Shown: positions 1-64,000 of the stretch, piece after piece | Numbering within the stretch: the first letter of the stretch is position 1 | Layout of the letters: every line of letters begins with the position of its first letter | NCBI GenBank assembly: GCA_963827475.1 | Contig: CAWHAZ010000004.1 | Span: 64,001-128,000 of the forward strand | Direction: 5' to 3' | Origin: an uncultured Chloroflexia bacterium | GTDB taxonomy: Bacteria; Chloroflexota; Limnocylindria; QHBO01 | Length of the DNA stretch: 64,000 nt | Made by a program: the position numbers and the translations under genes | The notes under the pieces: generated by a model | Told to the model about the DNA's origin: nothing | What the model saw: the letters and a program-made list of their open reading frames with translations, nothing else | Databases searched by the model: none

Positions 1-2
1 TG

Positions 3-215
3 GTGTCCCCGGTGGTCGAGTCGATCGGGGACGCGCACGCCGAAAAGATCGCCGTCGCCAAGCTGAATACCGATGAGAACCAGGACCTCGCGATGCGCTA
101 CAGCATCTTCAGCATCCCCACCCTGATCCTGTTCAAGGACGGTCGCGAGGCCGCTCGCCTGGTCGGCTACATGCCGCAGCCGGTCATCGAGGAACGCCTG
201 AGGAACTGGCTCTAG
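3..215 (+). CDS. trxA: Thioredoxin, 5' end outside the window
   Basis: KLNTDENQDLAMRYSIFSIPTLILFKDG matches the thioredoxin C-terminal half with the cis-Pro IPT motif; the CxxC site lies upstream of the window. Confidence 0.9.
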   Translation: MSPVVESIGDAHAEKIAVAKLNTDENQDLAMRYSIFSIPTLILFKDGREAARLVGYMPQPVIEERLRNWL

Positions 216-225
216 GCCCACGCCG

Positions 226-834
226 ATGGCAGGACGGCCCCCACCCCGTCAGATCGTCATCCGGCCGGAGCGCCGGACCGGTTCCGAGCGTCGCAAGGCC
301 GAGGCCGAGGCCGAGGCGCCGGCCGACCGTCGGCAGGCCGACCGGCGGACGATGTGCTGGGAGGTCGAGAACTGCGACCTCGCCATCCGTTACCGCTGCC
401 CGGCCTTCATCCTGCGCCGCCCCTGCTGGGAGCTGTGGGCGGTCGAGGGCCTGGGACCGGCGCGGGCGTGCTGCCACAACGAGATCGACTGCGAGCCGGG
501 CCGGTGCGCGATCGCCGAGAAGCGCTTCGCCAGCACGGCCACGGCCACGGCCACGGCCGAACCGCTCGCCGTCCACGTCGGCCGCCGCGGGGCGCCGCTC
601 GGGTTCAGTCGGCCCCGGCGCCACAGCTGCCCGAACTTCTACGTGACCCACGGCTCGGGCGGCCGGATCCCGGTCGATGCCCCACACCTCTTGCGCTCGC
701 TGGCCAAGCAGGAGGGCACGGTCTCCCGCTGCCGCGTGCGCGGCGGCGTGCACCTCGACAGCGGCTACGTGACCGACCTGTGCCTCACCGGCCAGTACCG
801 CGACTGCGTGTTCTACGAGGACGAGGCGGACTGA
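226..834 (+). CDS. Cys-rich hypothetical protein resembling two-CW domain proteins
   Basis: CWE..C..CPA..CWE..CC..C..C, then a second cluster CPNFY..C..C..CVFY; N-terminal ERR/DRR repeats; fills the gap between trxA and folC. Confidence 0.65.
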   Translation: MAGRPPPRQIVIRPERRTGSERRKAEAEAEAPADRRQADRRTMCWEVENCDLAIRYRCPAFILRRPCWELWAVEGLGPARACCHNEIDCEPGRCAIAEKRFASTATATATAEPLAVHVGRRGAPLGFSRPRRHSCPNFYVTHGSGGRIPVDAPHLLRSLAKQEGTVSRCRVRGGVHLDSGYVTDLCLTGQYRDCVFYEDEAD

Positions 835-2186
835 CCACGGCCCTCTCCTATCCGGCCGCGGTGGCGGCCATCCGCAGCCGGGGCCGGTTCGGGGTCAGCC
901 TGGGCCTGGCCCGCATCAATCGTCTCCTGGCCGGGCTGGACCACCCTGAGCGCGAGCTGCGTGGGGCGTTGGTGGCCGGCACGAACGGCAAGGGCAGCGT
1001 CGTCGCCCTGGCCGGGGCGGTCCTGCGCGGCGCGCGCGTCGTGGTGGGGGCGATGCCGAAGCCGCACCTGGTCACCTACCGCGAGCGGATCACGGTGAAC
1101 GACGAGATGCTCGCCCCGCGCACCTTCGCCGCGGCGGTGGAGGCCGTCATCGAGGTCGCCGACCGGGTCACAACCGACGATGGGCCGCCGACCGAGTTCG
1201 AGGTGCTCACCGCTGCGGGGTTCTGGGCCCTCGCTCGGGCCGGGGTCGACGTGGCGCTGGTCGAGGTCGGCCTCGGCGGGCGCCTCGACGCGACCAACGC
1301 CGCCGATCTCGGGGTGGCCGCCATCACCAACGTGGCCCACGACCACGAGCGTCACCTGGGCCGGACGCTGGCCCTCATCGGGGCCGAGAAGGCGGCGATC
1401 ATCAAGGCCGGCGACCTGGCGGTGACCGGGGCTTCCGGCCGCGGGCTGGAACCGATCCGGGACCGATGCGGATCCCTCCGCGTGCCGCTCCGGCGCGCCG
1501 GTCGAGGCCAGGACTGGGACGCGCGCGTGCTGGACAGCGGCTGGGACGGAGTCCTGGTCGACCTGCGAACCCCCGCCGGAACCCTCCGTGACGTGCGGAT
1601 CGGCTTGCTGGGCAGCCACCAGGCAGCCAATGCCGCTGTCGCGGCTGCCCTCCTGGACGCGTTGCGGGAGGACGGGGAGCGGCGTGGCCGGCCCGTGGAC
1701 GTGGGCGAGGCGGCCCTCCGGTCCGGGATGGCGTCGGCCCGCTGGCCGGGCCGGCTCGAGCTGGTCCGGTCGGCCGCCGGCGGCCGCGACGTCCTGCTGG
1801 ACGGCGCCCACAACCCGGCCGGCGCTCGCGCGCTGGCCCGCGCCCTCGCGGAGCTCGGCGTGCGACGCTTCCCGTTGGTGTTCGGTGCGATGCGCGGCAA
1901 GCGGGTGACCGCCGTCCTGCGCGCCCTCGCCCCCCTCGAGCCACGGCCGGTGTTCACCGCCGTGGCGGACCCCCACGCCCACCCCCCGGAGGAGCTGCTG
2001 CGGACATGGCGGGTGGTCGTTCCGGACGCCCGCGGCGGCGCAGCGGGGACAGCGGCGGCCACGGTCGAGGAGGCGCTGACCCGGGCCGCGGCGGATTCGG
2101 GCACGGGCCCGGTGGTCGTCGCGGGATCGCTCTACCTGGTCGGAGCGGTCCGGGCCGCGCTGACCGGTCAGCCCGCGGACGCCTGA
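831..2186 (+). CDS. folC: Folylpolyglutamate/dihydrofolate synthase, probable CTG start
   Basis: VAGTNGKGS, PHLVTYRERI, EVGLGGRLDATN, WPGRLE, LDGAHNP and GSLYLVG motifs. Confidence 0.93.
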   Translation: MTTALSYPAAVAAIRSRGRFGVSLGLARINRLLAGLDHPERELRGALVAGTNGKGSVVALAGAVLRGARVVVGAMPKPHLVTYRERITVNDEMLAPRTFAAAVEAVIEVADRVTTDDGPPTEFEVLTAAGFWALARAGVDVALVEVGLGGRLDATNAADLGVAAITNVAHDHERHLGRTLALIGAEKAAIIKAGDLAVTGASGRGLEPIRDRCGSLRVPLRRAGRGQDWDARVLDSGWDGVLVDLRTPAGTLRDVRIGLLGSHQAANAAVAAALLDALREDGERRGRPVDVGEAALRSGMASARWPGRLELVRSAAGGRDVLLDGAHNPAGARALARALAELGVRRFPLVFGAMRGKRVTAVLRALAPLEPRPVFTAVADPHAHPPEELLRTWRVVVPDARGGAAGTAAATVEEALTRAAADSGTGPVVVAGSLYLVGAVRAALTGQPADA

Positions 2187-3443
2187 TGCGGACGCTGCGC
2201 TGGGGGGAGCGGACCTCCGTGATGGGGATCGTCAACGTGACGCCCGACTCGTTCTCGGGGGACGGCCTGGCCCCAGCCGGCCGGTCGGAGGACGAGATCG
2301 TGGCCGCCGCCCTGGAGCAGGCTCGCGAGTTCGTGGCCGCCGGGGCGGACCTGCTGGACGTCGGTGCCGAGTCGACCCGCCCGGCATCGGTCTACGGGGA
2401 GCACCTCCCGGTCGATGCCGAGACGGAAGCCCGGCTGGCCATCCCGGTCGTTGCGGCCCTGGCCGCGGAGCTCGGGGAGCGGGCGATGGTCAGCATCGAC
2501 ACCACCAAGGGCAGCGTGGCGGAGGCGGCCCTGGCCGCCGGCGCCGGGATGGTCAATGACGTGTGGGCCGCGTCCCGGGACCCGGGAACGGCCCGCGCCG
2601 CGGCGGCGGCGGGTGCGTACTTCGTCGCGATGCACAACAAGGACGTGGCCGAGTACCCCGACGGCGTCCTGCCCGAGGTCGTGGCCTGGCTCGGCGAGCG
2701 GGCCGAGGCCGCCGCGTCGGCCGGGGTCGCGGCCGACCGGATCGTGATCGACCCCGGCATCGGCTTCGGCAAGACCCCGGAGCACAGCCTGGAGGTCCTC
2801 CACCGGCTCGGGACGCTCCGCGACGCCCTGGACCTGCCGCTGTTGGTCGGCACCAGCCGCAAGCGGTTCATCGGCGACATCCTGGATGGCGCCCCGCCGG
2901 AGGATCGGTTGGAGGGAACAATCGCCAGCGTGGTGGCAGCGGTCGGCGCGGGGGCCGACATCGTCCGCGTCCACGACGTGGCTCCGGTGGTCCGTGCGGT
3001 CCGGGTCGCGGATGCCATCGTGCGACGCCGCCCGGCCGGCGAGACCGTGGGCGCAGGGATCGCGGCGCAGGAGTCGCCGCTCCCCGGCCGGATCACGGTG
3101 GCCGGAATCGCGGCCCGCGGCCGCCACGGCGTCAGCGACGAGGAACGGTCACGGGACCAGCCGTTCGAGGTCGACGTGACGGTCGCCGTGGATGTCGGCA
3201 ACGGCGGCCAGGGGCGACGATCTGGCGGGCACCGTCAACTACGCCGCGCTTCACGAGATGGTCATGACCCAGGTCGAGGCCACCACCTTCCACCTCCTCG
3301 AGACCCTGGCCGCGAGCATTGGTCAGGCCGTCCTCGAACGATGGCGTCAGGTCACGAATGTCGAGGTCGCCGTCCGCAAGCCGGAGGCGCCGATGCCAGG
3401 GCCGTTTTCGAAGGTCGAGGTCCGGGTCCGCCTCGGCCGCTGA
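2186..3443 (+). CDS. folP: Dihydropteroate synthase fused to dihydroneopterin aldolase (FolB); one indel near 3197
   Basis: MGIVNVTPDSFSGDG, DPGIGFGK, GTSRKRFIG and IVRVHDV read through without a stop into GRHGVSDEER..QPFEVDV; the FolB remainder (TVNYA..LLETLA..VRKP) is in the next frame. Confidence 0.85.
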
Positions 3444-3446
3444 CGG

Positions 3447-4718
3447 TCAGGGCTGGGCGGGAAGAGTCCCCAGGGTGACTTCGATCTCCAGCTCCTCGCC
3501 GCCGCGGAGAATGGTCAGCGGCACGACGTCGCCTGGACGGTAGGGAAGCAGCAGCACCACGACGTCATGGCCGCTGTCGACGGCCCGTCCGCCCAGCTCG
3601 GTGATGATGTCGCCCTGCTGCAGGCCGGCCACGGCGGCCGGGCTGTCGGGGAAGACCGCCGCCGCGCCGTTCGGACCCTCGTCGACCAGGGCCCCCTCCT
3701 CGACCGGGAGGCTCAGCTCGGCGGCGATCTGGCGGGTGACCATCGTGTACCACACGCCGACCCACGGGCGGGCGATCTCCTCGCCGCCGAGGGCGAGCGC
3801 CATGATCGGCTTGGCGAAGTCGATCGGGATCGCGAAACCGATGCCCTGGGCGTTGGTCGAGACCGCGGTGTTGATGCCGATGACCTGGCCCAGGCTGTTG
3901 ACCAGCGGGCCGCCCGAGTTGCCGGGGTTGATGGCGGCATCGGTCTGGATCAGGTGGCGGAGGTCCTCCGAGCCGGACGCGTCCCCGGCGCGAATGGCGC
4001 GCCCCAGTCCGGAGATGACGCCGGTCGTGACCGTGTCGGCGTAGTCGCCCAGCGGGTTGCCGATGGCGACCGCCAGCTGACCGATCTCGAGCACGCCCGA
4101 CGCGCCGATCGGCGCGGTCGGCAGATCGGTGCCGTCGATCTTGATGATCGCCAGGTCGGTCAGGGTATCGGTGCCGATGAGGGTCGCGTCGAACTGGCGG
4201 GAGTCCGCGAGGGTGACGATCATGCTCGCCGCGTCGCCGGCGACGTGACGGTTGGTGAGGATCCAACCATCGGGGTCGAAGATGAACCCCGAGCCGGATC
4301 CGGTGCCACCGGTGGACACCGTCACGTCGATCGTGACCACAGCCGGGGCGACGCTGCTCACCGCCTCGATGACCGCCGACGTCTCGTCGAGGGTGACCTC
4401 GTTGACGGTGGTGCCGGGCGGGATGCCCGGGCTGGCCTGCGGCTGGCTCAGACCGACCAGGTTGACGACCGCCAGTCCGGACAGGGAGCCGGCGACGATG
4501 CCGGCCGCGAGGGAGATGGCGATGAAGCCGAGCAGGCGTGGACGACGGGCGGGTGCCGGCTCGGGTGGCTCGGGCGGAAGAGAGCGACGGGTCGACCACG
4601 CCGGGGCGGAGGACCAGCTGTCGGAGCGGGCGGGGATCGGCGCGGTCGGATCGCTGGCGCCGTAGCGGTCGGTCTCGACCGCGGGTGGCTGCTCGACCTC
4701 GAAGTCGGAGTGGGTCAC
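3447..4718 (-). CDS. htrA: HtrA/DegP-like serine protease with N-terminal TM and one PDZ domain
   Basis: Catalytic triad motifs ILTNRHV, DLAIIK and GNSGGP; C-terminal PDZ (SPAAVAGLQQGDII). Confidence 0.92.
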   Translation of the reverse strand: MTHSDFEVEQPPAVETDRYGASDPTAPIPARSDSWSSAPAWSTRRSLPPEPPEPAPARRPRLLGFIAISLAAGIVAGSLSGLAVVNLVGLSQPQASPGIPPGTTVNEVTLDETSAVIEAVSSVAPAVVTIDVTVSTGGTGSGSGFIFDPDGWILTNRHVAGDAASMIVTLADSRQFDATLIGTDTLTDLAIIKIDGTDLPTAPIGASGVLEIGQLAVAIGNPLGDYADTVTTGVISGLGRAIRAGDASGSEDLRHLIQTDAAINPGNSGGPLVNSLGQVIGINTAVSTNAQGIGFAIPIDFAKPIMALALGGEEIARPWVGVWYTMVTRQIAAELSLPVEEGALVDEGPNGAAAVFPDSPAAVAGLQQGDIITELGGRAVDSGHDVVVLLLPYRPGDVVPLTILRGGEELEIEVTLGTLPAQP

Positions 4719-4779
4719 TGGAGAAGTGTGCGGGATCGCGCGTTAGCCGTCGGTCGGGACGGCGGTGAAGATTCGTTGA

Positions 4780-6321
4780 TCAATCACTGGCGGTTGGCAG
4801 TGCCTCGCCCGCGTGATCGGCAGCCGCTTCGGGCAGGGGGGCGTCTGCTCGTTCCCCAGCCGCGGCCGCGCCCTGGCGGGGCAGGACGACCCGGAAGGCG
4901 GCCCCCTCACCGAGGACGCTGGCCACCTCGATGAAGCCGCCATGCATCTCCACGATCGAACGGGCGATGGCGAGACCGAGCCCGCTGCCCGACGCCCGGG
5001 CCTCGCCGACGTTCGTCCCGCGGTAGAAGCGCTCGAAGATGCGGGGCAGCTCTCCGGGTGGGATGCCCGGACCGGTGTCGCTGACCTCGATCACGGCCGC
5101 ATCGGCCTGGTCGAGGATCTGGACCGCGACCGTCCCGCCGGAGGGCGTGAACTTCACCGCGTTGCCGACCAGGTTGTTCACCAGCTGGACGATCCGTTCC
5201 CGGTCGAAGCGGATGGCGACCGTCGTGGAGGGAGCGACGTAGGTGACCCCGATCTGCCGACTCGCCGCCGTCTCGGCCGAGGCCTCGACCGCGGCCCGGA
5301 CCGGCTCCCGCAGGTCGCCGATCCGCACGTCCATGGGGAAGATGCCCGCGTCGATGCGCGACAGGTCGAGGAGGTTGGCGCTCATCCACTCGAGGCGGCT
5401 GAGCTGCTCGCTGGACCGATCGAGGAACTCGAGCCGTGTCTCCTCGTCAACGGCGCCATCCCGCTCCAGCTCGTTGTAGGTGCGGAGCGCGGCGAGTGGC
5501 GTCCGCAGCTCGTGGCTCACGTCGGCGACGAATTCGCGGAGCCGGTCCCGGTCCGACTCGAGCAGCCGGAGCGACTCGGTCAGGCGGTCGGCCATGAGGT
5601 TGAACTGGTCGCCGAGCTGGTCGATCTCCTCCACCCCGGCTGGTGGTACGCGGGCGTCGAGGTGGCCACGGGCCAGCCGGCCGGCCAGCGTCCCGAGCTG
5701 GCTGAGCGGAACGGTCAGGCGGCGTGCGGCCCACACCCCGACGAGGACGGACACGAGCAGGGCGAGGGCCCCCGCGCCGACCAGCGCGCCACGGACCTGG
5801 GTCAGGGTGGCGTCACGGGTGGTGTACGGGACCGAGACGACCACCTCGAGCTGCAACGTCCCGTTGGGTGCGAGCGGCTGCTCGGAGAGCGGCAGCTCGA
5901 TCGAGAAGCCCACTCGGCTGGACGGGGCGAACGGATCGGGCGCCAGTCCCTGGCTCTCGGCGGTCTCCACGTCCTCCGGCTCGGCGAACGCCGCCTCGGA
6001 GCCGTCGACCACGTTGAACACCTCGACCGTGACCAGGAGTCCGTCGGCCGCCTCCTGCGCCGCGGGCTGGATGATCCGGGTCTCCCGCTGCTGCTGGTCG
6101 GTGAGGAACTCGCGCAGGGCGGACTGGTTGGCGGTGTCGATGATCAGAAGGGCGGTCGTCTGCGCCGCCGACTCGGTGGTCGCGCGGCCCTGCTCCTCGA
6201 AGTAGCCGGGCAGGATCTGGTTCAGGGCCACGCCACTGACGACGAGGGCCAGCAGGGCCGTGCTGGCGAGCGCCACCACCAGGCGGACGTCCAGGCGGCG
6301 GATGAACCGGCGGAGGAACGT
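4780..6321 (-). CDS. HAMP-containing sensor histidine kinase, start codon uncertain
   Basis: Two TM segments, HAMP, H-box VSHELRTPL, N-box NLVGNAVKF, DTGPGI, GSGLGLAI. Confidence 0.9.
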   Translation of the reverse strand, partial: TFLRRFIRRLDVRLVVALASTALLALVVSGVALNQILPGYFEEQGRATTESAAQTTALLIIDTANQSALREFLTDQQQRETRIIQPAAQEAADGLLVTVEVFNVVDGSEAAFAEPEDVETAESQGLAPDPFAPSSRVGFSIELPLSEQPLAPNGTLQLEVVVSVPYTTRDATLTQVRGALVGAGALALLVSVLVGVWAARRLTVPLSQLGTLAGRLARGHLDARVPPAGVEEIDQLGDQFNLMADRLTESLRLLESDRDRLREFVADVSHELRTPLAALRTYNELERDGAVDEETRLEFLDRSSEQLSRLEWMSANLLDLSRIDAGIFPMDVRIGDLREPVRAAVEASAETAASRQIGVTYVAPSTTVAIRFDRERIVQLVNNLVGNAVKFTPSGGTVAVQILDQADAAVIEVSDTGPGIPPGELPRIFERFYRGTNVGEARASGSGLGLAIARSIVEMHGGFIEVASVLGEGAAFRVVLPRQGAAAAGERADAPLPEAAADHAGEALPTASD

Positions 6322-6325
6322 GGGC

Positions 6326-7024
6326 TCAGTCCTCGGCGAACGCGTAGCCCACGCCACGCACCGTCTTGATGTACCGCGGCTCGGCGGGATCCGGCTCGAT
6401 CTTGTCGCGGATGTGGCTGATGTGGACGTTGATCGTCCGCTCGTCCTGCTCGACGGCCGCGTCGTAGTCGCGGACCAGCTCGAGCAGCTGGCTCCGCGTG
6501 AAGACCCGCCCCGGTCGCGCGGCAAGGTGGCGCAGCAGGTCGAACTCGGTGGCGGTCAGCGAGATCCGCTCCCCGGCCCGCGTCACCCGGCGTCGATCGA
6601 GGTCGATGAGCAGGTCACCGCGACGCAGGGTGTCCGCGGCCTGGGTGTCGGCCAGCTCCCCGTAGGCGCGGCGCAGCAGAGCCTTCACCCGGCTCGTCAG
6701 CTCCCGCAGGCTGAACGGCTTGACGAGATAGTCATCGGCGCCGATCTCGAGCCCGACGACCTTGTCCACCTCGTCGGTCCGTGCGGTGAGGAACAGGATC
6801 GGGACCCGGGTCTGGCGGCGCAGCTGGCGGCAGACCTCGAACCCGTCGATGCCCGGCAGGCGGACGTCGAGCAGGACCAGGTCGGGCGCCAGGTCGCTGA
6901 AGCGGCTGACCGCCTCCTCCCCGGTGGGGATGACGCTGACCCCGTAGCCTTCTCGCTCCAGGGCCACCTGGACGCCGCGGGCAACGGCCGGCTCATCCTC
7001 GACGATCATGATGCTGGCGGCCAC
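6326..7024 (-). CDS. OmpR/PhoB family response regulator
   Basis: IVEDE, LLDVRLP, GADDYLVKPF and winged-helix C-terminus IKTVRGVGY. Confidence 0.93.
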   Translation of the reverse strand: MAASIMIVEDEPAVARGVQVALEREGYGVSVIPTGEEAVSRFSDLAPDLVLLDVRLPGIDGFEVCRQLRRQTRVPILFLTARTDEVDKVVGLEIGADDYLVKPFSLRELTSRVKALLRRAYGELADTQAADTLRRGDLLIDLDRRRVTRAGERISLTATEFDLLRHLAARPGRVFTRSQLLELVRDYDAAVEQDERTINVHISHIRDKIEPDPAEPRYIKTVRGVGYAFAED

Positions 7025-7127
7025 GACCCGCGATTCTAGACCGATGGCCGCGCGCGCCCGTTTGCCCGCCCATCGGTCCACCTGTACCATCCGGCTTCGC
7101 ATTCCCGTCCTGGAGTCCCCCTGACCG

Positions 7128-7820
7128 ATGACCCTCGAGCTGGCCGTTGACGCCCGGAGCGTGCTCGGCAAGCAGACCAAGCGCCTGCGACGTGCCGGTG
7201 CCGTGCCCGGCGTCGTGTTCGGCAAGAACACGGCCTCCATCCCGGTCCAGGTCGACGCCAAGCGGTTCGAGACGCTGTACCACGCCGCCGGTCGGACGAC
7301 GATCTTCCAGCTGAACGTCCCGGGCGAGGGAGCGCGGAGCGCGATCATCAAGTCGGTCCAGCGCCACCCGTTGAGCGGTCGCGCGATTCACGTCGACTTC
7401 TTCCTGCCCGACCTCACGATCGAGCTGCAGGTCGACGTCCCTCTCGTCTTCACCGGTGAGGCGCCGGCCATCGAGGCCACCGGCGGGTCACTGTTCACCT
7501 CGCTCGACCACATCAAGGTCAGCGCCCTGCCGGCAAACCTGCCGCATGAGATCCCGGTCGACGTTTCGGTCCTCGTCGACCTCGACGTCGCCATCTATGT
7601 CCGCGACCTGGGCGTGGAGTCGGACACCGTCCACGTCCTGACCGACTCCGACGAGATCGTGGCCCGGGTCATGCCGCCACGCGTCATCGAGGAGCCGGAA
7701 GTGGTCGTCGAAGAGGGCGAGGAGGGGCTCGAGGGCGAGGCTCCGGAGGGCGAGGCCGGCGAAGGGGCCGAAGCCGGTGCCGAGCGAGGCGAGCCCCGAC
7801 CGAGCGAGGACGAGGGCTAG
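7128..7820 (+). CDS. rplY: 50S ribosomal protein L25 (Ctc long form)
   Basis: KRLRRAGAVPGVVFG, VQRHPLSG..IHVDF, beta-domain LPANLP and acidic tail. Confidence 0.93.
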   Translation: MTLELAVDARSVLGKQTKRLRRAGAVPGVVFGKNTASIPVQVDAKRFETLYHAAGRTTIFQLNVPGEGARSAIIKSVQRHPLSGRAIHVDFFLPDLTIELQVDVPLVFTGEAPAIEATGGSLFTSLDHIKVSALPANLPHEIPVDVSVLVDLDVAIYVRDLGVESDTVHVLTDSDEIVARVMPPRVIEEPEVVVEEGEEGLEGEAPEGEAGEGAEAGAERGEPRPSEDEG

Positions 7821-7834
7821 GCCGCTCCCTACTC

Positions 7835-8782
7835 TCACCGCCGCCGCGAGGCGCGCGGGTCGAACGCTTCGCGCATGCCGTCGCCCAGCAGGGTGAACCC
7901 GATCAGTGTCACTCCCAGCGCGATCATGGGCGGGATGACCAGCCACGGCGCGGTCCGGATCTCGTCGATGCCGATGTCGATCAGGCTGCCCCAGGAGGCC
8001 CGGGGCATCTGGACCCCGAGCCCGAGGAACGAGAGGGTCGACTCGGCCAGGATGGCCATCGGGATCCCGATGCTGACCGCCACGGCGATCGGTCCCATGG
8101 CCTGCGGGAGGATGTGCCGCCGGGCGATCGTGTTCTCGGGGACACCGATGGCTCGGGCCGCTTCAATGTCTTCTTTCTGCTTCAGGGACAGGGTCTGGCC
8201 ACGGACGAGCCGAGCGGTGCCGACCCAGGAGATGAGCCCGATCGCGACAAACGTGGTCAGCAGCCCGTTCTGGAGCCGGAACAGCGGGGTGTCGACCACG
8301 GCGGCCGAGACCATGATGATGAACAGCAGGTCCGGGAAGGTGCCGATGATGTCCGTGAACCGCATGAGCGCGGTTTCGACCTTGCCGCCGCGCCAGCCGG
8401 CCAACAGGCCGACCGGTACGCCGATGGCGACGACCACCAGCTGGGCGATGAGCGCGACCGTCAGCGATACCTGTGCTCCGTCCACCACCCGCGCCAGCTG
8501 GTCGCGGCCGAGCCGGTCGGTCCCCAGCGGATGTGCCGGGTCAACGCCGGGAGGGATCGCGCCGCGGTTGGCGACGACCGCTTCGAGGTCCTGCTCGTAG
8601 TACGTCCACGTGATGAAGAGCGGACCGATGAGCGCGATGGCGGTGATCGCCAGCACGATGACGAGGCCAGCGACACCCGACGGCGAGCGGAGAACCCGGC
8701 GGAGGGCGTCGTTCCAATAACCCCGGCTCCGCTTGAGCGGTACCGGCAGCTCCTCGACTCCGATGACGCGGGCGTCAGCCAC
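7835..8782 (-). CDS. oppC: Peptide/nickel ABC transporter permease (OppC/DppC)
   Basis: HPLGTDRLGRD, EAARAIG, HILP, ESTLSFLGLG and GDGMREAFDPR motifs. Confidence 0.9.
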   Translation of the reverse strand: MADARVIGVEELPVPLKRSRGYWNDALRRVLRSPSGVAGLVIVLAITAIALIGPLFITWTYYEQDLEAVVANRGAIPPGVDPAHPLGTDRLGRDQLARVVDGAQVSLTVALIAQLVVVAIGVPVGLLAGWRGGKVETALMRFTDIIGTFPDLLFIIMVSAAVVDTPLFRLQNGLLTTFVAIGLISWVGTARLVRGQTLSLKQKEDIEAARAIGVPENTIARRHILPQAMGPIAVAVSIGIPMAILAESTLSFLGLGVQMPRASWGSLIDIGIDEIRTAPWLVIPPMIALGVTLIGFTLLGDGMREAFDPRASRRR

Positions 8783-9773
8783 TGGGGACCGCCTCCGCGG
8801 TCACGATCCCGTCGCGGATCCGCGGGTCGACCGCGCCGTAGGCGACATCAACCAGCGCGTTGGCGACGGCCACGACCAGCGCATAGATGACCGTGACGGC
8901 CATCAGGGTGTTGTAGTCCCGATTCCGGATCGATTGGTAGTAGAGGTTGCCCAGCCCGTCCACGCCGAAGACCCGCTCGACGACGATGGAGCCGGTCACC
9001 AACAGGGCGAGGATCGTTCCACCGATGGTCAGGATCGGGATGGCGGCGTTCCGCAGGAGGTGGACGCGGACGATCCGATCCTCGTGGAGGCCCTTCGAGT
9101 GGGCGGTCCGGACGTAGTCGGAGTGGAGGATCTCGAGGACGCTGGCCTTCGTGTGCCGTGCGATCTGCGCCAGGGGAAGGGCCGCCATGGCGATGACAGG
9201 AAGGACCCAGCTCTGTGCGATATCGGAGAACCACGCGTCGCTGAACGGCTCCGGCACGAGGGTCGGCGGACAGCCGAACGGGCACCATGTGAACGGGTTG
9301 ATCGGGACGAGGAGTTGGAGAAACGCCGCAACAGCGAATGCTGGAGCCGCCATCCCGACCAGGCTGAGCGCGGTTGCCGCGCGGCCAACCATCGTCCGGT
9401 GTCGCATGGCGGCGATGAGCCCCAGCGGGACGCCGACGAGGACCGCCACCCCGAACGCCAGCCCACAGATGATCAGGGTCGGCCCCAGGGCGTGGACGAT
9501 CATCGCCCCGACCTCGCCGCCGGACGACATGCTCATTCCGAGGTCGCCCTGGATCAGCTTGGCGAGCCACATCAGGTACTGGACCGGAAGCGGCTGGTCG
9601 AGCCCGAACTCGGCGTTCAGCTCCGCGATGACCGCGGGGTCGAGCTGGCGACTGCCCGGCTCGCGATTCCATGGGCTGCCGGGAGCGACGTGCATGATCG
9701 CGAACGCCACGATCGAGGCCCCCAGGACGACGGGGACCACCCACAGCAGACGACGGATCGCGTATCCGAGCAG
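8775..9773 (-). CDS. oppB: Peptide/nickel ABC transporter permease (OppB/DppB), probable CTG start
   Basis: YAIRRLL N-terminus, GLDQPLPVQY, DYVRTAHSKGL, HLLRNA, VDPRIR; GGAGG lies 7 nt before CTG at 9773. Confidence 0.9.
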   Translation of the reverse strand: MLGYAIRRLLWVVPVVLGASIVAFAIMHVAPGSPWNREPGSRQLDPAVIAELNAEFGLDQPLPVQYLMWLAKLIQGDLGMSMSSGGEVGAMIVHALGPTLIICGLAFGVAVLVGVPLGLIAAMRHRTMVGRAATALSLVGMAAPAFAVAAFLQLLVPINPFTWCPFGCPPTLVPEPFSDAWFSDIAQSWVLPVIAMAALPLAQIARHTKASVLEILHSDYVRTAHSKGLHEDRIVRVHLLRNAAIPILTIGGTILALLVTGSIVVERVFGVDGLGNLYYQSIRNRDYNTLMAVTVIYALVVAVANALVDVAYGAVDPRIRDGIVTAEAVPSG

Positions 9774-9829
9774 CTCAGGACCTCCTGCGTACTACCCCGG
9801 CCGATGGCTCCGGGTTCAGTCGAACGGGG

Positions 9830-10859
9830 TCAGGCCTGCTGGGACACCGTCCGCAGCTCGGCCGTGGGCCCCGTCACGACGATCGACTCCCCCGGCGCGA
9901 AGGCCCGGTCATCGGCCGGGTGCGCCTCGTGCCGTTCCTCGCCGAGGAAGACGGCAAGTGTAAAGACACCGCGGTCCCGAAGCTCACCGACCGTTTTCCC
10001 GGCAAGCCAGCCCCCCTCGGCGACCGGCAGCTCCTCGATCGAGAACGTCAGCTCGCCGTGGGACAGGGCGGCGTCGATGAAGTCGATGACGCGCGGGCGG
10101 ACGGCCAGCTCCGCGATCCGTCGGCCGGCGGTGCCGTAGGGCGACACGACCCGGTTGGCGCCCGCGCGCAGCAGCTTCGCCTCCGACTCCGCGGTGTTGG
10201 CCCGGGCCACGATGAACAGCTCGCCGTTGAGCTGCCGCGCCGACAGCACGATGAACACGTTCTCCGAGTCGGAGTCCACGCAGGCCACCAGGCCCCGGGC
10301 GCGGCGAACGCCCGCCGTCTCGAGCGTCGCGTCGTCGGTGGCGTCCCCTGGGACGGCGAGGTGGCCCTCCGCCGCGGCCTGCTCCCGAGACCCGTCGTCG
10401 GTGTCGACCACCACCACCGTCTGGCCGGCGTGGGAGAGCTCGCGGGCGACGGCGGCCCCGACCCGGCCGTACCCGCACAGGATGAAGTGATCCCGCGTCG
10501 CCTCCACGGCCCGCATCATGGACCGCGCCTCGCGCCGTCCGCTCGCGACCTCGTCGACGAGGTACTCGCTGACGATCCCGATCGACCCGAAGATGATCGC
10601 CACGCCGGCGATGGCCACGACCATGGCCCAGACCCGCCCGGCGCGTGTCCAGCTCGTGGACCTCGCGGAATCCGACGGTCGTGAGCGTGGTGACCGTCTG
10701 GTACAGGGCGTCCTCGACCGACCAGCCCTCGAGCACGACGAAGCCCGCCGTCCCGACGGCCACCGCGCCGATCGCCGCGACCAGCAGGATCCGCACGTGG
10801 CGCGTCGTGACCCGGGCCGTCCGACCTCCCAGGGAGCGGTATCGCTCGCGCGTCGCCAT
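9830..10859 (-). CDS. Two-TM potassium channel with RCK_N and RCK_C domains; indel near 10645
   Basis: Pore ALYQTVTTLTTVGFRE, HFILCGYGRVG, GDAT and GANRVVSP; the two halves are in different frames. Confidence 0.85.
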
Positions 10860-11092
10860 GGCAATCCGATCGTACGCGACCGGGTGCCCGAAACAGGCCG
10901 GTTTCGCCATTCGGCCCGCGATATAGTCGGCCGCGGCAACGCCGCGTTTCGCGCTCGGCCAGCGCGCTCTCAGCTGGACGTCCGCCTCGCGACGGGAAAG
11001 GAGCGCCACCCGCCCGTCAGCCGTTCGCACGCTCGCGCTGATCCAATCTCTTCGTCGCGATTCGTCGCCCCGTGTGCAGCAGAGAGGTACCG

Positions 11093-12709
11093 ATGACGCA
11101 GCAGTCCAGCAAGGAAGATGTCATCGCCCAGGACCGACAGGACCTGCATGGCCTGGGCTATGCCCAGGAACTCCTCCGGTCGATGGGCGGGTTCAGCAAC
11201 TTCGCGATCAGCTTCTCGATCATCTCGATCCTGACCGGCGCGGTCATCCTCTACAACTACGGCCTGAACCTGGCCGGACCCGCTGCCGTCGGCATCGGTT
11301 GGCCGCTGGTGACCCTGTTCACCCTCATGATCGCCGCCACCATGGCGGAGATCGCCTCCGCGTACCCGACGGCTGGCGGGCTGTACTACTGGGCCAGCAA
11401 GCTCCGGAACAAGGGTTGGGGCTGGTGGACCGCGTGGCTCAACCTGGGCGGCCAGATCTCGATCGTGGCCGGCATCAACTATGCGGCCGCGTTCTACCTC
11501 ACCGCCACGATCATCAACCCCCTCCTCGGCGGCACGTTCGATCCGACCGCCGACACGTTCGGCGTCCAGAACGCGATCTGGGTGACGGGCATCCTCATCA
11601 CCATCGAGGTTCTGTTCAACGTCGCCGGCACCCGGATCGTGGCCTTCATGAACGACCTCTCGGTCTGGTGGCACATCTTCTTCGTGGCCGCCATCGCGAT
11701 CGCCCTGATGGCGCTGGGCACGCAACCGACCAATGACATCGGATTCCTGTTCACGGTCGAGCCGGCAGGCACGGCAGCTGATGGGACACCGTGGGCCGAG
11801 ATCATTCCGTTCGGGATCGCCGGCGCATTCGCCCTGAGCCTGCTCCAGTCGCAGTGGACGTACACCGGCTACGACGCGTCGGCACACGTCGCCGAGGAGA
11901 CCGTCTTCGCCCGGCGGGCCTCCGCCTGGGGCGTGTTCCTGTCCGTGGCCGTCTCGGCTGTCGCCGGCTACGTCGTCCTCATGGCCCTCAACCTGAAGAT
12001 GCCCCCGCCTTCGGACGTCATGGCCAACAGCGGTGGCTACGGAGTGGCGTACATCCTCGAAGCGAACCTGGGGGCCGGGCTTGGACAGCTCGGCGGCCTG
12101 TTGGCGGCAGGCGTCGCGATCGCCATGACGTTCTGCGGGTTCTCCTCCATCGCGTCGGCCGGACGCATGCTCTTCGCATTCAGTCGCGATGACGGCGTCC
12201 CTGGGAGCCGCTGGCTGAAGAAGGTCAGCCACCGGTTCCGGTCGCCGTACATGTCGGTGATTGCGATCAGCCTGTTCTCGTGGCTCCTGATCCTGCTCGT
12301 GTACGTCCTGTTCAAGGCGTTCGGCGGCGACCCGGTGTTTCTGATCGCGGGCATCACCGGGGTGAGCACGGTCCTCCTCTACTGGGCGTACGGCCTGTGC
12401 ATCTTCCTCGGCCTGCGGGGCGACCAGGATTGGCGGAGCCGGCAGACCTGGTCCCTCGGTCGTTGGAGCAGGCCCCTGGCATGGATCAGCGTGATCTGGA
12501 TCATCTTGATCACGCCGCTGTTCCTCTACCCGTTCGAGCTGAATGCGGCGGCGCTGGCCACCGTGGTCGGTTTCCTGGTCCTGCTCCTCGTCTACTACTT
12601 CGCGTGGGCGCGGCGCCGGTTCGCCGGTCCGGTCCCGCAAGGGTCGGAGTCGGAGCTGGAGGCCATCGAGCGCGAGTTCGAGGACGCTGCCGAGGCACTG
12701 ACCGCCTAG
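11093..12709 (+). CDS. APC family amino acid/amine permease
   Basis: LGYAQELLR..FSNFAISFS, EIASAYPTAGG, YDASAHVAEET and many TM segments. Confidence 0.9.
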   Translation: MTQQSSKEDVIAQDRQDLHGLGYAQELLRSMGGFSNFAISFSIISILTGAVILYNYGLNLAGPAAVGIGWPLVTLFTLMIAATMAEIASAYPTAGGLYYWASKLRNKGWGWWTAWLNLGGQISIVAGINYAAAFYLTATIINPLLGGTFDPTADTFGVQNAIWVTGILITIEVLFNVAGTRIVAFMNDLSVWWHIFFVAAIAIALMALGTQPTNDIGFLFTVEPAGTAADGTPWAEIIPFGIAGAFALSLLQSQWTYTGYDASAHVAEETVFARRASAWGVFLSVAVSAVAGYVVLMALNLKMPPPSDVMANSGGYGVAYILEANLGAGLGQLGGLLAAGVAIAMTFCGFSSIASAGRMLFAFSRDDGVPGSRWLKKVSHRFRSPYMSVIAISLFSWLLILLVYVLFKAFGGDPVFLIAGITGVSTVLLYWAYGLCIFLGLRGDQDWRSRQTWSLGRWSRPLAWISVIWIILITPLFLYPFELNAAALATVVGFLVLLLVYYFAWARRRFAGPVPQGSESELEAIEREFEDAAEALTA

Positions 12710-12732
12710 CGGCGCCTGAACCACGCCGCGCC

Positions 12733-12763
12733 GCGGGCCGGCCGGGCGAACCGGCCGGTCCGC
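12733..12763 (+). other. 13-bp GC-rich intergenic hairpin (mRNA stabiliser or partial terminator)
   Basis: gcgggccggccgg-gcgaa-ccggccggtccgc inverted repeat between the permease and the glnA-like gene; no U-tract. Confidence 0.5.
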
Positions 12764-12812
12764 ATCGGTCTGACAGTCCGCGTGGCATCCTGCCCACCTC
12801 ACAGGAGGAACC

Positions 12813-14192
12813 ATGGCCAAGCCCGACAGCCACCCGAAGCGTGACGAGCTGACGGCCGCCATCCGGGAGGGCCGGATCGACACGCTGGTCGTGGCCCTGA
12901 CCGACATGCAGGGCCGGCTGATGGGCAAGCGGGTCCAGGGCCAGGCGTTCCTGAACGGGGCCATCGACCACGGCGCCCACTTCTGCACGTACCTGCTCGG
13001 CACGGACATGGAGATGAACACGCCGGACGGGTTCGAGCTCATGAACTGGGAGACGGGCTACGGCGACTGGATCGCGGACCCGGTGTGGGACACCTATCGC
13101 GAGGTCCCGTGGCTGGAGCGGACGGCGATCGTCCTGTCCGACACCGTCGACCACCACGGCAACGAGATCCCGGTCTCGCCCCGCACCCTGCTCAAGAAGG
13201 TCTCGGCCCGCGCGGCGGGGGCCGGCTTCCGGGTGATGGCCGGGTCGGAGTACGAGTACTACCTGCTGACCGATACCTACGAGCAGGCCCATGCCAAGGG
13301 CTACCAGAACCTCGAGCGGTTCGGCTACTACAACGAGGACTACCACCTCCTGCAGGCGACCAAGGCCGAGCCGATCCACGGTCGGCTGCGGAACCTCATG
13401 ACCGAGGCCGGCATCCCGGTCGAGTTCTCCAAGGGCGAGGCTGCGCCCGGCCAGCACGAGGTGAACATCCACTACACCGACGTCCTCGACATGGCCGACC
13501 AGTCGGTCCTGTTCAAGCACGGGGCCAAGGAGATCGCCTGGCTGAACGGCTACGGGCTGACCTTCATGGCCAAGCCGGACCACACCTGGACCGGCTCGAG
13601 CGGGCACCTCCACATGTCGCTGTGGGACAAGAGCGGCAAGCAGCCGCTGTTCCACGACGCCAGGGCCAAGCCGTACGGGATGTCGACGACGATGCGCCAC
13701 TTCCTGGGCGGGATGATGAAGTTCTCCCGCGAGCTGGCCATCTTCTGGGCCTGGAACGTGAACTCGTACAAGCGCTACGCGGTGGCGTCATGGGCCCCGG
13801 TCAACGTCGTCTGGGGTCGGGACAACCGGACGACCGGCTTCCGGATCGTGGGCGACGAGGCCGGCCTGCATATCGAGAATCGCTTCCCCGGCGGCGACAT
13901 GAACCCGTACCTCACCTACGCCGCGGTGGTCGGCGCCGGGCTGCTGGGCATCGAGCGCGAGATCGAACCGCCGGACGAGTACCGCGGCAACGGCTACGTG
14001 GCCACCGGCTGCGACCGGATGCCGCGGGCACTCCACGAGGCGATTCGCGAGCTGGAGGGCAGCCAGGCCGCGGTCGACATCTTCGGGGCAGACGTCGTGG
14101 CCCACTACCTCAACGCGGCCCGCGTCGAGCAGGAGCAGTACGACGCGATCGTCCACCCCTGGGACCGCGAGCGCTACCTCGAGCGCGGCTGA
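12813..14192 (+). CDS. Glutamine synthetase-like gamma-glutamylamine ligase (GlnA4/PuuA type)
   Basis: DMQGRLMGKR, EYEYY, KGEAAPGQHEVN, TFMAKP..GSSGHLHMSL, WGRDNRT, ENRFPGGDMNPY. Confidence 0.88.
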   Translation: MAKPDSHPKRDELTAAIREGRIDTLVVALTDMQGRLMGKRVQGQAFLNGAIDHGAHFCTYLLGTDMEMNTPDGFELMNWETGYGDWIADPVWDTYREVPWLERTAIVLSDTVDHHGNEIPVSPRTLLKKVSARAAGAGFRVMAGSEYEYYLLTDTYEQAHAKGYQNLERFGYYNEDYHLLQATKAEPIHGRLRNLMTEAGIPVEFSKGEAAPGQHEVNIHYTDVLDMADQSVLFKHGAKEIAWLNGYGLTFMAKPDHTWTGSSGHLHMSLWDKSGKQPLFHDARAKPYGMSTTMRHFLGGMMKFSRELAIFWAWNVNSYKRYAVASWAPVNVVWGRDNRTTGFRIVGDEAGLHIENRFPGGDMNPYLTYAAVVGAGLLGIEREIEPPDEYRGNGYVATGCDRMPRALHEAIRELEGSQAAVDIFGADVVAHYLNAARVEQEQYDAIVHPWDRERYLERG

Positions 14193-14202
14193 GGTCTGAC
14201 CG

Positions 14203-14973
14203 ATGCGGCTCGCGGACAAGGTCGCGCTCATCACCGGCGCCGGCAGCGGCATGGGCCGGGTGGCGGCCGAGATGTTCGCCGCCGAGGGGGCGAAGGTCGT
14301 GGCCGCCGAGTTCGACGAGGGGCATGGCCGCGAGACGGTGGAGGCCATCGAGGCGGCGGGCGGCGACGCGGTCTTCGTCCAGGCCGACGTGTCGGTCGAG
14401 GCCGATGCGGCGGCCATGGTGGCCGCCGCCATGGATCGGTATGGCCGGGTCGACGTCCTCTACAACAACGCCGGGATCATGCCCGAGGCCGACCACTCGG
14501 TGACCGACACCGATGTCGCGGTCTGGGACCAGGTCATGGCGGTCAACGTCCGGGGCGTGTTCCTCGGCTGCAAGTACGCCATCCCGCGGATGGTGGAGCA
14601 GGGGTCCGGATCGGTCATCAACATCAGCTCGTTCGTGGCGTTGGTCGGCTGCTCGGTCCCGCAGGACGCGTACACCGCCTCCAAGGGCGCGGTCCTGTCG
14701 CTGACCCGCTCGCTGGCGGTGCAGTTCGGGCCCCAGGGCGTCCGCGTCGAACGCCATCTGCCCCGGGCCGATCGAGACGCCGATGCTCATGGACTGGCTG
14801 GTCCGCGACGAGGCGGCGACGCAAGCTGCGCCTGAGCCGCAATCCGACCGGGCGGTTCGGCAAGCCGGAGGAAATCGTCAACGTCGCCATCTACCTCGCC
14901 TCGGACGAGTCGCGGTGGACGAACGGCGCCCACTTCGTGATCGACGGCGGGCATCAGCGTCAACTACTTCTGA
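14203..14973 (+). CDS. Short-chain dehydrogenase/reductase; indels near 14748, 14822 and 14950
   Basis: TGAGSGMG, NNAG and YTASK motifs; the C-terminus (NAICPGP..IDGG) continues in shifted frames. Confidence 0.8.
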
Positions 14974-14976
14974 CCG

Positions 14977-15387
14977 GTGCCTGATCGCTCGCCGCTGACG
15001 ATCGTTGCCGGTCTGCTGCTGCTCGCGTGGGCGGGGCTACTCGCCTATGTCAGCCTGCCGACGCTGCTGAGCGACGATCCGTTCTGGGACGGAGGGATCT
15101 CGGTCCTCGGCGCGTTCCTCGCGGGCGCTCACCTGGCGGCCGGGCTGGGCGTGCTGGCGCGGGCACCGGGCGCCCGGCGGCTGGGCCTGATCGTGGGAGG
15201 CATCGGGCTGTTCGGGACGGTGGCCGTCGTCGTGACCCTGGCGGCGAACATGCTGTCGACCGACCTGACGGAGGAAACACTTCTTGTGCTGGCAATCCCG
15301 GCCGGCATGGCGATCGCCTACGGATTCATCGTCCTCGCTCTGTGGCGGGCGAGGGACGAGTTCACGCCGGAAGCGGTCGCCGACTAG
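14977..15387 (+). CDS. Hypothetical membrane protein with about four TM segments
   Basis: Four hydrophobic segments; co-oriented with neighbours. Confidence 0.6.
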   Translation: MPDRSPLTIVAGLLLLAWAGLLAYVSLPTLLSDDPFWDGGISVLGAFLAGAHLAAGLGVLARAPGARRLGLIVGGIGLFGTVAVVVTLAANMLSTDLTEETLLVLAIPAGMAIAYGFIVLALWRARDEFTPEAVAD

Positions 15388-15397
15388 CATTCCGCCG

Positions 15398-16786
15398 ATG
15401 AGCGGCGGCAGGTGGGCAGTCCTGTGGCTCATCGGCCTCGCCTGGCTGGCGCTGGCGGGCTACATCCTCGGGCGGTTCGCGAGCAACGCCTTTCCGACCT
15501 ACTACCTGTTCCGACCGCTGCTCTGGGCCGTGCCGTTCGCCATCGGCATCGGGCTGGTCGCGTACGCGCAGGGCCCGCGGCGCGGGCCGGTCGTTGTCGC
15601 CGTGCTGGCCGGGATCCTGGCGGGGTGGGCGACCTTCACGCGCTACTGGATCCCGGTCCTGGTCGTCTTGGTCGCGTGGATCGTCGTCCGCCAGGTGGCG
15701 CGGACCCGCGGTCGGGAGGTCCCGCTGGTGCCCGACGTGGTCTCCACCCTGGCGACGGTCGGGATCATCGCCTTCTTCGCGGTCGGCCTCGTCCGGGCGG
15801 TGTCCACCTTCGAGGGTCCGATCGCCCCGGTCGAAGCCACCGAGACGGCCACCGGCCCGAACCTGTACCTCATCCTGCTCGACGGCTACCCCCGCAGCGA
15901 CACCCTGCGCGAGGACCTCGGTTACGAGAACGCGCCGTTCGAGGACGCCCTCGAGGAGCGGGGCTTCGACGTCTACCGCGACGCGATGTCGGACCGGCGG
16001 AACACCGACTACACGCTGCTCGGGATGCTGAACGGCAGTCTCGACGGCGTACCGCCCGACACCGACCTGAGCCAGGAGGGCCAATGGGATCGGCGCCGGC
16101 AGCTGTCCGAGGCGGTTCTCCCGATCGAGGCCCAGGAAGCGGGCTACGAGTACTGGGTCATCGACTCGCCGGCGGGTTTCGTCACCTTCACCGCCGGGAA
16201 CCACATCCAGCACGGCGCGATGAACACGCTCGAGGAGTACATGCTGGCCACCTCGGCCCTCGCGCCGCCAGTCGCCCTGGCCTGGCCGACGCTCCCCACC
16301 GACTCGCAACGGGACCACTTCGAGGTCAGCCTCGAGAGCGTCCTGGAGCTGGCCGAGCCGGACACCCATCGGCTCGTGCTGGCCCACCTCTTCCAGCCCC
16401 ACATCCCGTTCCTGTGGGACGCGGAGGGTGGCCCGCAGCCGGTTCAGTCGTTCTGGCCGGAGATCAGCATGTTCGTCTGGCAGCTCGAGGACGTCGACCT
16501 GACGCTCGACGAGTACGCCGAGCTGATGGGCACCAACCTCGACGCGCTGAACCCGCGCCTGCTCGAGATGGTCGACGAGATCGTGGCCCGCGATCCGACC
16601 GGGGTGGTCGTCCTGTTCAGCGACCACGGCGCCCGCTACGCCTTCGAGTTCGAGGATACGGAGTGGTACCGCAACTTCCTGGCGGCCAGGACGCCGAACC
16701 ATCCGGATCTGTTCGCCTCGGACCCGTCGCCGACGAACCTCCTCCGGACCATCCTCGACACCTACGTCACCGGCGGTTCCGACTAA
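15398..16786 (+). CDS. Membrane-anchored sulfatase/alkaline phosphatase superfamily protein
   Basis: N-terminal TMs, then NLYLILLDGY, HLFQPHIPF and LFSDHG metal-binding motifs. Confidence 0.72.
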   Translation: MSGGRWAVLWLIGLAWLALAGYILGRFASNAFPTYYLFRPLLWAVPFAIGIGLVAYAQGPRRGPVVVAVLAGILAGWATFTRYWIPVLVVLVAWIVVRQVARTRGREVPLVPDVVSTLATVGIIAFFAVGLVRAVSTFEGPIAPVEATETATGPNLYLILLDGYPRSDTLREDLGYENAPFEDALEERGFDVYRDAMSDRRNTDYTLLGMLNGSLDGVPPDTDLSQEGQWDRRRQLSEAVLPIEAQEAGYEYWVIDSPAGFVTFTAGNHIQHGAMNTLEEYMLATSALAPPVALAWPTLPTDSQRDHFEVSLESVLELAEPDTHRLVLAHLFQPHIPFLWDAEGGPQPVQSFWPEISMFVWQLEDVDLTLDEYAELMGTNLDALNPRLLEMVDEIVARDPTGVVVLFSDHGARYAFEFEDTEWYRNFLAARTPNHPDLFASDPSPTNLLRTILDTYVTGGSD

Positions 16787-16790
16787 GGGC

Positions 16791-17453
16791 ATGTCGGTCG
16801 AGCGTCTCATCGGGGTCGGGTTGCTCGCCGTGACTGCGGTGTTCCTGGTTCGTCTCCTCCTGCAGGCCATCCGCGTTCTGCAGACCTACCTTGGAACGAG
16901 CCAGCGCCGCCAGGAGGACGCGACCGCCAGCGCGCCGGAGCCGGAACCCGATACCGCCGAGCGCGTGGCCGGCCTTGGAGCGCTCGGCTACCACCCGATC
17001 GGGGCCACGCGGACCGTCCTGCCATTCGGCGTCCAGTACGGGCGGATCATGGCCGCCGATGATGAGTCCTCGTATGCGATCGTCGTCGATGCACCACAGG
17101 GGCTTCCGGTGCTTACCGCCTTCTACTCGTCCTGGCCCGACGGGAACTGGATCGGGACCATGTATCCGTCCGGCGACCCGCACCAGCGGCCGGGGCTTCA
17201 GCTGTCGGTTAGCTCGGGCAGTCTGGGGGACGCCGTCGCGGCCCATCGCGCGGCGATCGAGCGCCTGGGCCCGGACCATGGACACCCGAAGCAGATCACC
17301 CGGATGGCCGACGTGCTGACCCTGGACGCGGACTATCGGCAGCGCTTCGGCGGTCGGGAGCTGCGGCCACTCGTCGTTCGCGCGCTGGCACCGACGGTCG
17401 CCCTGCTCGTCCTCTGGGTCATGACGCTGTACGTCTTCCTGACGATGCCCTGA
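16791..17453 (+). CDS. Hypothetical membrane protein
   Basis: N- and C-terminal TM helices flanking a soluble domain. Confidence 0.6.
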   Translation: MSVERLIGVGLLAVTAVFLVRLLLQAIRVLQTYLGTSQRRQEDATASAPEPEPDTAERVAGLGALGYHPIGATRTVLPFGVQYGRIMAADDESSYAIVVDAPQGLPVLTAFYSSWPDGNWIGTMYPSGDPHQRPGLQLSVSSGSLGDAVAAHRAAIERLGPDHGHPKQITRMADVLTLDADYRQRFGGRELRPLVVRALAPTVALLVLWVMTLYVFLTMP

Positions 17454-17546
17454 GCGACGGTGCGAGCCCGAAGGCCGAGTTGGGGCCACACCGCTGGCCG
17501 GGGATATACTCGGGCCGCTTCCTGAGCTGCGCTTGAAGGACTCCGC

Positions 17547-19037
<1,491 letters not shown>

Positions 19038-19038
19038 G

Positions 19039-20472
19039 GTGACGCCGCCGCCGTTCCGGCTGCCGGCCTCCAAGCCGGCGCCGCCCCTTACCGTTCGGCG
19101 CTTCGTGGCGCTCGTCGCCGGCAAGGCGGCCGCCGTGGGGTCTCGCCTGTCCGGGCGTGGTGGCGGGACCTCGTTGCCGGGCATGGTCGCCCGCCGCGTG
19201 GATCCCGGCATCCTCCGCGCGCTGGTAGCCGAGCAGGGGGTCACGGTGGTGGCGATCACCGGCAGCAATGGGAAGACCACCACCGCTCGGTTCATGGCCG
19301 CGTTGCTCCGCGGGGCGGGCGTGCCGGTCGCGCACAACCAGGCCGGCGCGAACCTGGTCCAGGGCGTGACCTCGCTGGCGGTCGCCGCCGCGGACCTGCG
19401 CGGCCGAGTCGAGCCGGTGGTCATGGTCAGCGAGATCGACGAGGGTGCACTGCCGCTGGTCGCGCCGGAGATCCGGCCCCGGGCGGTGGCAGTCACCAAC
19501 CTGTTCCGCGACCAGCTTGACCGCTACGGGGAGATCTACGCCGTCGCCGACGCGTTCGAAGTCGTCGCCGCGGCCCTGCCACCGGACAGCGTGCTGGTGG
19601 TGAACGCCGACGACCCGATCGTCGCCGGCCTCGCTCCGGCTCGCGACGGGCGGCGGGTCACCTTCGGCCTGGAGCTGCCGACGTCGACCGACACCATCAC
19701 CCGCGCCGCGGACACCATCCGCTGCCCGTCCTGCCGGGCGAACCTGGAGTACAGCCACGTCTACCTGTCGCACATGGGGGCCTGGCGCTGTCCGGCATGC
19801 GGGCTGGAGCGGCCGCCGGTGGACGTGGCGGTCACCGCGGTCGAAGTCCGCGGCCTGGACGAGACCCGGTTCACGATCCGGACCCCGGACGCGGAGATGG
19901 ACTTCACGATTCCCCAGTCGGGCCTCCACGTCGCCTATGACGCCGCCGCGGCGGTGGCGCTGGCGTACGGCCTGGGCGTCCCGCTCGACGGCGCGCCGGC
20001 CGCGCTGGCCGAGGTCGGCCCCGCCTTCGGCCGACTGGAGCGAATTGCGGCCGGCGACCGCCAGATCGTGCTCGGCTTCGCCAAGAACCCGACCTCGTAC
20101 AACGCCACCCTGCGGGCGCTGGCCAGCGAGGAGCTGCCCCGCCACCTGCTGATCGCGGTCAGCAACACCCTGGTCGACGGCGAGGACTTCGGTTGGCTGT
20201 GGGACGTCGACTTCGAGGCCATGGTCCCCCGCCTGCAGGCGGTGACCGTCTCAGGCCTGCGCGCCGACGAACTGGCCAATCGGCTCAAGTACGCCGGGCT
20301 GGACCCGGTGAAGATGACGGTCGTGGAGGACCGGGTACCCGCCCTGGACGCCGCCCTGGCAGCGACCCCGGCAGAGGAGCCGCTGACCATCGTGGCCGGC
20401 TACACCCCGATCATCGAGCTCCGCGAGGAGATGCGCCGCCGGGGCTGGGTTGGGCGATACTGGGAGGCCTGA
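19039..20472 (+). CDS. murT: Lipid II isoglutaminyl synthase subunit MurT
   Basis: GGTSLPG, ITGSNGKTTT, EIDE, NLFRDQLDRYGE, CxxC..CxxC zinc finger, KNP and DFGWLWDVDFE. Confidence 0.9.
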   Translation: MTPPPFRLPASKPAPPLTVRRFVALVAGKAAAVGSRLSGRGGGTSLPGMVARRVDPGILRALVAEQGVTVVAITGSNGKTTTARFMAALLRGAGVPVAHNQAGANLVQGVTSLAVAAADLRGRVEPVVMVSEIDEGALPLVAPEIRPRAVAVTNLFRDQLDRYGEIYAVADAFEVVAAALPPDSVLVVNADDPIVAGLAPARDGRRVTFGLELPTSTDTITRAADTIRCPSCRANLEYSHVYLSHMGAWRCPACGLERPPVDVAVTAVEVRGLDETRFTIRTPDAEMDFTIPQSGLHVAYDAAAAVALAYGLGVPLDGAPAALAEVGPAFGRLERIAAGDRQIVLGFAKNPTSYNATLRALASEELPRHLLIAVSNTLVDGEDFGWLWDVDFEAMVPRLQAVTVSGLRADELANRLKYAGLDPVKMTVVEDRVPALDAALAATPAEEPLTIVAGYTPIIELREEMRRRGWVGRYWEA

Positions 20473-21264
20473 TGGAGTACCCGACGCTCCGCATCGCGCA
20501 CCTGTACCCGTCGCTCCTGAACGTGGCCGGCGACGGCGGCAACGTCATGGCCCTCGTCCAGCGCTGCGCGTGGCGCGGGATCCCAACCGAGGTGGTCGAG
20601 GTCGAGCAGGGCGACACGCCGGACTTCACGACGTTCGACCTCATCCTGTTCCACGGCGGCCAGGACGTGGAGATGGACGTGGTCGCTCGCGACCTCGGGC
20701 TCAAGGTCCCGTCCCTCCAGCAGGCGGCCGACCAGGGCGTCCTCATCTTCGCGGTGTGCGCCGGCTTGCAGCTGCTCGGGCATCGGTACATCCCGTCGGT
20801 GGGCGAGCCGATGGAGGGCGCCGCCATCCTCGACCTGGAGACGCGTGGCGGGCCGCAGCGGTTCATGCAGCACGCGGCGATCGAGGTGACCTTGAACGGC
20901 GAGACCGGAACAGTGGTCGGCTTCGAGAACCATTCCGGCCAGACCACTCTCGGGCCGGGCGCGAAGCCGTTCGGCACCATGGTCGCCGGCGCCGGGAACA
21001 ACGGCCGCGACGGGACCGAGGGCGCCGTCCGGGACAACGTCTACGCGACGTACCTCCACGGCCCGGTCCTGCCCAAGAACCCGTGGCTCACCGACCAGCT
21101 GATCAAGATCGCGCTTGGAGCGGCGAACGGGGCAGCCGGTGGAGCTCGCGCCGCTGGACGACACCGCGGAGGAGCGGGCCCACCTGGTGGCCCTCGCCAA
21201 GGCGATGCGCAACAAGGGCCAGTACACCGCCCTGACCCCCGCCGAGCTGGTTCGCAACCGCTAG
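20472..21264 (+). CDS. gatD: GatD glutamine amidotransferase; indel near 21118
   Basis: HLYPSLLNVAGDGGN, HGGQD, AVCAGLQ, GFENHSG and TYLHGPVLPKNP; overlaps the murT stop. Confidence 0.88.
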
Positions 21265-21273
21265 AAAAAGTCG

Positions 21274-21303
21274 TTGACGGCGCCGAAACGGGGCGCCCAT
21301 ACT
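21274..21303 (+). promoter_or_regulatory. Sigma70-type promoter for the second APC permease
   Basis: TTGACG-N18-CATACT, with a GGCGCC inverted repeat in the spacer. Confidence 0.55.
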
Positions 21304-21404
21304 CCCCGCCAGCCCCCACGCCCGCGCCCTGACTACGCGGGCCTCCGATCCCTGCGTCCCTTGCGTCTGTGGAATCGCCCAGAAACGGATGAAGGAGACT
21401 CGCC

Positions 21405-23034
21405 TTGACTGTGGATCAGACCCACGACGAGCAGGTTGCCCGCGACGACGCCCACCTGCGATCGCTCGGCATCAAGCCCCAGCTGAATCGAACGCTGGGG
21501 CTGTTCTCGAGCTTCGCGGTCGCGTTCAGCTACATCAGCGTCGCGACCGGCTCATTCACCCAGCAGGCGGTCGCCATCGGCGTCGGTGGACCACCGTTCA
21601 TCTGGGCCTGGGTGCTGGTCATCATCGGCCAGACGTTCGTGGCCCTGAACTTCGCCGAGCTGTCGAGCCACTTCCCGGTCGCCGGCTCGATCTACCAGTG
21701 GTCGAAGCGGCTGTCGAACAAGACCCTCGGCTGGTTCACCGGCTGGTTCTACTTCTGGGCAGGCGTCCTGACGGTCACCGCGGTGGCGGCCACCGTGCCG
21801 CTGGTCCTGTCTCCCCTGTTCGGCATCGACCTCGCGGCGGCGAGCCCCATTCCGTTCCTGAACACGTGGTCGTTCCTCGCCGTCATGGCGATGCTCGTGT
21901 CGACGATCATCAACGCCTTCGGCGTCCGGCTCCTGACCTTCCTGAACAACCTCGGCGTGGCGGCCGAGATCCTGGGCATGGTCGTCCTGGCCCTCGTCCT
22001 CCTGATCTTCGCCAACAACCAGCCCATCTCGGTCATCTTCGACACGTCGTACACCGCGGACCTGGCGGGCGGGAACTACGCCGCGGTCTTCCTGGTGGGC
22101 ATGTTCCTCGCCCTGTTCGTGGTCTACGGCTTCGACACGGCGGGCACATTCGGCGAGGAGACGGTGGATGCCGGCACGCCACGCACCGCGAGGGGTGCTG
22201 GCCGCCATCTGGCTGTCGGGCATCGCCGGGCTGATCTTCCTGCTGGCCATCATCCTGTCCTTCCGCGACATCGATGCCGCGGTGGCGGAGGGCCAGGCAT
22301 TCGGGTTCCCGTTCGCCACGACCATCCAGGAGAACCTGGACCAGGTCCTGTTCGGCGACGTGACCCTGGGCGACCTGTACCTCGTCGTCATCCTGATCGC
22401 GGTGTCGGTCTGCACCCTCGCCATCCAGGGAGCCACCACGCGCCTGATGTTCTCCATGGGGCGCGACGGTCGCCTGCCGCTCGGCGGAACGTGGGGCCAC
22501 GTCAACCAGACGTTCAAGACCCCGACCAACGCGGCCGTCGGCGTAGGCATCCTCTCGACCCTTCCGCTCCTCATCACCGGGGCGGCGGCGTCGTTCTACC
22601 TCGCCATCGCCGCCACCGGCACGATCTACATCAGCTACCTCCTCTGCAACTGGGGCGTGCTGCGGGCTCGCCGTCGTGGCTGGCCGCACCAGGGTGCCTG
22701 GTTCAAGCTCGGCAGCTGGGGGACGATCATCAACGTGCTGGCCCTGGTGTGGGGCACGGCGATGGTCATCAACATCGGCCTGTGGGAATGGGAGGGGTTC
22801 GGCGACTTCGGCAACGAGCTCCGAAGCATCTGGTCCAACCCGCCGATCAACACCTTCCTCCAATGGAACGGTGAGGTGCTGACCGACCTGCCGGCCATCC
22901 CGGTGTTCGAGTTCTTCGTCGGCTCGGTCATCGTCGTGGGCATGCTGTACTACCTGCTGAGCGGCCAGCGCGGCAAGGAGGACGTCGAGCAGCTGACGGC
23001 CGACGAGGCCACCGGCGAGACCATGATCGCGTAA
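21405..23034 (+). CDS. APC family amino acid/amine permease; indel near 22172
   Basis: LGIKPQLNR..FAVAFSYIS, ELSSHFPVAG and YGFDTAGTFGEET; the C-terminal TMs lie in another frame. Confidence 0.85.
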
Positions 23035-23055
23035 GGTCGATTCGCGCCCGCCCAG

Positions 23056-23097
23056 GCGAGCGGCTCGGCGCTTCGGCGTCCGGGCCGCTCGCGTTTC
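23056..23097 (+). terminator. Probable intrinsic terminator
   Basis: gcgagcggctcgg-cgcTTCGgcg-tccgggccgctcgc hairpin with UUCG loop, followed by a short T run just after the permease stop. Confidence 0.55.
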
Positions 23098-23115
23098 CCG
23101 GCACCATGAGGGCCC

Positions 23116-24095
23116 ATGTCGTTGACCGATCCCGCCACGCCCCAGGCGCCACCGGATGACGAGCCGCTCCACGGCGAGCTGTACGACCAGCTGACCGATG
23201 CCCTCCAGCGCGTGCCGGAGACGGCGGAGCGCGAGCTCACCCTGACCGCGCTGTCGGGCGGGATCACGAACCGCAACTTCCTGATCACGATCGCCGGCGA
23301 AGCCGATCGGTATGTCATCCGGCTGGCGGGCAACGACACCCACCTGCTCGGCATCAGCCGCGAGGTGGAGCACGCCGCGACCGTCGCCGCTGCCGGGGTG
23401 GGCGTTGGGCCGGAGGTGCTGGGCTTCATCCGGCCGGAGGGCTACCTCGTCACCCGGTTCATCATCGGTACCCCGGTGTCGCTCGAGGACGTGCACCGGC
23501 CGGAGACGCTGGAACGGGTGGCCGACTCCATCCGTCGCATCCACGGCGGACCGGCCATCCCCGGCCTGTTCGTCCCGCTCCGGGTGGCGGAGGCCTACCT
23601 CGCCCTCGCCGGGTCACGGGGCGTGCCGCGCCCCGCCGGCTGGGAGGCGGCCCACGCCTCGGCCACCGGATCGAGCGGGCCCTGCTCGACGCGCCGATCC
23701 CTCTCCACCCGTGCCACAACGACCTGCTGAACGCGAACTTCATCGACGACGGCGACCGGATCCGGATCGTGGACTGGGAGTACGCCGGCATGGGCGACCC
23801 GTTCTTCGACCTGGGCAACTTCAGCATCAACCACGAGCTCACGCCGGACGAGGACGCCGCCCTCCTTACCGCCTACGACCAGACCGATGCGCCCGATCCC
23901 GCCCGCCTGGCCCGGCTCACCCTCATGCGGGTGGTTTCCGACTTCCGCGAGGCGATGTGGGGAGTCCTCCAGCAGGGGATCAGCACCCTGGACGTCGACT
24001 TCGTGGCCTACGCCGACGAGCACTTCGACCGGCTGGCCCGCCACGCGGCCGAGCCCCGCTTCGAGGAGGCTCTCGCCGAGGTCGCCGGTGGCTGA
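23116..24095 (+). CDS. Choline/ethanolamine kinase family (APH-fold) phosphotransferase; indel near 23660
   Basis: LSGGITNRN, Brenner motif CHNDLLNAN and VDWEYAGMGDPFFDL. Confidence 0.85.
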
Positions 24096-26527
24096 CGGCA
24101 CGGTCGATGCCGCCCGGGTGGTCATCATCGGCGGGGGTGTCGGCGGGACGGCCGTCGCCTACCACCTCGCTCGCCTGGGCTGGACCGATGTCGTCCTCCT
24201 CGAGCGGTCGGAGCTGACGAGCGGGTCCACCTTCCACTCGGCGGGCCTGGTCGGCCAGCTGCGGGGCAGCCCGACCCTGACCCGGATGATGGTCGACAGC
24301 GTGGCGCTCTACCGCCGGCTGGCCGCGGAGACCGGCGTCGACCCGGGTTGGCGGGAGGTCGGCTCGCTCCGCCTCGCCTCCTCGCCGGAGCGGATGGAGG
24401 AGCTCCACCGCCAGGCCGGCTGGGCGAAGGCCTACGGGCTCGAGATGGAGCTCGTGTCGGCGGTGGAGGCCCGAGACCGGTTCCCGCTGATGTCGACCGA
24501 GGGCGTCCTCGGCGCCGCCTGGCTGCCGACCGACGGCTACCTCGATCCGTCGGGGCTCACGCAGGCCCTGGCCGCGGGCGCCGCGCCAGCGTGGCGCGAG
24601 CATCCGCGAGCGAACGCGGGTAAGCGCCATCGGCGTCAGGGACGGCCGGGTGACCGGGGTCGAGACCGATGCCGGACCGATCCGGGCCGAGGTCGTGGTG
24701 AACGCCGGCGGGATGTTCGCGCCGGAGATCGGGGCCCTGGCCGGGGTGACCGTGCCGGTCATCCCGTTCGCCCACCAGTACCTCGTCACCGAGCCGATCG
24801 AGGGCGTCACGCCTGACCTGCCCCAGCTGCGCGACCCGGACAACCTCGTCTACTTCCGACCGGAGGTCGCCGGGCTGGTGATGGGCGGCTACGAGCGCAC
24901 CCCGGCGGCATGGGGCCTCGACGGCATTCCGCCCGACTTCAACGGCAAGCTCCTGCCGGCCGACTGGCCGCGGTTCGAGGAGATCAGCCGCGGCGCCCAG
25001 CATCGGGTCCCGGCGATGACCGATGCCGGCGTTCGGCAGGTGATCAACGGCCCGGAGGGCTTCACGCCGGACAACGAGTTCATCCTCGGCGAGTCGGAGG
25101 TTCGCGGCTTCTTCATCGCCGCCGGGTTCTCGGCACACGGCATCGCCGGTGCCGGGGGCATGGGAGAGCAGCTCGCGCAGTGGATCGTCGACGGGGAGCC
25201 AGGGTACGACCTGTGGAAGATGGACATCCGTCGCTTCGGCTCGCCGTACCGCTCCCGTGACTACACCCTGGCCCGGGCCACGGAGAACTACGCGACCTAC
25301 TACGACATCCACTACCCGTACGAGGAGCGACAGTCCGGAAGGCCGCTGCGCGTCTCCCCCACCTACGACCGGCTCGCTGCCCTCGGGTGCGCGTTCGGCG
25401 AGAAGTCCGGATGGGAGCGGCCGAACTGGTTCGAGTCCAACGCGGCCGCCGGCGACGAGTCGCTGCGCCCGCGAGGCTGGGCCGGGAAGCACTGGTCGCC
25501 CGCGATCGGGGCCGAGGCGCTCGCCACCCGGCAGAGGGCCGCGCTGTTCGACGAGACGAGCTTCGCGAAGATCGAGATCAGCGGCCCCGGCGCGCTCGCC
25601 CTCCTGCAGCGGCTGTGCGCGAACGACATCGACCGCCCGGTGGGCCGGATCACCTACACCCAGATGCTCAACCGGCGAGGCGGGATCGAGTGCGACTTCA
25701 CCGTGACCCGCCTCGGGGAGGATCTGTTCTTCATCGTGACCGGGACCGCCTTCGGCGGGCACGACATCGGCTGGATCCGCTCGCACGCACCCGACGATGG
25801 ATCGGTCCAGGTGGCCGAGGTCACCGCCGAGCGGGCGTGCCTCGGGCTGTGGGGGCCGAGCGCCCGCGACATCCTCGGATCGGTGACCGATGCCGACCTG
25901 TCGAACGACGCGTTCCCCTACCTGACCGCCCAGGCGATCACGGTCGGCGGCGTGGCGGCACTGGCGTTGCGGGTCACGTACGTCGGGGAGCTGGGGTGGG
26001 AGCTGTACTGCGCCATGGACGACGCCCTCGCCCTGTGGGACGCCCTGTGGGCGGCGGGACAGCCGCACGGGATGGTGGCCGGGGGATATCGGGCCATCGA
26101 CAGCCTCCGCCTGGAGAAGGGCTACCGGGTCTGGTCCTCCGACATCACTCCCGATGACACCCCGTACCAGGCCGGAGTCGGCTTCGCCGTGCGGCTGGAC
26201 AAGGAGCCGGCGTTCATCGGTCAGGAGGCGCTGAAGGCCGTCCAACGGGGGGAGGTCGACCGGCGGCTGAGCTGCCTCGTCCTCGACGACCCGCTGGCGG
26301 TCGCGGTCGGCAACGAACCGATCCGCGCCGGCGACGAGGTGGTGGGCCGGGTGACGAGCGGGGGCTACGGATTCTCGGTCGAGGCCAGCATCGCCTACGG
26401 CTACCTGCCCGTGGCGGCGGCCGAGGTCGGAGCGCGCGTCGAGGTCGAGCTCTTCGGGGACTGGCAGGGCGCGACAGTCAGCGCGGAGCCGCTGTACGAC
26501 CCGTCCGGGTCGCGGATCAAGGCGTAG
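24088..26527 (+). CDS. Sarcosine/dimethylglycine dehydrogenase-like FAD oxidoreductase with GcvT folate domain; indel near 24583
   Basis: IGGGVGG, SGSTFHSAG, NGPEGFTPD, GWERPNWF, TYVGELGWEL and LRLEKGY. Confidence 0.88.
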
Positions 26528-26533
26528 CCCGGA

Positions 26534-27274
26534 TCAGGTCGTCGCCGCGAACTCGCGGGCGGCATCGAGGAACGAGGCCCACAGCCGCTCGAACTCCGGG
26601 GACGTGAACTCGGTCCGCTCCGGGTGGCTCTGGACGGCCACCAGCCAGCGGGCCGGATCGGTGTCCTCGAACGCCTCGACCAGGTCGCCGTCGGGGTGCT
26701 CGCTGTATCCGCTGATCCGCAGCCCAGTCCCGACCTGCTCGGGCCGGATGGCCTGATGGTGGTAGGTGTTCACGGTGGCCGCTCCCTCGCCGAGGACCGT
26801 GGCCAGGCGGGTGCCGGCTTCGATCTCCAGGTCGTGCGAACTGGCCTCCGGCGCTGGGTAGGCAGGGCTGGTGTGGCCTTCGATGTCCTGGACCAGGGAG
26901 CCGCCCCGGAAGACGTTCACCGCCTGCATGCCGCGGCAGACCCCGAACACCGGGACGCGGCGCTCCTCGGCGACCTGGAAGGCGGCCTGCTCCAGCGCAT
27001 CACGGCCGGGTTCGACCACGGTCGTGGGCAGCGCCTCCTCCCCGTAGAGCGCCGGATCGAGGTCGGCGCCACCCGAGAGCAGGAGGCCGTCCATGGCGCC
27101 GAATGCGGCCGCGCGTTCCTCGGGCACGGAGTCCTCGTCGAGGACGATCACGTCGCCGCCATGGCGGTGAACCGCCTCGAAATAGCGGTCGTTCTTCCGC
27201 CACGCCACCTCCTCGTTGGCGGCGTGCTCCGGTGACTGCACCGTGACCACGATCCGAGGACGGCGAACCTGCAC
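26534..27274 (-). CDS. Gamma-glutamyl-gamma-aminobutyrate hydrolase family (peptidase C26, PuuD-like)
   Basis: LLLSGGADL, GVCRGMQ, VNTYHHQA and VQSHPE (class I GATase triad). Confidence 0.88.
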   Translation of the reverse strand: MQVRRPRIVVTVQSPEHAANEEVAWRKNDRYFEAVHRHGGDVIVLDEDSVPEERAAAFGAMDGLLLSGGADLDPALYGEEALPTTVVEPGRDALEQAAFQVAEERRVPVFGVCRGMQAVNVFRGGSLVQDIEGHTSPAYPAPEASSHDLEIEAGTRLATVLGEGAATVNTYHHQAIRPEQVGTGLRISGYSEHPDGDLVEAFEDTDPARWLVAVQSHPERTEFTSPEFERLWASFLDAAREFAATT

Positions 27275-27306
27275 ATCGAGATGTTACCGGGTACGCTGCG
27301 GGCTTC

Positions 27307-28240
27307 ATGGGTCGCCGAAGCCGCTCCCTGACGCTCGCCACGCTCGTGGTCGTGATGGTCGTGGGCGCGGCCTGCGGAGCGATCTCCGGCCCGGTTTGCC
27401 TTCTGTCGGATTACACCGCCGACATCCAGGAGGAGCTCGACGCGCTGACCGCGCTCGATCCGGCCCTCGTCGCCCAGTCTGGAACTGCCGAGAACGCGGC
27501 AGCCCTCGCGGCCGTCGAGTCGCTCGAGGCGACCGTGGCGGCCGCGCAGGAGGCGCTGGACGCGGCATCGGACGATGAGGTCGGCGGGGTCGTGCGCGCC
27601 GCATTCCAGGCGGTGCTCGATACCACCTCGACGGCGGCGGCGGACATGCGCACCGCGATCGAGTCCGGGGACGCGAACGAAGTCGCGGACGCGCAGGAAG
27701 GGGTCCAGCTGGCATCCGATGCCATCGGCGCCTTCCAGGGCACGGTCGACGGTCTGGGCATCGAGTGCCCGGGCGCCTCGCCACGCCCTCCGAGGGCCGC
27801 CGCCTGCGCCATCGGAGAGCCTGGCGCCATCGGTCGCGCCGACACCGGTCGTAACCCCGACTCCGGCTCCCACGCCGGTACCGCCCACCGCGACGCCCGA
27901 GCCAGTGGAGACGCCGGAGCCCGTGGAGACGCCTGAGCCCGAGGACACGCCGTCACCGACCGCGGCCCCCGCAACGCCCGTTCCGACGCCCACCGCGACG
28001 CCCACGCCGTCCCCCACCCCGAGCCCGTCGCCGAGCGCATCGGCGACCGCTTCGGAATCCGCCTCCGCCGAGCCCAGCCCGTCGGCGAGCGGCGAAGGGG
28101 ATGAGGGCTCGGGGCTGCTGCCGTGGATCCTCGTCCTCGGCCTGCTTGGCACCGGCGCCGCAGCGATCGTGCTGTGGTACACGAGCCGGAACGAGCCGCC
28201 GGCCGACACTCCGCCGACGGACGTCCCGCCCGCCGTCTAG
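27307..28240 (+). CDS. Putative lipoprotein with Pro/Thr/Ser-rich stalk and C-terminal TM; indel near 27795
   Basis: Signal ending VGAAC-G, acidic helical domain, PTP/EPVETP repeats and LPWILVLGLLG TM. Confidence 0.6.
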
Positions 28241-28897
28241 CGCTCGGCCGCCGCTCCCGGGTCTCGCCCGCCCGGCGGCTCCGGTCGCCACCGCCCGATC
28301 CCGGGCAGGAAGCGGCCAGTCCGTTCCGCGTACCGCCGGTAGGCCTCGCCGTGCACGCGGAGCAGGTACGGCTCCTCGACCAGGCGCACCTGGATCTGGT
28401 GAGCGGTGATGACGGCCGCCACCATGACCAGCGAGAAGGCGTTCGGCACCAGCAGCGCAATGCCCACGGCGGTCAGCTCGGTCCCGAGCAGGATCGGATT
28501 GCGCACGACCCGAAACGGGCCGCCGGTCACCAGCTCCGACCCGGCGCCTGGGTCGACATCCGCCGCGCCAGGACGTGCCCATGGCGGCCTGCGACACCAG
28601 GGTCAGACCGATGCCAACGACGTACAGCGCAAGGCCGGCGCCGACGGCAACCGGCTGGTCCAGGAATCCGATCGGCGGAAGGCCGGCCAGCGCGGCGATC
28701 GGGGCAGCCGCCCCACACAGGACACCGACCGTCGAGATCCAGCGGGCCCACCACTGGGCTGATCCGCGCGGATCCCGGTACCGGGAAACCACCGCGCCGC
28801 AGCGCCGGGCCCGCGAAATGGTGGGCACCAGCGAGACGAGCAGGATCCACACCACGAAAAGGACAAGGGCGAGGACAGCCACGGCGGACTCGCTCAT
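28237..28897 (-). CDS. Isoprenylcysteine carboxyl methyltransferase/PEMT family membrane protein; indel near 28563
   Basis: QAAMGTSWR, LVTGGPFRVVRNPI and EEPYLLRVHGEAYRRY..RFLP. Confidence 0.82.
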
Positions 28898-30546
28898 CCG
28901 CGCTCGGCGGCGACGCGATTGGCGGCAGTCTGGCTGTACGGGTTCCCGGTGACAGCGGACAGGAACGGCGCGCACTCGAGCCGGTACGCGCGGCAGTCCT
29001 CGGCCGCACTCACGGTCGCGTTGCGCGGCTGGCCACTGATGAGGGCCACCTCGCCGAACGACTGTCCGGCGCCCAGGTCGGCGAGGTGGGCACCGTCTCG
29101 GGTGACCTCGACGGTACCGTCGACGAGGACGTAGAAGGCATCACCCGGATCGCCCTGGCGGATGATCTCGCTGCCCCTGGGATACGCGACTTCCTGCAGT
29201 CCGCTCGCCAGACGCTCCATGACCGCGAGCGAGAGCGGCTCGAACATGGGCACGCCCTGGAGCAGGCGCAGCTGCTCACGGGGAACGATGAGCTGGTCGT
29301 CGAGCCGCCGCAGCCAGGGCCACAGGCCGATGGTGACGACGGGCAGGATGGCTCCGGCAATGATGAACGTCGTCTCGACACCGACTCGCTCGAGCAGAAA
29401 TGGGGCTGAGATCTCGCCTGCCGCGACGGTGAGCCCGATGGCGGCCTCGAGTACGCCCAGCACCCCGGCGCGGACGCGATCCGGGACCGTGCCCTGGAGC
29501 AGGGTGAACGCCGACGTGTCGACGAAGGAGTTGCTGAGCCCGCAGATGAGAAGGAGCACGATCGCCGCGAAGGGGTCCATGAAGATCCCGATCAGCAGGA
29601 TCGGCAATCCTCGCCCGATGAGGCCCAGCGCAAGGCTCGGGGCAAGCCGGGGACTCCCAACCAGCCCCAGGGCGAAGATGCCACCGATCAGGCTGCCAAT
29701 ACCGATCGCCGCGTTCAGGGTGCCGACGCCGGGCGAGCCCAGGCCCAGCGTCGCGATCGCGGCCTCCACCAGCAGGACGATCAGCATCCCGCGCACGAAG
29801 GTCCGCACCGAGAGCACCGCGATGAGCAGGCGCGGAGCGGGCAGGTGTCCGAGAGCCCGCAGTCCGTCCGCGGCAGCTCCGAGGACGGCGGCCGGATTCT
29901 TCCAGCTCCTCTCGGCGAGTGGCGCGACGGTCTGTGCGACGTCGATGCGCATGACGAACAGCGCAGCACCCGCCCTGGTGACGGCCACCACCACGGCGAC
30001 GGCCTCGGGCCCGGCGACCGCCAGGACCACTGCCGCCACCGCCGGCCCGAGAATCGCGCCGATGCCGTCGGAGGCGCCGCACACGACATTCGCGGCGATC
30101 AGCTCCCCGGGACGCCGGGCCAGGGCAGGGAGCAGGGCCATCTGCACCGGCCGCGCCGCCGCACCGACCGTGGCGGATACCCCAGCGAGGATGAAGACCG
30201 CCACCGCGTTGCCCTCGTCCTGCAGCGCGAACGCCAGCGCCGCAGCGGCGATGGCGCCGCCGGCGTAGATGGCCGCGAGGACTCGCTGTCGACGGAACCG
30301 GTCGCCCATGCCGGTGATGACCGGCACGGCGAAGACCGACGGCAGCATCTGGATGACGCCGATCAGCGCTACCGAGCCGGCCCCACCCACCTGGTACGCG
30401 AATACGTACAGGCTGACGTTCAGGGCCCATCGGCTGGAGAAGAAGGCGGTCCCGGTGAGGATGACGTTGCGGATGTGCGGGTTCGCGACCGCCTCACCGA
30501 ATGCAGCCCGCGACCGCGCGGCGTCAGCGCGGAGTCCCGCCGTCAT
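28894..30546 (-). CDS. MFS transporter with C-terminal cyclic nucleotide-binding domain
   Basis: About 12 TMs with GDRFRRQR loop; C-terminal IIRQGDPGDAFYV..FGEVAL..PRNATV. Confidence 0.85.
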   Translation of the reverse strand: MTAGLRADAARSRAAFGEAVANPHIRNVILTGTAFFSSRWALNVSLYVFAYQVGGAGSVALIGVIQMLPSVFAVPVITGMGDRFRRQRVLAAIYAGGAIAAAALAFALQDEGNAVAVFILAGVSATVGAAARPVQMALLPALARRPGELIAANVVCGASDGIGAILGPAVAAVVLAVAGPEAVAVVVAVTRAGAALFVMRIDVAQTVAPLAERSWKNPAAVLGAAADGLRALGHLPAPRLLIAVLSVRTFVRGMLIVLLVEAAIATLGLGSPGVGTLNAAIGIGSLIGGIFALGLVGSPRLAPSLALGLIGRGLPILLIGIFMDPFAAIVLLLICGLSNSFVDTSAFTLLQGTVPDRVRAGVLGVLEAAIGLTVAAGEISAPFLLERVGVETTFIIAGAILPVVTIGLWPWLRRLDDQLIVPREQLRLLQGVPMFEPLSLAVMERLASGLQEVAYPRGSEIIRQGDPGDAFYVLVDGTVEVTRDGAHLADLGAGQSFGEVALISGQPRNATVSAAEDCRAYRLECAPFLSAVTGNPYSQTAANRVAAERG

Positions 30547-30673
30547 CGGCCGGTATGAGGTGCGCCCGTGCCCGCCACCTGGCCCATGCCTCCCCGATCG
30601 TCCCTCAGCAGTGGTCGGAGCCTAGGGACTCACCGGCCAGTACGTCAACGATCGGATGGGAGCCAGAGGAGTG

Positions 30674-30748
30674 TGGAGCCGAAGGTGGGATTCGAACCCA
30701 CGACCGACGGTTTACGAAACCGTTGCTCTACCCCTGAGCTACTTCGGC
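30674..30748 (-). tRNA. tRNA-Thr(CGT)
   Basis: Reverse complement GCCGAAGTAGCTCAGGGGTAGAGCAACGGTTTCGTAAACCGTCGGTCGTGGGTTCGAATCCCACCTTCGGCTCCA folds as a cloverleaf with anticodon CGT and encoded CCA. Confidence 0.96.
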
Positions 30749-31563
30749 CCGGCGGGCGATTCTAGCGTCCCCGGCGGCGCCCAGCCGTGGAGCAGCTCGT
30801 CGTGGTACCGCGGCCCGCGGTCCAGGGAGCGGGGCACGGGCGCCATCCGGGCCTTTCCCTTCTGAACCAGGGCGAAGTACGGGCACAGGTCGGTCAGCGG
30901 GCAGAGGCCGCAGATCGGCCGCGGCGCGCGGCACACCTCACGACCGTGCCCGATGAACAGGACATGGGCGGCGTACATCGACTCGGGTGGCACGACCTCT
31001 TCGAGCAGATCGTGGGCGCGGGTCAGGTTGGTCTTCGGCGGCAGCAGCCCGAGGCGCGCGGCGACCCGGTAGACGTGGGTGTCGACCGGCAGCGCCGGTC
31101 GACCGAAGGCGAACAGCAGCACGATCGACGCGGTCTTGCGCCCGATGCCCGGCAGCGCCACCAGCCAGGCGAGGGCGTCCTCGAGCGGCCACTCCCCGAG
31201 AAACCCCAGGTCCCACGTCCCGTGCGTCGCGTCGTGGACCTCGGCCAGGACCTGCTGGATCCGCCGTGACTTGGTCGGCGCCAGGCCACCGGGGCGGATG
31301 ACATCGGCCAGCTCGTCGGTCGGTGCGGCCAGCACCGCGTCCCAGGTCGGGTAGGCGGCCCGCAGCGCAACGAACGCCCGGTGCGAGTTGATGTCGGCCG
31401 TGTTCTGGGCGAGGACGGTCAGCACCAGCTCGGCGACCGGGTCCAACCGAGGCCCGGACCAGGCGGGCAGGCCGTATCGGTCCGTCAGTCTCTCGAGGAT
31501 CGGACCGATGCGCGCGCGCCGCACGCGGCGCAGCGCGGCGAGCCGCCGACGGTTGACCTTCAC
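30739..31563 (-). CDS. nth: Endonuclease III-like HhH-GPD DNA glycosylase with 4Fe-4S motif
   Basis: LAQNT, LPGIGRKTA, PVDTHV and C-X6-C-X2-C-X5-C. Confidence 0.88.
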   Translation of the reverse strand: MKVNRRRLAALRRVRRARIGPILERLTDRYGLPAWSGPRLDPVAELVLTVLAQNTADINSHRAFVALRAAYPTWDAVLAAPTDELADVIRPGGLAPTKSRRIQQVLAEVHDATHGTWDLGFLGEWPLEDALAWLVALPGIGRKTASIVLLFAFGRPALPVDTHVYRVAARLGLLPPKTNLTRAHDLLEEVVPPESMYAAHVLFIGHGREVCRAPRPICGLCPLTDLCPYFALVQKGKARMAPVPRSLDRGPRYHDELLHGWAPPGTLESPAGPK

Positions 31564-32159
31564 GTCGCGCTGACGCGCGCGACCTCGCGCGCGTAGCCGG
31601 ACCAGGCTCCCGCTCCCAGGCGCGAGGCGGCGCCGAGGTCGATGATCCGCCCGCGACCCTCCTGCCGCTCCGACCACGTCTCCGCGTGCTCTGACGAGCA
31701 CAGCAGGACGGTCGGCGCACAGAAGTCCTCGCGCATCCGCGGTCCACCGGTGGCCAGCCACAGCCGCTCCGGTCGATCGGCCGTGGCCCCACCCGGCAGC
31801 GGGAGGGCGATGGCCCGGCCGCAGACCCCGCAGCGGGTCGAGATGGAAGCCGGCTCTCCGAGAGCGGCAGCGATCCCGATCGCGTCGTACGCGCACCACG
31901 TCCGGTAGTCCCGCCCGCGCAGGAGCATGCCGTGCGGCGCCGGCCCGAGCGTCAGCCCGCCTGCCCCGACCACGAAGCCGGACGGATCCCGATCGACCAG
32001 GCCGCTTGCCGCGAGCTCCTCCACGGCTTCGGCGATGCCACCGGGATCGGGGGCGCCGGTCGCCGCGGTCAGGGTTTCCAGCGCCACCGGTCGGCCGTCG
32101 CGCACAAGGAGCGCGAAGGCGGTGCGTCGGACGAGCTCGACCTGCTCAGCGCCAGCCAC
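31560..32159 (-). CDS. merB: Organomercurial lyase (MerB) homolog
   Basis: N-terminal HTH, GLTL.P.PH, TWCAYDA, TRCGVCG, REDFC and S.EHA..W, matching the MerB Cys/Asp/Cys pattern. Confidence 0.72.
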   Translation of the reverse strand: MAGAEQVELVRRTAFALLVRDGRPVALETLTAATGAPDPGGIAEAVEELAASGLVDRDPSGFVVGAGGLTLGPAPHGMLLRGRDYRTWCAYDAIGIAAALGEPASISTRCGVCGRAIALPLPGGATADRPERLWLATGGPRMREDFCAPTVLLCSSEHAETWSERQEGRGRIIDLGAASRLGAGAWSGYAREVARVSAT

Positions 32160-33323
32160 GGGAGCCCAGCCGCCTACCGATGCCGATGCCGCGTGCGAGG
32201 CGCGCGGCGGCGTTGGCCAGCAGCCGCTCGGTGTCGGCCATCGCCGTCTCGAGGTCGGTGGGGCGATCGACGATGGGCTGGACCACGGCAAACACGCCGG
32301 AGGCCTCGACGATCTCCGCTCCGGGACCGAGTCCCCCGCACAGGAGCAGCACCGGCGCGCGACCCGCGTGGTGGGCCACGCCGAGGGCCGCCTTGCCGGC
32401 CAGGGTCTGCTCGTCGGCGCGGCCCTCGCCGGTGATGACGATGTCCGCGCCCTCGCACGCCGCTGCCAGGCCAACCAGCTCGGCCACGACCTCGACCCCG
32501 GGCCGGACCTGCGCGTGGGTGAACCCCAGCAGGCCGGCGGTCGTGCCGCCCGCGGCCCCCGCGCCGGGCACGTCGACCACGTCCCGGCCCGTGGCCCGGC
32601 GGATCTCGGCACCCCATCGGCCAAGCGAGCCATCGAGCTCGGCCACCGCCGCCGGGTCGGCGCCCTTCTGCGGGGAGAACGAGGCGGCCGCTCCCCGAGG
32701 TCCGACCAGGGGGCTGGTCACGTCCGACGCGATGACGAGCTCGACCGCGTCGAGTCGCGGGTCGAGCGTGTCGGTCTCGACATGGTCCACGGCGGCGAGC
32801 GCCGCGCCGCCGTCGGCGATGGCCTCGCCTCGGGCGTCGAGCAGGCGCAATCCAAGCTCGGCCAGCAGCCCCGACCCGCCGTCCGTGGTCGCCGACCCGC
32901 CGAGACCGATGACCAGGCGCGTGACCCCGGCGTCCAGCGCGGAGCGGATGACCAGGCCCGTCCCCCGGGTCGAGGCCACGCGCGCGATGGCGGGGGTCCG
33001 CTCGGACGGGGCGAGGTGGGCCAGGCCGCTGGCGGCGGCCATCTCGACGAAGGCGGTGGCTCCGTCGTCGAGGGCGAGCCAGTCGGCGGTGATGTCGCGG
33101 CCCAGCGGGTCGACGGTCCCGACCGACCGTCGGTCGATGCCGTCCCCCATCGCGGCCGCGATCGCGGCCAGGGTCCCCTCGCCGCCGTCGGCCATCGGGA
33201 TCATGACGATCTCGTCGTCAGGACGGGCTGACGCCCAGCCGCGGGCCATGGCCGCCGCGACGGCCACCGAGTCGAGCGCGCCACCGAACGAGTCGGGAGC
33301 CACGACCACCCGCAGGGCGGGGC

Positions 33324-33327
<4 letters not shown>
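32146..33327 (-). CDS. glxK: Glycerate kinase (GlxK/GarK family)
   Basis: VAPDSFGG, PMADGGEGT, EMAAASGL, LGGSATTDGG, GAGAAGG and TGEGRADEQT. Confidence 0.9.
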
Positions 33328-35257
<1,930 letters not shown>

Positions 35258-35258
<1 letters not shown>

Positions 35259-36544
35259 CAGGCTTCGCCCGACGCCTGAGCCTGCCACGCCCGCACCAGC
35301 CAGGGCTTGAGGTCCTCGAACTCGCGGGCCTGGCCTTCGACCAGTCGTTCGGCCTGCTCATCGGTCATCTCGCGAGCCTCGCTGATGAAGCCCGCGGTCC
35401 GTCCGAAGTAGAGGCCGGTGAGCCCGGCCAGCAGCGCCTCGCGGTCGGTGCCCGGCCGCTGGAAGGCCAGGAGCGCGTCGTACAGGCAGCGGATCCACAG
35501 CTCGGATGGGAACCCGAACGCCTCGGCCGACTCGGCGGGAAGGGTGAGCACCCGCTCGAGCTGCTCGCCGCCGAGGATGCGCTTCCACACCGCCGCCTGG
35601 GCCAGGCGGGCGGTCTCGAACGCGTCGACGAGCTTCAACTGGTTGACCGTGATCGGCTCCGGCAGAACCACCCGCTCGAAGCCGTATTCGGGCACCGGTT
35701 GCGAGCCCCGGATCGGGAGCCACGTCTCGGCCTGCTCCCCGGCCATCCGGAACAGGGTCCCCACCACCTGGCGGAACATCGGCCCCAGGTCGGACGCGGG
35801 GTCCTTCGGGTCGTGGATCTTGGCCCCCAGGCGGGTCTGGCACACCGCGTAGCCACCGGCCAGGGCGTGATGGGTCATCCACACGTCGATCCCGAAGCGG
35901 GCCGTCGCGTCGTCCCAGTCGGGGTACTCCAGCAGGGCGTGGACCAGGTCACGGCTGATCGCGAACTCGCCGCCGATGGGCTGACGGATCCGGCGGCCGT
36001 ACAGGGACCGGGTCAGCGGGAACGCGATGTTGTTCGTGATCGTGCCGTCGAACTTGTGCCGGGCGTAGAGCGGCGCGACGTAGTCGTAGCCGCCCTTGAG
36101 GATCGGGCCGGCCAGGAGCTCGATCCACTCCGGCACGATGGAGCGCAGGTCGGAGTCGACGAGCACAAGAGCCTCGACCTTCAGCTCACGCGCCACCTCG
36201 AGCAGCGCTCGCACCGCCGATCCCTTGCCGTTGGTGCCTCGGTAGGTCACCGCCATCCGTCGGAGTCGATGCGGCGGACGGACGAGGATCATCCGCTCGA
36301 TGTACTCGGGGCTCTCGGTGCTGACCGCGACCCTGGGGGTGTCGTCCTCCGAGCCGCCGTCGGCGTTGACCAGGACCGGCTTCAGGTCGGGGAAGTACTG
36401 GACCATGCCGGCCATCGCCGCCCGGACGACGTAGCCGATGGTCTCGGCGTTGCCGAAGCTCGGAATCCCGACCATGAGGTCCGCTTGGCCGACCCCACGC
36501 ACCGCGGACCGACCGCGCGCATCGAGGGCGGAGGGGACGCTCAC
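35258..36544 (-). CDS. Glucosylglycerate/mannosylglycerate synthase-like glycosyltransferase
   Basis: VGIPSFGNAETI, DGGSEDDT, GKGSA, VDSDLRSI, YARHKFDGTITN, RQPIGGEF and FGIDVWMT. Confidence 0.78.
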
Positions 36545-37257
36545 CGCCGGATCTCGTGCTTGCGACGTCCCTTCCAGAACAGCCCCTGAACGCCCGGCGC
36601 GCGATCGGACTCGATCGTGATGATGATCCAGTCAGGGCTCACCGTCCCCGGCTGGTAGCGGGAGTTGGCGTGCTTCACCACCGCCCGGCTGAAGCCGTTC
36701 TCCCGCCAGGCGTGGAACCACGAGCCGACCGGCATCCGGACCGATGGGGTGACTCGCAACCGGACCCCCTCGTTGATCAGGCCGCCGAGCAGCCGGCGCC
36801 GCTCGGCGAAGGGCAGGTCGCCGAGGTTCTGACCATCCAGCTCGAGGACGTCCACCACGACGAAGGCTCGTCGCGTCTCGAGCTCCTCGGGCGCCGGCAG
36901 GACCTCCGGCGGATCGGAGGCTTCCTCCGCCTCCTCGGCGATGGCCTCGGCCCAGCGTTCGGCGGCCGAGCCGTGGCCGAGGAACGGCTGCGCGGTCCAG
37001 ATCCCGTCCAGGATCGCCTGGTCCGCGTCCACCGACGTGGCCAGCACCTGGGCCAGGTCGCGGTAGAAGTCGTCCACCGCGTTTCCCTGGGCATCGGTCA
37101 GCGATACCCGGTCTCCGGAGATCCGCGCCATCAGCCGGTCGCCGATCCAGTACGGCTCGAAGAACCAGTGCGGGCTGTTGATCCCCACCTTCGCTTCCGC
37201 GGCGAACTGGGGCAGGATGGCGTTCGGGTTGACGGGCGCGGTGGTCGGCTCCGTCAT
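36541..37257 (-). CDS. ATP-dependent DNA ligase adenylation-domain homolog lacking catalytic motifs
   Basis: FEPYWIGDR (motif I position), ILDG, DVLELDGQNLGDLPFAERRRLL and VKHANSRYQPG..DW; no OB domain. Confidence 0.65.
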   Translation of the reverse strand: MTEPTTAPVNPNAILPQFAAEAKVGINSPHWFFEPYWIGDRLMARISGDRVSLTDAQGNAVDDFYRDLAQVLATSVDADQAILDGIWTAQPFLGHGSAAERWAEAIAEEAEEASDPPEVLPAPEELETRRAFVVVDVLELDGQNLGDLPFAERRRLLGGLINEGVRLRVTPSVRMPVGSWFHAWRENGFSRAVVKHANSRYQPGTVSPDWIIITIESDRAPGVQGLFWKGRRKHEIRR

Positions 37258-38534
37258 CGGTACAGGTTGAGCTCCCCTTCCTCCACCTCGACGCCCACCT
37301 CGGCCTTGATCGCCTGCCAGGCGTCGAGATCCCACTCGGCCACGAAGGTGATCGCGGTCCCGGTGCGGCCGGCGCGCCCGGTCCGCCCCACGCGGTGGAT
37401 GTAGGTGTCGGCGTCCTCGGGGATGTCGTAGCTCAGCACGTAGGGCAGGTCGACGATGTCGAGCCCGCGGCTGGCGACGTTGGTCGCGACCAGGAACTGG
37501 ATGGCGCCGGCCTTGAAGGCGGCCAGCGTCCGCTCCCGGTCGCGCTGCGACAGCCCGCCGTGGAGCGCGGCGACGTTCCGGCCGCGCCGCTTCAGCGAGG
37601 TGGTCAGGCGGTCGACCCCGATCTGGGTGTGCCGGAAGACGAGCAGGCGATCGAAGCCGAACGTGTCGGCCAGCTCGACCAGGGCGGCGGCCTTGTCCTG
37701 CTCGGCGACGAAGTACACCAGCTGCCGGGTCGTCGCCACCGTCCGCAGCTCCGGCCGGACGGAGATGTGCTCGGCGTCCCGGCGCATGAACCGGTCGCAG
37801 ATGCGGAGGATGGCGTACGGCATCGTCGCGCTGAACAGCGCGGTCTGCCGCTGCCGCGGGCAGCGGGCCAGGATCGTCTCGACGTCGACGATGAAGCCCA
37901 TGTCGAGCATCCGATCGGCCTCGTCGAGGATCACGATCCGGACCGCATCCAGCCGCAGCTCGCGTCGGCGAATGAGGTCGAGGACGCGGCCGGGGGTGCC
38001 GACCACGACCTGCGTGCCCCGATGGAGCGCGTTGATCTGGCGATCCATGGCCGCGCCGCCGTAGATCGCCACCGTCTTGACGTTTCGGAGGCGGCCGATG
38101 CGCCCGATCTCGTCGGTCACCTGCTGGCACAGCTCGCGGGTGGGGGTCAGGACCAGCGCCTGGACCGATGGGTTGGCCGGATCCACCTGCTCGACGATCG
38201 GGATGCCAAAGGCCGCGGTCTTGCCCGTCCCCGTCTGGGCCTGACCGATGAGATCGCGCCCGGCCCGAAGCGGGGGGATGGACCGGGCCTGGACCTCGGT
38301 CGGGGTGACGTAGCCCATCTGCTCGAGGGCCCTGGCGATGGTGACCGGGACCTCGATCTCGCCGAACCGGTAGCCGGACGCGGCGGCCAGGACGGCGGCC
38401 GTGAGGGCATCGTCGGCGGGTGACGATGGCTCGGTGGGCGGGTCGACGGGGACGGGCTGGCGGCCGTCAGAGGCGGGCGAACGAGATGAGCGGCGGCGGG
38501 TTCGGCGACGGGGTGCGGTGGGAGTTGGCGGCAA
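37254..38534 (-). CDS. DEAD-box RNA helicase, probable TTG start
   Basis: PTEVQ, AQTGTGKT, PTREL, TPGRV, DEADRM, SAT and YIHRVGRTGRAG. Confidence 0.93.
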   Translation of the reverse strand: MPPTPTAPRRRTRRRSSRSPASDGRQPVPVDPPTEPSSPADDALTAAVLAAASGYRFGEIEVPVTIARALEQMGYVTPTEVQARSIPPLRAGRDLIGQAQTGTGKTAAFGIPIVEQVDPANPSVQALVLTPTRELCQQVTDEIGRIGRLRNVKTVAIYGGAAMDRQINALHRGTQVVVGTPGRVLDLIRRRELRLDAVRIVILDEADRMLDMGFIVDVETILARCPRQRQTALFSATMPYAILRICDRFMRRDAEHISVRPELRTVATTRQLVYFVAEQDKAAALVELADTFGFDRLLVFRHTQIGVDRLTTSLKRRGRNVAALHGGLSQRDRERTLAAFKAGAIQFLVATNVASRGLDIVDLPYVLSYDIPEDADTYIHRVGRTGRAGRTGTAITFVAEWDLDAWQAIKAEVGVEVEEGELNLYR

Positions 38535-38597
38535 ACAGGGCTCCGAGATGCTGTGAAATGTGGTGCGGTCGGATCGTAGCACGGCGACCCGGCAACC

Positions 38598-38635
38598 TTG
38601 ACCAGGGCTCCTGATCCGGTTGATACTGTGTCTCA
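38598..38635 (+). promoter_or_regulatory. Promoter with overlapping Fur/Zur-type box
   Basis: TTGACC-N18-GATACT; imperfect 7-1-7 palindrome TGATACTGTGTCTCA (38621-38635) directly upstream of the ZIP-Fur pair. Confidence 0.6.
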
Positions 38636-38638
38636 GGT

Positions 38639-39385
38639 ATGCCACCGCTGCTGTGGGCCATGTCCGCCACCGCCGTCCTCTCCGCCCTCACCGGCGGAGT
38701 GATGGCCCTGCGCCTCGTGCGGCAGGTCGGCTACGTCATCGCGGTCGGGGCCGGTATCCGGATCGGAGCGGCCTTCTTCGACCTCCTGCCGGAGTCGGTC
38801 GAGCTCATGGGCGGGCGCACGACGCTGGCGATGGCGTTCGCGGCGGTCGGGTTCCTCGCCTTCTACGTCATCGAGAAGGTCACCCTCCTCCACCTCGGCC
38901 ACGAGACAGCCACCGAGCTGGACCATGACGACGCCGCCCATCGCCACGTCGGCCTGATCGGGGCCGGGGCCATGTCGGTCCACAGCCTGCTCGACGGGGT
39001 GGCCATGGCGGCCGCCTTCCAGGCCAGCCCCGAGCTCGGTTTCGTGGTCGGCCTGGTCGTCGTGATCCACCGCTTCAGCGACGGGATCGGGATCGTCAGC
39101 CTGCTGCTGGCCAATCGGGTTCCGCGGTCCGCCGCCATGCGATGGGTCTTCCTCGTCAGCCTGGCCCCGGTCCTCGGGGTTGCGGTCACCGCCTTCTTCG
39201 TGATCCCCGACGAGGTGCTCGGCGCGCTGCTCGCCACGTTCGCCGGTTTCTTCCTGTACGTCGGCGCGGCCGAGCTGCTGCCGGAGGCGCACCGCAACGA
39301 GGGCTCGCGGTGGGTCATCGCCGCAACCCTGGCCGGGGTGGCGGCCATCATGCTCATGAGCGTGGGCCTGGAGCCGCAGCTGTGA
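38639..39385 (+). CDS. ZIP family metal transporter
   Basis: FFDLLPES, His-rich loop, HSLLDG, IHRFSDG and ELLPEAH. Confidence 0.88.
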   Translation: MPPLLWAMSATAVLSALTGGVMALRLVRQVGYVIAVGAGIRIGAAFFDLLPESVELMGGRTTLAMAFAAVGFLAFYVIEKVTLLHLGHETATELDHDDAAHRHVGLIGAGAMSVHSLLDGVAMAAAFQASPELGFVVGLVVVIHRFSDGIGIVSLLLANRVPRSAAMRWVFLVSLAPVLGVAVTAFFVIPDEVLGALLATFAGFFLYVGAAELLPEAHRNEGSRWVIAATLAGVAAIMLMSVGLEPQL

Positions 39386-39837
39386 GCGCCGCCACGGCCC
39401 GCCGCCTGCGGCGGGCGGGTCAGCGGGTCACGAGCCAGCGGCTGGCGGTCGCGGCCGCGCTGTCCGCGTCTCCCCGCCAGGTCACTGCCCAGGAGCTCTG
39501 GGAGCGCATGCGCCCGCGGCACCGACGGCTCGGCCGCGCGACGGTGTTCCGCACCCTCGAGGCGCTCAGCGAAGCGGGCCTCGCCCGCCGCCTGGAGCAG
39601 GACGGCCACGTCTACGCCTACGTCGCGTGCCGACCGCCGCACCACCACCACCTCGCCTGCCGGGTGTGCGGGACGGTGGAGGAGGTCGGGGAGGACCTGG
39701 TGGCGGACCTGTCGCGCCGCGCCCGGCGCGAGCTGGGATTCGAGATCGAGGATGCGCGGCTGGACTTCTACGGGGTCTGTCGCCGCTGCACGGCCGACGC
39801 GGCCGCGGCCGGCGGGACCGCGACGGGCAGCAGCTAG
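39382..39837 (+). CDS. Fur family transcriptional regulator (Zur-like)
   Basis: RVTSQR, ATVFRTL, HHHHLACRVCG and YGVCRRC. Confidence 0.9.
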   Translation: MSAATARRLRRAGQRVTSQRLAVAAALSASPRQVTAQELWERMRPRHRRLGRATVFRTLEALSEAGLARRLEQDGHVYAYVACRPPHHHHLACRVCGTVEEVGEDLVADLSRRARRELGFEIEDARLDFYGVCRRCTADAAAAGGTATGSS

Positions 39838-40967
39838 CCCCTGACCGGGACCGCGACTCGCTCCGATCGGGGTGCGGGTTCGCCGTCAGCCGCTGCCGAG
39901 CCGTCGTCGGCATCGGTCCCACGACCGCCCGCATCCGCGGGCCCGCCGGATCGTCCGTGGTGGCGCGGGGCCCGCGGCTTGCGCTTCGCGTAGCCGGTGG
40001 GGTGCGACAGCTTCCAGGCCCACGCATCGGCCAGCATCTGCTCGAGGGAGGACTCGCGCGGCGACCAGCCGAGGTCACGGCGCGCTCGCCGGGACGAGGC
40101 CACCAGCCGGGGCGGGTCGCCGGAGCGGCGGCGGACGACGCGGGCCGGGATCGCCCGCCCGGTGACCTTGCGGGCGGCCTCGATCACCTCGCGCACGGAG
40201 AATCCCGCGGCCGAACCGAGGTTGTAGACCTCGAACGAGGGCTCGGCCTCGCCGGTCGCCTCCAGGGCGAGGAGATGGGCGGAGGCCAGGTCGCGCACGT
40301 GGATGAAATCGCGGATGCAGGTCCCGTCCGGGGTGTTGTAGTCCTGGCCGAAGATCCGGACGTCGGGCAGCTCCCCGGCCGCGACCTTCAGGACGAGCGG
40401 GATGATGTGGGTCTCCGGGTCGTGGTCCTCCCCGTTGCGCTCGGTGGCGCCGGCGACGTTGAAGTAGCGCAGGCTGATCGCCCGGAAACCGTGGCACGCC
40501 GCATACCAGCGCATCGCTCCCTCGAACGCGAGCTTCGTCTCGCCGTACGGGTTGATCGGCTCGGTGCGGTCGGCCTCCGCGATCGGCACCCGCTTGGGCT
40601 CGCCGTACACCGCGGCGGTGGAGGAGAACACGATCCGCGGCACGCGCCGCTCGCGCAGGGCCTCGAGCAGCTTGACCCCGTTCGACACGTTCTCGCGGTA
40701 GTACAGCTCCGGGTGCTCCATCGACTCGCTGATCAACGAGCGCGCGGCGCAGTGGAGCACGGCCTGGATGCGGTGCTCGCGGAGCACGCGCTCGACGCGG
40801 TTCTGGTCGGACAGGCTGCCGACGATGAGCCGCGCGCCGCGGATGACCGCGTCGCGGTGCCCGGTCTTCAGGTTGTCGTAGACCGTGACGTCGTGACCGC
40901 CGTCGACGAAGCTCTCGACGCTCGTCGAGCCCACGTACCCTGCGCCACCGACAACCAGAATCCGCAC
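39834..40967 (-). CDS. galE: UDP-glucose 4-epimerase
   Basis: GGAGYVGS, FSSTAAVYG, YGETK, LRYFNVAGA and DGTCIRDFIHV. Confidence 0.92.
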   Translation of the reverse strand: MRILVVGGAGYVGSTSVESFVDGGHDVTVYDNLKTGHRDAVIRGARLIVGSLSDQNRVERVLREHRIQAVLHCAARSLISESMEHPELYYRENVSNGVKLLEALRERRVPRIVFSSTAAVYGEPKRVPIAEADRTEPINPYGETKLAFEGAMRWYAACHGFRAISLRYFNVAGATERNGEDHDPETHIIPLVLKVAAGELPDVRIFGQDYNTPDGTCIRDFIHVRDLASAHLLALEATGEAEPSFEVYNLGSAAGFSVREVIEAARKVTGRAIPARVVRRRSGDPPRLVASSRRARRDLGWSPRESSLEQMLADAWAWKLSHPTGYAKRKPRAPRHHGRSGGPADAGGRGTDADDGSAAADGEPAPRSERVAVPVRG

Positions 40968-41170
40968 GCCTTCAACCCGGCCGCGTCAGGCGACAGACCG
41001 ATGGACGGGCAGGGCAGCCCGTCGGGCACTGACACTCATGCGGGGAGGGCTCCTCCGATGGGTCCGGCCGCCGATTGTAGCAGCGGCCCACGCGCGCTCC
41101 GAGAGTCGTGAACCTCGCCTGTGGTGCGTTGGCGCACCACTCGGTGCATCGGCGCCGTGCCGACCGTGCC

Positions 41171-42539
41171 TCAGGCGGGCGACGAGCCGTGCGCCTCGCG
41201 GGCCAGGCGGAGCAGGGTGTCGCGCTCGTTCCGCCGCGGATCGTCGAGGGCGGCTTGCAGAAGGAGGTCGAGGAGGCGACCGACCTCCGGGCCGGGCTCC
41301 ACGCCGAGCTCCCGCATCAGGTCGGTGCCATCGACCGCCAGCTCCGAGACGCTGAGCACGGCCGTCGAGGCGAGGGCGGCGACCCGTGCCTCGAGCTCGG
41401 CTGCGGCCGCGTCGCGGGCCTCCGGGCCGGCGGACGCGGCGGTGTCCGCCCGGCGCAGCGCGAACAGGTCGGTCATCGACCGGCCCGGCCCGATGCGGCG
41501 GATGAAGCGCCGGACGGCGGCATCGGTCCAATCCGGGCTGTACAGGATCATGTGGTGGCGGACCAGGTGGGTGACACGCTCGATGTCCGCCCGGGGCAGG
41601 GCGAGGGCGTCGAGCCGCTGTCCCACGAGCTCGGCCCCGACGGCTCTCATGACCGATGAAATGGCCGTCGGCACCGGTGCGCGCCTTGCCCACGTCGTGC
41701 AGCAGTCCGGCAAGGCGCAGCGTCGGGTCGGTGGCCGGGAGCGCGTCCGCGGCCCGCAGGGAGTGGTCCAGCGCATCGCCCCCGAGCAGCTTTCCCTGCT
41801 CCACCCCGCGCAGGGCGGCGAGCTCGGGGAGGATCACGGCCAGGATCGCGAGCCGCTCCATGAGCAGGAACGCGGGCGCCGTCGCCCCGTCGAAGGCCAG
41901 GAGGCGGAGCAGCTCATCACGAATCCGCTCCCCGGAGAGGCGTCCCGCGGCATCGGCCAGGCGGGCCATGGCCGCCTCGGTCGCCGGGTCGAGGCGCAGG
42001 CCGAGGGTCGTCGTGAACCGCACGCCGCGCAGAAGGCGCAGGGCGTCCTCGGTGAAGCGTTGCTCCGGGTCTCCCACCGCGCGGAGGAGCCCGGTGGCGA
42101 GATCCTCCCGGCCGCCGAACGGGTCGACGAGGTGGCCCCGGCCCGCATCGAGGTCATCGGGAACCCAGGCCATGGCGTTGATCGTGAAGTCGCGGCGGCC
42201 GAGGTCATCGGTCAGCTCGGTCGCCCAGCGGACCTCGTCGGGCCGCCGGCCGTCGGTGTAGCCCGACTCCGAGCGGTAGGTCGTGACCTCCACGTCCATC
42301 GGTCCGGAGCGAACCGTGACCGTCCCGAAGATGTTCGTCCAGGTCGTGTCGGGGAAGAGGCCGGCCACCGTCTCGGGGGGCGCGGCCGTCGCTACGTCCC
42401 AGTCGTCCGGGTGGAGGCCGCGGACGAGGTCGCGGACGCAGCCTCCGACCAGCGCGGCCTGGTGGCCGGCGGCAGCGAGGGTCTTCAGGACGGTGGCGAC
42501 GTCAGCGGGGAGCGCCAGCGTCCCCAGGTCGGAGCTCAG
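41171..42539 (-). CDS. cca: CCA tRNA nucleotidyltransferase with HD domain; indel near 41646; start uncertain
   Basis: VGGCVRD, DWDVAT, RRDFTINAM, EDALRLLR, ERIRDEL and LLHDVGK. Confidence 0.85.
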
Positions 42540-43063
42540 GTCCGTGAGGGCTCGTCCACGAACAGGAACGTCCGCCACGCATCGTTCCGCTCATCGGTCA
42601 GGTAGGAGCCGTACAGGTAGCGCGCGTCGGCGCGTGGGGCGCGCGGCTCGCGGCGGAGGAACATGTGCGTCTCGGCCAGCGTCTTCGACCCCTTTCGGTG
42701 GTTGCAGCGCCGGCAGGCGGCGACGAGGTTCTCCCATTCGTGGCGGCCGCCGCGGTGGCGGGGAACGACGTGGTCGATGGTCAGGTCGTGGGTCACCGTC
42801 CCGCAGTACTGGCACGTGTGCCGGTCCCGGGCGAAGACCTCGCGCCGGCTGAGCTTGACCCGTGGCTGGGGGCGCTTCACGAGGTACACGAGGCGGATGA
42901 CCGATGGCGCCTCGTAGGCTCGGGTCACGGTGTGGATGACCTGGTGGTTGCGCGCGATGAGCTCCGCCTTCTCCGCGCCGAGCAGCCGGAAGGCACGCCT
43001 GATGTCACAGACGTTGAGCGCTTCGTAGTTCTGATTGAGGACCAGGACCGGTGCGTTGAGCAA
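42536..43063 (-). CDS. HNH endonuclease (stand-alone McrA-like family)
   Basis: [45 protein letters not shown]. Confidence 0.88.
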
Positions 43064-43084
43064 TCTCCGCCTCCAGTGGCCGCG

Positions 43085-43104
43085 ATCATAGCCGAGCGTA
43101 CAAT
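43085..43104. promoter_or_regulatory. Back-to-back -10 elements for HNH (minus) and pdxS (plus)
   Basis: TATGAT on the minus strand (43085-43090) and TACAAT on the plus strand (43099-43104) in a 50-nt divergent gap. Confidence 0.55.
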
Positions 43105-43113
43105 GCGGGCCTC

Positions 43114-44016
43114 ATGACGACCATCGAGCAGCCCCCGCAAACCTCGACCTGGGCCACCAAGGTCGGGCTGGCCCGCATGCTCGCCGGCGGGGTGATCATG
43201 GACGTCGTCACCGCCGACCACGCCCGCATCGCGGAGGAGGCCGGGGCGGTGGCGGTGATGGCCCTCGAGCGGGTCCCGTCCGACATCCGCAAGCACGGCG
43301 GCGTGGCCCGCATGAGCGACCCGAAGCTGATCGAGGAGATCAAGCAGGCGGTGACCATCCCGGTCATGGCCAAGTGCCGGATCGGGCACTTCGTCGAGGC
43401 CCAGATCCTCCAGTCGCTGGAGGTGGACTACATCGACGAGTCGGAGGTCCTCACCCCGGCCGACGAGGCGCACCACATCGACAAGCACCAGTTCGCCGTC
43501 CCGTTCGTGTGTGGCTGCCGCGACCTCGGGGAGGCGCTCCGGCGGATCGGCGAGGGGGCGGCCATGATCCGGACCAAGGGCGAGGCGGGGACCGGGAACA
43601 TCGTCGAGGCGGTGCGCCACATGCGGGCCGTGCGGTCGGGAATCGCCCAGCTGCGCGCGATGCGCGAGGACGAGCTGTTCGCGGCCGCCAAGGAGCTCCG
43701 CGCCCCGCTCGAGGTGGTCCGCCAGGTGGCGGAGATGGGCGAGCTGCCGGTCCCGAACTTCAGCGCCGGCGGTGTCGCGACCCCGGCCGACGCGGCGCTC
43801 ATGCGCCAGCTCGGGGCGGAAGCCGTGTTCGTGGGCAGCGGAATCTTCAAGTCGGAGCACCCCGAGAAGGTCGCCAAGGCCGTGGTCAAGGCCACCACCC
43901 ATTACGACAACCCCGACATCCTGGCCGAGGTCAGCGCGGGCCTGGGTGAGCCGATGCGGGGCCTGGAGCTGGCCGAGATTCCCGACCAGGAGCGGCTGGC
44001 CTCCCGGGGTTGGTAG
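43114..44016 (+). CDS. pdxS: Pyridoxal 5'-phosphate synthase lyase subunit
   Basis: [34 protein letters not shown] and [12 protein letters not shown]. Confidence 0.96.
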
Positions 44017-44615
44017 ACCGCGATCGCCGACCGCGGATCGGCATCCTCGCCGTGCAGGGGGACGTGGCCGAGCACGCTGCCGCGCTGCGCGACGTCGGGG
44101 CCGAGCCGGTCGAGGTCCGGCTGCCGCGTGACCTGGCCGGCGTCGAGGCCCTGATCCTGCCCGGCGGGGAGTCGACCGCCATGCGGCGGCTGATCGACGG
44201 GTACGGCCTGGCCGAGCCCATCCTCTCCCTGGCCGCCTCCGGCGCACCGCTGTGGGGCACCTGCGCGGGCATGATCCTGCTCGCGCGCCGGATCGCGGAC
44301 GGGGATCCTCCGACCCTCCCCCTGCTGGACATCGAGGTGCGACGCAACGCCTACGGGCGCCAGCTCGACTCGTTCGAGGCCGATCTCGCCGTGCCCTCGC
44401 TGGGCGACGAGCCGATCCACGCGGTCTTCATCCGGGCGCCGGTGGTGACCGATGTCGGTCCGGGCGTCGAGGTGCTGGCGACCGATCCGATGGGCCGCAC
44501 GGTGGCGGTCCGCGAAGGGCGTGTCCTGGCCACCGCGTTCCACCCCGAGCTGACCGGGGACCGTCGCTTCCACCGCGCCCTGCTCGAGCTCATCGGCGCC
44601 GAGGCACGGGCATGA
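44010..44615 (+). CDS. pdxT: PLP synthase glutaminase subunit
   Basis: LAVQGDV, PGGEST, GTCAG, RNAYGRQ, FIRAP and FHPEL. Confidence 0.95.
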
Positions 44616-45670
44616 CCACCGTCGCCAACGACGCGGGCGAGGTGCGAGCCGCCCGCCTGACCGATCGCCAGGCCCTCGCCGACCTGTCCGGCCAGGTGCA
44701 CGCCGCGGAGGACGCCTACCGCCGCAGCCTGGGCGTGCCGGCCCCGACCGAAAGCCCCGGCATCTCGCTCTCGACCCTCATCCCGTCCTGGCTGCCCCTG
44801 CGGCCGCCATCGGTTCATCTCGTGGCCGAGTCCGACGGCCAGCTCATCGGCTCGTGCCGGGCGATCACCGAGCCGCATCGCGACGACTGGGTGATCATCG
44901 AGCTCGACGCCGCCGACGGTCCGATGGCCGGCGAGGTCCGCTGGGCGATGCTCGAGGCGCTCATCGAGGAGGGCGCGCGACGGAACGTGGCGCGGTACCA
45001 CGTCGCCTGCGCCGACGTCCACGAGAACCTGACCCTGTTCGGGATGGCCGGCTTCATGGCCTACGCGCAGGAGGAGATCCTCTACCGCCCGCCCGAGACT
45101 CCTGGCCGACGGGGCGGTGGCTTCCTGCGACGGCGTCGTCGCTCGGCGGCCCGTCGCGGGGCGAGCCCGACCGAGATCGCGCTGCAGCCGGCCGGCGCCC
45201 CGGACGCGTGGCACCTGTTCGACCTGTGGACCCACTGCACGCCGCCGGCCATCGCCCGGGTCGAGGATTACCACGCCGCGGACTGGGAGTCGGTGGGCCA
45301 CGAGGCGATCGTCCCGCGCTCGAGCCTGAACCCGATCCTCCATTTCGGAGCGACCAGCGCCTGGCTGTACACGGTGAACCAGCGGGCGGGCGGGTTCGTC
45401 CAGCACGGAGCCAGCCGGGTGGGGCCGCACTACCTGCGCTTCCTGATCCGTGACGGGACCGACGGGGAGGGGCTCCTGGCCGCGGCGCTCGCGCGGCTGC
45501 CCGCCGAGGCGATGGCCGCCGGTATGCTTGCCCCGGTGCGAACCTACGAGGCGGCGGGGCTCAGCGCCGCGGCCAGCATCGGCTTCGCCCCGGTCGGGCG
45601 GGTGACGCTCCTCGTGCGCGAGGTGCGGGCCGCGGTTCGCCAGCCGGCGCTCGTGCCCGCCGTCAACTGA
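44612..45670 (+). CDS. Hypothetical protein, possibly tandem GNAT-like fold
   Basis: Two halves each ending in a GF-type motif ([19 protein letters not shown]); [11 protein letters not shown] strand; ATGA overlap with pdxT. Confidence 0.55.
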
Positions 45671-45684
45671 GCGCCCGACGAAGC

Positions 45685-47421
45685 GTGGAGAAGCGCGTGC
45701 CCCACCTCGAAACGACTGACGACCTCGACGACCTGCTCGAGTCGCTGCCGCCCGAGATCGTCGAGCGCGTCCGCGAGCTCGGCTCCCGGGCCGACCTGCT
45801 CGAGATCGTCCTCGACCTCGGCCGGCGGCCGGAGGCCCGCTTCACGCACAGCGAGGCCGTCCTGCTCGAGCGTGAGGTGACCGAGGCCGACATCGCGTTC
45901 GTGGTGGACCACATCGGCGCCTTCGGCGACGACAACCGCGCCGGCATCGAACGGACCCTGCATCGGATCAGCGCCATCCGGAACCGGGCCGGCAAGGTGG
46001 TGGGCCTGACCTGCCGCATCGGTCGGGCGGTGTTCGGGACGATCGACATCATCCGCGACATCGCCGAGTCGGGGCAGAGCATCCTCATCCTCGGCCGCCC
46101 GGGCGTGGGCAAGACGACCATGCTCCGCGAGGTCGCCCGGGTCCTGGCCGACGACCTCGGCAAGCGCGTGGTCGTGGTCGACACCTCGAACGAGATCGCC
46201 GGCGACGGGGACATCCCGCACCCGGGGATCGGGGACGCCCGACGGATGCAGGTCCGGACCCCGACCGAGCAGCACTCGGTGATGATCGAGGCGGTCGAGA
46301 ACCACATGCCCGAGGTCATCGTCATCGACGAGATCGGGACCGAGCTGGAGGCGGGCGCCGCCCGAACCATCGCCGAGCGGGGCGTGCAGCTGGTGGGCAC
46401 CGCCCACGGCAACACCCTCGACAACCTGATGCTGAACCCGACCCTGTCGGACCTCATCGGCGGCATCCAGACCGTCACCCTCGGCGACGAGGAGGCCCGG
46501 CGGCGGGGGACGCAGAAGAGCGTCCTGGAGCGGAAGGCGCCGCCGACGTTCGACGTGGTGGTCGAGATCGTGGAGCGGGACCGGGTCATCGTCCACCGCA
46601 GCGTGGCCGAGACGGTGGACGCCATCCTGCGCGGCCACATGGTCCCGCCCGAGTCGCGCTGGCGGGACGAGGCGGGTGAGGTTCGAGCGGCGACGAAGTA
46701 CGACTACCGGATCCACGAGGCGACCGCGTACGGGTCGCCCTTCGTCACCGCGGAGCCGGGCGGGGGGCACGGCACCTTCCGGCGGCCCGGCGCGTCCGGT
46801 CTCCAGTCGCTGCCCGGCGGGCGGTCCCGTCCGGTGGCCGAGGCGAGCGAGCCGCGGCGCCAGATCGAGGAGGCGATCGCGGCCTCCGACCGCGGGGCGG
46901 ACGACGGCCAGGGTGAGCCGCGCGCCACGCGGGAAGCGCGGGTCGCCAGCCTCCGACCGATGTCCCTGTTCCCGTACGGGGTCAGCCGCAAGCGCCTGGA
47001 GCAGGCGGTTCGCGAGCTCTCCGTCCCGGTGACCGTGGCCCGCGACCTCGAGGACGCCGATGCGGTCGTGACCCTGCGCACCTACTACCGCCGCAAGCCC
47101 CCCGCCCTGCGCGACGCGGAGGCGGGCGGCACACCCCTGTTCGTGCTGAAGACGAACACCCTGGTCCAGATGGAGTCGATGCTCGCCAACCTGTACGAGC
47201 TGGAGGCCGATCCCCAGGAGGCCGCCCTGCGGGAGACGGCGGAGGCCATCGGCCTGGTCCACGACCACGGCCGGCCGGTCGAGCTGGCCCCACAGAACGC
47301 GTACGTGCGACGCCTCCAGCACCAGATGGCGGAGCAGCACAACCTCATGAGCCGCTCGCGAGGCAGCGAGCCGAACCGACGGGTTCAGCTCCTCCCCGAC
47401 GAGGGGCGCGCCTGGCGCTGA
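45685..47421 (+). CDS. AAA ATPase with R3H domain (Ycf45/SpoIIIAA-like)
   Basis: [44 protein letters not shown] and VRRLQH. Confidence 0.88.
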
Positions 47422-47428
47422 CCGAGCC

Positions 47429-48073
47429 GTGACCGCGGCGCCCGGCCGCGGCCGGTTCATCACGCTGGAGGGTCCCGAGGGGAGCGGCAAGAGCACGGCC
47501 GCCCGTCACCTCGCCGACTGGCTGGTGACCAAGGGCGTGCGCGCCACGGTGACGGCGGAGCCGGGCGGCACGCGTCTCGGGGAGGAGATTCGCCGCCTCG
47601 TCCTCCACGCCCGCTCGATCTCCGACGACCTCGACCCGCGGGCCGACGCCCTGCTCTTTGCCGCGGGCCGGGCGCAGCACGTCGCGCGCAGGATCCGCCC
47701 CGCCCTGGAATCGGGGGAGTGGGTGGTCTGCGCGCGCTACCTCGACTCGTCGCTCGCCTACCAGGGCGGCGGCTACGGCCTCGACCTCGACACCCTGCGC
47801 ACGCTCCAGGCGTTCGCCACCGACGGCCTGAAGCCGGACCTCACGATCCTGGTCGACGTGCCCGTCGACATCGGCCTGCGACGGAAGCGGAAGGACCGCT
47901 GGAACCGCTTCGAGAGCACGGAGAGTGCCGCGTTCTTCGAGCGGGTGCGGCAGACCTACCTCGACCTGGCCGCCGCGGAGCCGGATCGGTACCGGATCCT
48001 CGACGGCTCCGGATCGGTCGACCAGACCGATGCGGCGATCCGCGCGGTGGTGGCTCCACTCCTGGATCGGTAG
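47429..48073 (+). CDS. tmk: Thymidylate kinase
   Basis: FITLEGPEGSGKST, EPGGT, RYLDSSLAYQG and PDLTILVD. Confidence 0.93.
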   Translation: MTAAPGRGRFITLEGPEGSGKSTAARHLADWLVTKGVRATVTAEPGGTRLGEEIRRLVLHARSISDDLDPRADALLFAAGRAQHVARRIRPALESGEWVVCARYLDSSLAYQGGGYGLDLDTLRTLQAFATDGLKPDLTILVDVPVDIGLRRKRKDRWNRFESTESAAFFERVRQTYLDLAAAEPDRYRILDGSGSVDQTDAAIRAVVAPLLDR

Positions 48074-48088
48074 GGCATACTGAAACCG

Positions 48089-48418
48089 ATGAAGCTGGTC
48101 GCAGCCATCGTCCATTCCGAGGACGCCGGAGCCCTGGTCGACGCCCTCCTCGAGAAGGAGTACCGGACCACCCGGCTCAGCTCGTCGGGCGGCTTCCTGA
48201 AGCAGGGCAACGCCACGATCATCGTCGGCGTCGAGGACGATCAGGTCGATGCGGTGCTCGAGCTCATCAGCGCCAACTGCCACGCCCGCAAGCAGTTCGT
48301 GAACCCCATGCCGCCGATCATGGAGCCGGGCGAGTTCTACATGCCGTACCCGGTCGAGGTCGAGGTCGGCGGGGCCACGGTCTTCGTCCTCCCCGTCGAG
48401 CGCTTCGAGCGCCTCTAG
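48089..48418 (+). CDS. darA: Cyclic di-AMP receptor, PII-like (DarA/PstA)
   Basis: MKLVAAIV, SGGFLKQGNATIIVGV and VEVGGATVFVLPVE; follows tmk as in Firmicutes. Confidence 0.88.
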   Translation: MKLVAAIVHSEDAGALVDALLEKEYRTTRLSSSGGFLKQGNATIIVGVEDDQVDAVLELISANCHARKQFVNPMPPIMEPGEFYMPYPVEVEVGGATVFVLPVERFERL

Positions 48419-48462
48419 CCCGGCAGACCGATGAGTCCGGGGGCGTCGGACGCGGCCGACGA

Positions 48463-49069
48463 ATGACCGGTGCGAGCTGGGTCACCGAGCTCGAGCAGGG
48501 CGCTCCGGACGTGGTCGCCGTCTGGCGGGCGATCGACCCCGACCAGGAGAGCGACGACTACAGCGCCGCACGTGACGACCTCGAGACGCGCTCCGTTCGC
48601 CTGGGAGCCGCCGCCATCCTGGCCCAGCAGGAGGCGGTCGGCCGAGGCCCTGGAGGGCGTCCTGCAGGCGATGCCGGACGACATGCTGCGCGCCCCGGGC
48701 GGCGAGGGGGACTGGAACGTGTCGCAGGCCTTTGCCCACACGACCGGGGCGCGACGCTACCTCCCGGCCGCCGCCGCGATGGCCGCGACGGGGCGGTGGC
48801 CGACCGCCGACCCGCCGCGGGTCACGCCGGGCATCCCCGGACCGGCGGACCTCGACCGCGAGATGCTCATGACCTACCTGAACAAGAGCCGCCGCTCGCA
48901 GGCGGTGTCCGCGGCGGCGATCGCGGGGCACGAGACCGAGCTGTGCCCGATGGACCACCCGCTCATCGGCCATCGCCTGTCGTGCGGGGCGTGGCTCCTG
49001 TTCGCCGGCGTCCACGACCTGATGCATCTCGAGCAGCTCCATGGGCTGCTCGACGCATGGGAGGCATGA
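48463..49069 (+). CDS. DinB/YfiT family protein; indel near 48640
   Basis: WNVSQAFAH and HDLMHLEQL metal-binding His pattern. Confidence 0.7.
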
Positions 49070-50200
49070 CCGCCAGCGAGCGGCCGGCGCCGCTGGTCCT
49101 GATGGGGGCCGCGGCGGATCCCGATGAAGCGGAGTTCGGCTCGTACCGGGCGGTGCTGGGCACCGGCCGGCATCTCCTGGCCGCGGAGCTGAGCCAGCGG
49201 CTGGCTCGGCAGGGCGCGGCCGTCGCAGCGCATCCCGAGGGACGCGACACCCGGCGGATTCCACTGGGGGAGGTGGTACGCGGCCGGGGCTCGCGCCGCG
49301 CTCGACGCGGCTGGGGACCGCGTCGACGCCGTGGGCTGGGTCGGCGCCGGCGCCCTGGCCCTCGTGGCCGACGAGACGCTCGACGCGCTCCTCTCCCCCA
49401 CCGCCGGCGAGGTCGTCGCCAACAACCGGTTCAGCGCCGACGCGTTCGTGGTCGCCGGGGACCTCGTGGCCGCGCTCGGCGCGCTCGCCGGGCTGGGGGC
49501 GGACAACGGTGCGCCGCGCGCCCTGGAGGCCGCCGGCTTCAGCGTCCGCGATGTCGCCGCGTCCCCGTGGTCCCGTTTCGACGTGGACACGCCGCAGGAC
49601 CTCGCCCTGCTGCGCCTGGCCACCCGGCTGCCCGGCACCCGACCCCTCGACCCGGCGCTGGCCGCGTTCCTCGAGGGTGTGCAGCTGCCCGGCGGCCGGC
49701 CGCTGGCCATTCCCCGCGTCGAGGAGCTGCTCGAGGTCCTGCGCAGCCGGAACGCGGAGCTGGTGGTGGCCGGCCGCGTCCCGGCGGCCTCGTTCGCCTA
49801 CCTCGAGGAGCAGGCCGCCTGCCGGGTGCGCCTCTACGCCGAGGAGCGGGGGATGCGGGCCGCGCCCGCGAATCGGCCGCGGTCGCTCCTCGCGGACTGG
49901 GTGACCGAGCACGGAGCCGCTTCGCTGGTCGAGCGGCTGTCCGACCTGGGCAACGCGGCGATCATCGACAGCCGGGTGGTGATGGCCGCCCTCGTCGGCT
50001 CATCGGATCCCGCGGTGTGGCCCGCCGATGAGGATCGGTTCGCCTCCGACTTCGCCGATCCCTCGCGCGTCGAGACCGAATGGCTGCGCGAGCTGACCAC
50101 CGCGGCGGAAGCCGCATCGGTTCCGATCGTGCTCGGCGCTCACACCCTGGTCAGCGACGGCCTTCGTATCCTCACCGACGCCGCCTGGCTGACCAGCTGA
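49066..50200 (+). CDS. Hypothetical protein with a CofC/NTP-transferase-like motif; indel near 49227
   Basis: FHWG, ANNRFSAD and RFDVDTPQDL; ATGA overlap with the dinB-like gene. Confidence 0.55.
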
Positions 50201-50208
50201 AGCGGGGC

Positions 50209-50601
50209 TCAGCCCGCGGCGGGCGGTTCGGCCGGTGGAGACGCCGGGGGAGCGGTCACCACGGGGGACGGCGGCACGGTGGGAACCGGTACGGCCTCGA
50301 GCTTGATCTCGACGCCGCCCGCGAAGCCAGCCACCCAGTTGTAGAGCAGGCACGCGATGGCGGTGAAGATCCAGCCGAAGATGCCGTACAGGGCGGCGGC
50401 GATGGCTCCGAAGATCAGGACGCCGATCGCGCCGACCCCGGCGTCGAATCCGGGCAGGCCGCCCGGCAGATTCGGGGACTGGACCCCGGCGAGCAGCACG
50501 AACACCGCGAAGATCGCGAAGAAGACGAGCGCGGCGAGCGCGTAGATCAGCGCGAGCACGCTCGCCGTGCGCAGGACGCCAAATCGACGAATGCGGACCA
50601 T
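50209..50601 (-). CDS. Small membrane protein (DUF3566-like)
   Basis: IRRFGVL N-terminus, two TMs and LYNWVAGFAGGVEI; GGAGG Shine-Dalgarno. Confidence 0.65.
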   Translation of the reverse strand: MVRIRRFGVLRTASVLALIYALAALVFFAIFAVFVLLAGVQSPNLPGGLPGFDAGVGAIGVLIFGAIAAALYGIFGWIFTAIACLLYNWVAGFAGGVEIKLEAVPVPTVPPSPVVTAPPASPPAEPPAAG

Positions 50602-50738
50602 GGTTCACCTCCTGGCGCCGAGTATGCGCGGCGAGAAGGCGCGCCGGAGGGACTGTCCGAGCACCGGCTGATACACTCTGAGCAGGAGAATCAATGCTGC
50701 GGACCGCTTCGAGTCCGCCCTGATCGAACGAGACGACG

Positions 50739-51098
50739 ATGGACCAAACCGGACTGCTCTACGTCCTGGGTTTCGGCTTCGCCGCGACGACCTTCGTCTT
50801 CGGCACGATCATCTTTTCGTGGCTCGTGTCGCACCGGCGCAAGCAGGCCCAGAAGGGGCTGCCCTACGAGTGCGGGATCGACACCATCGGTGACACCTGG
50901 TCCCGCTTCGGACTGGCGTTCTACCTGTACGCCCTGCTGTTCGTCGCCTTCGACGTCGAGATCATCTTCATCTACCTGTGGGCGATCGTGATCCGCGACA
51001 TCGCGGTCAACGGGATCGTGTTGATGGGCATCTTCCTGGTGGTCCTGATGTATGGCGAGTTCTACGCCTGGAGGAAGGGGGACCTGCAGTGGCGGTAG
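50739..51098 (+). CDS. nuoA: NADH-quinone oxidoreductase subunit A
   Basis: PYECG, FYLYALLFVAFDVE and WRKGDLQW. Confidence 0.95.
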   Translation: MDQTGLLYVLGFGFAATTFVFGTIIFSWLVSHRRKQAQKGLPYECGIDTIGDTWSRFGLAFYLYALLFVAFDVEIIFIYLWAIVIRDIAVNGIVLMGIFLVVLMYGEFYAWRKGDLQWR

Positions 51099-51790
51099 AG
51101 CAGCCGAAGCGCGCCAAAGCGGCCTCGGTCGCCAAGGCGGCCGCCGACCCCAAGGACGCCCCGCCGCCGAGCACCGCGCTCGCCAAGCCGGAGGCCATCG
51201 TCATCCCCGATCCCACGGGCGACGACGACCTCCTGTCCGAGTTCGGGATGGAGGCCCACCCGCGCGGCGGCTTCCACGGCCTGCTGGAGGTCATCCCGAC
51301 CAGGGCGGACTACATCCTCGACCTGATCCGGGCCAACTCCCTGTGGCCGCTCCTGTCGGGGCTGTCGTGCTGCGCCATCGAGATGATGAGCACCGCCACC
51401 CCGATGAACGACATGGACCGCTTCGGGATGTTTCCGATGCGCGCCTCGCCGCGCCAGGCGGACGTCCTGATCGTGGCCGGCACGCTGACGACCAAGATGG
51501 CCGGCCCCCTCGTCCGGCTGTGGGCACAGATGCCCGAGCCGAAGTGGTGCGTGGCGATGGGCACCTGCACGACCAGCGGCGGGCGCTTCAAGCGCTCGTA
51601 CAGCGTGGTCCAGGGCGTGGACCGGGTCATGCCCGTCGACGTCTACGTGCCGGGCTGCCCGCCCCGCCCCGAGGGCCTGATCTACGGAATGATGAAGCTC
51701 CACGAGCTGGTCAAGCAGCGTCGCGGCCAGTGGGACACGTTCGCCGACCGCGGACCGGAGCTCCGTTCCTGGGAAGGAGACGTCCGCTGA
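51089..51790 (+). CDS. nuoB: Complex I subunit B (N2 cluster)
   Basis: LSCCAIEM, SPRQAD, MGTCTTSGG and VPGCPPRPE. Confidence 0.95.
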   Translation: MAVEQPKRAKAASVAKAAADPKDAPPPSTALAKPEAIVIPDPTGDDDLLSEFGMEAHPRGGFHGLLEVIPTRADYILDLIRANSLWPLLSGLSCCAIEMMSTATPMNDMDRFGMFPMRASPRQADVLIVAGTLTTKMAGPLVRLWAQMPEPKWCVAMGTCTTSGGRFKRSYSVVQGVDRVMPVDVYVPGCPPRPEGLIYGMMKLHELVKQRRGQWDTFADRGPELRSWEGDVR

Positions 51791-52365
51791 CCGCTCCCGC
51801 CGCGGCGGGGCCACTCGTCCGGCTGCTCGGTGACAAGCTCGGCGACGCGACGAGCCAGCTGTGGACCGATGAGGACACGGTCGAGGTCCAGGTCCCCGGC
51901 GACAAGATCGTCGAGACCCTTCGGACGCTCCGCGACGACCCCGACTTCGCGTTCTTCTTCCTGGCCGATGCGGCCGCGGTCGACTACGGGGTGGGCGAGC
52001 ACTTCGAGGTCGTCTACCACCTGCACTCCGACAGGCACCCGGTGTGGCTTCGTGTCCGCGTCCCGGTCGACCGCGAGAACCCGCTGACCCCGACCGTCAC
52101 CGGGCTGTGGGAAGGGGCGATGTTCCACGAGCGCGAGATGTACGACATGATGGGCATCGTCTTCCAGGGCAACCGGGACCTGCGCCGGATCTACATGTCG
52201 CCCGACTACCGATCCTTCCCGCAGCGGAAGGATTTCCTGCTCCCCGATGACGCCGCCGACTCCCCGGCTGCCGGCAACATGCCCCTCGAGCGCCCCGAGA
52301 CCTGGGACCTGACCCGGCTCGAGGAAGCGGCCGCCCACCGTGACGAGCCCGGGGGGCCGGTGTGA
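51787..52365 (+). CDS. nuoC: Complex I subunit C, probable CTG start
   Basis: AVDY, FEVVYHL, EREMYDMMGIVF.G, LRRI and PQRKDF; AGGAG lies 7 nt before CTG. Confidence 0.92.
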   Translation: MTAPAAAGPLVRLLGDKLGDATSQLWTDEDTVEVQVPGDKIVETLRTLRDDPDFAFFFLADAAAVDYGVGEHFEVVYHLHSDRHPVWLRVRVPVDRENPLTPTVTGLWEGAMFHEREMYDMMGIVFQGNRDLRRIYMSPDYRSFPQRKDFLLPDDAADSPAAGNMPLERPETWDLTRLEEAAAHRDEPGGPV

Positions 52366-53684
52366 CGACGACGAAGGAACCGCGGGCCCGCAAGCCCCGG
52401 GCCAAGGCTCCGCCGGAGGACGAGGCCGCTCTCCGGGCAGCCGCCGAGGGGCGGATTCCCGACCCGATCGAGCTCGACGCCACGATGACCAGCCCCGCGG
52501 GGACGCGACGCCCGGAGTTCATGGGCTTCGACATCGTCCCGCCGCCCGACCGCCCCCCGCAGACCGAGCGCGAGCGCGAGGTCTACACCCTCGGCGACGG
52601 GGAGATGCTGGTGAACATGGGCCCGCAGCACCCGTCGACCCACGGCGTGATGCGGATCGTGCTCAAGGTCCGCGGCGAGGTCGTCATCGACCTCGACCCG
52701 GTGCTCGGATACCTCCACCGCGGCATCGAGAAGCTGTGCGAGAACGCGACCTACACCACGGTCCTGACCTACGTCGACCCCATGGACTACATGTCGGCGA
52801 TGCACAACGAGCACGCGCCGGCGCTCGCCTTCGAGAAGCTGTACGGGATCAAGGCGCCGCGGCGGGCGGAGTACATCCGGGCCCTGGTGGTGGAGCTGAA
52901 CCGGGTGTTCAGCCACGGCCTGATGATGGGCTTCCTGGCCCTCGACCTCGGCGGCCTGACGCCGATCCTGTACGGGTTCATCAACCGCGACCAGGTCGTG
53001 GACATGCTGTCGGCGATCTCCGGCCAGCGGATGCTGTTCAACTTCTTCCGGGTCGGCGGGGTGAACTTCGACGTGAACGACGAGTTCCTGTCCCGCCTCG
53101 GGAAGTGGCGCGCGGGCGTGCTCGACACGATCGAGATGAACGAGAAGCTGCTCACCGAGAACGAGATCTTCGGGGCCCGGACCAAGAAGATGGGCGTGCT
53201 GACCGGCCAGCAGGCCATCGACCTGGGCGTGTCCGGCCCCAACCTGCGGGCCAGCGGCGTGCCGTTCGACGTCCGCAAGGCCCATCCGTACCCGCCCTAC
53301 CCCGAGCTCGAGTTCGAGGTCATCACCCAGGAAGGCGGCGACACCTACGCGCGGTACATCCAGCGCATCGCGGAGCTGAAGCAGAGCATCCACCTCATCG
53401 ACCAGATCGTCGACCGCATGCCCCACGGCCCGGTCCAGGCCCAGGTGCCGGGCATCATCCGGCCTAGGCCAGGGCGGGCATACGCGGCGGTGGAGTCGCC
53501 CCGGGGGCTGTACAGCGTCTACGCCATCAGCGACGGCGGCCCGAACCCGTATCGGTTCCGCATGCGCGACCCAAGCTTCATCACCCTCCAGGTCATGCCC
53601 AAGGTCATGCCGGGCCGCCTGATCGCCGACACCATGGCGGTGATGGCCAGCCTGGACCCGATCATGGGCGGCGTGGACAAGTAG
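52362..53684 (+). CDS. nuoD: Complex I subunit D
   Basis: NMGPQHPSTHGV, GYLHRGIEK, ELNR..SH, ESPRG and RMRDPSF; no Ni-binding CxxC. Confidence 0.95.
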   Translation: MTTTKEPRARKPRAKAPPEDEAALRAAAEGRIPDPIELDATMTSPAGTRRPEFMGFDIVPPPDRPPQTEREREVYTLGDGEMLVNMGPQHPSTHGVMRIVLKVRGEVVIDLDPVLGYLHRGIEKLCENATYTTVLTYVDPMDYMSAMHNEHAPALAFEKLYGIKAPRRAEYIRALVVELNRVFSHGLMMGFLALDLGGLTPILYGFINRDQVVDMLSAISGQRMLFNFFRVGGVNFDVNDEFLSRLGKWRAGVLDTIEMNEKLLTENEIFGARTKKMGVLTGQQAIDLGVSGPNLRASGVPFDVRKAHPYPPYPELEFEVITQEGGDTYARYIQRIAELKQSIHLIDQIVDRMPHGPVQAQVPGIIRPRPGRAYAAVESPRGLYSVYAISDGGPNPYRFRMRDPSFITLQVMPKVMPGRLIADTMAVMASLDPIMGGVDK

Positions 53685-53702
53685 GCCGGACGAGGCGCCA
53701 CC

Positions 53703-54722
53703 ATGGACCAGGGCATGATCGACCTCATCCTTGGCATCGGCCGCTTCGTGGTCGCCACCACCCTGCTCCTGCTGCTCACGGTGCCGACCGCGTTCATCGT
53801 GATCCAGATGGAGATCAAGATCATCGCCCAGATGCAGCTGCGCTACGGCCCGAACCGGGTCGGGCCGCGGGGCATCTTCCAGAGCACGATCCACGGCTTC
53901 AAGTTCCTGGCCAAGGAGGACCAGACCCCGGATCGGGCGGACGTGCCGACGTTCACGCTGGCGCCGTGGATGGTGTTCATGGCCGCCGCCATGAGCCTGC
54001 TGGTCGTTCCCTTCGCGCCCGGCCTGGTGGCGTTCGACTCGCAGATCGGCGTCATCTACTTCTTCGCCGTCATCGGTCTGTCGGTGGTGGGGCTGCTGAT
54101 CGCCGGCTGGGCCAGCTACAACAAGTACTCGCTGCTCGGCGGGCTGCGGAGCGCGGCCCAGATGGTCAGCTATGAGATCCCGCTGACCCTGTCCATCGTG
54201 GGCGTGGTGGTCCTGACCGGGTCGCTGTCGTTCACCGAGATCGTGGAGTGGCAGCGCGAGCACGGGTGGGCGTTCCTGTGGCAGCTGGTCGGCTTCCCGA
54301 TCTTCCTCATTGCCGCCGCGGCGGAGATCAACCGCGCCCCGTTCGACATGATCGAGGCCGACAGCGAGATCGTCGCCGGCCCGTTCACCGAGTACAGCGG
54401 GATGCGGTTCGGGTTCTTCTTCTTCGCCGAGTACGTGGCCCTGTTCATCATGAGCGCCATCCTGGTCACCCTGTTCCTGGGCGGCTACCTCGCGCCGTGG
54501 CCGTTCCCCGCCACCCTCGACGGCTTCGTCGGAACCCTGTACGGCCTGTTCTGGTTCTTCGTGAAGACGTACTTCTTCGTCTTCGTCGCGGTCTGGGTGC
54601 GGGCCACCCTGCCGCGGGTCCGGGTTGACCAGCTGATGGGCGCGTCGTGGAAGGTGCTGCTCCCGCTGGCCCTCGTCAACCTGTTCCTCACGGCCATCGT
54701 CGTTCTCGCCCTCAACCTGTAA
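53703..54722 (+). CDS. nuoH: Complex I subunit H
   Basis: RYGPNRVGP, KYSLLGGLRSAAQMVSYE, EINRAPFD and EYSGMRF. Confidence 0.95.
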   Translation: MDQGMIDLILGIGRFVVATTLLLLLTVPTAFIVIQMEIKIIAQMQLRYGPNRVGPRGIFQSTIHGFKFLAKEDQTPDRADVPTFTLAPWMVFMAAAMSLLVVPFAPGLVAFDSQIGVIYFFAVIGLSVVGLLIAGWASYNKYSLLGGLRSAAQMVSYEIPLTLSIVGVVVLTGSLSFTEIVEWQREHGWAFLWQLVGFPIFLIAAAAEINRAPFDMIEADSEIVAGPFTEYSGMRFGFFFFAEYVALFIMSAILVTLFLGGYLAPWPFPATLDGFVGTLYGLFWFFVKTYFFVFVAVWVRATLPRVRVDQLMGASWKVLLPLALVNLFLTAIVVLALNL

Positions 54723-54732
54723 GGTTCGACCC

Positions 54733-55575
54733 ATGGCGATACCGGGCTCGGGCATGCTCACCGGCATGGGGGTGACCCTGCGGAACCTGTTCCGGCCCAA
54801 GGTGACGCTGCAGTACCCCGAGGAGCGGCCGCACATCCCCGACCGCTGGCGCGGGCGCCTGGACCTCATCTACGACCCGTTCGGCGAGCACAAATGCGAG
54901 GTCTGCTTCCAGTGCGCCCAGGTCTGCCCGGTCGAGGCCATCGACATGAGCGGGTTCGACAGCGAGGGCAACCGGATCCGATACGGCCTGCCGGAGATCT
55001 ACGACGAGCGGAAGGACCCCAATGCCTACCGTCGGGCCGGCCTGCCCGCTCGCCCGGAGCGCAACGCGGCCCGCTGGCAGGAGGACGTGGACAACGCCTG
55101 GGTCGACTCGGTGATCGACGGCTTCGGCGGCCGGCCCGAGTCGCTGGTCGCGATCTTCGGCGCGGTCCAGGCGAAGTACGGATACCTCCCCGAGCCGGCG
55201 TTGCGCCGGATCAGCGACCGGATGACGATCCACTGGGCCCAGGTCTTCGGCGCCGCCGGCCTGGGCGGGTTCCGGCTCCTGCCCGCCGAGGGCCACCTCG
55301 TGACCGTCTGCTCGTGCGCCGCCTGCCGCTTCGCCGGCGGGGACAGGCTCCTCGCCGCGCTCGAGGAGGAGCTCGGCATCCGGGCGGGCGAGGTGACCGA
55401 TGACGGGTCGTTCACCCTGGAGACCGATGCGAACGTGGGGTCGGGCGCGATCGCGCCGGCGGTCCGCATCGACACCCTGGTCTACGGGCCGCTCTCGGTG
55501 GACGAGGCGCGTCACCTGATCTACGCCCGCCGGGCCGAGGCAAGCCCAGCCGCCTCCGCCCCGGCCCGGGCCTGA
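54733..55575 (+). CDS. Fusion of NuoI N-terminal half and degenerate NuoE
   Basis: VTLQYPEE..RGR..CEVCFQCAQVCP (a single NuoI motif), then VQAKYGYLP..VCSCAAC..TDDGSFTL..AP (NuoE). Confidence 0.85.
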   Translation: MAIPGSGMLTGMGVTLRNLFRPKVTLQYPEERPHIPDRWRGRLDLIYDPFGEHKCEVCFQCAQVCPVEAIDMSGFDSEGNRIRYGLPEIYDERKDPNAYRRAGLPARPERNAARWQEDVDNAWVDSVIDGFGGRPESLVAIFGAVQAKYGYLPEPALRRISDRMTIHWAQVFGAAGLGGFRLLPAEGHLVTVCSCAACRFAGGDRLLAALEEELGIRAGEVTDDGSFTLETDANVGSGAIAPAVRIDTLVYGPLSVDEARHLIYARRAEASPAASAPARA

Positions 55576-56939
55576 TGGCGGTCACCCTCTCCCCCCAGAT
55601 CCGGATCCTGGACGGGGGGCAGCAACGCCTCCTGAAGGGCATCGGGACCCTGGATCCCGGGTCGCTCGCCGCGTATCGCAAGGCCGGTGGCTACAAGGGT
55701 CTGACCCGGGCGGTGACCCAGCGGTCGCCGGACGAGGTCATCGGCGAGATGGCAGCCGCGCGTCTGCGGGGACGGGGTGGCGCCGGCTTCCCGGTCGCGG
55801 ACAAGTGGCGAGCCGCCCGATCGGCACCCGGCGACCGCAAGATCGTGGTCGCCAACCTGATGGGCGCCGACCCCACGTCCCTCGGCGACCGGACGCTGGC
55901 CGAGGGCAACCCGCATCTCGTCCTCGAGGGGGCGCTGATCGCCGCTGCCGCCGTCGGCGCCAGCGAGGCGATTCTCGCCGTCCGCCGCGACTGGACGCTG
56001 GCCATCGAGCGCCTGCGCGCCGCGGTGGCGGACGCGGAAGCGGCCCACCTGGCCGGCTACCTCATCCTCGGCACGGACGTCTCGGTATCGGTATCGGTCT
56101 GGGAAGGCTCCGGTGCCTACGTCGCCGGGGAGGAGACGGCCCTCATCCACGCCCTCCAGGGTGACCGCGGCATGCCGCTCATCCGGCCGCCCTACCCGGC
56201 CGAGCGCGGCCTGTGGGACGTGCCAACGGTCATCCACAACGCCGAGACGCTCGCCCACGTGGCCTGGATCGCCGGCCACTCGGCTGCGGAGTTCACGAAG
56301 GCCGGGACCGAGGCGGCGCCGGGCACCAAGCTGGTGACCGTCGCGGGTGCGGTGACGACGCCGGGCGTGGCCGAGGTGGCGCTGGGAACATCGGTCGAGA
56401 AGGTCATCAGCCTGGCTGGAGGCTCGACGGGGACGGTCAAGGCCGCGTTCATCGGCGGCCCCGGGGCTGGCGCCCTCGCCGCCGACGAGCTGTCCGCCAC
56501 CGCCTACGCGTACGACGAGCTGGCGGAGGTCGGCGGCCACATCGGCTCGGGAACGGTGCTGGTCACCGACGCCGGCACCTGCATGGTGGCCACCGCCCGC
56601 TTCCTGCTCGACTTCTCGGCCCGCGAGGCGTGCGGCAAGGCCGTTCCCTGCCGCATCGGCACCCGCCGCCTGGTAGAGGCCCTCGACCGGATCCTGGCCG
56701 CGACCCCACGCCCCAATGACCTGGTCCTGCTCCGCGAGCTGTCGGCGAAGATCGCGGACACCGCCCTGTGCCGCCTGGAATCGCTCGCTCCGCGGCCGAT
56801 GCTCACGACCCTCGATCGGTTCGCCGACGAGTACCGCGCCCACGCCGAACGCGGGGTGTGCCTCGCCGGCTCGTGCTCGACCGATGCGGTCCTGCCGCTG
56901 CTGACCCCGCTGGCCGAAGCCGTAGGATTGGACCGATGA
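55575..56939 (+). CDS. nuoF: NuoF/HydB-like flavoprotein subunit with degenerate motifs
   Basis: LRGRGGAGFP, GAYVAGEETAL, PPYPA, NAETL, GTKL, CGKAVPCR and C-terminal H..CLAGSC. Confidence 0.82.
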   Translation: MAVTLSPQIRILDGGQQRLLKGIGTLDPGSLAAYRKAGGYKGLTRAVTQRSPDEVIGEMAAARLRGRGGAGFPVADKWRAARSAPGDRKIVVANLMGADPTSLGDRTLAEGNPHLVLEGALIAAAAVGASEAILAVRRDWTLAIERLRAAVADAEAAHLAGYLILGTDVSVSVSVWEGSGAYVAGEETALIHALQGDRGMPLIRPPYPAERGLWDVPTVIHNAETLAHVAWIAGHSAAEFTKAGTEAAPGTKLVTVAGAVTTPGVAEVALGTSVEKVISLAGGSTGTVKAAFIGGPGAGALAADELSATAYAYDELAEVGGHIGSGTVLVTDAGTCMVATARFLLDFSAREACGKAVPCRIGTRRLVEALDRILAATPRPNDLVLLRELSAKIADTALCRLESLAPRPMLTTLDRFADEYRAHAERGVCLAGSCSTDAVLPLLTPLAEAVGLDR

Positions 56940-59320
56940 CCTTCGTCGGCAACGGCAATGGCAAGGGCAACGGCAAGGGCGCCGAGCACATGGAGGACTA
57001 CGCGCCGATCTGGCCGGTCGTCCCCGGCACCCGACCGATCACGGTCACGATCAACGGCCGCCAGGTCCAGGCCGAGGAGGGGCAGACCATCCTCCAGGCC
57101 TGCCGGGTGTTGGACATCGAGATCCCGACCCTGTGCTACGAGCCGAAGCTCTCGCCCTACGGGGCCTGCCGCATCTGCGTGGTCGAGGTCGAGGGCGAGG
57201 AGAACACGCCGATCTCGTGCGGGACGAAGGTCGCGGACGGGATGGTCATCACCACCCACTCGGAGCGGGTCATCGAAAACCGCCGCCTGGTGCTGGAGCT
57301 GATCTTCTCGGACCACGACGCGTACTGCCTGCCGCCGTGCCAGTTCAAGTGCCCGACCCGGGTCGACATCCCCGGCTACCTGAAGGCCAACGCGGAGGGC
57401 AACTGGGAAGAGGCGACCCGGATCCTGAAGCGGTCCCTGCCCTTCCCGGCCATCCTCGGCCGGGTCTGCCCCGCCCCGTGCGAGACCCACTGCCGGCGCG
57501 AGGAGGTCGACATCGCGATCGCCATCCGCGACTCGCATCGCTACTGCGCCGACCGCGTGCTCGAAGTCGACGCGCCAGCCCCCCTGCCGTGGCCGAAGGA
57601 GCCGCCCACCGGGCGGCGGGTCGCGGTGGTGGGCTCCGGACCGGCCGGGATGACGGTCGCGTACTACCTCCAGCTCCGCGGCCACCAGTGCGACGTGTTC
57701 GAGGCCGACCCGGAGCAGGGCGGCATGCTGCGCTACGGAATTCCCGAGTACCGCCTGCCGAAGGCGTGGATGGACCGCGAGCTGAACCACGTCTGGGAGC
57801 TGGGCGCCACGTTCCGGCCGAACATGCGGCTCGGGCGCGACTTCCACCTCGCGGACCTGCTCGACCAGGGCTACGACGCGGTGTTCGTGGGCACGGGCTG
57901 CTACAAGTCGAACGAGCTGGGCATCCCCAACGAGTTCGCGGACGGGACGGTCAACGCCCTCGAGAACCTCTACAACAGCACCCGCGGCGTCCCCGTCCCG
58001 CAGCTGAAGGGGGCGCGAGTGGTGGTCATCGGCGGTGGGTTCACCGCCATCGACTGCACACGGACCTCGCTCCGCCAGGGCGCGGAGGCGGTCACCATCG
58101 TCTATCGCCGCGACCTGAAGGACATGCCGTCGCAGGACGAGGTCCACGAGGCGATCGAAGAGGGCGCGACGGTCATCTTCCAGGCCGCACCGGTCCGCAT
58201 CGTGACCGACGCCAAGGGTCGGGTGACCGGGGTCGAGTTCCAGAAGATGCACCTCGGCGAGCCCGACGAGAAGGGTCGCCGCCGGCCGGAGCCGATGCCC
58301 GGCACCGAGTTCATCGTCGAGTGCGACACCGTGCTGGGGGCCATCGGCCAGGGTCCGGAGCTGAGCTGGGTCGACCTCGAGCCGGACGAGATCCGCGGCG
58401 GGCTGGAGGTCAGCCGCCAGGGTCGCCTGGTCGCCGACCCGAACACCTTCCGCACCGGCGTCCCTCAGGTTTTTGCCGCCGGCGACGTGAACCTCGGCGC
58501 CACGACCGTGGTCGAGGCCATCGGTGACGGCCGCCGCGCCTCGTATGCGATGGACTACTGGCTCCGTGGCCACGACCTCGATGACCCGCAGGTCCGCCGC
58601 ATCGTGTCCGAGCCCCAGCCCTCGTTCCTGACCATCGTGCCCTTCACCGACGACGTGAAGGAGCCCCAGGCGGTGATGGGCAAGAAGGGGCCGGAGGAGC
58701 GGAGCGACAACTTCGGGGAGTACGAGTACGGCTACACCCACGACCAGGCGATGGGCGAGGCGGCCCGCTGCCTGCAGTGCACGTGCGAGGCGATCGGCCA
58801 CTGCGACCTCCGCGAGGCGGCGATCGAGTACGAGACCACGCTGAACATGGCGATCGACGAGCGGTCGATCCAGGACAACCCGTACGTCGGCATCAACCAC
58901 GGCTACGGCCGGGACGAGACCCACTCGTTCATCCTCCGCGACTACAGCCGGTGCATCGACTGCGGCCGCTGCGCCCAGGTGTGCAAGGACATCGTGGGCG
59001 CCGGCTGCTACGACTTCATCGGCAAGGGCTTCGACTCATTGGTCACCACCGCGGACTTCGTCTCGCTGAACGAGACGCCGTGCGTGTCGTGCGGTCGGTG
59101 CGCGGAGACGTGCCCGGTCGGGGCCCTCATGCCGCGGCCGCGGATCCTGGAGACCTATCAGCTCGACGTCAGCCGCTGCATCTTCTGCGGCATCTGCGCC
59201 GACGCCTGCCCGTACGACGCGCTGCGCTGCGGCCCCGAGTTCGAGTTCAGCGAGTACCAGCGCGATCTGCCGATGCTCGACATCCTCGAGATGTCCGACC
59301 GGGAGCGGCCCACCCGCTAG
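56936..59320 (+). CDS. NuoG-N/GltD-type FAD and Fe-S oxidoreductase fused to the NuoI C-terminal half
   Basis: IPTLC..GACRIC..SC (2Fe-2S); GRVCPAPCETHC, VGSGPAG, GGGFTAID, VYRR and AAGD (GltD); two ferredoxin motifs; then YQLDVSRCIFCGICADACPYDAL..EFE (NuoI). Confidence 0.88.
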   Translation: MTFVGNGNGKGNGKGAEHMEDYAPIWPVVPGTRPITVTINGRQVQAEEGQTILQACRVLDIEIPTLCYEPKLSPYGACRICVVEVEGEENTPISCGTKVADGMVITTHSERVIENRRLVLELIFSDHDAYCLPPCQFKCPTRVDIPGYLKANAEGNWEEATRILKRSLPFPAILGRVCPAPCETHCRREEVDIAIAIRDSHRYCADRVLEVDAPAPLPWPKEPPTGRRVAVVGSGPAGMTVAYYLQLRGHQCDVFEADPEQGGMLRYGIPEYRLPKAWMDRELNHVWELGATFRPNMRLGRDFHLADLLDQGYDAVFVGTGCYKSNELGIPNEFADGTVNALENLYNSTRGVPVPQLKGARVVVIGGGFTAIDCTRTSLRQGAEAVTIVYRRDLKDMPSQDEVHEAIEEGATVIFQAAPVRIVTDAKGRVTGVEFQKMHLGEPDEKGRRRPEPMPGTEFIVECDTVLGAIGQGPELSWVDLEPDEIRGGLEVSRQGRLVADPNTFRTGVPQVFAAGDVNLGATTVVEAIGDGRRASYAMDYWLRGHDLDDPQVRRIVSEPQPSFLTIVPFTDDVKEPQAVMGKKGPEERSDNFGEYEYGYTHDQAMGEAARCLQCTCEAIGHCDLREAAIEYETTLNMAIDERSIQDNPYVGINHGYGRDETHSFILRDYSRCIDCGRCAQVCKDIVGAGCYDFIGKGFDSLVTTADFVSLNETPCVSCGRCAETCPVGALMPRPRILETYQLDVSRCIFCGICADACPYDALRCGPEFEFSEYQRDLPMLDILEMSDRERPTR

Positions 59321-59766
59321 CCCGCGTCCGCGGCGCTCCGGGACGGTGTCGCGCGGTTGAACCCGAAGCGGAGGAGCCGGAACAGCAGGTAGCCGATCAG
59401 CGCGCCAACGACGTTCAGGAGGACGTCGTCCACGTCGGTCATCCGGTTCGGGATCCGCAGCTGGGCGAGCTCGATCGCGACGCTGAGCACGACCGCCACC
59501 AGCAGGACTCGGGCCCACCCGTTCATCGCCGGGAACGCGATCGGTCCGAGCAGACCGACCGGGAGCAGGAGCAGGAGGTTCCCGATCAGCTGGCCGGCCC
59601 AGAACGGGGACTCGAGGTTGTCGAGGTAGACCTGGATCGTCCGGAACAGGACGAAGTTGTCATCCACGATGAAGCCAGGCGGCGGTTCCACGGGCTGCAG
59701 GGTCATGAGCAGTCCAAGGGCCAACCACGCCGCCAGGAGCACGCCGGCGGTCACACGGGCAGTCAT
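59317..59766 (-). CDS. VanZ family membrane protein
   Basis: NFVLFRTI, GNLLLLLPVG, IELAQ and TDVDDVLLNVVG. Confidence 0.85.
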   Translation of the reverse strand: MTARVTAGVLLAAWLALGLLMTLQPVEPPPGFIVDDNFVLFRTIQVYLDNLESPFWAGQLIGNLLLLLPVGLLGPIAFPAMNGWARVLLVAVVLSVAIELAQLRIPNRMTDVDDVLLNVVGALIGYLLFRLLRFGFNRATPSRSAADAG

Positions 59767-59837
59767 CGGCCGCCCAGTCTGTCAGCCCCGGCGGTTTTCT
59801 GCCGATGCGGGGCGCCGGGCGGTATCCTCGGCGGCGC

Positions 59838-60254
59838 ATGGCCGATCTCCCCCAGCAGCCGATCGAGATGATCCTGCTCCGCCAGCTGGCGGAGCACCTC
59901 GGCATCCCGGTGTGGGTCATCGACAGCGCCGGCGACCTGGTGTTCTTCAACGAGGCCGCCGAGCCCACGCTCGGGTTGCGGGCAGATGACGTGGACCAGA
60001 TGCCGTACGAGGCGTGGACGACCGGGTTCGCGCCACGGGACCTCGCCGGCAACCCGGTTCCCGGTGAGGCGCTGCCGCCGATCAAGGCCCTGCGCGAGGG
60101 AAAGCCGCAGCACGACTCGCTCGAGATCACCGGCGCCGACGGCGTGGCCCGCCAGATCGTGATCACCGCCTTCCCGTTGACCGGCGGGCACGGGGACATC
60201 ATGGGGTCGGTCACGATGTTCTGGGAGTCGAACGGGGAGTCGGAACAGGCGTGA
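59838..60254 (+). CDS. Stand-alone PAS domain protein
   Basis: PVWVIDSAGDLVFFNEAAEPTLG and C-terminal GDIMGSVTMF strand. Confidence 0.8.
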   Translation: MADLPQQPIEMILLRQLAEHLGIPVWVIDSAGDLVFFNEAAEPTLGLRADDVDQMPYEAWTTGFAPRDLAGNPVPGEALPPIKALREGKPQHDSLEITGADGVARQIVITAFPLTGGHGDIMGSVTMFWESNGESEQA

Positions 60255-61084
60255 TCGTCCGGCTGTGGGGCACGCGAGGCTCGGTCGCGAGCGCCGGTCC
60301 CCAGACGGCCCGCTACGGCGGCAACACGGCCTGCGTCGAGGTCCGGGGCGACGACGGCTGCCTGGTCGTCCTCGACGCCGGCACCGGCATCCAGCGCCTG
60401 GGCAACGAGCTGGAGGACGACATCCATCGCATCGACATCCTGCTCACCCACCTCCACATGGACCACATCCAGGGCCTGGGTTTCTTCGCCCCGATCTTCC
60501 GCAAGGGCTGCGAGATCCACGTCTGGGGTCCCCCATCGCCGACGCTCCACCTCCGCGCCCGGGTCACCCGCTACATGTCGCCCCCGTTGTTCCCGATCCG
60601 CCTGCGCGACCTGCGGGCCAACTTCGAGTTCCATGACGCCCCGCAGGACCCGTTCACCATCGGTTCGTTGACCATCAAGGCCGACGAGGTCATCCACCCC
60701 GGCGCCACCCTCGGCTATCGGGTCAGCGAGAACGGCCGGTCACTCACCTATCTCAGCGACCACGAGCCGGCGCTGGCCGCCAACAACGGCGAGCCCGGCC
60801 CCGGCTGGATCAGCGGCCTGGCCCTTGCCCACGACGCGGACGTGCTCATCCACGATGCGCAGTACACCCAGTCCGAACGCGAGGAGCGGCTCGGCTGGGG
60901 GCACTCCTCGGTCCCGGAGGCCATCGACTTCGCCCGCACCGCGGCCGCCAAACAGCTCGTCCTGTTCCACCACGACCCCGCGCGGACCGACCACCAGATG
61001 GACCTTCTCCTTGCTGAGGCGGAGGCTCTCGCGGACGGAATGCCGGTGACGGCCGCGCGCGAGGGTGACGTGCTCGTCCTTTAG
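60251..61084 (+). CDS. MBL-fold metallohydrolase (phosphodiesterase/RNase Z-like)
   Basis: WGTRGS, YGGNTAC, LDAGTG, THLHMDHIQG, SDHE, WGHS and FHHDP. Confidence 0.88.
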   Translation: MIVRLWGTRGSVASAGPQTARYGGNTACVEVRGDDGCLVVLDAGTGIQRLGNELEDDIHRIDILLTHLHMDHIQGLGFFAPIFRKGCEIHVWGPPSPTLHLRARVTRYMSPPLFPIRLRDLRANFEFHDAPQDPFTIGSLTIKADEVIHPGATLGYRVSENGRSLTYLSDHEPALAANNGEPGPGWISGLALAHDADVLIHDAQYTQSEREERLGWGHSSVPEAIDFARTAAAKQLVLFHHDPARTDHQMDLLLAEAEALADGMPVTAAREGDVLVL

Positions 61085-61113
61085 AATCGGGCTCGGCCTC
61101 CGGAGCGAGGCCC

Positions 61114-61656
61114 GTGAGCGCTCAGCCCGAACGGAGAGTCTCGGCTCTGGACATCTCGATCGTCCTCTTCGTGGTGCTCGCCGTCGGCGTCCTCGGCGGT
61201 GGCCTGGCGGCCGTGCTCCTGCGGAACGTCATTCATTCCGCGGTGGCCATGATGTTCTGCTTCGGCGCGCTCGCCGGGACCTACGCGCTGCTTGGCGCAC
61301 CGATCGTGGCGGCGGCACAGGTCCTGATCTACCTCGGCGCGATCAGCGTCCTGATCCTGTTCGCGATCATGCTCACCCAGGCTGGCGACGCGAACCTGCC
61401 CGCCCCATTCCAGCGCCAGGCGCCGGTGGCGGCGCTGGTCGCGCTCGGGATCGTGTTCCTTGTCGGCTGGGCCATCGTCAGCACCGACTGGCCGAACGCC
61501 ACCGTCGTGATCGCGGTTGACCTCAACAAGCTGGCGACCGCCATCTTCACCGACTACGCCCTGCCCTTCGAGATCGTGGCCTTCCTGCTGCTGGCCGCGA
61601 TCATCGGCGCCATCTACCTGGCCCGACGGCCCGAAGAAGACGAGCGGGCGAACTGA
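61114..61656 (+). CDS. nuoJ: Complex I subunit J
   Basis: NVIHSA, QVLIYLGAISVLILFAIML and YALPFEI. Confidence 0.93.
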   Translation: MSAQPERRVSALDISIVLFVVLAVGVLGGGLAAVLLRNVIHSAVAMMFCFGALAGTYALLGAPIVAAAQVLIYLGAISVLILFAIMLTQAGDANLPAPFQRQAPVAALVALGIVFLVGWAIVSTDWPNATVVIAVDLNKLATAIFTDYALPFEIVAFLLLAAIIGAIYLARRPEEDERAN

Positions 61657-61659
61657 CCG

Positions 61660-61968
61660 ATGGGCCTGCCCGCGTACCTGTTCCTCTCCCTGCTCCTGTT
61701 CGGGATCGGAGCCTTTGGGTTCCTCGCCCGGCGCAACGCGATCATGATGCTGATCTGCATCGAGTTGATGCTGAACGCGGTGAACCTCGCCCTCGTCGCG
61801 TTCAACGCGTTCGACTACGGCGCGACGAATGACGCGGGCGCGGTCTTCTCCCTCCTGATCATGGCCGTCGCCGCGGCCGAGGCGACGGTGGGGCTGGCGC
61901 TGGTCATCGCCATCATCCGGACCCGTCAGACCCCCGAGGTCGACGAGTACTCCGACCTCAAGGAGTGA
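61660..61968 (+). CDS. nuoK: Complex I subunit K
   Basis: RRNAIMMLICIELMLNAVN and AAAEATVGLA. Confidence 0.95.
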   Translation: MGLPAYLFLSLLLFGIGAFGFLARRNAIMMLICIELMLNAVNLALVAFNAFDYGATNDAGAVFSLLIMAVAAAEATVGLALVIAIIRTRQTPEVDEYSDLKE

Positions 61969-61972
61969 TGCC

Positions 61973-64000
61973 CTGACACCGGAGCAGCTCATCCCACTCA
62001 TCCCGGCCCTGCCGCTCGTCGGCTTCCTGTTCGCGGTCCTCCTCGGGTCGCGTCTCGACCGCATTCCCGAGCACGGTGACCACGGGGATGGGCACGGAGC
62101 GGGGGCCGGCCACGACACCGGCGGAGACCCGCACGCGTCGCACGACGAGGCGGTGGACGAGTCCGCGTTCCGCACGATCCCGACCGAGGAGGAACAGCGC
62201 GAGACCTCGCCCCACCGGGGCCACGCCGACGACCTGGCCAACGCCAACGGGGCAGATGGGGTCATCCCGGACGAGCTGAACGACGGACGGGGCCAGCCCG
62301 GCCACGTCTCCCCGGGCGGGCCGCGACCGGTCTACCGCTCGTGGTGGGTCCCCGTGGCCCTTGTCGCGCTCATGTGGGCCGCGGCCATGGTCGTGTTCGG
62401 ATCGGTCATCTTCGACGGTGCCGAGTACCGGGTCACCGTCTACGAGTGGATCGTGTCCGGCGACTTCCGGGTCGAGATCACGTTCTTCGTCGACGCGCTC
62501 ACCGCGGTCCTGCTCCTGGTCGTCAGCACGGTCGGCCTCCTCGTCCACGTCTACTCCATCGGCTACATGGACGGCGACCGGAGCGTGTGGCGCTTCTTCG
62601 CCTACCTGAACCTGTTCATGTTCAGCATGCTGCTGCTGATCCTGGCCGACAATTTCCTGCTGCTGTACGTCGGCTGGGAAGCGGTGGGCCTGTGCTCGTA
62701 CCTGCTCATCGGCTACTGGTACAAGAAGCCCTCGGCCGCCGGGGCCGCCAAGAAGGCGTTCATCGTCAACCGGGTTGGCGACTTCGGATTCGGGCTCGGC
62801 GTGATCCTGATCTGGACGTTGCTCGGCACCCTCGCGTTCGAGGAGGTGTTCGCCGGTGTCGGCGGGCTGGAGGAGTGGCAGGTCACGCTCATCGCGCTGC
62901 TCCTGTTCGCGGGCGCGGTCGGCAAGTCCGCCCAGTTCCCGCTCCACGTCTGGCTTCCCGACGCGATGGAGGGGCCGACCCCGGTCAGCGCCCTGATCCA
63001 CGCCGCGACGATGGTCAACGCCGGCGTCTACCTGGTGGCGCGCTCGAACCCGATCTTCGCCGAGGCCCCGACCGCCATGGCGGTGGTCGCGGCCATCGGT
63101 GTCTTCACCGCCGTCCTGGCCGCGGCCATCGCGCTGACTCAGAACGACATCAAGAAGGTCCTCGCCTACTCGACCGTGAGCCAGCTGGCATACATGTTCT
63201 TCGGGCTGGGCATCGGGGCGTGGGTGGCGGCCATCTTCCACCTGCTGGCCCATGGCTTCTTCAAGGGCCTGCTGTTCATGGCGTCGGGATCGGTCATCCA
63301 TGGCGCCGGCGGCGAGCAGGACATGCAGCTCATGGGCGGGCTGCGGGAAAAGATGCGCTGGACCTACGTGACCATGGTCATCGGGTCGCTGGCCCTGGCC
63401 GGCATCCCGATCTTTGCCGGGTTCTTCAGCAAGGACGAGATCCTGTCGGAGGCGTTCCTGCGCGGCTACGGGGTCTACTGGCTGATCGGGATCGTCGTCG
63501 CGTTCATGACCGCGTTCTACACGTTCCGGATGATCTACCTCACCTTCCACCGATCCTGGCGCGGCCCGGCCGAGGCGTGGCACCACGTCCACGAGAGCGG
63601 ATGGACGATGGTCGTCCCGCTGGTCATCCTGGCCGTGCCCACCGCCCTGGCCGGCCTCCTGCTCGGCATTCCGCCCGAGAGTGGGGCCATCCACACCTGG
63701 CTCGAGGAGGTCTTCGCCGGAGCCGAGGCACTGGGAACGGGCATCCTCCCCGGCTCTATCGCCGCCGAGGCGCTCGAGCATGGTGAAGCCCACGCATTCG
63801 AGCTCTTCGGGCTCGGCGGCCTGCTGCTCCTCGTCGGCGCGGGCATGGGGGTCGGCGGCATCCTGCTCGCCCGCCGCTGGTACGTCCAGAACCCGGAGGC
63901 ACCGGTCCGCTTCGTCGAGCGCATCCCGTTCGGCCTGGGGCCGGGCATGTACCGCGCCAGCGTGAACAAGTACTACTTCGACGACCTGTACCAGCTCCTG
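61973..64000 (+). CDS. nuoL: Complex I subunit L, runs off the window; CTG start or an indel after ATG at 61968
   Basis: Frame missing from the ORF track, translated by hand: HVYSIGYM, GWEAVGLCSYLLIG, KAFIVNRVGD, KSAQFPLHVWLPDAMEGPTPVSALIHAATMV. Confidence 0.93.
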   Translation, partial: MTPEQLIPLIPALPLVGFLFAVLLGSRLDRIPEHGDHGDGHGAGAGHDTGGDPHASHDEAVDESAFRTIPTEEEQRETSPHRGHADDLANANGADGVIPDELNDGRGQPGHVSPGGPRPVYRSWWVPVALVALMWAAAMVVFGSVIFDGAEYRVTVYEWIVSGDFRVEITFFVDALTAVLLLVVSTVGLLVHVYSIGYMDGDRSVWRFFAYLNLFMFSMLLLILADNFLLLYVGWEAVGLCSYLLIGYWYKKPSAAGAAKKAFIVNRVGDFGFGLGVILIWTLLGTLAFEEVFAGVGGLEEWQVTLIALLLFAGAVGKSAQFPLHVWLPDAMEGPTPVSALIHAATMVNAGVYLVARSNPIFAEAPTAMAVVAAIGVFTAVLAAAIALTQNDIKKVLAYSTVSQLAYMFFGLGIGAWVAAIFHLLAHGFFKGLLFMASGSVIHGAGGEQDMQLMGGLREKMRWTYVTMVIGSLALAGIPIFAGFFSKDEILSEAFLRGYGVYWLIGIVVAFMTAFYTFRMIYLTFHRSWRGPAEAWHHVHESGWTMVVPLVILAVPTALAGLLLGIPPESGAIHTWLEEVFAGAEALGTGILPGSIAAEALEHGEAHAFELFGLGGLLLLVGAGMGVGGILLARRWYVQNPEAPVRFVERIPFGLGPGMYRASVNKYYFDDLYQLL

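Follow-up and report, generated by a model that had tools for sequence, protein, structure and literature searches.

The sole complex I of the organism studied here, an uncultured soil member of Limnocylindria (the class formerly called Ellin6529), has its NuoI subunit encoded in two pieces, which are carried by two different proteins at either side of an inserted three-gene module, and this architecture is shared by the class as a whole and by members of another phylum. It is probable, judging from conserved ligands and gene organization, that the NuoI halves form one two-cluster domain through which an input module for NADPH (at FAD) and NADH (at FMN) would be wired to NuoB and quinone. No published description of such a split-NuoI wiring of complex I was found in the literature.

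NuoI is encoded in two halves

The window, i.e., the entire stretch of 64,000 nucleotides that was analyzed, contains the two pieces of NuoI in ORFs 4.2 kb apart (Table 1). As a previous sequence-only reading of this DNA had claimed, the first ORF starts like NuoI, has a single CxxCxxCxxxCP motif (residues 55-66 of the 280-aa protein, nt 54895-54930) and runs in frame into a NuoE domain, and the other ends in the missing NuoI half with the second motif (residues 748-759 of the 794-aa protein, nt 59177-59212). Against the NuoI profile (NCBIfam TIGR01971, 121 positions, family cut-off 113.05 bits), residues 11-83 of the 280-aa protein scored 60.4 bits and residues 736-777 of the 794-aa protein 47.6 bits, both below the cut-off, compared with 142-145 bits for the intact copies found in the class. 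The two fragments align to complementary, abutting parts of NuoI, which had also been predicted: they cover residues 8-88 and 84-127 of the Mycobacterium smegmatis NuoI chain 8e9g_I, and residues 23-84 and 90-128 of 7awt_I. The N-terminal half retains the NuoI-specific N-terminal segment in addition to the mere ferredoxin motif.

The absence of an intact nuoI, at first claimed for the window, could be extended to the genome, as a six-frame TIGR01971 search detected no intact NuoI above the cut-off and the best two matches were the halves themselves, at profile positions 1-73 and 71-112. The genome (a MAG) is 90% complete, so for this MAG alone a nuoI gene could have gone unassembled. Among 121 Limnocylindria genomes, NuoI above the cut-off was found in only three, each of which also has the split form, and the others show the two halves; an intact gene therefore occurs in these relatives only in addition to the split one. 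The whole genome contains one NuoF-like gene as well as one NuoH-type gene.

The remaining core subunits of complex I (A, B, C, D, H, J, K, L, M and N) are all encoded, with I present as two halves only. The nuoM and nuoN genes follow nuoL downstream on the contig, giving three antiporter-type genes at the locus. NuoB has the N2 ligands (tandem CC, a further C, and CP), and NuoD was found to be without NiFe cysteine motifs in the alignment. Since the NuoC domain occupies the last third of its ORF, the true start of nuoC should be near 51790. The insert with the PAS-domain gene appeared in the nearest relatives only (six loci: L020, L021, L024, L025, L028 and L029). The organism also encodes a PntB transhydrogenase and is therefore not compelled, for lack of such an enzyme, to oxidize NADPH with complex I.

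Table 1. Features of the complex I locus in the window (nt, positions in the window; E, E-value).
Feature	Position (nt)	Strand	Evidence and remarks
nuoA	50739..51098	+	PF00507, E 9.8e-32
ORF with nuoB	50978..51790	+	PF01058, E 7.4e-28; true start probably later
ORF with nuoC	51052..52365	+	PF00329, E 8.3e-36, residues 279-398
nuoD	52362..53684	+	PF00346, E 1.7e-81; NuoD type
nuoH	53703..54722	+	PF00146, E 4.2e-111; sole NuoH in genome
I'-E fusion protein, 280 aa	54733..55575	+	NuoI N-terminal half, linker of ~40 aa, NuoE/NfnC-like domain
NuoI N-terminal half, residues 1 to ~86	54733..54990	+	TIGR01971 profile 1-72, E 3.6e-16
NuoE/NfnC-like thioredoxin-fold domain, residues 125-263	55105..55521	+	PF01257, E 1.2e-23; 9bov_C, E 1.1e-23
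NuoF/NfnB-like FMN/NAD(H) subunit, 454 aa	55575..56939	+	9bov_B residues 105-527, E 1.1e-113
NfnA/StnC-like protein, 794 aa	56936..59320	+	9bov_A residues 2-699, E 9e-169; invariant ligands
GltD/NfnL-type flavoprotein part, residues 127-546	57314..58573	+	PF14691, PF07992
2x[4Fe-4S] ferredoxin-like domain, residues 666-731	58931..59128	+	PF22117, PF12838
NuoI C-terminal half, residues 736-794	59141..59320	+	TIGR01971 profile 71-112, E 3.6e-15; 8e9g_I and 7awt_I alignments
VanZ-like gene, between fusion gene and nuoJ	59317..59766	-	PF04892, E 1.8e-23; outside the enzyme
PAS-domain gene, insert	59805..60254	+	PF00989
Metallo-beta-lactamase-fold gene	60251..61084	+	PF12706, E 1.7e-21; same genus-level insert as the PAS-domain gene
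nuoJ	61114..61656	+	PF00499, E 8.6e-34
nuoK	61660..61968	+	PF00420, E 1.2e-25
nuoL	62153..64000	+	PF00361, PF00662; extends past window end

The inserted module resembles NfnABC/Stn

The sequence-only reading had proposed that a three-gene electron-input cassette of E-F-G identity was inserted into nuoI. The insertion itself was borne out, whereas the assignment of the genes has to be revised to NfnC-, NfnB- and NfnA-like. The nearest solved relatives of all three inserted proteins are soluble NfnABC/Stn transhydrogenases (9bov, 8oh5 and 9n5u), and homologues of BfuA, BfuB and BfuC are all present; by these similarities, the cassette descends from an NfnABC/Stn (Bfu)-type module and not from native nuoEFG. 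Full-length relatives of the 280-aa fusion protein were detected in 37 of 41 related genomes.

In the 794-aa protein, a GltD-type FAD/NADPH part is embedded in a NuoG-type domain with the His cluster; the protein further has a [2Fe-2S] domain, a ferredoxin-like domain of the 2x[4Fe-4S] kind and, at its end, the C-terminal half of NuoI. According to PMC7483475, HxxxCxxxCxxxCP and CxxCxC...C are markers of a GltD domain embedded in a NuoG-like protein; both are found here, the second with five residues before the last Cys versus four in that paper, and none of their residues (H127, C131, C135, C139, P140 and C612, C615, C617, C623) varies among 37 sequences. The GltD part contains GxGxxG at residues 233-238 and GxGxxA at residues 366-371, which the same paper relates to FAD and NADP(H), and G233, G235, G238, G366, G367 and G368 are invariant. 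The GxGxxA motif and homology point to NADPH as the likely donor at this site. All eight cysteines of the ferredoxin-like domain (C673, C676, C679, C683, C716, C719, C722 and C726) are invariant as well.

Proposed electron path

In the preferred scheme, the two halves would fold together into one NuoI-type 2x[4Fe-4S] domain, with every cluster ligated by three Cys of one chain and a fourth Cys of the other, and this joint domain would sit on NuoB/NuoD/NuoH as usual. PMC11829005 describes the A2-A4-A5 branch of Csac NfnA as a dead-end remnant. This iron-sulfur branch, a dead end in soluble NfnA, would here be prolonged by the NuoI domain: the molybdopterin-type domain has gone, and where NfnA has the stretch after its ferredoxin-like domain, taken to hold A5, the NuoI half is found. 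NADPH would deliver electrons at the GltD-type FAD and NADH probably at the FMN, and from there they would pass along this chain to N6a/N6b, then to N2 in NuoB and on to quinone, driving the proton pump. The two covalent fusions would hold the foreign module firmly on the core. As the ancestral bifurcation site (FMN, B1 and C1) is dismantled in this lineage, the enzyme would be a simple NAD(P)H:quinone oxidoreductase, perhaps with two donors.

The FMN side of the module is less well conserved, and it is possible, at a distinctly lower probability, that NADPH is the only donor, feeding in at the GltD-type FAD, and that the FMN protein and the NuoE-like domain are structural relics that hold the module together. 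The second Cys of the NuoF-type 4Fe-4S motif is Ala in family f1, as in the window, and Thr in most members of family f3; with only three Cys left in this cluster, the FMN branch may be impaired. In the NuoE-type [2Fe-2S] site, the first Cys pair is kept and the second pair has been lost in f1 and f3 (alignment with canonical NuoE), the domain scores 74.5 bits versus a NuoE family cut-off of 141, and its thioredoxin-like part is absent in families f2 and f5 and in some f3 members, while the ligands of the FAD-side chain are all invariant. However, three Cys are still able to hold a 3Fe-4S or 4Fe-4S cluster, f2 and one f3 member retain all NuoF-type cluster Cys, two NuoF motifs, the loop that binds FMN and the GEETAL-type motif of the NADH site, are retained in all families, and the gene of the FMN subunit is full-length in every genome examined.

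A reverse or coupled transhydrogenase, in which quinol and the proton-motive force would drive the reduction of NADP+ (or NAD+), or in which bi-/confurcation with ferredoxin would occur as in the Nfn ancestor, appears rather unlikely for the lineage of the window. The module descends from a bifurcating transhydrogenase, as NfnABC is termed in PMC11829005, which gives FMN, [4Fe-4S] B1 and [2Fe-2S] C1 as the bifurcation site of Bfu. The split-NuoI form of uncultured Thermoleophilia retains BfuB in full, with its thioredoxin-like N-domain, a complete cluster motif and the 2x4Fe-4S domain at the C-terminus, as well as a NuoE domain with a high score, and it is accompanied by a canonical complex I in three of the four Thermoleophilia genomes examined, which suggests a special role there. 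In the lineage of the window, by contrast, the site does not have its full ligands (the second Cys of B1 is Ala, and C1 is without its second Cys pair), and both the N-terminal thioredoxin-like and the C-terminal, ferredoxin-side domain of BfuB are missing (Pfam; alignment to residues 105-527 of the 584-residue 9bov_B). Moreover, 118 of the 121 genomes of the class have no complex I other than the split type, which fits an ordinary respiratory role, and PntB is available as a transhydrogenase.

Conservation of the cluster ligands

Among 37 sequences, C55, C58, C61, C65 and P66 of the N-terminal NuoI half and C748, C751, C754, C758 and P759 of the C-terminal half are invariant, even where the compared sequences fall to 30% identity. 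The I-E fusion proteins have exactly one CxxCxxCxxxCP within the first 110 residues in 93 of 93 cases, the NuoI-type motif is found at the C-terminus of all complete G-type ORFs (63/63), and the remaining cysteine motifs of the 794-aa protein are all assigned to its own clusters. This ligand count, together with the invariance, suggests that the two motifs may jointly ligate N6a and N6b across two chains.

It is very improbable that the halves are instead clusterless vestiges, with the Nfn-like proteins forming a separate soluble enzyme and the membrane complex being fed in another way. Soluble NfnABC enzymes do exist, and neither half alone reaches the NuoI cut-off. On the other hand, the loss of a NuoE-type [2Fe-2S] Cys pair and of one NuoF-type cluster Cys in the same proteins implies that unneeded ligands do decay in this lineage, whereas all eight NuoI Cys and both Pro have persisted together with the NuoI-specific N-terminal segment, and there is no other NuoI to connect NuoB with a donor. 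Furthermore, the module of f2 is found together with nuoB and nuoD: nuoB-D-[I'E]-F-[G'I] is located at one locus and nuoA-C-H-J-K-L-M-N at another, so that the membrane operon is without exactly B, D and I and the two sets are exactly complementary.

Distribution of the split form

The architecture is not confined to the genome of the window. The split, the fusions and the gene order are retained in all 80 close loci, which come from independent MAGs of many studies and assemblers, including long-read contigs of 1-2 Mb, and the fusions were also observed in more distant families (all eight f3/f4 loci fetched). The tail region is matched by 1016 protein clusters. Uncultured Thermoleophilia, which belong to another phylum (loci L117-L186), show the identical gene order and both fusions, and in quick trees the split-type NuoH and NuoD of both phyla are placed apart from the canonical copies of Thermoleophilia. 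Contigs of four public runs cover 30/30 bins of the region, and those listed do not bridge nt 54893-54955 or 59100-59237. An assembly or binning artefact, i.e., a chimeric contig, which the sequence-only reading had itself considered, or frameshifts mimicking fusions, can practically be dismissed: the source is a MAG and frameshifts do occur in these genes in some long-read relatives (L029, L068, L089 and L091), but the same in-frame fusions recur throughout the loci, families and phyla above and the sequence is present in the four runs.

Contigs from two RNA libraries extend over 30/30 bins, a hint of expression of the region, although contigs of this kind can contain DNA. Public record titles and run labels of the carriers refer to soil, rhizosphere, mine drainage and lake. 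Limnocylindria and Thermoleophilia have been reported from soils and fresh waters.

Implications

Complex I is among the best-studied bioenergetic enzymes, and the 14 subunits of its bacterial core are regarded as a fixed set. The present system has one of the core iron-sulfur subunits in a naturally divided form, and the two clusters of this subunit would be bound between separate chains. Replacement of the input module by one from a soluble NADPH transhydrogenase would show how complex I can acquire such a module, a long-discussed step in its evolution, and the resulting enzyme would be a candidate proton-pumping NADPH:quinone oxidoreductase. Annotation pipelines label the pieces as 'subunit E', 'formate dehydrogenase' or 'FAD-dependent oxidoreductase', so that nuoI, and in many cases nuoG, will be scored as absent when the metabolism of these groups is reconstructed.

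A more tentative possibility, for which we would claim only a modest chance, is that in the split-NuoI operon a soluble diaphorase was joined to the core of complex I for a second time and independently, with NuoI, a ferredoxin-fold subunit, cut at its pseudo-symmetry point and its two clusters shared between chains. The less reduced form of Thermoleophilia, with the full Nfn bifurcation apparatus attached, could then pump protons as a complex I in which NADPH, NAD(H) and ferredoxin are coupled to quinone through electron bifurcation or confurcation.

Comparison with known systems

Like NfnABC/StnABC, the module has the gene order C-B-A and a GltD-type FAD domain inside a NuoG-like protein with both marker motifs. 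Unlike them, it has the C-terminal half of NuoI in place of the molybdopterin-like domain of NfnA, its NfnC-like part is fused to the N-terminal half of NuoI, two ligands of C1, one of B1 and the terminal domains of BfuB have disappeared, cluster A7 has His in place of its Lys ligand, and the whole module sits inside a membrane complex I operon.

With the canonical NuoEFG N-module it shares the role (entry of NADH electrons at FMN and their transfer to NuoI along iron-sulfur clusters) and the NuoE, NuoF and N-terminal NuoG folds. The similarity is lower than to Nfn (the F subunit matches Thermus Nqo1 with E 2e-73 versus 1e-113 for NfnB), and an extra FAD/NADPH domain, the lack of the C-terminal domain of NuoG and the covalent joining to NuoI are further differences. 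In the canonical N-module, used here as the comparison, electrons leave through a His-ligated cluster, whereas in the split form the exit is probably via the ferredoxin-like domain. Compared to canonical NuoI (Nqo9/TYKY/NDUFS8), the NuoI-specific N-terminal segment, both CxxCxxCxxxCP motifs and the position after nuoH are preserved, but NuoI is distributed over two polypeptides, and either piece is fused to one of the input-module subunits.

Other input parts of complex I are known, such as FpoF in Fpo and ferredoxin in NDH-1. In mbx-like operons, a GltD-type flavoprotein takes the place of NuoI, as stated in PMC4758237. The split-NuoI system resembles all of these in combining a complex I core with a non-NuoEFG input, in which a GltD-type flavoprotein can take part, and differs from them in that NuoI is kept but split, with a whole three-subunit Nfn-type module spliced in.

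Division of NuoI between two fusion proteins

In the window, the complex I subunit NuoI is cut between the two half-repeats of its ferredoxin fold, and the halves are found on two fusion proteins encoded on either side of a NuoF-like gene. The I-E protein (NuoI N-half plus a NuoE/NfnC-like domain) aligned to profile positions 1-72 of the NuoI model TIGR01971 (121 positions; E 3.6e-16), and the large protein, an NfnA/StnC-like fusion, to positions 71-112 (E 3.6e-15). Similarly, among solved NuoI chains, the I-E protein covered residues 8-88 of M. smegmatis 8e9g_I and 23-84 of E. coli 7awt_I, and the final 67 residues of the large protein covered residues 84-127 and 90-128 of the same chains. 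In the search with this 67-residue tail, polyferredoxins outranked NuoI by summed score because a single motif matches each of their repeats, and the best single stretches were NuoI chains. The sequence-only reading, which had described a split NuoI at this place, proved correct in its coordinates and in what it described.

Features of the nuo operon and of the two fusion proteins (nucleotide positions in the window)
Feature	Position	Strand	Description
nuo operon	50.7-64 kb	+	Pfam
nuoH	53703-54722	+	Precedes three ORFs with overlapping stop/start codons
I-E protein, 280 aa	54733-55575	+	NuoI-like start, then thioredoxin-like NuoE domain PF01257 (residues 125-263)
Single CxxCxxCxxxCP motif of the I-E protein	54895-54930		Residues 55-66
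NuoF-like F protein, 454 aa	55575-56939	+
Large protein, 794 aa	56936-59320	+	2Fe-2S domain, GltD-type flavoprotein part, 2x[4Fe-4S] ferredoxin-like domain
Terminal CxxCxxCxxxCP motif of the large protein	59177-59212		Residues 748-759

Complex I genes in the genome

Pfam searches identified nuoA, B, C, D, H, J and K and the beginning of nuoL in the window, with nuoL, M and N further along the contig; NuoB has kept its N2 ligands and NuoD is without NiFe cysteines. Across the whole genome (1.92 Mb, 7 contigs, 90% complete), TIGR01971 gave zero matches over its cut-off and the two top matches were the halves themselves, which extends to the genome the earlier observation that no intact nuoI lies in the window. 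As there is also one NuoH and one NuoF-like gene, the operon is considered to be the organism's only complex I within this 90% complete assembly. The idea that the complex is the sole link between NADH and NADPH in the cell was rejected, PntB being present.

Several additional features of the operon were observed. Between the large-protein gene and nuoJ (59317-61084), it is broken by three genes: one VanZ-like on the minus strand, one PAS and one encoding a metallo-beta-lactamase fold. The PAS and metallo-beta-lactamase genes occur at that place only in the nearest relatives (6/80 loci); other genera have 0.03-3.3 kb of different sequence there. A promoter and terminator scan of 59200-61200 found no promoter-like site and one terminator-like site, a number not above shuffle expectation. 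NuoD has a ~75-residue N-terminal extension with abundant Lys, Arg, Pro and Ala (52362-52600), which is absent from the canonical copy, and the ORF holding nuoB begins with a long Ala/Pro/Lys-rich stretch (51098-51250), both according to predicted ORF starts.

Conservation in Limnocylindria

The I-E fusion was present in 37 of 41 related genomes (a count that takes in two flagged as unpublished), and the order nuoA-B-C-D-H-[I-E]-F-[large protein]-...-nuoJKL was found in 80/80 close loci, within the reach of each contig. The families of this class are designated f1-f5, f1 being the lineage of the window. All eight f3 and f4 loci had the full operon, with the I-E protein at 39-44% identity and the large protein at 57-60%. 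Exactly one motif, within the first 110 residues, was detected in each of 93 I-E proteins, and each of the 63 large proteins complete in one ORF ended in a NuoI-type motif, although two of these have a longer tail, so that the 140-residue counting window contained only the NuoI-type motif. Frame breaks were noted in four long-read loci.

When 401 evenly sampled Chloroflexota genomes were searched with the I-E protein of the window (E <= 1e-25), the fusion was detected in all members of f1 (16), f3 (23) and f4 (4), and the one match outside the class was confined to the NuoE part. Among 121 class genomes that were at least 85% complete (including five flagged as unpublished), all matched TIGR01971, three of them over the cut-off and the rest as half matches. 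In addition, loci 75-87% identical to the fusion gene of the window were found in assemblies titled Pleomorphomonadaceae, Steroidobacteraceae or Zixiibacteriota (L024, L048, L058, L064 and L085), which are probably mis-binned or mislabelled Limnocylindria contigs.

A different arrangement was observed in f2 and f5, where a five-gene cluster, nuoB-D-[I-E]-F-[large protein], has unrelated flanks (L107, L108, L110, L111, L112 and L113-L116) and the NuoE part is cut down to its N-terminal helices. A second operon in those genomes, nuoA-C-H-J-K-L-M-N, carries their only NuoH; B, D and I are precisely the genes it is missing. The two loci complement each other, which links the split NuoI and the Nfn-type module in function to NuoB, NuoD and the membrane arm. 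The possibility that the f2 cluster encodes a soluble enzyme was rejected on account of this second operon, and a soluble NiFe hydrogenase was rejected since the NuoD-like protein is without NiFe cysteines. One f2 genome (G039) additionally carries a canonical 14-gene operon with intact NuoI (L109).

Occurrence in Thermoleophilia

Among 1.84 billion representative proteins, 24 matched at E <= 1e-30, and several full-length fusions of greater divergence were also found. One of the latter (P0025) led to 78 loci, most of which are labelled uncultured Thermoleophilia (Actinomycetota); for two others (P0046 and P0027), no fusion-type locus was found in species-representative genomes. Gene order was identical in all 70 loci analysed (L117-L186). 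The I-E head with one motif was detected in 66 of them, the best match in the remaining four spanning the NuoE part only. A large-protein match was obtained in 55 loci; in 43 the ORF extended to the tail and had the NuoI-type motif, and in 12 it was cut or frame-broken. In Thermoleophilia, F corresponds to a full-length BfuB: it has the thioredoxin-like N-terminal domain, all of the cluster motif and the 2x4Fe-4S domain at its C-terminus, and the NuoE domain scores over the NuoE cut-off. Three of the four Thermoleophilia genomes checked also contain an intact NuoI in a canonical complex I operon. In one Actinomycetota assembly (L173:8922-14177), the F-like and large-protein-like genes form a single 1752-aa ORF, which reflects either one more natural fusion or misassembly.

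Quick trees, built without an outgroup and on few canonical sequences, separated the large proteins of the two phyla into two clean clades (SH-aLRT 100) and placed the split-type NuoH of both phyla apart from three canonical copies (97). In the NuoD tree, the Thermoleophilia split type joined Limnocylindria and was separated from canonical copies of Thermoleophilia (100); only one canonical copy from Limnocylindria was included, on a long branch and with an unsure placement. From these trees we infer that the split-type operon is probably one lineage that was transferred as a unit between phyla.

Representation in public data

The tail region of the large protein was matched at E <= 1e-10 by 1016 protein clusters (90% identity). 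Their public names include 'NADH:ubiquinone oxidoreductase subunit E', 'formate dehydrogenase major subunit', 'FAD-dependent oxidoreductase' and compound COG names, and none of the names of the matching proteins denotes a split NuoI. Part of the stretch is contained in twenty public runs. With regard to the in-frame junctions described earlier, contigs from four runs (two rhizosphere RNA libraries, two of DNA) covered all 30 bins of the region, but nt 54893-54955 and 59100-59237 were bridged by no contig among the matches listed (longest contigs, four runs). The boundary between linker and NuoE domain is crossed by two public-run contigs (X2, 54955-55753; X1, 54983-55166). RNA libraries can contain DNA, so coverage by them is not proof of transcription.

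Ligands kept and lost

Ligands were surveyed in 37 aligned sequences for each fusion protein, from four families of the class and with identities as low as 30% and 48%. Each NuoI half-motif has its four Cys and its Pro invariant, and in the large protein every ligand of the 2Fe-2S, GltD-side and ferredoxin-like clusters is invariant too. The second Cys pair of the [2Fe-2S] site in the NuoE-like domain is gone in f1 and f3, and the thioredoxin-like part of this domain is wholly absent in f2, f5 and two f3 members. At the second Cys of the NuoF-type 4Fe-4S motif, Ala is present in f1 and Thr in most f3 sequences, the Cys being retained in f2 and one f3 member. Such decay within the same polypeptides is an internal control and shows the NuoI cysteines to be under selection.

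The bifurcation site of the Bfu family (bifurcating enzymes including the NfnABC/Stn transhydrogenases) is described as FMN together with clusters B1 and C1 (PMC11829005). In the lineage of the window, B1 has three Cys and C1 is two ligands short, and we therefore read this site as dismantled.

Two further sites were noted. For cluster A7, NfnA uses three Cys and one Lys as ligands, described as conserved throughout the Bfu family (PMC11829005); the Lys position is an invariant His in split-type proteins (H201 of the large protein, 57536-57538), as found in 37/37 Limnocylindria sequences and 48/48 pattern-matched Thermoleophilia ORFs. A CxxGxC motif at the C-terminus of the F protein (residues 429-434, 56859-56876) is retained in 12 of 13 aligned split-type F sequences from the window, f1, f3 and f2, the exception being an f3 member (L103); in canonical NuoF from this class, the first Cys alone is present at this position.

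Origin of the inserted module and proposed electron transfer

The closest solved relatives of all three inserted proteins are soluble NfnABC/Stn transhydrogenases. For the large protein (residues 33-758), the top match was Caldicellulosiruptor NfnA (9bov_A, residues 2-699; E 9e-169), followed by the Sporomusa Stn large subunit (8oh5_C) and archaeal NfnA (9n5u_A). The F protein matched NfnB residues 105-527 at E 1.1e-113, compared with 2e-73 for Thermus Nqo1, and the NuoE-like domain matched NfnC at 1.1e-23. Two motifs, HxxxCxxxCxxxCP and CxxCxC...C, have been given as markers of a GltD set inside a NuoG-like protein (PMC7483475). Both are invariant in the large protein (H127, C131, C135, C139 and P140; C612, C615, C617 and C623), although the second has five residues before its last Cys instead of the four described in that source (PMC7483475). 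Unlike NfnA, the large protein is missing the molybdopterin-type C-terminal domain, and the NuoI C-half occupies the place where this domain would begin; the N- and C-terminal domains of BfuB are likewise absent from the F protein of the window.

In a 2x[4Fe-4S] ferredoxin fold, each cluster is held by three Cys of one motif and one Cys of the other. Each NuoI half contributes four Cys, and therefore the halves would have to pair to bind N6a and N6b; no other source of a partner motif was found within either fusion protein or the genome. Pairing of the two halves most likely binds both clusters in this complex.

In NfnABC, electrons are described as passing along FAD-A7-A6-A3-A2-A1 to B1-FMN-C1, and the A2-A4-A5 branch of NfnA as a dead-end remnant of a formate-dehydrogenase ancestor (PMC11829005). 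In the large protein, it is this branch that bears the NuoI half, ~21 residues beyond its last Cys-Pro, and two electron paths are therefore proposed. In the first, electrons from NADPH would pass through FAD, A7, A6, A3, A2 and A4 to N6a/N6b, N2 and quinone. In the second, NADH would deliver electrons through FMN, B1 and A1 to A2, with the same exit as in the NADPH path, the entry at FMN being putative in f1. An NADPH-only input, in which FMN entry no longer works in f1, would fit the ligand losses in B1 and C1 and seems rather unlikely to us. In the two-path scheme, the B/C lobe would be anchored at the same point through the I-E fusion.

In canonical complex I, the exit to N6a is via the His-ligated cluster N5. 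In the proposed scheme the exit would instead be via A4, so that the connection would differ in topology and would have evolved independently. Open-access papers and preprints yielded no account of a split NuoI, nor of a nuo operon containing an Nfn-type module, and the nearest published case is that of mbx-like operons, in which a GltD-type flavoprotein is described in place of NuoI (PMC4758237).

Follow-up and report, generated by a model that had tools for sequence, protein, structure and literature searches.

The window (the whole stretch of DNA analysed, 64,000 nt) carries a nuo operon whose membrane and Q-module core (NuoA, B, C, D, H, J, K, L, M and N) is entirely present, based on Pfam searches of the window ORFs and of this soil bacterium's own genome (Table 1). 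The genes nuoM and nuoN lie directly past the window end, and the three Proton_antipo_M matches of the genome (C4:126645, 128612 and 130149) are exactly L, M and N. The NuoB translation has the CC...C...CP pattern that we take to be of the N2 ligand type, and the C-terminus of NuoD contains no cysteines, which presumably marks it as quinone type rather than NiFe-hydrogenase type. Within the operon, the start of a NuoF-like gene overlaps the upstream stop by 1 nt, and its own stop is overlapped by 4 nt by the ATG of a 794-aa ORF. Contigs in RNA libraries (four rhizosphere runs from one study) span the three junctions between nuoH and the end of this ORF, which does not in itself prove transcription.

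Table 1. Features of the nuo operon and of the module embedded in it (window coordinates).
Feature	Position	Strand	Evidence
nuoA	50739..51098	+	Pfam Oxidored_q4, E 9.8e-32
nuoB (start codon uncertain; frame open from 50978)	51098..51790	+	Pfam Oxidored_q6, E 5.5e-28
nuoC (start uncertain)	51790..52365	+	Pfam Complex1_30kDa, E 1.3e-36
nuoD	52362..53684	+	Pfam Complex1_49kDa, E 1.7e-81
nuoH, sole NuoH of the genome	53703..54722	+	Pfam NADHdh, E 4.2e-111; single match in own genome
Fusion protein, 280 aa: NuoI N-terminal half, then NuoE-like domain without second Cys pair	54733..55575	+	TIGR01971, 2Fe-2S_thioredx
NuoI N-terminal half, includes CEVCFQCAQVCP (54895-54930)	54763..54981	+	TIGR01971; alignment with intact NuoI
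NuoF/BfuB-like subunit, 454 aa: N3 motif CGKAVPC, NAD loop NLMGADPTSLGDR, without Bfu N-/C-terminal Fe-S domains	55575..56939	+	Pfam, solved relatives
NfnA/StnC-like large subunit, 794 aa; C-terminal end is NuoI C-terminal half	56936..59320	+	Pfam, NuoI profile, solved relatives
NuoG-type 2Fe-2S domain and H127...C131 start of His-ligated cluster motif	57032..57328	+	Fer2_4 residues 33-109; NuoG profile 1-95
Inserted GltD/NfnB-like domain: two 4Fe-4S sites, FAD site, NADPH site GGGFTA...YRR, closing CLQCTCEAIGHC motif	57326..58810	+	Fer4_20, Pyr_redox_2; aligns with NADPH-binding NfnA/StnC
2x[4Fe-4S] ferredoxin-like domain, CIDCGRCAQVC and CVSCGRCAETCP	58922..59116	+	Fer4_Nqo3 666-731, Fer4_7 716-762; aligns to NfnA/StnC
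NuoI C-terminal half, CIFCGICADACP...EFEFSEY	59141..59266	+	TIGR01971; alignment with intact NuoI
nuoJ	61114..61656	+	Pfam Oxidored_q3, E 8.6e-34
nuoK	61660..61968	+	Pfam Oxidored_q2, E 1.2e-25
nuoL, runs off window	62153..64000	+	Proton_antipo_M

Pfam and family profiles resolve the 794-aa protein into a NuoG-type 2Fe-2S head and an inserted GltD/NfnB-like FAD/NADPH domain. The match to the NuoG profile TIGR01973, confined to positions 1-203 of 606, covers positions 1-95 at 57044-57328 and resumes with positions 97-203 at 58781-59143 in the same open frame; thus, the N5 motif is where the GltD-like domain breaks into the NuoG-type head. This is what the original prediction, made from the letters of the DNA and their translations, had proposed: a protein in the NuoG position that keeps the N1b 2Fe-2S motif (cysteines within residues 66-95, nt 57131-57220) and has its N5-type motif split between SDHDAYC (57308-57328) and C..HCDL. 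In agreement, NADH-G_4Fe-4S_3 covers residues 116-132 with the first 17 of its 40 positions (21.6 bits, cut-off 27 bits), Fer4_20 takes over at residues 132-210 from its position 29 of 113, and Pyr_redox_2 (residues 228-532) and Fer4 motifs (within 666-764) follow. The insert is a full GltD/NfnB-type flavoprotein domain, as claimed, with two 4Fe-4S sites, GSGPAG (57632-57649), GGGFTA (58031-58048) and YRR (58103-58111); EAARCLQCTCEAIGHCDL lies at 58757-58810, and the ORF translation bore out every motif position of the prediction. The large molybdopterin-fold domain of NuoG had been called absent, and no molybdopterin family occurs among the 21 Pfam families listed. The ferredoxin-like domain is probably the counterpart of the NfnA A2/A4 clusters. 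The AlphaFold model of this protein falls below pLDDT 50 beyond residue 560 and is unusable there.

Three features had escaped the first reading: the NuoI C-terminal half, which makes up roughly the final 60 residues of the 794-aa protein, the NuoI N-terminal half joined to the NuoE-like protein encoded two genes upstream, and the degenerate state of the NuoE- and NuoF-like partners. Residues 11-83 of the fusion protein match positions 1-72 of the 121-position NuoI profile TIGR01971 (over residues 11-77, identity to residues 79-145 of a class relative's intact NuoI is 54%), and residues 125-263 match 2Fe-2S_thioredx. Residues 736-777 of the 794-aa protein match positions 71-112 of the same NuoI profile, with residues 736-772 aligning to residues 156-192 of that intact NuoI. 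Each of the 82 orthologues covered retains the N-half motif, and each of the 83 covered for the C-half motif retains that one. Judged by these matches, NuoI is split into two polypeptides, its halves tied to NuoE-like and NfnA-like proteins, and a single polypeptide with two CxxCxxCxxxCP motifs is absent. Since the halves flank the three genes, an Nfn/Stn-type three-gene module sits within nuoI in an otherwise complete nuo operon. A complex prediction for the two halves gave a contact score of 0.43 against 0.01 for the best control. Of the solved complexes, 58 of 80 scored at this level, as did 2 of 110 mismatches; the runs agreed in at least 81% of contacts and partner pLDDT was at least 62. 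Because the NuoI fold has been solved, the model may have memorised the pairing. The predicted pairing lends weak support to a split-NuoI assembly.

None of the three proteins has the make-up of a canonical NuoE (N1a), NuoF (NADH/FMN/N3) or molybdopterin-bearing NuoG. In the NuoE-like part, whose best solved match is 9bov_C, the N1a ligands are missing: the second 2Fe-2S cysteine pair is present in none of 75 orthologues covered and reads NVGSGA here. The NuoF-like subunit contains only Complex1_51K, SLBB and NADH_4Fe-4S in Pfam terms, reaches 319 bits on the NuoF family profile (cut-off 559), and scores 384 bits with NfnB (9bov_B), 380 with StnB (8oh5_B) and 251 with Nqo1, aligning with residues 105-527 of the 584-aa NfnB. 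Only 7 of 88 members have an unbroken N3 motif CxxCxxC, the counterpart of cluster B1 in BfuB; the second cysteine is missing from the other 81. The canonical NuoF and NuoE of a class relative, for comparison, keep NADESEPGTF, CGKCVPC and CxxxC. With the NuoE-like 2Fe-2S cluster gone and a NuoF-like subunit lacking ferredoxin-binding domains and usually holding only three N3 cysteines, the enzyme should be unable to bifurcate in the Bfu manner, and the NuoF-like subunit is at least a scaffold.

This is the only complex I recognised in the genome. Profile searches of the 90%-complete MAG revealed no other NuoI, NuoF, NuoG or NuoH, leaving one NuoF-like gene, one NuoG-like gene and one NuoH, and none of its six NuoI matches rose above the family cut-off, so that no intact NuoI was found. 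The suggested search for a second canonical nuoEFG or an NDH-2, the former of which, if it served this complex, would have undone the original prediction, found neither in the 90%-complete MAG; its Pyr_redox_2 proteins included none that we could recognise as an NDH-2. The genome also encodes PntB, for NADPH supply.

The 794-aa ORF is full-length in all 41 related genomes, which include the unpublished G016 and G021, and a 25-sequence alignment of the large subunit shows no variation in any cluster ligand, in the FAD site or at R273; C67, C78, C81, C95, H127, C131 and all eight cysteines of the ferredoxin-like domain are thereby invariant. The ORF architecture is therefore not a product of chance. 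The pattern GGGFT(A/T/S)...YRR is conserved at 94 of 94 loci, and YRR is absent from one distant split-type protein (P0156). Split-type forms occur in 64 of 301 sampled Chloroflexota genomes, and an identical orthologue is on record from the cultured Thermogemmatispora carboxidivorans. In a phylogeny against NfnA/StnC, a branch with an SH-aLRT of 100 separated the 20 split-type sequences from 28 long NfnA/StnC-like sequences; on this tree the split-type form is monophyletic. In one family of the class, one locus carries B-D-IE-F-G* and a second carries A-C-H-J-L-M-N, and intact NuoI is missing from four of its five genomes. Outside the class, a canonical NuoI beside a NuoH was also present in all five examined genomes carrying the variant, which is a second isozyme there and may have a specialised role.

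We consider it more likely than not that the 794-aa protein serves as the large subunit in the electron-input module of the organism's only complex I, a non-bifurcating NAD(P)H:quinone enzyme most likely fed by NADPH. The original proposal of an Stn/Nfn-type module wired to the proton-pumping arm gains support from the NfnCBA/StnABC-like proteins, the split nuoI and the lack of any other NuoI, F, G or H in this MAG. The ancestor would be a soluble Nfn/Stn (Bfu-type) NADPH transhydrogenase operon, NfnC-NfnB-NfnA, now inside nuoI: the 5' half of nuoI would have fused to the NfnC/NuoE-like gene, and the NfnA-like gene would have lost its formate-dehydrogenase-like domain and gained the 3' half by fusion, each half taking one CxxCxxCxxxCP motif. 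In the NuoI fold each cluster takes ligands from both motifs, so N6a/N6b can form only when the two fusion proteins come together, and this assembly would anchor the module on NuoB/D/H. Onto the observed architecture, conserved and present as a sole copy, we would map an electron path from NADPH to FAD, the two GltD-type clusters, the His-ligated cluster and the two ferredoxin-type clusters, the second of which would belong to the branch that dead-ends in NfnA/StnC. A putative hand-over from there to N6a/N6b would lead on to N2 and quinone, with protons pumped by the normal membrane arm. A fuller version can be offered tentatively: a three-gene operon inserted in the nuoI loop, with the GltD-type FAD as the only working entry of a proton-pumping NADPH:quinone oxidoreductase, the NuoE/F-like subunits reduced to scaffolding, the dead-end branch of Nfn/Stn turned into the main path, and the complex serving as sole respiratory NAD(P)H dehydrogenase in Limnocylindria.

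Whether NADH also enters depends on the NuoF-like subunit. In this genome it retains RGRGGAGFP, GAYVAGEETAL, NAET and three N3 cysteines, and the 2Fe-2S cluster linking the chain to it is invariant, so NADH may also enter there; moreover, the fourth N3 cysteine is kept in 88 of 88 members, and the pattern CxxAxxC...C resembles 3Fe-4S sites, such that a cluster may remain. A dual-input complex, with NADH at the NuoF-like FMN and NADPH at the GltD-like FAD feeding one chain to quinone, would drain both pyridine-nucleotide pools. We nevertheless find it doubtful, as no member keeps the NAD(H) loop NADE(G/S)(D/E)PG, three of the four Ktedonobacterial copies covered have Arg or Val where GAGFP has its adenine-stacking Phe, and the loop varies inside one family (RGHGGGGFL, RGRGTGGLP). 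Identity between class families is also lower for the F-like (41-45%) and E-like (38-47%) proteins than for the large subunit (57-60%).

The preferred, NADPH-oxidising reading further depends on the nucleotide used and the direction of flow. A GxGxx(A/T/S) motif followed by YRR sets NADPH preference, and some GltD-family proteins are reported to use NADH. With NADH at the GltD-like site, the enzyme would be an ordinary NADH:quinone complex I whose flavoprotein has been exchanged. That is improbable given GGGFT(A/T/S)...YRR at every locus, aligned with StnC and both NfnA proteins; this conservation and the homology to NADPH-binding StnC/NfnA point to NADPH as the donor, and StnC has been solved with NADPH bound, according to the available text of PMC10482914. 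The same source describes Nfn/Stn enzymes as working in both directions, and the module has two nucleotide-type sites. The complex might accordingly run mainly backwards, the proton-motive force driving quinol electrons to NADP+ for biosynthetic NADPH, or NADH oxidation being partly coupled to NADP+ reduction. Complex I itself is reversible. We hold this to be unlikely, since no other quinone-reducing NAD(P)H dehydrogenase was recognised in the genome, which also has PntB as a supply of NADPH. Finally, homology to soluble NfnABC/Stn might suggest a soluble transhydrogenase merely located within the nuo operon. This is very hard to credit: the genome's only NuoI sequence is divided between two of the three proteins, without which NuoB/D would lack N6a/N6b, and the module lacks the ferredoxin-binding domains and the NuoE-type cluster on which the Nfn reaction depends.

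Complex I is usually taken as an NADH enzyme, with known variants that use ferredoxin or F420. An NADPH-fed complex I, if true, would allow the organism to burn NADPH directly for energy and would alter the modelling of redox balance and energy yield; the cultured T. carboxidivorans makes this reading testable. A core Fe-S subunit that is halved, with its halves as tethers for a foreign module, would also be an unusual construction for a respiratory complex. Limnocylindria (formerly Ellin6529) are described among the dominant uncultivated soil Chloroflexi lineages in the available text of PMC6776052. Spero et al. (2015; PMC4453560), in the part available, scored many Chloroflexi as without complex I, with 13 of 14 subunits and NuoG alone missing, and the split-NuoI architecture may account for these.

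We found no description in print of a complex I with a split NuoI and an NADPH module. By sequence, the closest relatives of all three proteins are NfnCBA/StnABC rather than canonical NuoEFG. Against solved Bfu-type transhydrogenases (PDB 9BOV, 8OH5, 9N5U) the large subunit scores 566, 497 and 471 bits, the nearest being NfnA of Caldicellulosiruptor NfnABC (9bov_A, residues 33-758, 566 bits) and StnC of Sporomusa Stn (497 bits). Shared are the gene order (NuoE-like, NuoF-like, large subunit), and, over residues 33-758, the 2Fe-2S head, GltD/NfnL at the His-ligated cluster, the closing CxxCxC...C, the 2x[4Fe-4S] domain and the FAD and NADPH motifs, R273 corresponding to R239 of StnC. In contrast, NfnA/StnC end in an FdhF-like half of about 450 residues where half of NuoI stands here, and the Lys ligand of their FAD-adjacent cluster aligns with the invariant H201. 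The B-type subunit here is without the N-terminal domain of NfnB/StnB and without their C-terminal B3/B4 ferredoxin domain, the NfnC/StnA-type subunit here lacks a 2Fe-2S cluster and is fused to the other NuoI half, and the module is embedded in a nuo operon. Of the Bfu hallmarks, the GltD/NfnL-bearing large subunit is present and the full BfuB domains and the [2Fe-2S] cluster C1 of BfuC are lacking; C1 is part of the flavobicluster named as minimal bifurcation site in the available text of PMC11829005, which with that of PMC10482914 also traces the NfnA/StnC electron paths, including the dead-end branch.

The canonical N-module and NuoI (Thermus Nqo1/2/3/9) occupy the same operon place between nuoD/H and nuoJ; the 2Fe-2S head, His-Cys motif, NuoF fold and NuoI motifs are homologous, and NuoA-D, H and J-N are ordinary. 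This complex differs in having no molybdopterin-fold domain, no N1a ligands, a NuoI made up of two polypeptides, an additional FAD/NADPH domain that brings two further clusters and, probably, a donor to N6a other than N5. The predicted Nuo-Bfu (Schut et al., 2022; PMC9304861) likewise has a Bfu-derived ABC module mid-operon replacing NuoEFG. In the portion of that article available, it is defined by a full bifurcating BfuBC core, BfuB with ferredoxin-type domains, its reported hosts are Deferribacteres, Proteobacteria, Planctomycetes and Nitrospirae, it includes no Nfn-like domain, and the word NuoI is absent; here, the BfuBC core is degenerate, outside that conserved-core definition, and an NADPH domain is present. 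Mbx-like complexes, as presented in the available text of Degli Esposti (2015; PMC4758237), also place a GltD-type NAD(P)H flavoprotein on a complex-I-like membrane module, a GltD homologue being said to substitute for NuoI in the Mbx/Mrp type. Here, by contrast, the complex is a bona fide Nuo that retains NuoI in split form, with the GltD domain lying within the NfnA-type subunit.

The nuo operon occupies the forward strand of the window at 50.7–64 kb (ORF calls and Pfam), in the order nuoA, B, C, D, H, three unusual genes, three unrelated genes, nuoJ, K and L, with nuoM and nuoN directly beyond the window end. The unusual genes, here called I(N)::E, F-like and G*::I(C) (G* for short), are translationally coupled: one base is common to the first gene's stop and the start of the second at 55575, and the ATG of G* at 56936 overlaps the F-like stop at 56939. 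The three unrelated genes separate G* from nuoJ (59317–61084) in this genome, and nuoJ lies at most about 300 nt after G* in other families of the class Limnocylindria. Upstream, an Ala/Pro/Lys-rich extension precedes the NuoB domain, which begins at about residue 91 of the translated stretch; the nuoB start codon is approximate.

Translation of G* recovered every motif listed in the original prediction, at the positions stated there, and the proposed insertion of a GltD domain into the N5-type motif proved correct, as the NuoG profile breaks off at position 95 and picks up at position 97, without a change of frame, some 1.45 kb further downstream. No molybdopterin family was among the Pfam matches of the ORF. 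An AlphaFold2 model of the whole ORF (25-row alignment) had a mean pLDDT of 61.7 and fell below 50 across residues 560–794, making it unusable for the ferredoxin and NuoI part.

Positions of the features discussed (window coordinates unless a protein, contig or locus is named)
Feature	Position	Strand	Remark
Start of nuoB	51098–51370	+	N-terminus
I(N)::E	54733–55575	+	280 aa; N-terminal half of NuoI plus NuoE-like domain
F-like	55575–56939	+	454 aa; NuoF/BfuB-like
CGKAVPC of F-like	56631–56651	+	N3 motif
G*::I(C)	56936–59320	+	794 aa; NfnA/StnC-like plus C-terminal half of NuoI
H201 of G*	57536–57538	+	
NuoG-type 2Fe-2S domain	G* residues 33–109		Pfam
NuoG His-Cys cluster motif	G* residues 116–132		Pfam; first 17 positions
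GltD-type Fer4_20 domain	G*		Pfam; from profile position 29 on
Pyr_redox_2 domain	G* residues 228–532		Pfam
Three 4Fe-4S motifs	G* residues 666–764		Pfam
VanZ-like gene	59317–59766	-	between G* and nuoJ
Small PAS protein	59805–60254		between G* and nuoJ
Metallo-beta-lactamase-fold protein	60251–61084		between G* and nuoJ
Second GltD-like protein	G000:C4:30.7–32.7 kb; L128:1199–3172	-	same genome, beyond the window
PntB	G000:C7:104195–105562		same genome; 610 bits
Methyltransf_28 (PF02636)	L109:6862–8217	-	class family f2

The two outer genes of the unusual trio each carry part of NuoI. Positions 1–72 of the NuoI profile TIGR01971 (121 positions) match residues 11–83 of the 280-aa protein and positions 71–112 match residues 736–777 of G*; in alignments to the intact NuoI of a class relative, which has a canonical operon as well, the first half corresponds to residues 79–145 (54% identity) and the second to residues 156–192. 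These alignments put the break within the loop that joins the two cluster motifs of NuoI. Among the NuoI matches in the source genome (1.92 Mb in 7 contigs, 90% complete), these halves rank best and none exceeds the TIGR01971 family cut-off.

Each half contains a single CxxCxxCxxxCP motif. In the NuoI-type fold the fourth ligand of each cluster comes from the other motif, so N6a and N6b would be built only if the two halves pair. With both halves and four clusters modelled together, the predicted complex scored 0.43 (a mark attained by 58 of the 80 solved complexes and by 2 of the 110 mismatches) vs 0.01 for the best of three controls, with at least 81% of contacts common between runs and partner pLDDT of at least 62; this hints at pairing and, the NuoI fold being solved, may reflect recall of that likeness. 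We also considered whether motif 2 (716–727) and motif 3 (748–759) of G* form a complete NuoI-like ferredoxin alone, as residues 716–772 align by BLASTP across both motifs of intact NuoI. We rejected this reading because it is motifs 1 and 2 that correspond, by alignment, to the motif pair of NfnA/StnC, and because motif 1 and the upstream NuoI N-terminal half would stay unpaired.

By sequence comparison, the nearest relatives of the three unusual proteins are Nfn/Stn enzymes, not NuoEFG. Among solved structures, G* matched NfnA of Caldicellulosiruptor NfnABC (9bov_A, 566 bits, residues 33–758), StnC of Sporomusa ovata (8oh5_C, 497 bits) and archaeal NfnA (9n5u_A, 471 bits), and NuoG-type chains covered residues 34–135 only. 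The F-like protein scored higher with NfnB (384 bits) and StnB (380 bits) than with Thermus Nqo1 (251 bits); with only residues 105–527 of NfnB (584 aa) covered, it lacks the Fe-S domains that Bfu has at the N- and C-terminus. The NuoE-like part of the 280-aa protein was closest to NfnC, HydC and StnA.

Conservation is unevenly distributed over the module. Identity between class families is 57–60% for the large subunit, 41–45% for the F-like protein and 38–47% for I(N)::E. An alignment of 25 large subunits shows no variation at any cluster ligand, at H127 or H201, in the FAD motif or at R273, which corresponds to StnC R239. H201 is found in all 25 of these split-type sequences where NfnA/StnC have K170, the Lys ligand of the cluster adjoining the FAD. 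Over 94 loci (smaller denominators being the loci that cover a feature), YRR was kept in 94/94, the NuoI-N motif in 82/82 and the NuoI-C motif in 83/83. The second Cys pair of the NuoE-like domain was present in 0/75, and this domain is truncated in one family. The N3 motif CxxCxxC was intact in 7/88 loci, the second Cys being replaced by A or T in 81, and the fourth Cys was kept in 88/88; the resulting CxxAxxC...C pattern presumably resembles 3Fe-4S sites. The NAD loop NADE(G/S)(D/E)PG has become NLMGADP, NAYQADP or NAYDADP, and the FMN loop varies, with RGRGGAGRL in Ktedonobacteria and with RGHGGGGFL and RGRGTGGLP among class members. In a class relative, the canonical operon retains RGRGGAGFP, NADESEPGTF, CGKCVPC and the NuoE CxxxC.

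According to two reports (PMC11829005, PMC10482914), electrons in NfnA pass along FAD-A7-A6-A3-A2-A1 to B1-FMN, A2-A4-A5 being a dead-end branch, and in StnC along FAD-C7-C6-C5-C4-C3-B1-FMN, with C1 and C2 a remnant. Mapped by alignment, the cluster next to the FAD of G* would be held by C139, C178, C182 and H201, H127 would be a ligand of the His-ligated N5-type cluster, and C131, C135, C186 and the four Cys of CLQCTC...C would jointly provide the rest of that cluster and the second GltD-type cluster. The two ferredoxin motifs would correspond to A2 and A4. Since the NuoI C-half motif starts 21 residues after the end of the A4 motif, the obvious route to N6a/N6b would be the branch left unused by the soluble enzymes, and from there electrons would proceed to N2 and quinone.

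Electron bifurcation was rejected for this enzyme because the published minimal site, B1-FMN-C1, is unable to form here. The F-like subunit may still oxidise NADH, as its invariant 2Fe-2S link cluster and partly kept FMN motifs suggest, but the changes in its NAD loop and its faster evolution argue the other way. There are good grounds for regarding the complex as a putative NAD(P)H:quinone oxidoreductase that does not bifurcate and that receives NADPH at its FAD.

The original prediction had raised the possibility of a second canonical nuoEFG or an NDH-2. The source genome, at 90% completeness, encodes one NuoF-like and one NuoG-like protein and no more, together with one NuoH, and none of its six Pyr_redox_2 proteins with long matches above the cut-off resembles NDH-2: two are lipoamide dehydrogenase-like, two thioredoxin-reductase-like, one is G* and one a second GltD-like protein. 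The latter (657 aa, PRK12771-like at 411 bits, with a C-terminal ferredoxin-type stretch) is about 41% identical to the GltD domain of G* and has counterparts in 25 of 41 related genomes, all of the window's own family. A gene for PntB, the beta subunit of proton-translocating transhydrogenase, is also present, so this genome could interconvert NADH and NADPH independently of the complex.

One study's rhizosphere metatranscriptomes (four runs) contain contigs of at least 95% identity that span nuoH to G* and bridge the junctions H/I(N)::E, I(N)::E/F and F/G*; they place the genes in RNA libraries, which is not proof of transcription. Next to no cover was seen at 59453–60202 (VanZ and PAS genes), with covered flanks; related strains may lack this insert, and the gap therefore bears no conclusion.

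Full-length G* occurs in 41/41 related genomes from five families of the class (a count that takes in unpublished G016 and G021). Three families share the order A-B-C-D-H-[I(N)::E]-F-[G*::I(C)]-J-(K)-L-M-N. In a fourth the genes are divided between two loci, B-D-[I(N)::E]-F-G* and A-C-H-J-L-M-N; an intact NuoI is lacking in four of its five genomes, and the fifth has an additional normal 14-gene operon. In class family f2 a Methyltransf_28 gene, from the family that includes NDUFAF7, an assembly factor of mitochondrial complex I, comes after the B-D-[I(N)::E]-F-G* cluster at one locus. Contigs with 84–95% identical ORF copies (L024, L071, L078, L082) bear the titles Pleomorphomonadaceae, Zixiibacteriota, Steroidobacteraceae or Binatia; they probably come from Limnocylindria and were mis-binned or mislabelled.

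We then surveyed 301 Chloroflexota genomes with the C-terminal 96 residues of G*. The query matched from residue 1 in 33/33 genomes of the class and in 31 genomes outside it (30 open frames of about 710–950 aa and one short frame); four unpublished genomes in the sample gave short NuoI-type matches only. Six outside loci, and likewise G163, showed nuoB-[I(N)::E]-F-G* or a full operon; one encodes WP_052888283.1 of Thermogemmatispora carboxidivorans and others belong to Ktedonobacterales MAGs. T. carboxidivorans and Thermogemmatispora sp. T81 each have a canonical set alongside the split-type one. All five outside genomes examined had an intact NuoI next to a NuoH and a second NuoH elsewhere, and in these five the split form is a second isozyme beside canonical NuoI/NuoH.

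In a representative library, the best 150 matches to G* were mostly NfnA/StnC-like proteins of 1000–1400 aa or fragments; of nine proteins of about 800–900 aa examined, one (P0156) had the NuoI half, six stop at a contig edge within a molybdopterin-type domain and two have other C-termini, a search that is not informative on the taxonomic spread of the split-type form. A quick maximum-likelihood tree placed 20 split-type sequences on one side of a branch (SH-aLRT 100) vs 28 long NfnA/StnC-like sequences, every fourth representative of at least 1000 aa trimmed at residue 760; columns filled in fewer than 60% of rows were dropped, which removed the NuoI half.

The architecture expected from the original prediction, an Nfn/Stn-type module within a nuo operon, is thus supported and is strengthened by the split NuoI: what is observed is a split-NuoI complex I with an NfnA-type subunit, which would act as an NADPH:quinone oxidoreductase. 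Our searches of the literature, subscription journals and supplements excepted, turned up neither a split NuoI nor a GltD-bearing or NfnA-type NuoG substitute described for Chloroflexota; the supplementary tables of Schut et al. (2022), Spero et al. (2015) and Islam et al. (2019) might list these genes. Many Chloroflexi with 13 of 14 complex I genes, only NuoG missing, were scored as lacking the enzyme (Spero et al., 2015; PMC4453560), and nuoA-E,H-N were listed for Thermomicrobium roseum (Islam et al., 2019; PMC6776052). Mbx-like operons with a GltD-related flavoprotein in place of NuoI have been described (Degli Esposti, 2015; PMC4758237), and Nuo-Bfu complexes with a full bifurcating core have been predicted in other phyla (Schut et al., 2022; PMC9304861).
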